Assembly (NCBI GenBank): GCA_951406725.2
Contig: OX597837.1
Span: 2,232,001-2,296,000, forward strand
DNA from: Octopus vulgaris
Lineage: Eukaryota
DNA: 64,000 nucleotides
Direction of reading: 5' to 3'
The notes below the pieces were generated by a model. The model searched no databases and was not told where the DNA came from. It worked only from the letters and a program-made list of their open reading frames with translations. This document shows positions 1 to 64,000 of the stretch, in pieces. The number at the start of each line of letters is the position of its first letter. Positions within the stretch are counted from its first letter, which is position 1. A program made the translations under genes and the position numbers.

Positions 1-12819: not shown

Positions 12820-12904
12820 TGATGATAATAATAATAATAGCATCATCATCATCACCGTCGAAAAATACCTTAAGAATGAGAACCCAGGTTCGAAATTTCC
12901 CCAG

Positions 12905-12950
12905 GACACCTGATGTAAACTGGGGGGTATATCAGCCGTAACGTTGTGTT
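12905..12950 (+). ncRNA. Decayed hammerhead motif of the PLE pseudo-LTR
   Basis: CAC-CTGATGTA-AACTG..CAGCC-GTAA-CG-TT-GTG; stem I CAC/GTG present; both core boxes mutated. Confidence 0.45.
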
Positions 12951-13117
12951 AACAAGAAACAATATGAAGACAAATACTCGTCAAATGTAAAAAATGTACG
13001 TAATTCCTCATCTCTTAACTACAGAACTGAAAAAGGAAAATGTTGGTAAAATTGGTAAGAAGGTTGGAACTACGTATTTTTTAAATTTCAATTATGGCCT
13101 GTGTCATCAGGAGATGA

Positions 13118-13260
13118 TGCCGGACAAAATGCTTATCGGCATTTCTTCCGGATTTACGTTCTGAGTTCAAATTCCGCTGAGGTCGATTTTGCCTTTTATC
13201 TTTTGAGGATCAGTAAAATAAGTATCGTAATTTGAGGCCTTTTGCCTGTAATTCAAAGGA
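13118..13260 (+). mobile_element. SINE local family A, degenerate copy
   Basis: ACGTTCTGAGTTCAAATTCCGCTGAGGTCGATTTTGCCTTTTATC matches the reverse complement of the copies at 16843 and 38641. Confidence 0.75.
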
Positions 13261-13392
13261 TTTTTATTTGGCAAAAATGGGTGGTGGATGTGAGACAAAG
13301 TCACACTTCGCCTTTCTAGAATTAAATTGAAATGAAATTTGAGTTGAAGGTGTTTCTGAATGAATGTATGAAATGATGTGGGGGCCGTTTAA

Positions 13393-13659
13393 CAGTGGCT
13401 CCCAAACTTTTTCAGGCTGCCACCCCCTTGACACCCATATCACATTCCTAGCGCTCCCCACCCCCAACTAACCACTACAAACATACCTCTTTCTGAAGCA
13501 AATTCAAAGCAACTGTATTTCACGAATAAAACTTAACCTAACGAACACATTATTTTGTTTTTACATGAATCGCAACTCCATTATCGCCCCACTTCAATTC
13601 TCCCTTGGAACTTGCCACCGTCCCCAGGTGGGCAATACCGCACTATTTGGGAACCACTG
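13393..13659. mobile_element. hAT (Charlie-like) MITE
   Basis: Terminal inverted repeats CAGTGGCTCCCAAA ... TTTGGGAACCACTG; TSD only partial (GTTTAA/GTTTGA). Confidence 0.75.
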
Positions 13660-14671
13660 GTTTGACAGATGTGATTGCTATCATTCAAACGACAGGAAAA
13701 TTATCAAATAATCAACAACACCGCCTGCTGGGTATGATTCTAAGTCGAAATCTCTTGTACACTTCATTGAAAATTCTATGACAAGGAATTGGTGACAGTA
13801 ATTTTGAAAGTGAAAGAAAAAAAAAGAGAGAGAGAGAATGAGAGAGAAAGACAGAAAGAAAGAAACAAACAACCAAACAAAAAGAGTGGGGAGTAGAGAA
13901 GGAAGAATCTACCGGGTTCCTTGGCTGTTGTTATTCACCGGCCCTTGAAATGATTAAAGGTAAAGCTGACGTGATTTGAACACAGAACGCAGACAACCGA
14001 AACAAAGAGCGCAAAAAGCACTTTGTCCGATGTTCTAACGCTCCTGTCACTATTGATCACCTTGATTAGTATTTTATTCATCGATCTCGAAGATATGAAA
14101 TGTAATATTGGCTTCGGTGTGATTTGAACCCGGAATATAGCGAATGAGGACAAATATTGCCACACAACCCATCCCACGTTCGAACGATGTTCCCCAATCA
14201 TGGCCAGGATTTCTTATTTGGGACACAAAATATTTTAAGGCTCTTTTATTCTGTTACTTGTTTTAGTGATTCAGCTGTGGCCATGCTGGATCACCGCTTT
14301 GAAGAATCTTTTGTGGAATAAATAGAACCCAATACATTTTTTTATTAATCTTTTGTGGGACTTTTTCCTTGTTCTTTAAATGTTTGTTCTTTAAATGAAA
14401 CACAAAAGAGAAATGGGGTAAGATAGAAGAGAAATGGTGTGTGTGTGTGTGTATGTGTGTGTGTGTGTAAGAAAATGTGTATGTGTTTGTGTACATGTGT
14501 GTGCTTCTATGTGCGCGTGTATATCTGTATCTTTGTAGTGAGTGTGGTGTGTATTGTGTATGTATGTAACTGAGTATGTGTGTCTGTCTGTATGTAGTGT
14601 GTGCGTGTACCTGTGAGGGTGTGTATGAATGTGTGTGTTTATGGGTGCGCATGTATAACCATATGTATGTG

Positions 14672-14741
<70 letters not shown>

Positions 14742-15668
14742 ATATGACAGTGTATGTTTGTGTATGTGAAAGAACACGAGAAATTGAGAGAAATGCCCCA
14801 AAAGGACAGAGAAACAGCAAAAAGGGATTTGAGAGACTAAAAGGAGTTTAATCATCCAAGAAGCTGAAGGGAGACAGGGAGGAACACACGCCCTGGCCTT
14901 TTACGTGGACTTCATGATTGGGACGAGGATAAGTAAATTACCTTGTCTAACCGGATCCCTGGTCCCCAAGACTTGCAACGTTATGGGCATCATTAGATTT
15001 ACCTAAGGGCCAAATGCTGATGGTGAGCTCGGTGATGAATTAAGACTATGACTCCAGAACCGCATCAATATAGACAACAAGCATCCGCACAGTTTCCAGC
15101 TAATGAATTTCAATCAAGAGAGTATTCGTCGAAGCAGAAATGTGCTAGAAAATTCTTGCTTAAGATACTACACATTCGCATCGAACAAGGAACCGGAAAC
15201 TGACAAGCGAATTTCACTAGATAGATAGATAGAGAGAGAGGTAGATAGATAGATAGATAGAGAGATAGATAGATAGATAGGAAGCAATGAAGGAGGATAT
15301 GTATGTATTAGTAAGAGACAAATGTTTATTAACCCTTAAAGATATATATGTTAATGCGCGCGCGTGTGTGTGTGTATGTACGTAGCACGGAATGTTGTCA
15401 GTGAACAGGTCGCGGACTCAAAGCGACGAAAATATTTTGGCAAATCAAATTTAAATGTTGAAGTGAATCTAACGATTTTTGTGTGTTTCTTAAATGGCTT
15501 ATAAACACCTTCCTCGCTGAAATTGTTTTCGCTCCAGCACATGATGTTCCAGCAAGCAAGTACTTGCTATGAAAGTACATCTCCGTAAGATATATATATA
15601 TATAATATACATATTTATATATATATATACATGTATATACATATATATATTGTATGTATATCTACTTA

Positions 15669-15720
<52 letters not shown>

Positions 15721-15904
15721 CATACTCACATGTACTCACACTCACGTACACAAACACACACAAACATACACACACATATAAATGTAACTAATATTACATA
15801 GGTGCATGCGTGTGAATACACACATACGCACGCATATATATCTAAAGATATATATGTATGTATATATGTATATATGTATGCATATATATGTATGTATATG
15901 TATC

Positions 15905-15947
<43 letters not shown>

Positions 15948-16842
15948 TTGTATTTATACAGACATACACACGCCTCACTTCACACGAAAAGATCCTCAGC
16001 CTCGATCTGAGAAATCCATCAACAAATAACATTAAATCAACTGGTTAGCCATGGCCTGTTGCTGAGGGCAACAACTCTGACGGACTTCCGGTTACGTCGG
16101 CCATTTATAACCATTCGCTCGTTTACTACCCCCACCCAGCCTCACCTCTATAAACACCCTTCCCGTTTCGCCACCAGATGTCGCCCTTGCCAATTCGTGT
16201 TACGATGCTTTACTCACTCGCTGAATGTTCGTATTGATGGCTTGTAACGTCTAAAGCCAATGACAAAAACCGGAAATGTCTACAACGACGTCCGATTTGT
16301 GTAATTTGCTTTTAGATTTATCCATTTTCTCTTTCGGTTTTTAAACGTTGTTTTTCAGCTGTTTTCGTGTTGTTCTCTTTTGTTTTTACCTTGTTTTTAC
16401 TCGTTGCCATTGTTTTTACTGTTCCCAACCGGTGGTGGTGGTATTGATCATGATCGTGGTGGTGGTGATGATGATGATCAAGATGATGATGATGATATTG
16501 GTTACTGGCTATTCGTCACGTAGCCGTTATTTTTGCTGTTAACACCATAAAAATGTGCAAATATAAGTACAGAAAGACCCACAAACGCACACACATACAC
16601 ACACAGACACTTATATATGTACGTATATGTGTATTTTGCATTTATATTTTACTGATATGTACGTATCTATATATATATATATATATACACACGCGTGTAT
16701 ATTCACTCACGCACATAGATACACATACATGCTCTTCCTTGTGATATACAGAAACACTTATACATATATACACTTATACATACACACATGCATTCATTCA
16801 TACATACATACATACTCGCATACATAAATACATACATATTTT

Positions 16843-17053
16843 TTTATTACCCACAAAGGGCTAAACATAGAGGGGACAAACAAGGACAAAGTATTAAGTC
16901 GATTATATCGACCCCAATGCGTAACTGGTACTTAATTTATCGGCCCCGAAAGGATGAAAGACAAAGTCGACCTCGGCGGAATTTGAACTCAGAACGTAAC
17001 GGCAGACGAAATACGGCTACGCATTTCGCCCGGCCTGCTAACGTTTCTGCCAG
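16843..17053 (-). mobile_element. tRNA-derived SINE, local family A
   Basis: Near-identical to 38641-38869; minus strand has B box GAGTTCAAATTCC, a central GCCTTTCATCCTTTCGGGG-like domain and an AATAAA tail. Confidence 0.9.
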
Positions 17054-17126
17054 TATATATATATGTATACATACATAGAAATATATATGTATACATACAT
17101 AGAAATATATATGTATACATACATAG

Positions 17127-17185
<59 letters not shown>

Positions 17186-18014
17186 TACATAGTTGGTTTG
17201 TTGCGTAGTCAGTTAGTTGGTTGTTCGGTTAGTTTGGTTTGTTATTTGATTTCTCCAGTCACGTTTTATCGATAGAAGGGAAAGAGCGAGTAAAAGAGAG
17301 GTACAGAGAGAGAGAGAGAGAGAGAGAGGTACACATAAGAAATGGAAAATGAGTGCACAGTTGAAAGCTGTTTGCAGACAATGGGCAAACGAACACTGAG
17401 AGAGAAAGAAAATCGGTGGAGGAGGAGGAGCATGAGGAGGAGGTAAGTGACTGACTGCTCGAGTACTTATGGGAGGATTAATAAAATGAGAAATTTGTTT
17501 TATTTAATTATATTTTAAGGTGAGGAATATATTTTTATTTGAAAATCAATATTCATTTTATAATTTTTTATAAGTACGATGAAATTTGAGAAAAGTTGAA
17601 TTATAACGATCAATTGTGGCAAACGTATATTTCCAAAGTTATCATTCACGTGACGGGTACCACACTAGTATTAGATATAATTGACAAACTCATTATGACA
17701 GAAGTAAATATAATTATAAAGAAATATTTTTAAACATAAATATATTTGACAGACAGATGCAAACTAATCAGCGATGAATGAAATATAGTTATGTACAGTA
17801 ATATCTAACATATTTGTGTACATTTGGATATGAATAGACTATACGCTGCAGAAGTAGTCTCGAGAGAAGAAATTTTCCTTGTAGACAGTATGAGTGTTCA
17901 CCGTTACGCTTCATCAGCCATGTGGTTCATGACCACTAAGAGCTGGGCATTTTAATATCAGAATAGCAAATGGTACATCATCTGATGTACGAAAAGCTTA
18001 ACCCACATAAGAGC

Positions 18015-18101
18015 AATCAGATGTCAGTGGTCGTGTACGCAACTGATGACGCGTAAGAACGCCGAAATGCATGCGTCCTACGGTCAAGTGCATATCTGGT
18101 T
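18015..18101 (+). ncRNA. Type I hammerhead ribozyme motif (slightly decayed) with extended stem I
   Basis: CTGATGA at 18043-18049; stem II GCGT-AAGA-ACGC; GAAA at 18064-18067; stem III ATGCATGCGT; UC at 18076-18077; distal stem I AATCAGATGT/ATATCTGGTT. Confidence 0.7.
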
Positions 18102-18186
<85 letters not shown>

Positions 18187-18343
18187 AAGATCTACACGCA
18201 TTGACACCTAATACTTACACCCATACACACTTACATGCACGACTATTCTGCTGAAGTTAAAATTCCAATGAAGGAACCTTGAATCTAGGTTAGAAGCCGG
18301 CTCTTTCTCCATTTCACGAAAAATCTAAAAATAAAACTAGAAT

Positions 18344-18374
<31 letters not shown>

Positions 18375-19639
18375 TCGACTAATATTTACCTTTTATTCTT
18401 CTTTAGTCTTTTTCTTTCAGTACTTTGCCCTCACCTGTATTTTTCTTTCTCTTTTCAATCTTTTCAATCGTTTATCTAAATCATACGTTTTCCTTCCTTC
18501 TCCTCTACCATTTCCTTCAAATCTCTCAATATCTTTTTTCTTCTCTCTACATCCGGGTATTTATCTCTACTTAGAATTTTCCGGGTGGTTTAAAATTAAT
18601 ATTTTTTTTGTGTTTGTTTTTTTGTTTTTGTAGTTTTACTTCTATCCTTATAACTTTGTCAAATATGCAAAAATTCAAGAATATACAGATATATATATTG
18701 AAGCATAAGGAAGGAGGGAAAATAATAAGACTATGCAAAGATATATAAAGCGATAAATTCCAGACCAAAGGGGAGAAGGGAAAGCAGCCAAATAAGGGAA
18801 ATGGTAAAGAGACGGAGAAGTGAATGTAAGGAAACGGAGAGAAATAGACTCACAATTTTACATAACAGTTGAAGAATAGGTTAAATATAAGAACATTGAG
18901 AAGTTCCAATACGATAAATGAAGAATAAAAAGAGAGGTTGAGAGAGAGAGAGAGGCATACATATATTGACAGCCGAAGGGAAAGCTGTTGAGCAGTGCTT
19001 AAATAAAATGCTGCACAAAATTCAATAAGCAAAACATATTCAAGATCTTTTTATTTTTTCCTATTATTGAACGAGAACAAATAAGTTTAACTAACGTCTG
19101 CAGTTTTCTTAAGAATTAGCTAACAGAGAGCCTTTCACATGCAAAGATTCCAAGAAGCAAGAAGAATACTAACTATTCAAAATATATTTAAAGCACTTCA
19201 AGAAACTTGCCAAAACTTTCCAAGAATTTTTCAGAGATATTCCATCTAATAACACAGTGATATCTTCAGTATTCGAGCAAACTAAAGATTTTCAAAATGA
19301 ATATATTTAACAAGTATAAAGTGATGTCAATATGAAATTATTTCCAGAGTTGCGTAAGTACCACGATTTGTGTAATCCAGAATATGACTTGGCAAACTCA
19401 ACCGCACTCAATGTTAAAGTAACGCACGTCGTACATTCATTTTTTTTTAGTATCCAGATGTACAGTGATAGGGTAGCATTAGTCTGTTTTGTTTCTGCTT
19501 TTGTGTTGTTTTTTCCTTACTCGCGTGTGTTTAATTAAATATCTGTGCTGAGGAAATATGTGTTTTATATGAGTATATACATTATGGCAAAATGTTACTC
19601 GTGTCAAAATCGGTAAAGCGAAACTTGGTGTGATGATGA

Positions 19640-19850
19640 TAGGAAATTTCAGTTGTAATTAACTCTAGCAGCTAGGGTTCTGAGATTGGTACTTGAGTGT
19701 TGAATGTCTTCCACAGTAATTAACAACCAATTATCAAAGATTATTATGAGCGGAAAGTGTCGCTGTGAGACCTTTGACGACAGGCTGTTGTCCGCTCTCA
19801 CAGAATCAACCAGACCAAACAAAAGCGAGCGCTCTGAGAAGTAAAACAAC
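19640..19850 (+). mobile_element. R4/Dong-type LINE extreme 3' fragment
   Basis: 19669-19714 matches 38420-38465 at 39/46 nt (ARVLRLVLEC* versus ARILRLIFGC*); runs into AAC/AAT repeats. Confidence 0.65.
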
Positions 19851-19908
19851 AAACGCAACAACAACAGCAACAATAATAATAATGATGTTGATGATGAGGA
19901 TGATGATG

Positions 19909-19980
<72 letters not shown>

Positions 19981-21154
19981 GGACTGGATGTTAAAACTTG
20001 TCTCAAAACACCTACTTTAAAAACTCTGAGGACTGGATGTTTAAAACTTGTCTCAAAACATGAAAACAAGAAAGCATCATACTCAGTAACAAAACAGGCA
20101 AAGGAATATCTAAGTGAATTCCGAATACAACAAATTTCGGAATTAGACATAGAAGAAACAAGCACAGAAAAAGCTAAGCGCATGAAAACCTGTGCTAAAA
20201 TTGCTGCCTTAGATATTCTGAAAACTTCTCAATGGCAAATACCGAAAGAGAGCGAATAATGCAGATGTTGACAAAGCCCTGACCCATCAATGGCTAATAG
20301 CCTCTGGCTTAAAATCTGAAACAGAAGGGTTTATCATAGCAGCTCAAGATCAATACCTACCTACAAGGAATTACCAGGCCAACATATTAAAGAACGACAG
20401 TAGCCCAACATGTCGTGTATGTCAACAACAAAATGAAACCATTGATCATGTTGTCTCTAAGTGCAGTCTTCTTGTGCCTACAGAGTATCTCAACAGGCAT
20501 TATAGAGCTGCACAATATATTCACTGGGTAATTTGCAAAAGCCTGGACTTGCCCCATGATAAAGACTGGTGGGAACACAAACCACCTCCAGTGCTTGAAA
20601 ATGACCACATCTCACTCCTCTTGAGCTTCACCATTCAAACTGACCGAAAGATAGATGCGAATAGGCCAGACACCATAGTAAAAGACTTCAGACAAAAAAA
20701 CATGCCTCCTCATTGATATGACTATCCCAATCGATATAAACGTATCTGTCAAGACCTACCAGGAACTGAGCAAATATAAAGATCTTGAAATAGAAATCAG
20801 AAAAATGTGGAACCTGAAAACTAAAACAATACCTGTTGTCATAGGTGCCCTGGGAATGATAGCAATAGGGGCTGATTGCTACATAACTCAGATACCAGGA
20901 AACCCCAAAATGGCAGAAATTCAAAAGATAGTGCTCATATCCTACGCAAAATACTTTCTATGTAATCTCAAGTTTTAAAACAAACAATTTTCGTATGTTT
21001 TTTATTTAGACATTCCCTAGTACAACACTAAGTACAAAACCAAATATATGGCACCCTAGGCATAACACCAACATGAACTTCCAACTTGCTGTCTCTTGAG
21101 GTCTCTGGGTGAGACTTGGAGCCAGCTTGTGCAAATGTAAAGCAAAAGTCAAAC

Positions 21155-21155
<1 letters not shown>
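19981..21155 (+). mobile_element. 5'-truncated R4/Dong-clade non-LTR retrotransposon (CCHC finger + restriction-like endonuclease), frameshifted
   Basis: Translates ...WLIASGLKSETEGFIIAAQDQYLPTRNY...CRVCQQQNETIDHVVSKC...RPDTIVKD / LIDMTIPID...KYKDLEIEIRKMW...PVVIGALG; (TAA)n on both sides. Confidence 0.92.
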
Positions 21156-21215
<60 letters not shown>

Positions 21216-21307
21216 TAATAGGAGTAGCAGGATGGTGGTGGTGGCGGTGGGGATTGTAATTATGAGGATGACCCGGGCCGTGACGACAAGAATCATGACA
21301 TAGCTGT

Positions 21308-21338
<31 letters not shown>

Positions 21339-21371
21339 ACTTATGACGATGATGACGATGATGATGATGAC

Positions 21372-21414
<43 letters not shown>

Positions 21415-21684
21415 ATGATGGTGATGATGATGATTATGATGGTGATGATGGTGGTAATACTGCTGCTGCTTTCATTGTTACATTTTGTTGCTGATGATAT
21501 TGTTGTTGTTCATGTTGTTACGCTTGTTACCGTTGTTGCACTTATTACTATTTATGCTGCTGCTGTTGTTGTTGCTTAAATCCAGATTAGTGTTCATTGA
21601 CAACATCCGTAATTAAAAGCGCTTCATCTCTGACCATCTCGTCGACTTTTTGACTTATTCTTTTCTCATTATGATTTTACGTTT

Positions 21685-21835
21685 TCAAATCAAATCCCGT
21701 CGACGTCGACTTTTCCCTTTCATCCTTTCTGGGTCAATACAATAAGTACCAGTCATGTATCAGGGTCAATGTAATTGACTGTCCCCCAACCCACCCCATT
21801 AACATTTATGGCCTTGTGCCTAAAATAGAAAAGAT
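21685..21835 (+). mobile_element. SINE local family A, degenerate copy
   Basis: GTCGACTTTTCCCTTTCATCCTTTCTGGGTCAATACAATAAGTACCAG core. Confidence 0.7.
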
Positions 21836-22030
21836 AAGTGATTTTCCCTTTTTTCGCCAAAAATACTGGGGCACCACCTTACTTTTTAACTCCTTTATTT
21901 GTTTCAGTTATATGACTGTCGTCATGCTGGAGCACCGCCTTAAAGTTTCACCAAAAAAAGAGAATTACAAATGTCACAAATGCGACTAGGATGTTAGAAA
22001 ACACCTACATTGCTAGAAAAGAGAGCTATA

Positions 22031-22172
22031 TACGACGGGATTTTTTCAGTTTCCATCTACCATATCCACTCACGAGGCTATAGTAGAAGAACCTTGCCCA
22101 AGGGGCAATGCACTGGAACTGAACCCGGAACCGTGTGGTTGGCAAGCAAGCTTCTTACCACACAACCAGGCC
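22031..22172 (-). mobile_element. SINE local family B fragment
   Basis: GAGGCTATAGTAGAAGA..TTGCCCAAGG..CTGAACCCGGAACC..GCAAGCTTCTTACCACAC. Confidence 0.8.
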
Positions 22173-22279
22173 CGTGGCTAACGATCCTTAAAGATTAACT
22201 GGCATTCTGTATGCTAAACGGGTGTACAGTCGATGTAATGGGGTGGTCGTGTACCCCATCACAAGAAACCAGCAATAAT

Positions 22280-23478
22280 ACTACCCTGTCAGCAACCTCA
22301 CAGCAACACCATCGCCACCACCACATCACCAATGCTAACACTACCTCCACAGCCACCACCGCCTTTACCACCACCACTATTACAATCGTCGCCACCACAA
22401 TACCACCGCCATACCGTCCCCTTTGCCATTACTACAATGACCATGTTTATCTGCTTAACCACCACTGCGACCACTGCCGCCACATTCACCATCGCAACCA
22501 ATACCATCATCGCCTCCAACCTCCAGCACCGTTATCATCATCATTACCACCGCCATCATTACAACCAGTGCCACGACAACACTACGAACACCGCCGACAA
22601 CACCACCACCACCGCCGCCACCATCATTATTAACACCTCCTACAGCAATATCACCAACACTACTACCATCAACACCATACCACCACCATCATCACTATAA
22701 TCACCATCATTATCATCATCACACTGATCGCTACTATCCTTAGTAACTCCAGTAACAACGACAATAACATCAAATTCACTACTACCAACAACATCAATAC
22801 CACAAACACAGCCTCCACCAATACCACCGTCACTGCTACTGCGACCACCATCACTCCGATCATCACTATCCTGACCAGTTCCAGCAACAGCAACACCACT
22901 ACCACAACCACTACCAGAACCACATCCACCAACTCTACCACCAATACCACCACTACCACCACCCCCTCCACCTATACCACCACCAACACTACTACCACCA
23001 CCATGCCACCACCAATATCATCAATACCACTACTATCACCACTACCAGCACTGCCACCCCCCCTCCATTAATACCACCACCCCCACTACCCCCACCAATA
23101 TCATCAATACCACCACTACCACCACTACTAGCACTGCCACCACCTCCAATACCACCACCAAGCAATTAAAACTGTAAATCCCCTGGATTTATTTCATGTT
23201 TATTCAGCCATTTTGTTTCTGGAATCGTTATTTTTTAGTTTTCTTCTGTTGTTAAATCTTTTTGTCTTAGTTTTCCTTGTAATAAACGCTGTTGTTGTTG
23301 TTGTTGTTGCTGTTCATCTTGCTGTTGTTGTTGTTGTTGTATATATTGTTGTTGGTATTCCTTTCTTGTTCCTGTCTTAAAGCTTCACAACACTTATTTA
23401 ATCATCATCACTACAACCATTGCCATCATCATCATCGTCATCAAGTTCAACCTCCTCCTCCTTCTCATCACCATCACC

Positions 23479-23512
<34 letters not shown>

Positions 23513-23690
23513 GCCATCATCATCACCATCATCACCATCATCATCACCATCATCATCACCATCATCACCATCATCATCACCATCATGATCATCGCAAGCC
23601 ATCATCATCGTCATCATCATCGTCATCATCATCATTGTTATCACCATTACCATCATCACTATCATCATCAGCTGCAGCAGCAACAGCAGT
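22280..23690. repeat. Degenerate (CAC/CAT/CAA)n trinucleotide low-complexity region
   Basis: Mosaic of ACC, ATC and TTG runs giving homopolymeric ORFs in all frames. Confidence 0.85.
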
Positions 23691-24479
23691 ATTATGTACA
23701 CCACTGAAGTGTCCCGTCCTACTGAAAATAACAGCGAAACCTCCCTTAAGTCACACGTTACAATGTCATATGAATCTTCTTTTAAACAGAAGAGAACATT
23801 GTATAATATAATCTTAGGCACACAATGTCTCCTTATCGGACATGTTGGTCAGTATTGGAATGTCACAACTAGACTCCATCTTGAATTACCAGGAATTAGA
23901 GAAAATCTTTATAAACCTTAGCAATCACCCCTGAAAGCCGAAACATAACTGGAATGTGCCCACCACCAAACAACTCAGCCAAGTACAGAAACAGTAAGTA
24001 TTGTATTTGTTGAAGGCCTTCTGGAGTGTAAATGGATAAGGATTCGTGATGGGGTCTGTATAATCAATAAAAGAGCCACTACCAGGTTACTCAAGCAAGC
24101 TAGAAATAACTGCGAAATACGCCTCACGTTCGGCTTTAGAATCTGTTTTAAAAAAATTAAGTCTAATTTGTCCCTGACATATTTTAGTCTGATTAAAATA
24201 CTAAGGAGATGGTCACCAAAAACAGGGCAGGGTTTGTGGTCCTTTATTTCAGAGTATCCGAAAGCGACTAGCAGGGGTTTGTTCTGAATGGGAGATCTTG
24301 CCAAAATTCTTACAGCATATTGAACCCTAATTATGACACCCAAAGGAACAAAGGTGATGGTGGGAGAATCCAAGAACCAAGAACCAGTAGGGCCGGAACT
24401 AGTAACTCACATGTCACCGATGCTAAAACACCTTAGAGCCATGGACACACACACAAACACACGCGCGCACATATATACA

Positions 24480-24537
<58 letters not shown>

Positions 24538-25204
24538 TATATTAAGCCTGGTACTTATTCTATCGTTTTCGAGACCGTTAAGTTACGTGGACATGAACAC
24601 ACCGGCACCGGTTGTCAAGCGGTGGGGAGGGGACAAACGCAGACACAGAGACACACACATACACACACAAATATATATTCGACGGGCTTCTCTCAGTTTC
24701 CGTCAACCACATTCACTCACAGTTCCGTTAGTCTGCTATCTAAGAGTGCTACTTTATTTTGTAGACCCAGAAACGATAAAATAAGGTTGAACTCAGCAAG
24801 GTTTGAACTCGAGGCGCAGCGCCAAAAAAAGTATAAATACTAAAAAGCCTTTCCATTTTATTCTGTAACGATTCTACTGATCTGCCATCCCGAGAAGTAG
24901 CGGCCAAGCAACAGCAACAACGGCAATAACAACACGTACCCCCGACAAACTGAACAGTGAGAACAGACTGCCACTGCGCAACCAGGATGCTAACCCTGAT
25001 TGGTCTTTAACTAAGTAGTTACGTAGTAAACCGGAAATATAGGGATCTGTAGTTACTACTCATTGTTCAACAAATTTATGATTCCCTTCGCTGCAAATCC
25101 CATTTCCGGTTTTAATTAATCTGGTCTCTGTTATCATCATCATCATCAGCAGCAGCAGCAGCATCATTATCATCATCGTCATTATTATTATTATTATCAC
25201 CATT

Positions 25205-25853
25205 ACTTTTTTTTTCTTCTTTCAAATTTGCTTCCATTTCTTGCCGAGTGTCTTCCCGACTCCTAGGGCAAAGAAACTCATAGTATACATTGGTAGGCCA
25301 TTAAACCAAACTCAATAGTTCGTTCATTTTTTTTAATTTTTTTTTAAGTTAAATTAAAATACATGAGCAGCAACAGTTCTCACATCGACAATGCTCTTCT
25401 CAATACGTGTGATGTACCAGTTAAGACAATCTTTTGCACTTCTTGCAGGGATGGTAAGCCAGGGATCATTCTCATATAATTTTCGGTTCCCTTCTTGATC
25501 ATTCCTAGTGCTCCTACGATCAATGGTATTGTAACCGCCTTGAGATGCCACATTTTCTCAATTTCAATGAGCAGGTCTTTATATTTTCTGAGCTTGTCAA
25601 ACTCTTTCCCTGAGATATTATGATCACAGGGGATGCTCATGTCGATCAATAAGCAAACTTTATTGTTTTGGTCTTTCACAACAATATCTGGTTTATTGGC
25701 CTTGATGGTTCGGTCTGTATGTACTGGAAAGTCCCACAGTTACAGCCTCAGGGTGGTGATTATACCACTTGTCGGCAGTTTTGATATTGTAATGCCGACT
25801 TATTAGCCAGTGGAGATATTGGCCAACTCTGTCATGTCTTAATTTATACTCCA
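25205..25853 (-). mobile_element. R4/Dong-clade LINE 3' fragment (restriction-like endonuclease)
   Basis: ORF 25380-25679 VCLLIDMSIPCD..KYKDLLIEIEKMW..PLIVGALG..QKIVLTGTSHVLRRAL is homologous to the 20718-20978 ORF; upstream WDFPVHTDRTIKANKPD; bounded by (TTA)n at 25854-25992 and near 25181. Confidence 0.9.
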
Positions 25854-25854
25854 C

Positions 25855-25910
<56 letters not shown>

Positions 25911-25923
25911 GTTATTATTATTA

Positions 25924-25993
<70 letters not shown>

Positions 25994-26126
25994 GAGCCTA
26001 TTAATGTTGGTTAAGCTTTGATCAGCAATGTTTGTTCATCTGGATACGTAGAGTTTCATTAATAAAACGTTATCGTCCTTAGTACATGAAGCATGTTAAC
26101 GCTTACTTCACGATATATTTATATAT

Positions 26127-39499: not shown

Positions 39500-39680
39500 T
39501 AAGTGGTCACACGACCTGCCAGAAATAGCTGTCACATCACCCTCCAATCATGCCCTGTTGTGTTTCTAAACAGACTTGCTATATAATGTACAACTGGGCA
39601 CCCTAAAGAGGGAGATGGTCATGACCGGAATGTCTTTCATTACAGGTCTAAATGGATCAGGGCTGACCGACGTCTAAACA
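39500..39680 (+). mobile_element. Interspersed repeat family D (related pieces at ~12070-12260 (-), 44690-44890, 58540-58680 (-), 59160-59200, 60310-60500)
   Basis: Recurrent (C)TAGAAATAGCAGCCAAATCTCCCTCA ... GATGGTCATG ... GATCAGGGCTG motifs; class not determined. Confidence 0.6.
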
Positions 39681-40223
39681 CCATCATCACCATCATCAAC
39701 TACTTCCACTTTCTTAATTACCACTACCTATCACGACGACGACGACCACCACTACCACCACCACCGCTACTACTACTACTACTACCACTACTGTATCAAA
39801 CACCACCACTACCACCACCACTATTACAACTTCTACGACTACTACTACCCCTACTGCATCTACTACCACCACCACCACCACTACTACTACTACTACGACT
39901 ACTACTACCCCTACTGCATCTACTACCACCACCACAACCACCACCACTACTACTACCACTACTGTATCACCACCACCCCTAATACCACTACTGTATCAAA
40001 CACCACCACCACCACCACTACTATTACATTTATAAAACCCACCACTATCAACAGTATCGTTATTTTTGCTACTACTACTACTACAACTAATATTACTACT
40101 ACTACTACTACTACTACAACTATTAATGCTACTACTACAACTGACTTCTGTAACTACTCCGACTACTACAAGTTTACCATGTTATTAATACTACTACTAA
40201 TACTACTAATATTGCTGCTGCTG

Positions 40224-40257
<34 letters not shown>

Positions 40258-40445
40258 CACTACTACTACTTCATTCATATCCACCTCCGCCACTACTTCC
40301 AGTACTATCGCTATAACTGTTACACATAGTACTACGACTACATCTAGCAATACTACTGCTGCTACTACTACTACTGCTGCAACTGGTACTAAGATGAAGA
40401 AGAAGAAGACGAAGAAGAAGAAGAAGAAGAGAAGAAGAAGAAGAA

Positions 40446-40490
<45 letters not shown>

Positions 40491-40667
40491 CTATTACTGT
40501 TACGACTACCTTTACAACTACTACTGTTACTACCACACCTACCGCCTTTGTTGGCACCAACACCGCCACCACAATCTTCACCTCCACCGACGCCACCTTC
40601 ACCGTAATCGCCGTCACCCCCTCCGCCACCGCCATCAACATATTGGTGACCAATTTCTCAAAGTTAC

Positions 40668-40995
40668 CCCCTTAGTCTCTTTATCACAACGAACAGGTCA
40701 GACAGAGTCCCAACGGGTCGATTATTCAAACGGTTCACTAGCATGGTCCGGAGGCGAACGTATCAAGAGGTCAAGGGGTCAACAGGTCGTGGGGGTCGTG
40801 AGATGAAGAGCCTGCTTGTCCACACTCCACTCGTGAGAACGACTGGAACCTCCCCAGGCTATCCGTTCACTCAATGGCGACTTCCAGGAAGTTGTGTTCC
40901 GTATGGTGAAATAAAAAGGAAAGCTAACGCATGCGCGATGCTCCCTACAACCAGTGTCTGTGTGTCTGTGATGCGGGGGAGGTCCCTGGTGTCAC
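40668..40995 (-). other. Candidate host exon (5' UTR plus possible start codon at 40744)
   Basis: Minus strand has branch-like CACTTAAC, a pyrimidine tract and a CAG| acceptor at 40996; ACC-ATG MLVNRLNNRPVGTLSDLFVVIKRLR then GG|GTAACT donor; unique, GC-richer island. Confidence 0.3.
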
Positions 40996-41119
40996 CTGTT
41001 GTCGAAATATGAAGTGGGGAAGGGGTGTGTGGTTAAGTGATATGAGGGGTGGCTGGGATGTCTTCCGTGTTGTCAAAGCAGACATCTTGGCTCTCAGCTG
41101 CATTATATAGCGAACTACT

Positions 41120-41189
<70 letters not shown>

Positions 41190-42247
41190 AAGTAGTAGTC
41201 GCAGCAGCAGCAGTTGCAATAGTAGTAGTAGTAGTTGTAGTAGCAGCAGTAATAGTAGTAATTACTTCTGTAGTAGTGGTTGTTGTTGCATTAGTTGTAG
41301 TAGTAGTACTGTTGTGGTGGTAGTGGAGGTAGTGTTGTTGATAGCGTTGGTGTTAGTGGTGGCGCTGGTGGTGTTGATGCTGGTACCACCAATACCACCA
41401 CCAACAACAACAGCAACAACAACCACTTTTGAACCAACACTACCACCACGAGCAACACCACCCCCACCACCACCACAACAACAACCACAACAACCACAGC
41501 CACCATAACCAACACCACAACCACAACACACACCACTACCCCAATCACCACCACCACAACCACCACAGCCACCACCACCTCCACCACCACCACAACCAGC
41601 ACCCACCACTACCACCACCACCACCACCACCACAGCCACCACCACAATCACCACCACCACAATCACCACCACCTCCACCACAACCACAACAACCACACCC
41701 ACCACAACCAACACCACTCCACAACAAACACTACTACCACACTCCCCACAACCAACACCACAGCCATAACCCCCACCACTACCAAAATGACCACCACCAC
41801 CATCACAGCTACCACAACCACCATCACCTCCACCACAACCACAACAACCGCAACCACCACAACCACAATACTACCTCAATTACCACCACAATCACCACCA
41901 TAACCACAACCATCACAACAACCACAACTACCACAACCACACCTCAACCACACCCACTACAACCACCACCACTACCACCAGTAACAATAAGAGCATCACA
42001 AACATCATCTTCACTACCACAGTCACTACTGCTATCACATCAGTACCACCTCTACTACCACCTATATCACTAATACCAGCAACGTCAGCACAGCCATTAC
42101 TATCACCAACACCACCTACACCAGCACCGATACCACAATAAGCACAATCATTAACACCAATACAATCACCACTCCTACTACTACTACAACCAATACAACA
42201 ACCAGCAACACCAGCACCAATACCATAAAATGCACAACCATTAACAT

Positions 42248-42282
<35 letters not shown>

Positions 42283-43123
42283 TTACCACACAACCACAAC
42301 CACTATTACTTTTACCACAACCATCTCTACCATTTTCATCATCGCCACTACCACCTCTACCACCCCTACCACCAATACCACCACCAACACATTACATACC
42401 ACTGTGACCGCCACCATCACCACCACCACCACCAACATTATCATCATCATCATTATCATCATCATCACTCCAGCCGTCACCGCCGTCACCATCTTCACCA
42501 TTGCTACCAAGAGCCTGGTAAGCGCCGCCACCGCCACCGCTTGTTTTGTTGAGTCACGTGACGCCTGGCATCTTTCAATAAATTCTTAATATTCTGACCA
42601 AAAGAAAAGCATTCTTCACCTCGCTAGATCACACAACCGCCCCACCTCATTGTTATGACACCGCACCACCAATTCCAAGCTAGAATTTAGAAGCAACGAG
42701 TCTCTATATAGACGCTTGATATGCTCGATATTGTAGGTAAATCTCCCTCAACTTACATCTTCCCCAACCAGTTGTCCTCAACAGGGATCCGTCTGACCTT
42801 TACGGGTCCAATATAACATTTTTCTGCTATCAATTGGATATAATTCTAGAAAACAAAATATTTTAACTATTTTTTATACAATTTTTAGTATTTATTTATA
42901 AAAATACGATTCATTTATTTGTTTCGGTCTTTTGACTCCGGCCATGCTGCAGCACTGCCTTGAAGGGTTTTAGTCGAACTTATTTCTTGTGCCTAGTACT
43001 CATTTTATCGGTCTTTTAGGCCCAACTTCTAAGTTACGAGAACTTAAATACACCAACACTGGTTTCAAGCGGTGATGGAGGGATACAGACACAAAAGCAA
43101 CGCACACACACGCACATACACAG

Positions 43124-43179
<56 letters not shown>

Positions 43180-43213
43180 AGACGCACACACACATACACA
43201 CTCACACACACAT

Positions 43214-43415
43214 ATATAGTTCAAATTTACAGAAAACAAAAGACGAAGACAGGTGTAGGAACAACAGGCAGGTGTATAAGTCTGACGCTCGGGAAGAATT
43301 GAAAAGTCTTTGACGTTTAGAGCCTACGCTCTTCGACAGAAAGCATTGAGAGGAAAAAACGGAGCGACAAAAATGTCTAGGGTTCACGGTTCAACATAAT
43401 GAAATGACCGAAAGA
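43214..43415 (-). mobile_element. Family P element, HHR-like motif at 43308-43343
   Basis: Minus strand CTTT-CTGTCGAA-GAGC-GTAG-GCTC-TAAACGTC-AAAG. Confidence 0.7.
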
Positions 43416-43423
43416 TACATATA

Positions 43424-43521
<98 letters not shown>

Positions 43522-43586
43522 CTTATACATGTAGGTATATATGTATGTGTCTGTGTGTGTATGTGTGTGCATGTATGTATGTATAA

Positions 43587-43763
43587 CCGCTTTATCTGTG
43601 ATTGCTTTTTTTTATTCTCTCTGCTAATTTTCTTTTTCCTTTCTGTTAAAGAGCGTAGGCTCGAAACGTAGACTTTCTCCCTTTCTCGAGTGTCAAATTA
43701 ATACACCTGCTTGTTGTTTATAACCTGTCTTCGTCTTTTGTTTTTCTGTAAATTTCAACTATA
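43587..43763 (+). mobile_element. Family P element, HHR-like motif at 43638-43672
   Basis: CCTTT-CTGTTAAA-GAGC-GTAG-GCTC-GAAACGTA; ends CTGTAAATTTCAACTATA like the other copies. Confidence 0.7.
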
Positions 43764-43780
43764 CACCCAACCACCCACCC

Positions 43781-43824
<44 letters not shown>

Positions 43825-43872
43825 TCCTTCCACACACTGTAACACGTGTTGTTGTTTTTTCACCCGTTTGGA

Positions 43873-43927
<55 letters not shown>

Positions 43928-43929
<2 letters not shown>

Positions 43930-44089
43930 GACGGGTTTCTTTCAGTTTCCGTCAAGCAGATCCCCTAACAAGACTTTGGTCGGCCCGAGGCTATAGTAGA
44001 AGACATTTTCCCAAGTTCCCACGCAGTGGGACTGAACCCTGAACCATACGGTTCGGAAGCAAGCTTCTTACCACACAGCCACGCCTGCG
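43928..44089 (-). mobile_element. SINE local family B head and core
   Basis: High similarity to the other B copies. Confidence 0.88.
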
Positions 44090-44893
44090 TCAATACAGGA
44101 TTTTGCAATAGGATTTTATTTCAACCTTGAATGGTTATGAGGGACCAGTCGAATAAAATAGGAACCAAAGGGGCCTGTGGGTAAAATGGGGTTGGGAACC
44201 ACAGCCCCCAAGCATTTTTGACAAGAACTCTTTACATAAGGAATTCCTGGATTCATCTTGCATTCGTATGGATGATCATGGCTGGAACGTCTTTGATAAT
44301 ATATCAGCTTGATCAAGGCTGTGCTGAGGCTAAACGACAACAAGTACAACTGTTGTTGTCGAGACAAGAAAGAATTCAAAGGAAGTGTATTCGGCTGCTT
44401 AAAATGTGCCTGCACAGACTCTCACCAACACTACCATGACCACCACCGTCGACTCCATTACTGCACCTACTACTACAGCATACACAATACCAAAGTGTCT
44501 AACTACTACTACTACTACTACTACTACTACCACTACCACCACCACTATTCTACTACTACCATTACCGCATTACCGCAACCACTATTCTACTACTATCACC
44601 ACTACTACAACTTCTACTACCACCATCGCCACCACTACAACTTCTACTACCACCACCAGCACAACTACTACTCTGGGCTTATATGGGAGTTTCTACGTGC
44701 TTGTTTGACCAGCTAGAAACAGCAGCCAAATCTAATTCCACTCACACTCTGCCGTGCTCATCCCGTCTGTATTTTCTTTAACATGCATTACTACTAATGA
44801 TTAAAATGCAGACGGGATGGGCACGGTTGGAATTACTTTTGATTATAAATTGGCTAGAGCAGTATTTCGACCTGTGGCTAAACAACCACAACA

Positions 44894-44931
<38 letters not shown>

Positions 44932-45721
44932 CACTAGGACTAGCACTTATCACTGCCACCTTGCTGCTGCCGCTGATACTACTACTACTACTACCTCTAC
45001 TACGACTTCCATCTCATTAACACCAAACGGTTAAGAGCATCATTTATCAACTGCGAATGCCCATGTCATTAAAGAGGCCTTCTCACCCCCTTCATCCTTT
45101 CCACCCATTCCATTTTACACACCCTCTCTCACCTCACCCATCGCCCACCACATTCACTTTCAACCATTCTCCTCACTCCTCACCCTTCTCCCCAAACCCT
45201 TCTTTCTTTCTCTCTTTCTTTCTTCCCACTCCATTCCTTCTCTTCAGCCTATTCTAGTTTTCGCCCCATCTCTTTTTGTTGGTTTTCCCTAAATATCTTA
45301 AGATTATCCAGAAAAGGTGTTGGAAAAATGGAATAAAAGAGAAAAAGAAACAGAAAAAACACAGAGAGGGAGAGAGAGAGAGAAGGGGGAGAGAGAAAAT
45401 GGAAAAGAAGAAGAGAGGGAGAGAAGAGGATAGTATGAGAGAAAGAAACCGTTTACTTCACCTTGTTCTTACGCTTCTGTTTCTCCCATACTGTGCACAT
45501 TTGCACCTATGTCACATTCTCCTCGCTTCTCTCACCCTCTTCTCTCTCTCTCTACCTTTGTCATTTCTCACCCTCTCCTCTCTCTATCTCTCTCTCACAC
45601 ATTTTCTTCAGTCCTTATTCATTTCCCTTTCCATCTCACCTCCTGTTCTTCTCTCCCCTTTCCTTATTCTCCATTTAGTCACTTATTCACTGTTACCGCC
45701 ATTACTTGCCCCAAAAGCCTC

Positions 45722-45752
<31 letters not shown>

Positions 45753-45950
45753 CTTCTTCTTCTTCTTCTTCTTCTATTTCTTCTTCTTCTTCCTCATCAT
45801 CATCTTCTTCTTCTCCTTCTTCTTCTTCTTCTTCCCCACCCTCCTTCACTTCTAATTCTTCTACACTTCGCCCATTTACACTCCATCTCTCTCTCCTTCT
45901 CTCACCTCCTTTATCTCTCTCTCTCTCTCTGTATATATATATATATATAT

Positions 45951-46003
<53 letters not shown>

Positions 46004-46458
46004 CTGTGTCTGTGTATATATCTACCTGCTTCTCCGCCTCGCACCTTTCTTTCCCACCTTTTGTACACCCTTCTCCCCTTCTTTCTTAGTTTCCATCTTT
46101 TCCCTTCTTCACCTTCTTCTTTTCCTTGCTCTCCAGGTAACATTGCAAATCCCTTCACCTCCACCTCCACACCAATCAACACTTAAAACCTCGCCGGTCA
46201 TACCAACACACACACACACACACACACACACTCGTGCATGTACAATGATACACACACATAGACTCTACTCCGCTCCCTTTTTCCACTTCCTTTTTTTGTG
46301 GACCCTACCATGACCATCACCTCTACCGCGGCCATTAACTCTTAAATTCTGACTACCTCTCCCCCATTTCTTTGCTACCTCCCGCCCCACCTTCCAATGT
46401 TCTCCTTCCATCGTACCACCAATCTCTTCATCCACACCGCCCCATCACCCCACTACCC

Positions 46459-46489
<31 letters not shown>

Positions 46490-48183
46490 TCATTAGCACG
46501 CCACCATTTTGTAATACTGCCTCCGCCACCACCACTTCCATCATAATCCGAGCGTTTCCCATCCTCAGCAACACCACCCCAACCCTAACCCCCAGCAATA
46601 CCATCATCCCATGCCACCACCACCACCACCATTATTATCATCATCATCATCATCATCATCCCTATTATTATTATTATTATTATTATTGTTGTTGTTGTTA
46701 TTATTATTATTGTTGTTGTTGTTATTATTATTATCATTATTATTATCCTGCATTAACGTCAACAACGTCAATACCGCAACCACCAACACCAAGCAACTTC
46801 CATCCTACAAACCCACCGTCACCACCGTCACCACCCTTACTACCACCTCCTCCACCACCAACCCGCCGCACCCCACCACAATCTCTCACCTACAACACCA
46901 TTGCCCGCCAATACCACCATTACTACGATCACCACTGCCACCATCATCATCATCATAACCAACCAACCAAGCATTGTCACTACCATCACCACCATTACCA
47001 CTACTACCACCACCGTCACCACCATCATCATCACCAACCACGCCAGTACCATCACCACCATCACCACTACCACCACCACCATCATCATCATTACCAACCA
47101 CACAAGCACTGTCACCACCACCACCACTACCTTCACTACAACCACCACACTTCATCGTCACCATCCGCTCTTGCAGCATCATCCGCAACCATCCAACTAA
47201 CTACCAACCATCGCAACCACCACCACCACCACCACCACCACTACCGCTACTGCCACCATCATTAAGAGAGATACCACCACCAGCATCAGCTTCATAGTTA
47301 CCAACAACATCAGCAGCATCACCACTAACCATCACCGCTACCACTACCACCACCGTCACCGCCACACCCACCACTACCCCGTTCCTCGATCTCTTTTGAA
47401 AAATGATTCTCAGATCAACCGAAAGATAGCAACGGACTCCCAAAACTTTGTTCTCTCTCTCTCTCTCTCTCTCTCTCTCCCATTCCATCCCTCCTCTTCT
47501 ACACACACACCTACTAAATACTACTCCCTCCTCACATCCCACCTACCACTGTATTATCGTCATATGTACCGCTGGCACCACCTCCACACCCACCTCCTAT
47601 CCTTTATCCATTAAACCCTTCCACCACCTCCTCCCTACTATTTATGTTACTGCTCTTCTTTTGCGTTAAACCATTCTCTCTCTCTCGTCTGGAAATACCT
47701 TCAGATCATAGGATGTACGGGCAGAGAGAGAGGGAGAGGGAGGAGAGAAGAAGGGAGAGAGGGAGAGTGAAGAAGAGACAGAGAAAGCGAGGGAGGAGAG
47801 AGACCGACAGAGAGACAGACAGAGATTACACATACAGAGAGGGGGAGGGTGAAAGAGAGAAAAAGGGAAAGAGAAAGAGAGAAAGAGAGGTAGGCAGAGG
47901 TAGACTGAAAGAGAGAGAGAGAAAGGATACAGTTACACAAACAGGTACACAATCAGAATCAGAGACAGACAGACAGACAGACAGACATGCAGGCAGGCAG
48001 GCAGGCAGGCAGACAGACAGCGAAAGAGAGAGAGGTACAGAGAGAGGAAGAGTGGTAAAGAAAAGTGAGAAAGAAAAAGAAACAAAAACAGAGAGAGAGA
48101 GAGAGAGCGGTGAGAGTGGGAGCAAAGGTTAGAGATAAAGGAGAGAGAGAAAGAGAGTTGGTTAGACATACAGAAAGATAAAC

Positions 48184-48216
<33 letters not shown>

Positions 48217-48622
48217 GGAGAAGCAGAATGAAAGAGACATAGGCTTCAAGAAGAAAGAGAAGAGAGAGAGAATTAGTGAGGGAGAGTGTTGAACGAAAAA
48301 GAGAGAAACACAGAAAATGGGTGTGAGAGAAATGAGAGGGAAAGGTAGACATTGGTGGGGGCCGATTGGGTGGGAGTGGGTTGTTGAGGGGAGGTGGTTG
48401 CATAGAGGAATTGGTTTGGTGTGGAAGGGGGAGAGTGTGTGATTAATAAGGAAGGCGCAGATTTGGAGGCTTGCCTCGCTTCCACCACCACCACCACTCA
48501 CATTACTCTCACAACCACCACCTCACAGGAGCCCCACCCCCCCCAGAGCGATGCCACCACCAAGAATATCAACAAGAAGCAAACAAAACGACAAGTGTCA
48601 AAACTGCGTGTGACCCTTGCAA

Positions 48623-48661
48623 ATGTCTGAAGATCAGCTACGATCGATGGGCAGAAACGAA
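48623..48661 (+). CDS. Candidate first coding exon MSEDQLRSMGRNE (unknown gene)
   Basis: GCAA-ATG context, 13 codons, then a phase-0 GAA|GTAAGG consensus donor, in a unique island between (GA)n tracts; no homology recognised. Confidence 0.3.
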
Positions 48662-48664
48662 GTA

Positions 48665-48731
<67 letters not shown>

Positions 48732-49641
48732 CTATAACAAGGAGAAAGAGAGATGATAAGGAGAAAGAAGAGAAGAAAAAAGTGGAGAAGAGTTGTGAGA
48801 GAAATAAAAAGAGAAAACGGGAGAATATGTTTGTGCTGTGTGTGTTCGTATGTGCCTACGTCTATGTGTAAATGTGTGCTTTAGATGTGTGCGTTTATGA
48901 CAGAACAAGGTGAAAATTTGAATTTATGTATATATATATATATATGTGTATATATGCATACGTACATACACACATATACATGTGTGTGTGTGTGTGTGTC
49001 TATACATATATGCATAAGGTTTTTTTCTATTTTTGTGTATATGTTTGTATATATCTGTACATACGTGATTATGCTTATATGTGTGTTTTATTAAGTTTGT
49101 GGGAGAGAGAGGAAAGAAAGGGTGTGAAAACTAAGTTTGGTTAAAGTGCAGCTGGAGAAGAGAGAGAGAGAGAGAGAAAGGCTGATAGAGAGAATCTGGT
49201 AGAAAGAGGGGCTAATAGAAAGGGGTTGATTGGCAGAGAAGTTGATAAAGAGAGAGAGAGTAATTTAGTGAGAATGACGGGAAGAGGAAAAGTTTGACCT
49301 GTCTTTAGGTTTCTTTGCTGTCGTTTTTGTTACTGTTCTTCCCGTTGTTGTTGTATCTTCCACCGATCAGCCAAGCTATAGAAAGCCTATGTTACGCAGG
49401 TTAGTCGGTTAAACGTGTAGATATGATCCACAGGTCCAGGGGATACCAGTCTACCGTATATCTCTGCCCGCTTGTCCTCCATACGCTTATACTCTGCACT
49501 CTGACATACGATCGTTAATCACATCCGGCAGAACGAATCGAAGCAATTGTGTGAAAACGTTGCCTTTTCTACACACTCTATCATAATTCACGAAAACTGT
49601 TGTAGTTGTTGTCGTTGTCATCATCGTCGTAGCTGATCTTG

Positions 49642-49673
<32 letters not shown>

Positions 49674-50087
49674 GGTGGTGGTGGTGGTTAAGACCCGATC
49701 GTTATTGATCGTATTGATCTAAGATCAAAAGGACTCGCCTCCTCTTTATGTCAAACATCGTGTTATCTATTAGTAAAGTACAAGAAAGATAAAGGTTATT
49801 TAGTTTAACTTTACGATATTTCCTACATAAAATATGTTAACAGTATCTTAACTGCTCGTGTTTTGCATGGAGTGCGTCACTAAGAATTATTTTGCGAATG
49901 TTTTTATATTTCTCTATAGCAACAAGTCTACATTCTTGCACATACACTTAGTAACAGTCTTTGCGAGCTGTATTTTGTTCAGGCTTTGAATAAGAGTGAA
50001 TGCTGTTGAGTAAAGTGCTAAATTCTAAGCGATGCCTATCTGTAACAATCAAGATCTGAATTGCTTATGAAGGAGCGCACATATATG

Positions 50088-50403
50088 TGAAGGCGTGTAA
50101 CTTAGTGGTTAGGGTATCGCAAGGTCGTAAGTTCAATTCCTGACGACGCGTTTCGTCCTTCAGCAAAACACTTTATTTCACATTGCTCCACTCCACTCAG
50201 CTTGCAAAATTGAGTTGTACGTGTATTTCAAAAATGGGCCAGCCTTGTCGCATTCTATGTCAAGCTGGATCTCCCTGAGAACTACGTTAAGGATACGTGT
50301 GTCTGTAGTGTACTCAGCCACTTGCATATTAGTTTTACGAGTAAGTTGTTCCGTTCATCAGATCAACTGGAACCTTTGTCGTCGTAACCGACAGAGTGCC
50401 ACT
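50088..50403 (+). mobile_element. tRNA-derived SINE, local family C
   Basis: TAGTGGTTAGGG A box, AGTTCAATTCC B box; colinear with 30303-30604. Confidence 0.85.
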
Positions 50404-50443
50404 TAACACACATATATTTACGTACACATACACGTGATTGTAT

Positions 50444-50474
<31 letters not shown>

Positions 50475-50850
50475 CACACGCACTTACGTATATGAGTATA
50501 CTTTTATTTTAACCAAGAAGATTAACAGTTTACAGAATATTGACAAATTTGAGCAGACTGGGTTCATCTGCAATGCACATAAAAGTGGTCGACTTTAGAA
50601 TGGGGTCGGCCAAAGTCTCGTAAGTTGATTTGGTGAGCGGAAACTGAAAGAAGCCGTCATATATATATATAATAATTTTTGTTTACTAAAATAAGTCAGA
50701 AACCATGGTTCGGGAATTAGATGGTAAATGTTTTTATTTTTCATTCCCTTCGAGAATTTATCCCTACTTAGTGGTTTAGACTTTAGCTGTTCTTTCGAAC
50801 GTAATGGATTCCTATGATGGAAGCTTCTTAATGTGTTTTAATGTACGCTG

Positions 50851-50937
<87 letters not shown>

Positions 50938-52507
50938 TGTTTAGTTTCTTGATATGAACAGAATATTCTTTTCACTTCTCTATTTCTTTTTTTAACCTTG
51001 ATTCATAAATGCACAAAGGAATCTGCGTGAGACATCGAGTTCATTGGAATTCCTCTTTTTTTTTATTTCTGGGGACTTTAAGTGAATGCTTGAGCCATAA
51101 GGATTTCATTTGTTTTTAGTCATAACACTGACCGACAGACCACTTTTCTGTGCATTGCAGCTGATATCCGGTCAGCTCAGAGTTGTCACGTATTCTATAA
51201 ACAGTTAATCTTGACGCAGTTGGTCTTTGAAACTCTTCGGTCTATTTCTGTCTAACCATTTCTGCATTCTCTGTTTTCCAATTCTGCTTGATGATCCGAT
51301 TTTGTTCATCGTTGATCAAATTTTCAGCCATGAAATAAGTATCTGAAATTAGAAATGATTATTTTATTATAGAAAGACTTAGAAAAAACATAGAAGCATA
51401 GAATTATTATCCTAAAAACGAAACTGAGAAATGAAAATGACATTCCAATCATATTAAGCAACTGTATATATACTTCTGCCCATCCCTGATATTGCTTTTA
51501 CGTTGATATTCTTCAAGATTTCGTAGCTGTACACTACGCTTTGTCAATGCATTAGCTTAAAAACTGCATTCTGTGCAGACTTTTAAGCTGGCTCCTGCAA
51601 AGGGTTAATAGGGCCTGCGGCTCAAAACTAAACAGAGCTAAATAGTATGATTATATGCTCCGGTGGTATTTGATCAGTGGTTAAGGACGGACGAGAATTA
51701 ATTCTGTAACGCAATCATTCTATCATTCCAGTTCCGAGTTGAATTCCAATTGTTGGCCAATTTGTCCCAAAGTTCTTATCTCGACGTAAAATTAACGAAG
51801 CAAATGTCATTTACCTCCTCATTGATCACTGACGTCATCTGACAGACGCTAACCAAGATGCCGTGAATCAGCCAAGCTTCTAGAAATAGCAACCCAAATG
51901 CTTTTAAATCAGATACCAATGTTGGATGTTCAAGAACCAAATGAAGGGCAGATTTTCAACCCCGGGATCATCTTGATTCCAAAAAGGTATAATATACTTA
52001 TTCAGAACAAATATAGACTGAGATACAGGGGTCCCAGACGGACAGAATTTCGCGTTTATTATTATAGATTTTGTGAACCGTATTTAATGGTGAGGAAATG
52101 TCAAGGAATCAAAGAGTTTTGTGTGCATGTTCGTCAGGGTTTTTTCCCGTTTGATTCTAGTTCGTAAAAAGGCCATGAAATTAACACAGGTATCGCAGCG
52201 CACCTTGACATTTCCTCTAAGACTTTGTAGTAATTATGATTCGCTTTTAAGATTTAGAAAAGATCGAACGTTATTTCGACTGAGGTTTAAGTTAAGTGAT
52301 GGATTAGGCTGGATTATCTGCATTACCTGTTTCTACTTGTAGATGAAGTATTCTCTTCAGGTAAATAATATCTATTTTCTATGCTTTTTATGTAGTATTC
52401 CACAACGCAGTTGTAGATAGACATGTACGCGTGAATGCACACATATATTCATTCATAAATAAATAAATAAATAAATACACATATGTGTGTACATGTGTCA
52501 TTTTTTA

Positions 52508-52891
52508 TATTTGTTTCAGCACAAGACTACAGCCATGCTGGAGCACCGGCGTGAAGAACTTTTAGTCGAATTAATCGACACCAGTACTCATATTTTGTTA
52601 AGCCTTGGACTTATTCTATCGGTTTCTCTTTCCGAACTGCTAAGTTATAGGGACGTAAACACACCAACACAAGCGGCGGTGTGAGAACAAACACGTGAGC
52701 GCGCACACACACACACACACACACGTATGTACGACGGGCTTCTTTCAGCTTCTGTTTACCAAATCCACTTACAGGAATTTGGAGAGCCCAAGTTTATAAG
52801 TAGAAAGAGACCTGACCAAAGTGCCAGGAAGGGGGACTGAACCCGAATTCATGCAACTGGAAAGCAAACAGCTTTCCACGCAGTCATGCTT
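52508..52891 (-). mobile_element. SINE local family B, diverged full-length copy
   Basis: Colinear with 35318-35732. Confidence 0.85.
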
Positions 52892-52956
52892 GTATGCATA
52901 TATATATATATGTATGTATATATATATATGTGTGTGTGTGTGTATGTATATATATG

Positions 52957-53006
<50 letters not shown>

Positions 53007-53020
53007 CATATCCTTTAAAG

Positions 53021-53315
53021 CAGTGGTTCACAAAGTGGGTGGTACCGCCTTTGTGGGGCAGTTGAAAGATCGGGGGGGGGGGTCACTGAAGTAAAATAGG
53101 GCGATAATGGGCTGACCAAAATGGAGTAATGGATGTAAAAATAACAAACAAAATAAAGGGTTAATCAGGTAAAGCTTTATTTGTGAAATACTGTTGCTTT
53201 GAATTTGCTGCAAAAAATGGCTTATGTCTGTGATGGTGAGTGGTGGGTGAGGGCCATTAGGAATGTGGTCTGAGAATCAAGGGAACGGCAGCCAAAAAAG
53301 GTTTGGGAACCACTG
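53021..53315. mobile_element. hAT (Charlie-like) MITE with 8-bp TSD
   Basis: TIRs CAGTGGTTCACAAA / TTTGGGAACCACTG; flanks CTTTAAAG (53013-53020) and CTCTAGAG (53316-53323) match at 6/8. Confidence 0.85.
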
Positions 53316-53479
53316 CTCTAGAGGGATGCTAGCATCCTTGTTCTCTGGTTTATACCAGTGTTCAGCGAAAACTAAATATATTAGTTTTGCATTGATATAT
53401 ATGTGCTTCTGTGTGTGGGGGAGGTAGGTATTTAACTACTTATGAATGAGAAAAGGAAGGAAAAAGAGAAACTGACATG

Positions 53480-53747
53480 CACGCAGACATCAGTTTATTC
53501 AAAGATACTCAAATCCGTATAATAAAATTCCTGTCCTACAGCCGTTTCCATATCCAATTAGTTCAATTGCAGAATTAAATTAAATCAATTTAATTTAAAC
53601 TTTCATTTGAAACTGGTTAATTAGGTATTTCATCGGGGGAGAATTTTCCCAAAAGCGAGTTACATTTGAACGAGTTGGTTGACCTACGACAGACTCAGAT
53701 GCGCGCGCTTTAGAATGTGTGCGTTGTTTAAAAAAACCGTTACTTTC

Positions 53748-53789
<42 letters not shown>

Positions 53790-55223
53790 ATATATATATA
53801 TAGATGGATAGAGAGAGAGATAGAGAGAGAGAGGGAGAGAGAGAGAGAGAAGGAGAAGGTGGTAACATTCATCAAGTATCAAGTAGTTGTGTATGTGGTT
53901 GTTAAAAATATTGAAGACAACGAAAAAATATGACGCATCAAAACTGCTGGTTAATTTCCATATAATAATGTAGAAGAAACTTTTACCCTCAGATATCACT
54001 TTACATCTGTAAACAACATTATTTTGTCTACAACTATTTTTAAGTTAACATTTGCTTCTGACCTTGCAATCACAAAAATTAGTACTCCTATTATTACCCT
54101 GTTTATTATCATTACATTCAGCATAATTGCTATTTGCCATTTTATCTACATTCAATAGGCTGGGATGGGATTTGACATAGGTTGTTGCCCCTTGTACACT
54201 AGACGTCTCAAATTTACTTTCAGTACTAACGTTTATTCCATTACTACTACTGTTATGGCGTTTACTACTATTAGAAATTATTATAAAAATTAGATAATTT
54301 TCTTTCGTTAATTGAAGATATAATCTCGCATAAATTATTAGATACGAAATAACTCGTTGTAAGAAGCCTAGGGTTAATAATATCATAATATCTATTTTCC
54401 TTTGTAAAGTGTTTAGAGAAAAGTTTGTATAAAGTTCCAACCAAATTACCTTTAATTTATTTAGCGAATGGAACAATGAACCAAACAATGTCGTTTTTTT
54501 TACCAGAAGATGCATTATAATTTTCAAATTTTCGAGCATTATTGAATATACAAGGGGTTTTTTTTATCATGTTATTCGTATTTCTGATTGTATGAGGACG
54601 ATTAGCAGAACGAAGATATACATTGATCTTCATATTTTATAAATCCTTTTCCACATTTCGACATCTAACCTTACCTACCCAATGCTCATTCCTACTCCTA
54701 AGTATTTGTTTTAAATCATTGTTAATATAGGAAACAATCTTTGTTGTTGGAGGTGCTGACGCCCATATTTTTAGGATAATATTTCAATTTTTGTTTGTAT
54801 CCAGCTTTACTAAGTGCCATATTAAAAGAATCGGCAAAATATATATAATAGGCCGTCAAAAATATCCTTATTAGACGATAAATTAGAAATTCTTTTAGAA
54901 ATATTATAAAGTAAAAAGTCTTTTACAGAACCACGACCATTACTTTCGTCATTTATATACTTACGATTGGAGTGAGGCTTGCTGTATGGTTAATATTTAC
55001 CTGTGATGAGACTAAGATTAACATCAAGGAAGTTCACAAATTCATGTTTGTTTTCTATTGTTATAGAGAATCCAAAACTTTAAAAATTTGTAAAATTTCT
55101 TCTTACATAGTTCTTTTTTCCATTAAACAGGTTACTAATGGTAAAAAGAGCATCGTCCTTATATATTTTTATCTTAGGAAGGGATTTTCCTGAACTTGCA
55201 GGAGTTCTATATAAAACGATGCT

Positions 55224-55227
<4 letters not shown>
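53480..55227 (-). mobile_element. Decayed, 5'-truncated Penelope-like retroelement (Neptune-like architecture: RT, thumb, Cys-rich linker, GIY-YIG start, terminal HHR)
   Basis: Minus-strand fragments across frames: KIYKDDAL (YKDD at 55152-55163); FVNFLDVNLSLITGKY*PYSKP..YINDESN; NISKRISNLSSNKDIF..FNMALSKAGYKQKLKY; KNDIVWFIVPF..KLFSKHF..ISSINERKL; CDCKVRSKC*LKNSCRQNNVVYRCKV..FFYI. Confidence 0.88.
53534..53640 (-). ncRNA. HHR motif (CCGAUGA core variant) with long AT-rich stem II, at the 3' end of the PLE
   Basis: Minus strand CC-CCGATGA-A-ATACCTAATTA...AAATTAAAT-TG-ATTTAATTT...TAATTGGATAT-G-GAAA-CGGCTG-TA-GG. Confidence 0.65.
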
Positions 55228-55249
<22 letters not shown>

Positions 55250-55257
<8 letters not shown>

Positions 55258-55690
55258 GGAATTTACAAAAAAAAATGAAGACGGGTGTGGAAACAACAAA
55301 CATATGTATTGGTTTAACGCTCGAGAAGTGAGAAAGCCTTTTACGTTTCGAGCCTACGTTCTTCGCCAGAAAGGAATACAGAAATAAGCAGAGAGAGAAA
55401 ATAAAAAAAGGTTTAGTGGATAGCGATCTATCATGGCGAATACCGGACAGAGGGATCACAAAGGAGAGCTAGGAAGAAGGGAAGATAATAAAGTAGTGAT
55501 GATCCCAAAATGAAGGTGCGCGTGCGTGTGCATGTGAGAGCGCCTTTGTGGATGTGGAAGTGGACTGGTGACCTTAAAGTGTGCGTGAGTGCATGTGTAG
55601 GTGTGTAGGTGATGGTGTGGTTGCTGGGAAGTGTTCAGTGCTAGTGTGCGCGAGGATATGTGTGATGTGGTGTGGTGTGGTGTGGTGTGG
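55250..55690 (-). mobile_element. Family P element, longest copy, HHR-like motif at 55337-55374
   Basis: Minus strand CCTTT-CTGGCGAA-GAAC-GTAG-GCTC-GAAACGTA-AAAGG; closely similar to 26127-26312; left boundary clear, right boundary approximate. Confidence 0.7.
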
Positions 55691-55854
55691 TGATAGACGC
55701 TCGATCGCTAGAGATATCTAGAAAATCTCTGCCAGAACTGGCACCGGTGTCGCGATTAACCTGTCAGGTTGTTTAAAAATTTATATTAGCGACAGAAGCA
55801 GTATTAATGTCCTGGCAGAGAGATGAGTCGCTGCTGTCTCTAGCGGTCGAGCGT

Positions 55855-55900
55855 CCATCTCCGATGAAATCAAAGAAGATTGAAATCACATGATCTGGTA
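55855..55900 (+). ncRNA. Minimal HHR motif (CCGAUGA core variant)
   Basis: CCGATGA at 55861-55867; stem II AATC-AAAGAA-GATT; GAAA at 55882-55885; stem III ATCA-CA-TGAT; C at 55895; stem I weak. Confidence 0.6.
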
Positions 55901-56254
55901 GTCTCGGTGCTGAAGTTGGTGGAGATTTATCTCCACGTTTGCGATATAAACAAATGCGTTATGAACATGATGGCTGCACAAACAACTGAACTCTATAAAG
56001 TTAAGCTATTGGTGTAACCACGATGTTCTGACGATCTGACGCGCTAGCTTTCTTCATTTGCATAGATTTGTTAAATATACAATTGTATTGCATAATGCTA
56101 AGCATACATATTAATGCAAACATATAAGCATCATTTCTTCAACACTGAAATTATTACATGATGAAGGCTGTGAAACAGTCGTAAACCTAAGCATGTCAAA
56201 TAGTTAAATAAAAAAAACTATTCACCTCTAATGCTTTCTGACTTTCATGAAGTA

Positions 56255-56305
<51 letters not shown>

Positions 56306-56322
56306 CATGAAAGTCAGAAAGC

Positions 56323-56385
<63 letters not shown>

Positions 56386-58860
56386 CGCTTATATATGCAT
56401 TATATGTCTTTTTATAGTTATGCTCACATACACACCTATAATATCTACTAACATAAATATGCATATCTGTGGAAAACACGTTTGTAAAATTAAGGAGAGA
56501 GATTGAGGTGGGGTAGAGAAAATAGGGAACGCTGAAATGAGAAAACGACTGGTTCTCATCTTGTTTCCCCACCGTTTTTCTACCCTTTTCCACCATGTTG
56601 AATGTGGCGCTTTGACTGCATCCAAATGCAGATGGCTTCTTGATCGAAATATAAGTTTGTGACGGTTCTATGAAATGCATCGAAACCAGACGTTTGTTTG
56701 ATTTCGCCAGTCACTTTAGAAAGCAGTTAAATGGTGCTGAATATAAAAGCAAGTTTCGCTTTTGAAATTCCTCATCTTTGACTTTCTTTTCCTCTCCTTT
56801 TTCTTTTCTATTTTCTTTTTCTTTGTTTCGTTCTTTTATTTTATTTTTCATTATTTTCTTCTCTCTTCTTTTCCCTTCGATTTCTTTCTCTTTTCTTTTC
56901 TTTTTCTTTCTTCTTTTTAGTCCAAAAGCGCCGTTATATATCGAAAGAAATCAGTCTAGGTCTTGTTTCAAAGAAAACAGACGACCAATAAACTGCCGCA
57001 TTAATGCGCATTCTCTTAGCAGATGTTAAACATGGCGAAAGTGTTATAATAAACGGCGATGGAAGAGATACAAAGAGGAAGACGAAGAGAAAGAGATTGA
57101 AGAAGATGAGCGTCTGTGAGATAGAAGCAAAGGGAAAGAGAAACCAATGTAAGTGAGAGGCTGAGAGACAGACAGAAATTAGGGAGAGAGAAAGAGAGAG
57201 AGAGATGTAGAGGAGAGATGAAGGGAAAGAATTAGTCAGAATAGCGATAGGGTCGGGGTGAAAAGATAAGAATTATGTTCTGAAAATTCTTGTCTGATAT
57301 GACCAAAATGAAACAGTCACTTTATTAAAATTCCACCCTGATAGGTACTTTGTGTTCATTGAACAACTAATAATCTGCCATACTCTATTATCCTTGCACT
57401 TCTTCAAGGTAAACTTGTTGTTGTTGTTGTTGTTGTTGTTATTCTTACTGCTGTTTTTCTTGTTGTTGTTGCTTCTGTTATCACTGTTGATATCGTTGTT
57501 GTTTTTGTTGTTGCAAATTTTATTTTGGTTAAATTTCTGCTGTTATTGTTGTTGATACTGCTGCTAACTGTTGTTGTTGTTATTGTTATTGTTATTGTTA
57601 TTGTTGTTGTTATTGTTGTTGTTGTTGTTTTTGTTGCCTTTCCCATTATTGTTGTTGCTGCTGTTGTTGTAGAGGCATTCCATTAATGGTACATAAAATA
57701 CGTTGGTATGCTAATGTTAGTGGTAGTAGAAGTCTTGGTGGTTGCTGTGGTGGTAGTGGAGGAGTTGGGGTGGTGGTAGTGGTAGATGTGTTGACCGAGG
57801 CGGTACACCAAATGCTGTGGTAATTAATACTTCTGTTACATTAGTGTCTGTGCAATGGTTTTGGTGGTAGTGTAGTTCAGATTGTGGCACAGGCAGTAGT
57901 ATATGAGTGGTAGTGGTGATATTAGTCATGCTGCTGTTCCAGCAGTTGGTTAGTGTGGCGTGGTATGGCGTAGTTAATCTTGCTGCTTCAGTAATGGCGG
58001 TGGCGGCGGTAATGGTGGTGGTGATGGTGGTGGTGATGATGTAAGTTATCATCATGGTGTTCGCGGAGGCAGTGTAGTTCTTCGTAGTGATGGTGATGAT
58101 AGTGGTTGTGATGGGGATGGGGGTGATGGCTCCGGTGGTATAGCTGGTGATTGTGGTGTTGGTGGTTGTGGTGGTGATGGTTGCGGTGATGGCGGTGGTA
58201 GTGGTGGTGATGGTGCTGGTGGTGGTGGTGGTGTAACCAGTGTTGCTATATGTGATGTGGTGTTGTTAGCGGCGGCAGTATTGTTGGTAGTGGTGAAGGC
58301 GATGGTAGCGGTCATGGTGGTTGTGGTGTTAATAGTGGTGGTGGCGGTGGTGAGCAGGCTGTTATGGTGGTAGAGGTAGTGGCGTTAGCCACGACTGAGA
58401 CGGCCGTCATAATGGCGATCGAGTTGGCTGTGATGATGGTGAAAGTGTGGAGGTCGCACGAGTGGTGGTACCGGGGGGGGAGATTATTCCTTAGAGTCAT
58501 GTCTACCGTCACGCTCAGGTATGTTCGCAGACAGTCTAACCATGGCCATTCCATTTTTCTTCCAGTCGTAAGTGTTCCCACAACTTCATTGTCCAGCATG
58601 TCCACAACGTGCCCAGCATGGTTTGAGGGAGATTTTGGTTGGCTACTGTTTCTTGCAGATGAAACGACCAAATGGAGATTTCGTGACTGTCTCATGAAAA
58701 CGATGAGGAGGAGGATAATGATGTAGAATGTGACAGCAGTAGTTGGGATGGTATAATTCGGTTGCTGTCAATGTTGCAGTACCCGGGTGTCTTAACTGTT
58801 TTCTATTCTCCCTTCAGTTCTCCCTGCACACACACACACACACACGCACACGCACACACG

Positions 58861-58899
<39 letters not shown>

Positions 58900-59106
58900 G
58901 TATAAAGAAAATAAGATAATGTAAAAAATGCTAAAGTAATTTTATCATGAAAAACATTTCAGTACCGGTCTTTTCAATTTTTTCAACTTAGAGTAAAGCA
59001 AGAAAACAATTAAATTGAACAACAAATAACATGCTTTTTTTTTTTATTATTTAGCATTTTCTACTTTGCCTTATCAACTCGTGTATTATCTTTCAACCTT
59101 ATATAT

Positions 59107-59158
<52 letters not shown>

Positions 59159-59234
59159 CTAGCCTGATCTGCAAGAAATAGTCACCAAATCTCCCTCATA
59201 TATATATATATATATATATATAAGCGACGGAAAC

Positions 59235-59440
59235 ATTATTCTTTTCTACTCTAGGAACAAAGCACGAAATTTTTGGAGAAGTATCCAGTCGATTAGATCG
59301 ACCCAAGTACGCATCGACCCCCACGGAAATATGAAAAGCAAAGTTGACCTCGGCAGAATTTGAACTCAGAACGTAAAGACAGACGAAATACCGCTAAGCA
59401 TTTCGCCCGGCGTGCCAACGATTCTGCCAGCTCGCCCCCT
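59235..59440 (-). mobile_element. SINE local family A
   Basis: GACCTCGGCAGAATTTGAACTCAGAACG..GAAATACCGCTAAGCATTTCG..ACGATTCTGCCAGCTCGCC. Confidence 0.88.
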
Positions 59441-59523
59441 TGACGAAAGCAGTATTAATACGAAAAGCTCATCTTTATATCTAACTAAAAATGGATGTCT
59501 TGTTGTTTTTTATTTACACTTTG

Positions 59524-59730
59524 TGGAGGCGAGTGGGTTAGTGGTAAGGCGTGTGGTGGACTCATGATCGTAAGATTACGGTTTCGATTCCTGGCACGAA
59601 CGATACATTGCACGTTTGAGCAAAACACTTCATTTCACGTTGCTCAGGTGTATTCAGCAAGCGATAATGAGTAATTCTGGCATGGGCCGGCGTCACGTCC
59701 AGGTGGGGAATATGATCGTCGCCACAGAAG
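59524..59730 (+). mobile_element. SINE local family C, diverged
   Basis: TAGTGGTAAGG A box, GGTTTCGATTCC B box, GAGCAAAACACTTCATTTCACGTTGCTC body. Confidence 0.75.
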
Positions 59731-60004
59731 TCAGTTTAATGATTGATTGAATGATGAATGACGAACAAGACGACATTCATCGTTGAAGGCAAAGCGATCA
59801 TCATCTGTCTTTGATCTTTGAAAGAAAAAGTACAAATATATGTATATTTTTAGAAATAGTTTTGAAGTCTTAAAAATGTCTGATAATAAAAGTCGGGTTT
59901 TTGACTGCATGGCAACAACAACAACAACAATATCAGCAACAACGAGAAGAAGACCGAGGACGACGATGAACACAACGTTGACGGCGAGACAAACGTTAAC
60001 AGCA

Positions 60005-60070
<66 letters not shown>

Positions 60071-60578
60071 GCTCCTGTTGCTGCTGCTACTGCTGCTACC
60101 ACCACTATTACCATCTTCATTATTTCTATTATCAGCAGCCCCCCCCCCCCGCTACTACTACCACAACTATTATTACCACTACTACTATTACTACCACCAC
60201 CACCGCCGCCACTACTACTACTAATGCAGCTGCTGCTGCAACGATGACGACGGTGATGACATCTGCAACAATACAACACACATGGCAAGCCATGACGAAT
60301 CCTCTGCGTATGAGCCTGATCCGCTAGAAATAGTCGCCAAATCTCCCTCATCTTACAATCCAAGTTGTCTTTCCTACAGATCGTAACGACTGTGCTAACG
60401 TGTTGACTGCATCTGAAAAATATGCGAAAAGACGCGATGGTCATGAATGGCTTGGCTCAGATCTGCTTGATCAAGGTTGGTCTAAGGGTACACAGCAACA
60501 GCAACGACAAACACTGCAAGGGGCAGCATGTTGGTGATGCTGAAAACTAGGTCGTTGGATGCGGTCCTGCTCCCTTCC

Positions 60579-60616
60579 GTTGCTATGGAAACTGTTAATT
60601 AACTGCCGCCATTTTG
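60579..60616. promoter_or_regulatory. Candidate RFX X-box plus YY1 motif
   Basis: GTTGCTATGGAAAC (60579-60592) and GCCGCCATTTTG (60605-60616) in unique sequence; a second X-box-like ATTGCCATGGCAAC at 61009-61022. Confidence 0.35.
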
Positions 60617-61565
60617 GATTTTTGTTGTTTTCTTTTTTAACAGCAATTAAATTTCTCTGGAGTTAAAATAAAATTTAAAAAATCGAAAAGAAATAACATT
60701 TGTTTCGGTCAGGATTTGAAGTCAATGCAAGGGAGATGTCAACTCTCTCTCTCTCTCTCTCTCTCTCTTTTTCTTTCTTTCTTTCACTCTCCTTCTCTCT
60801 CACCTACCCTCTATTTCTTTGTTTCTCTCCGTTTGTCTGTCCCTTTGTCTCTGTGTGTGTTTATTTGTTTCGTCGTGTTTCTCTCTCCATACATACATAC
60901 ATACATACATACATACATACATACATAGATATATAGAGAGAGGGGTGAACATATATGTATATAGGTATATACATACATGCTATATATATATAACAACCAT
61001 TTGCATGCATTGCCATGGCAACAAGAAACAGCAACATGTAAATTAAGGGTGAACTATGTTAATGGCGTAATGTATAAAACGTAACAGCGAGGGAAACTAC
61101 AACAACAACAACAACATCTAAAGTAACAACAACGACGGTGGCGTAGACGATGGCGTAGACGATGGCGTAGACGATGGCGACAACAACAGTTATAACAACA
61201 ACATCTTCACCAATGATGACATCAACAACGCCAATACCAATAATAGTATTAAAAACACCACCACCAACAACAACAACAACAACAGCAGCATTGACGATAA
61301 CAGCTGCAATATCAACAACATTAACGTTATAACCGCCAACATCATCAACAACAGCAACGATAAATAACAAGATAAGTTTTGGCAGACTCAGTAATATTAA
61401 CTTGCAAATGTGTAACATCGACCATAAAAACGAGAACAACATTAAGAGAAATGTGAATAAAAGGAGAGGCGTAACAACAACTACAGCAACAAATCGACGT
61501 AGTAACGACAAAGCATATATATATATATATATATACATATATACATACATATATATATACATATA

Positions 61566-61614
<49 letters not shown>

Positions 61615-61794
61615 ATATATATAGATAGATAGGTATATATATGTATATATATATATATATGTATGTACATATATATGTATGTATATATATATACATGTAT
61701 ATACATGTATACATATACTTATATATATATATGTGTGTATATATATATATGTGTGTGTGTGTGTGTTTGTACATATAAATATATTATATGTGTG

Positions 61795-61844
<50 letters not shown>

Positions 61845-61982
61845 GAGAAATGGAAAAAAAAGGCGAGAACATTACGTGGAATAGTTAACAAAAAAATCGT
61901 AATACCAACTGCAGCACAACACCATGAGATAACAAAACGGGCAGCAACACTAACAACTGATTTAACAACAGCAACAATGCTG

Positions 61983-62056
<74 letters not shown>

Positions 62057-63099
62057 TACAATAGTAAATACAAGACAATATTTTGAAAGAATAGCAACTG
62101 CAACCAAGACTCTCAGATTACACTTTAAATGGAAGGACTGTTATGTACAAAACTGCAGGTTGGGCACAGATGGAACGTCGTCGATTATAATAAGTTTGTT
62201 GGATCTTGCCTGTCCTGGTGCTAAATAAAAACCAGAAAGAAACAACACCAAACGGGGAAATTATGCAAGAATAACATAAATACGTATTGTATAAACAGCT
62301 TTAGTAATAACAACATCAAATAGCAACAGTATGAATACATTAAATAACAACAACAACAACAACAGCCACAAAGACAACGGTTTGAAAAGAAAATGGGGTA
62401 CGAGAAACATTAACGGTAATGTGTAGAAACAAGGACAGAATAATATCCCCCGACATCGGCAACAACTACAATAACAACTTCTACAACAACGAACATGTAC
62501 ATCATCAATAACACTAGCAGTAACATTAGCATTAACATTAAAAATAATAGGGAGAAGAAGAAGCAGAAATAAAAACAAACGAGTAAGCAACAGCAGAGCA
62601 AAGCAATAAGAATTAAACAGATAACGTTATGGGCGATGAGAAATGTGAAATGAAAACGAGGCTTGAACAAGTAATGTTGGTCGCCATGTTGTTAAAAGAT
62701 AGCGAGATGAATGAACGAATGAACGGTCGGTGGATGGCTTGGTTTATTGCTTAAATGGTCCGATGGTTCGTTGCGTGGTTTGATGGGAAGGTTTTGAAGG
62801 GGTGGCGTTTGTATAGGGATGTGGGAGAAGAAGAGCTAATATTGCACGGATGGGTAAATATGTGCATGTTTTTGCATTTTTATCGCTAATGTCAAACACA
62901 CATTAACTGTGCCTCTTCATCCGGAGATTATCTGAATATACACACAGTGATACGCACATACAAGCACACATATAAACATATACACAAAGAAACATAAGCA
63001 CACAGACACACATACAGAGACATATACGTGCATATGTACATAGGCAGACATAACCACAACCACATATTCATATATGTACACAAACAAACACACACACAA

Positions 63100-63150
<51 letters not shown>

Positions 63151-63363
63151 AGCACTGATATGTACAAACGTACACTTCAAGGCATTAATATATACACAAC
63201 TTTATACAACAAAAACTTCATAGGTATACGTAAACATCTGTGCGTATGTGTGTGTGTGAAAGAGAGAGAGAGAGAGAGAAAGAGATAGAGAGTGTGGCGA
63301 CTGAGAAGTTTGCTTAGTAAATTTCCTACACACACACACATGTGCATACACATATGCATACTC

Positions 63364-63410
<47 letters not shown>

Positions 63411-63628
63411 TATATATATATAAACACACATAAGCATATATGTACATATATATAGGAATATAGACAATGGAATATATATGTAAATGCATATACATATATA
63501 TTTATATATCATATATATATGTAATATAGATACATGCATATATATATATATGTGTGTGTGAGTGTCTGTGTGTGTGTGTGTGTGAAAACTAATGTTTATA
63601 TCCACATATATGTAAACTTTTACACACA

Positions 63629-63666
<38 letters not shown>

Positions 63667-63756
63667 TGTATGTATATATACGTATATATACATATATGTA
63701 CGTATATATATACACATATATATATATATACATACATATATGTATGTATGTATATG

Positions 63757-63809
<53 letters not shown>

Positions 63810-63810
63810 G

Positions 63811-63858
<48 letters not shown>

Positions 63859-64000
63859 TATATGTACACATGCATAAACGCATAATCACAGATATAAATA
63901 TTCATTTATGTCTGATTGCATTTTCGTCTATGTGTAAAAGTAAACACAAGAATAAATGCATGTATGTGGTTGTGTATATACGTGAATATATTAGTGTGAG

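Follow-up and report, generated by a model that had tools for sequence, protein, structure and literature searches.

A probable decayed Hydra-clade Penelope-like retrotransposon in Octopus vulgaris with a predicted hammerhead of long stem II

Do a broken reverse transcriptase (RT) ORF and a hammerhead-like motif downstream of it, both on the minus strand of a 64-kb stretch of Octopus vulgaris DNA (i.e., the whole stretch analyzed, here called the window), belong to one retroelement, and if so, to which kind? A sequence-only reading of the window had proposed a Penelope-like element (PLE) with RT and GIY-YIG domains. Our results indicate that region 53403-55227 is probably a decayed, 5'-truncated copy of a multicopy Hydra-clade PLE, with a predicted 3' type I hammerhead whose 81-nt AT-rich stem II is common to its paralogues (Table 1).

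Table 1. Features of the element copy and its flanks (positions in the window)
Feature	Positions	Strand	Basis
RT core, motif C (YKDD) via FLDV to thumb; 5'-truncated, with stops and frameshifts	54764-55163	-	profile (iE 1.2e-28), alignments
Asn-rich insert, thumb to IVWF motif	54526-54763	-	alignments, octopus relatives
Conserved IVWF..PF...KHF domain	54277-54525	-	profile (iE 6.2e-13), tblastn
CxCx5C linker and first half of GIY-YIG endonuclease (VVY..FFYI), without internal CC pair of CCHH	53967-54152	-	profile (iE 1.1e-7)
Likely endonuclease remainder after internal deletion (IIWKL...ILDECYH)	53859-53966	-	paralogue continuations; local alignments (p 0.06-0.98)
Mixed (TA)/(TG)/(GA) microsatellite between ORF and 3' region	53738-53864		sequence
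3' untranslated region upstream of hammerhead, multicopy	53648-53745	-	11-20 contigs per run share other letters at 53673, 53702, and 53704
Predicted type I hammerhead	53524-53647	-	pattern, constrained fold, paralogues
Stem I	5' arm 53647-53637, 3' arm 53536-53524	-	predicted
Core CCGATGA (U4C); GAAA	53636-53630; 53548-53545	-	pattern
Stem II region, 81 nt, 21% G+C	53629-53549	-	pattern
Stem III, ACGGCTGT, 8-nt palindrome; predicted cut after 53537	53545-53538	-	pattern
Element 3' tail, seen in paralogues as far as 53439 or beyond; likely ends at short (TA) run near 53395-53402	53403-53523	-	paralogue contigs, sequence
Inverted 5' segment, 64 nt: RT just upstream of and including YKDD, reads YIFILGRDFPELAGVLYK	55164-55227	+	frame scores, paralogue joints
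(TA)n microsatellite, 5' junction; target type reported for Hydra elements in PMC8557442	55228-55256		sequence

The decayed ORF runs from 55163 to 53859 on the minus strand and is spread over three frames. All of the motifs said to be recoverable only by switching frames were found there: YKDD (55163-55152), FLDV (55031-55020), the thumb motif NMALSKAGY in a second frame (about 54830-54764), IVWF..PF in a third (54489-54466), VVY (54017-54009), and FFYI (53978-53967). Frameshift-aware alignment, a check suggested along with that claim, gave 3 to 4 frameshifts and 2 to 11 stops against three relatives, depending on the query; the larger counts fall within the Asn-rich insert, where the frame is not fixed. 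In a full HMMER search, the RT piece (with X at its two stops) matched 1214 of 1.84 billion representatives at an E value of <=1e-3 (best, 2.9e-23) and is thus not a chance resemblance. A profile of 18 relatives matched the window three times in colinear order (iE values of 1.2e-28, 6.2e-13, and 1.1e-7). Two word-index protein searches with pieces of the window gave no match, and Pfam returned no family for four window pieces or for eight long relatives.

Paralogues were sought by comparing contigs of four public runs with the window at 80% likeness (367, 423, 353, and 311 contigs). Most paralogue contigs were <95% alike. They covered both the ORF side and the hammerhead side in all four runs, with the greatest depth at the 3' end, as a retroelement prone to 5' truncation would be expected to show. 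Three of the four runs contain this very locus (one is perhaps the source sample) and are therefore not independent of it. Two stops of the window copy (54045-47 and 54990-92) are sense codons in paralogues. A selenocysteine reading of the linker stop was rejected, since this codon is TAA and 10 to 11 paralogue contigs per run carry another letter. With its ORF broken, the window copy is dead.

The proposal of a PLE with an RT and a GIY-YIG domain was borne out by the matches, which run colinearly from YKDD to YI with full-length relatives, as in EN+ PLEs; in the window copy this stretch is broken. Frameshift-aware alignments and the profile place the endonuclease 3' of the RT. This order rules out Naiad and Chlamys elements, whose endonuclease is N terminal. 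Neptune and Nematis elements were also rejected, as neither their CX2-5CxxC linker nor their CCHH motif was found in the window copy. In the description of the Hydra clade in PMC8557442, the traits are RWK, DKT for DKG, a CxCx5C in place of the CX2-5CxxC linker, no CCHH, CxxC and CxH around the conserved E and N of the endonuclease, insertion into (TA)n, and a 3' hammerhead reported as universal. Hydra-clade elements with 3' hammerheads and (TA)n targets were previously reported from Octopus (Craig et al. 2021, PMC8557442).

The window copy contains a CxCx5C linker (CDCKVRSKC, 54074-54048, minus strand) and a GIY-YIG core with a single cysteine between VVY and FFYI, i.e., no internal pair; in the alignment, the relatives also lack the pair. 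CYH at 53867-53859 fits CxH, and a clear CxxC was not seen in this part, where matches are nonsignificant. Tracts of (TA)n lie at 55228-55256 and, as a short run, near 53395-53402. The region of RWK and DKT was lost through 5' truncation; both motifs occur in P0029, P0058, and P0073, full-length relatives from its subclade. Among the best 150 matches, 23 relatives were at least 350 aa long and showed CxCx5C in 13 cases, DK[TS] in 13, RW[KRH] in 10, Cx2-5CxxC in 1, and DKG in 1, many of the 23 being fragments without the region tested. These features of the relatives, with the CxCx5C linker of the window copy, place the element in the Hydra clade.

Close named matches were proteins of Octopus bimaculoides, O. 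sinensis, O. vulgaris, and Argonauta; of 30 matches looked up, those with names comprised four Octopus, two Argonauta, and one sea cucumber protein. The window grouped with octopus proteins in a 22-row set (SH-aLRT, 94) of a quick tree with 144 rows (7 short rows dropped), which had no outgroup from other PLE clades and no named Hydra references; no starred node contains the window row. Four remnants of this lineage (P0004, P0005, P0141, and P0032) carry NCBI labels of Octopus and Argonauta host genes, i.e., "GATA zinc finger domain-containing protein 14-like" or "DDB_G...-like." The Asn-rich insert is also seen in the named octopus relatives P0004 and P0005.

Relative to the Hydra clade as characterized in PMC8557442, the window element is alike in its C-terminal GIY-YIG, CxCx5C linker, missing internal CC pair, (TA)n flanks, predicted type I hammerhead at the 3' end, and 5' truncation with an inverted segment, whereas its 81-nt stem II region, the Asn-rich insert after the thumb, and its 8-nt fully palindromic stem III set it apart. 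Hydra-1_Obim of O. bimaculoides, from the same source, shares its clade and host genus. At the thumb motif ISKRIS..SSNKDIFD, 15 of 16 residues are alike, and the stem II foot is similar, likeness to published Hydra sequences being judged by eye only; however, Hydra-1_Obim has a short thumb-to-IVWF linker, a 7-bp stem II capped by an 8-nt loop, and a different stem III. The window stem III motif had no match in the supplement text of PMC8557442, in which line breaks could hide one. The window copy represents a second, unlisted octopus Hydra-type family, distinct from the published Hydra-1_Obim.

The copy was altered beyond its frameshifts. At 53968, six contigs of one run go on to a complete YIG motif where the window continues with IIWKL, and its endonuclease is therefore likely internally deleted. 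The stretch after FFYI, down to CYH at 53859, had no significant match to relatives in local alignments (p, 0.06 to 0.98); paralogues cover 53896-53957. The span first given for the element (53480-55227) was kept with changes at both ends. Its 3' bound falls short, with paralogues aligning to at least 53439 (39 to 53 contigs per run at 53508 and 53517, 12 to 22 at 53460, and 2 to 5 at 53439), and positions 55164-55227 are RT sequence on the opposite strand. In that segment, which duplicates about 20 nt of the main copy, the plus-strand frame scored 31 to 44 against six relatives and the other five frames scored 15 to 31. An opposite-strand joint (55163/55209) in three runs and a loose end at 55166 in six contigs indicate paralogues without this inversion. 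These joints and the frame scores rule out a chance repeat as the source of the 5' hairpin and support an inversion; inverted 5' segments are an ordinary arrangement for PLEs.

The hammerhead pattern claimed downstream on the same strand was found with the parts named (a CCGATGA core, an AT-rich stem II put at about 80 nt, and stem III), the stem II region measuring 81 nt. The core starts about 225 nt past the likely ORF end and deviates from CUGANGA (CCGAUGA); the GAAA and a GUA triplet are present. Folded alone, the stem II region reaches -12.6 kcal/mol (z, -2.5), a stability matched by 8 of 500 shuffles. The constrained hammerhead fold (-15.7 kcal/mol, versus -24.3 kcal/mol for the free fold) is not the lowest-energy fold; it contains stem III and a 10-bp stem I interrupted by an internal loop and leaves the base of stem II unpaired. 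Stem III pairs with a second copy at -9.7 kcal/mol. The U4C change was found to lower hammerhead activity in vitro considerably (in PMC3088659), and the hammerhead of the window copy is likely weak or inactive.

The length of stem II was compared with that in 17 control loci of Hydra type. Ten held a full hammerhead pattern, 88 to 223 nt past the protein match, with stem II regions of 11 to 31 nt under a pattern that allowed about 140. In another (L001), a 13-nt stem II region follows an open Hydra-type ORF and is cut by the contig end; it has the same A.G pair at the stem II foot as the window hammerhead. The remaining six had no hammerhead, five being short of downstream DNA and one match ending mid-ORF. 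Two of the 17, metagenome loci from a close-alignment scan, had no complete hammerhead in view; none of 13 pattern matches in viral contigs was confirmed. In 26 Hydra rows tabulated in PMC8557442, the stem II region is at most about 26 nt by our count. The window stem II is about three times longer than those of the relatives compared and, given the 10 control loci and the 26 rows, an outlier. Control loci L003 to L017, among which are the ten with a full hammerhead, were found in contigs of genomes that carry bacterial species names, most of them titled metagenome-assembled; these contigs are likely animal host DNA in the bins.

The long insert is not peculiar to the window copy. Paralogues enter the same AT-rich pentamer repeats at 53568/53574 (7 to 13 contigs per listed loose end, all four runs) and from the other side at 53607 (12 contigs, one run). 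Since paralogous contigs of all four runs carry it, the insert is a family trait. A short stem II with the core kept was not seen among the joints listed (15 of 110, plus 9 with inserted letters). Of 808 paralogue differences, the 40 listed do not include core letter 53635, and a canonical CUGA was not seen in paralogues. The proposed PLE lineage of long-stem-II hammerheads thus holds for this family, in which paralogues share the trait, but not for the wider set, as 10 of 10 other Hydra-type loci are short.

A stem II of this length in a PLE hammerhead, from octopus or otherwise, did not come up in the literature searched; Repbase or Dfam may already list the family. The metazoan PLE type I hammerheads treated by Cervera and de la Pena (2014, PMC4209133) resemble that of the window in their small palindromic helix III, predicted dimer cleavage, and an extra base at the 5' foot of stem II, but their "larger than usual" helix II has 7 to 8 bp. 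Core halves far apart also occur in PLE-X1 of Selaginella (about 53 nt in PLE-X1_sMoe, counted from the table) and in "HHR_half_core" Naiads (35 to 50 nt apart; two from cephalopods), as given in PMC8557442. Unlike the window element, these belong to other clades and have shorter spacing, and the passages on the Naiads propose no fold.

From what is known of the family, the ancestral ORF would have produced an RT/GIY-YIG protein that nicks a (TA)n tract and copies its RNA by target-primed reverse transcription. Copying of the window element may have stopped inside the RT core, with a second priming or a template switch leaving the 64-nt inverted 5' piece. Because its 8-nt stem III is self-complementary, the hammerhead would be expected to cleave chiefly when two tandem copies pair as a dimer and to trim read-through transcripts, as PMC4209133 suggests for such ribozymes. 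The long stem II likely originated in the master element, through AT-rich pentamer repeats that expanded within loop II and were tolerated thereafter. Alternatively, this expansion and core changes may already have killed the ribozyme of the master element, the family spreading without cleavage. This is a serious rival, because cleavage was dispensable for insertion of an Anolis PLE in vitro (hammerhead mutants had no effect in the experiments reported in PMC11167929), and we regard it as possible but less likely than not. The U4C change, the 8.6 kcal/mol by which the window hammerhead fold lies above the free fold, and several paralogues with deletions starting in the hairpin are consistent with a vestigial ribozyme. 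However, the 3' arm of stem I pairs better in paralogues than in the window copy, and paralogue loose ends retain GAAAC in two of three runs shown and a self-complementary stem III in one. This support is soft, as the consensus ends agree only at 0.73 to 0.88.

The sequence-only reading had taken this family, or its type, to be the likely autonomous partner of an element at 5.8-8.0 kb of the window, within one long-stem-II lineage. The inverted 389-bp arms of that element (5969-6357 and 7611-7999) are 100% identical and hence young. They hold a well-formed hammerhead with a canonical core at 7681 (+) and 6287 (-), a predicted cut after 7784, an 85-nt stem II region (z, -6.1; 46% G+C), and an 8-nt palindromic stem III. 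Judged by sequence, this hammerhead is cleaner than that at 53524-53647 and the better candidate for a cleavage test. The parallel drawn between the two holds for stem II length (81 to 85 nt, with unrelated sequences) but not for stem make-up (21% versus 46% G+C). Both are type I hammerheads with an 8-nt palindromic stem III, both elements abut (TA)n, and a 10-nt word near the 3' ends is common to the arm (5975-5995) and to paralogue consensus ends near 53483; this word is too short to count as homology. The partnership was nevertheless not upheld and is quite unlikely. The only other shared word, 15 nt and AT rich (E, 0.33), sits at different structural places, and no Hydra protein remnant was found in the 5.8-8.0 kb element (profile; best iE, 8.2). 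Nonautonomous partners described in a preprint (10.64898/2026.07.22.740005) are homologous to the pLTR, and the listed paralogue pieces differ from the window copy by about 7 to 19%, in contrast to the young arms. As inverted 5'-truncated copies are ordinary in PLEs, the 5.8-8.0 kb element may be the 3' end of another PLE.

Whether the Hydra-type ORF and the hammerhead at 53524-53647 form one element depends on the stretch between them. The 127-nt microsatellite there is a preferred target, and the ORF remnant and the hammerhead could have inserted independently into a single (TA)n tract, in which case the hammerhead would come from the 3' end of a different PLE family. No contig among those listed spans the repeat (53738-53864) colinearly, and paralogue cover falls to single-copy level at 53834-53895. 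However, the repeat was skipped in the contig comparison, and reads cut near it would lower the cover there. The two parts lie on the same strand, at a spacing that fits 10 control loci, and a CxH-like C terminus directly precedes the repeat. Each side is found in multiple copies in all four runs. An inversion in one contig, recovered from three runs, connects 53647 with 54254 on opposite strands. Together with strand, spacing, and the multicopy cover shared by the two sides, this contig argues indirectly for ORF and hammerhead in one element, and we consider two insertions very unlikely.

The hammerhead motif alone is not rare: a loose pattern, written after the motif had been seen, gave 4 hits in the real window versus 0.47 per shuffled window (100 shuffles). 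Its placement is rare: by arithmetic from these shuffles, about 0.0015 hits would be expected within the 400 nt that follow the ORF on its own strand. Rfam gave no hammerhead among its 2 matches in 53450-53730 or among the 150 best of 309 window-wide. A chance pattern in AT-rich sequence, which this background rate, the noncanonical core, and the Rfam result would allow, is highly improbable given a position that agrees with the hammerheads of 10 control loci and a stem I that pairs over 10 bp and pairs better still in paralogues. The pattern very likely belongs to this PLE.

At 35731-35790 (+) of the window, a hammerhead-like core occurs with stem III and a stem II region of 30 nt; the end of another repeat, presumably an octopus SINE, seems to take the place of the 5' arm of stem I. 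At 19516-19136 (-), a weak Hydra-endonuclease-like remnant (iE, 0.04) followed by a loose hammerhead-pattern hit with long spacing (19269-19136) is possibly a very old 3' fragment or a chance match. ORF remnants at 32866-34531 (-), 19750-20716, and 25380-25739 resemble non-LTR retrotransposons (RT motifs YADD and KAFD). A long near-perfect hairpin at 9756-9934, likely a foldback element, has the window's best Rfam score, far below the family threshold.

The element class, the host group, and the 3' hammerhead are already published; new are the unlisted octopus Hydra-type family with its long-stem-II geometry, the 5' inverted RT piece, and the apparent endonuclease deletion. With two unrelated hammerheads of this long-stem form within 64 kb, the form may be common in this genome. 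It is conceivable, although we think it unlikely, that cephalopod PLEs repeatedly evolved working hammerheads with stem II of 80 to 85 nt (the AT-rich Hydra family and the unrelated, GC-richer 5.8-8.0 kb element). The hairpin would then be a functional module, e.g., a handle for an element protein or for dimer assembly, and some PLE families scored as hammerhead-less or half-core would carry such a hammerhead missed by descriptor surveys. The geometry was missed by Rfam, and short-stem descriptors would likely miss it too. Should the family consensus cleave, stem II of natural animal PLE hammerheads would span a wider range, and one could readily test whether dimer cleavage depends on the length of helix II.
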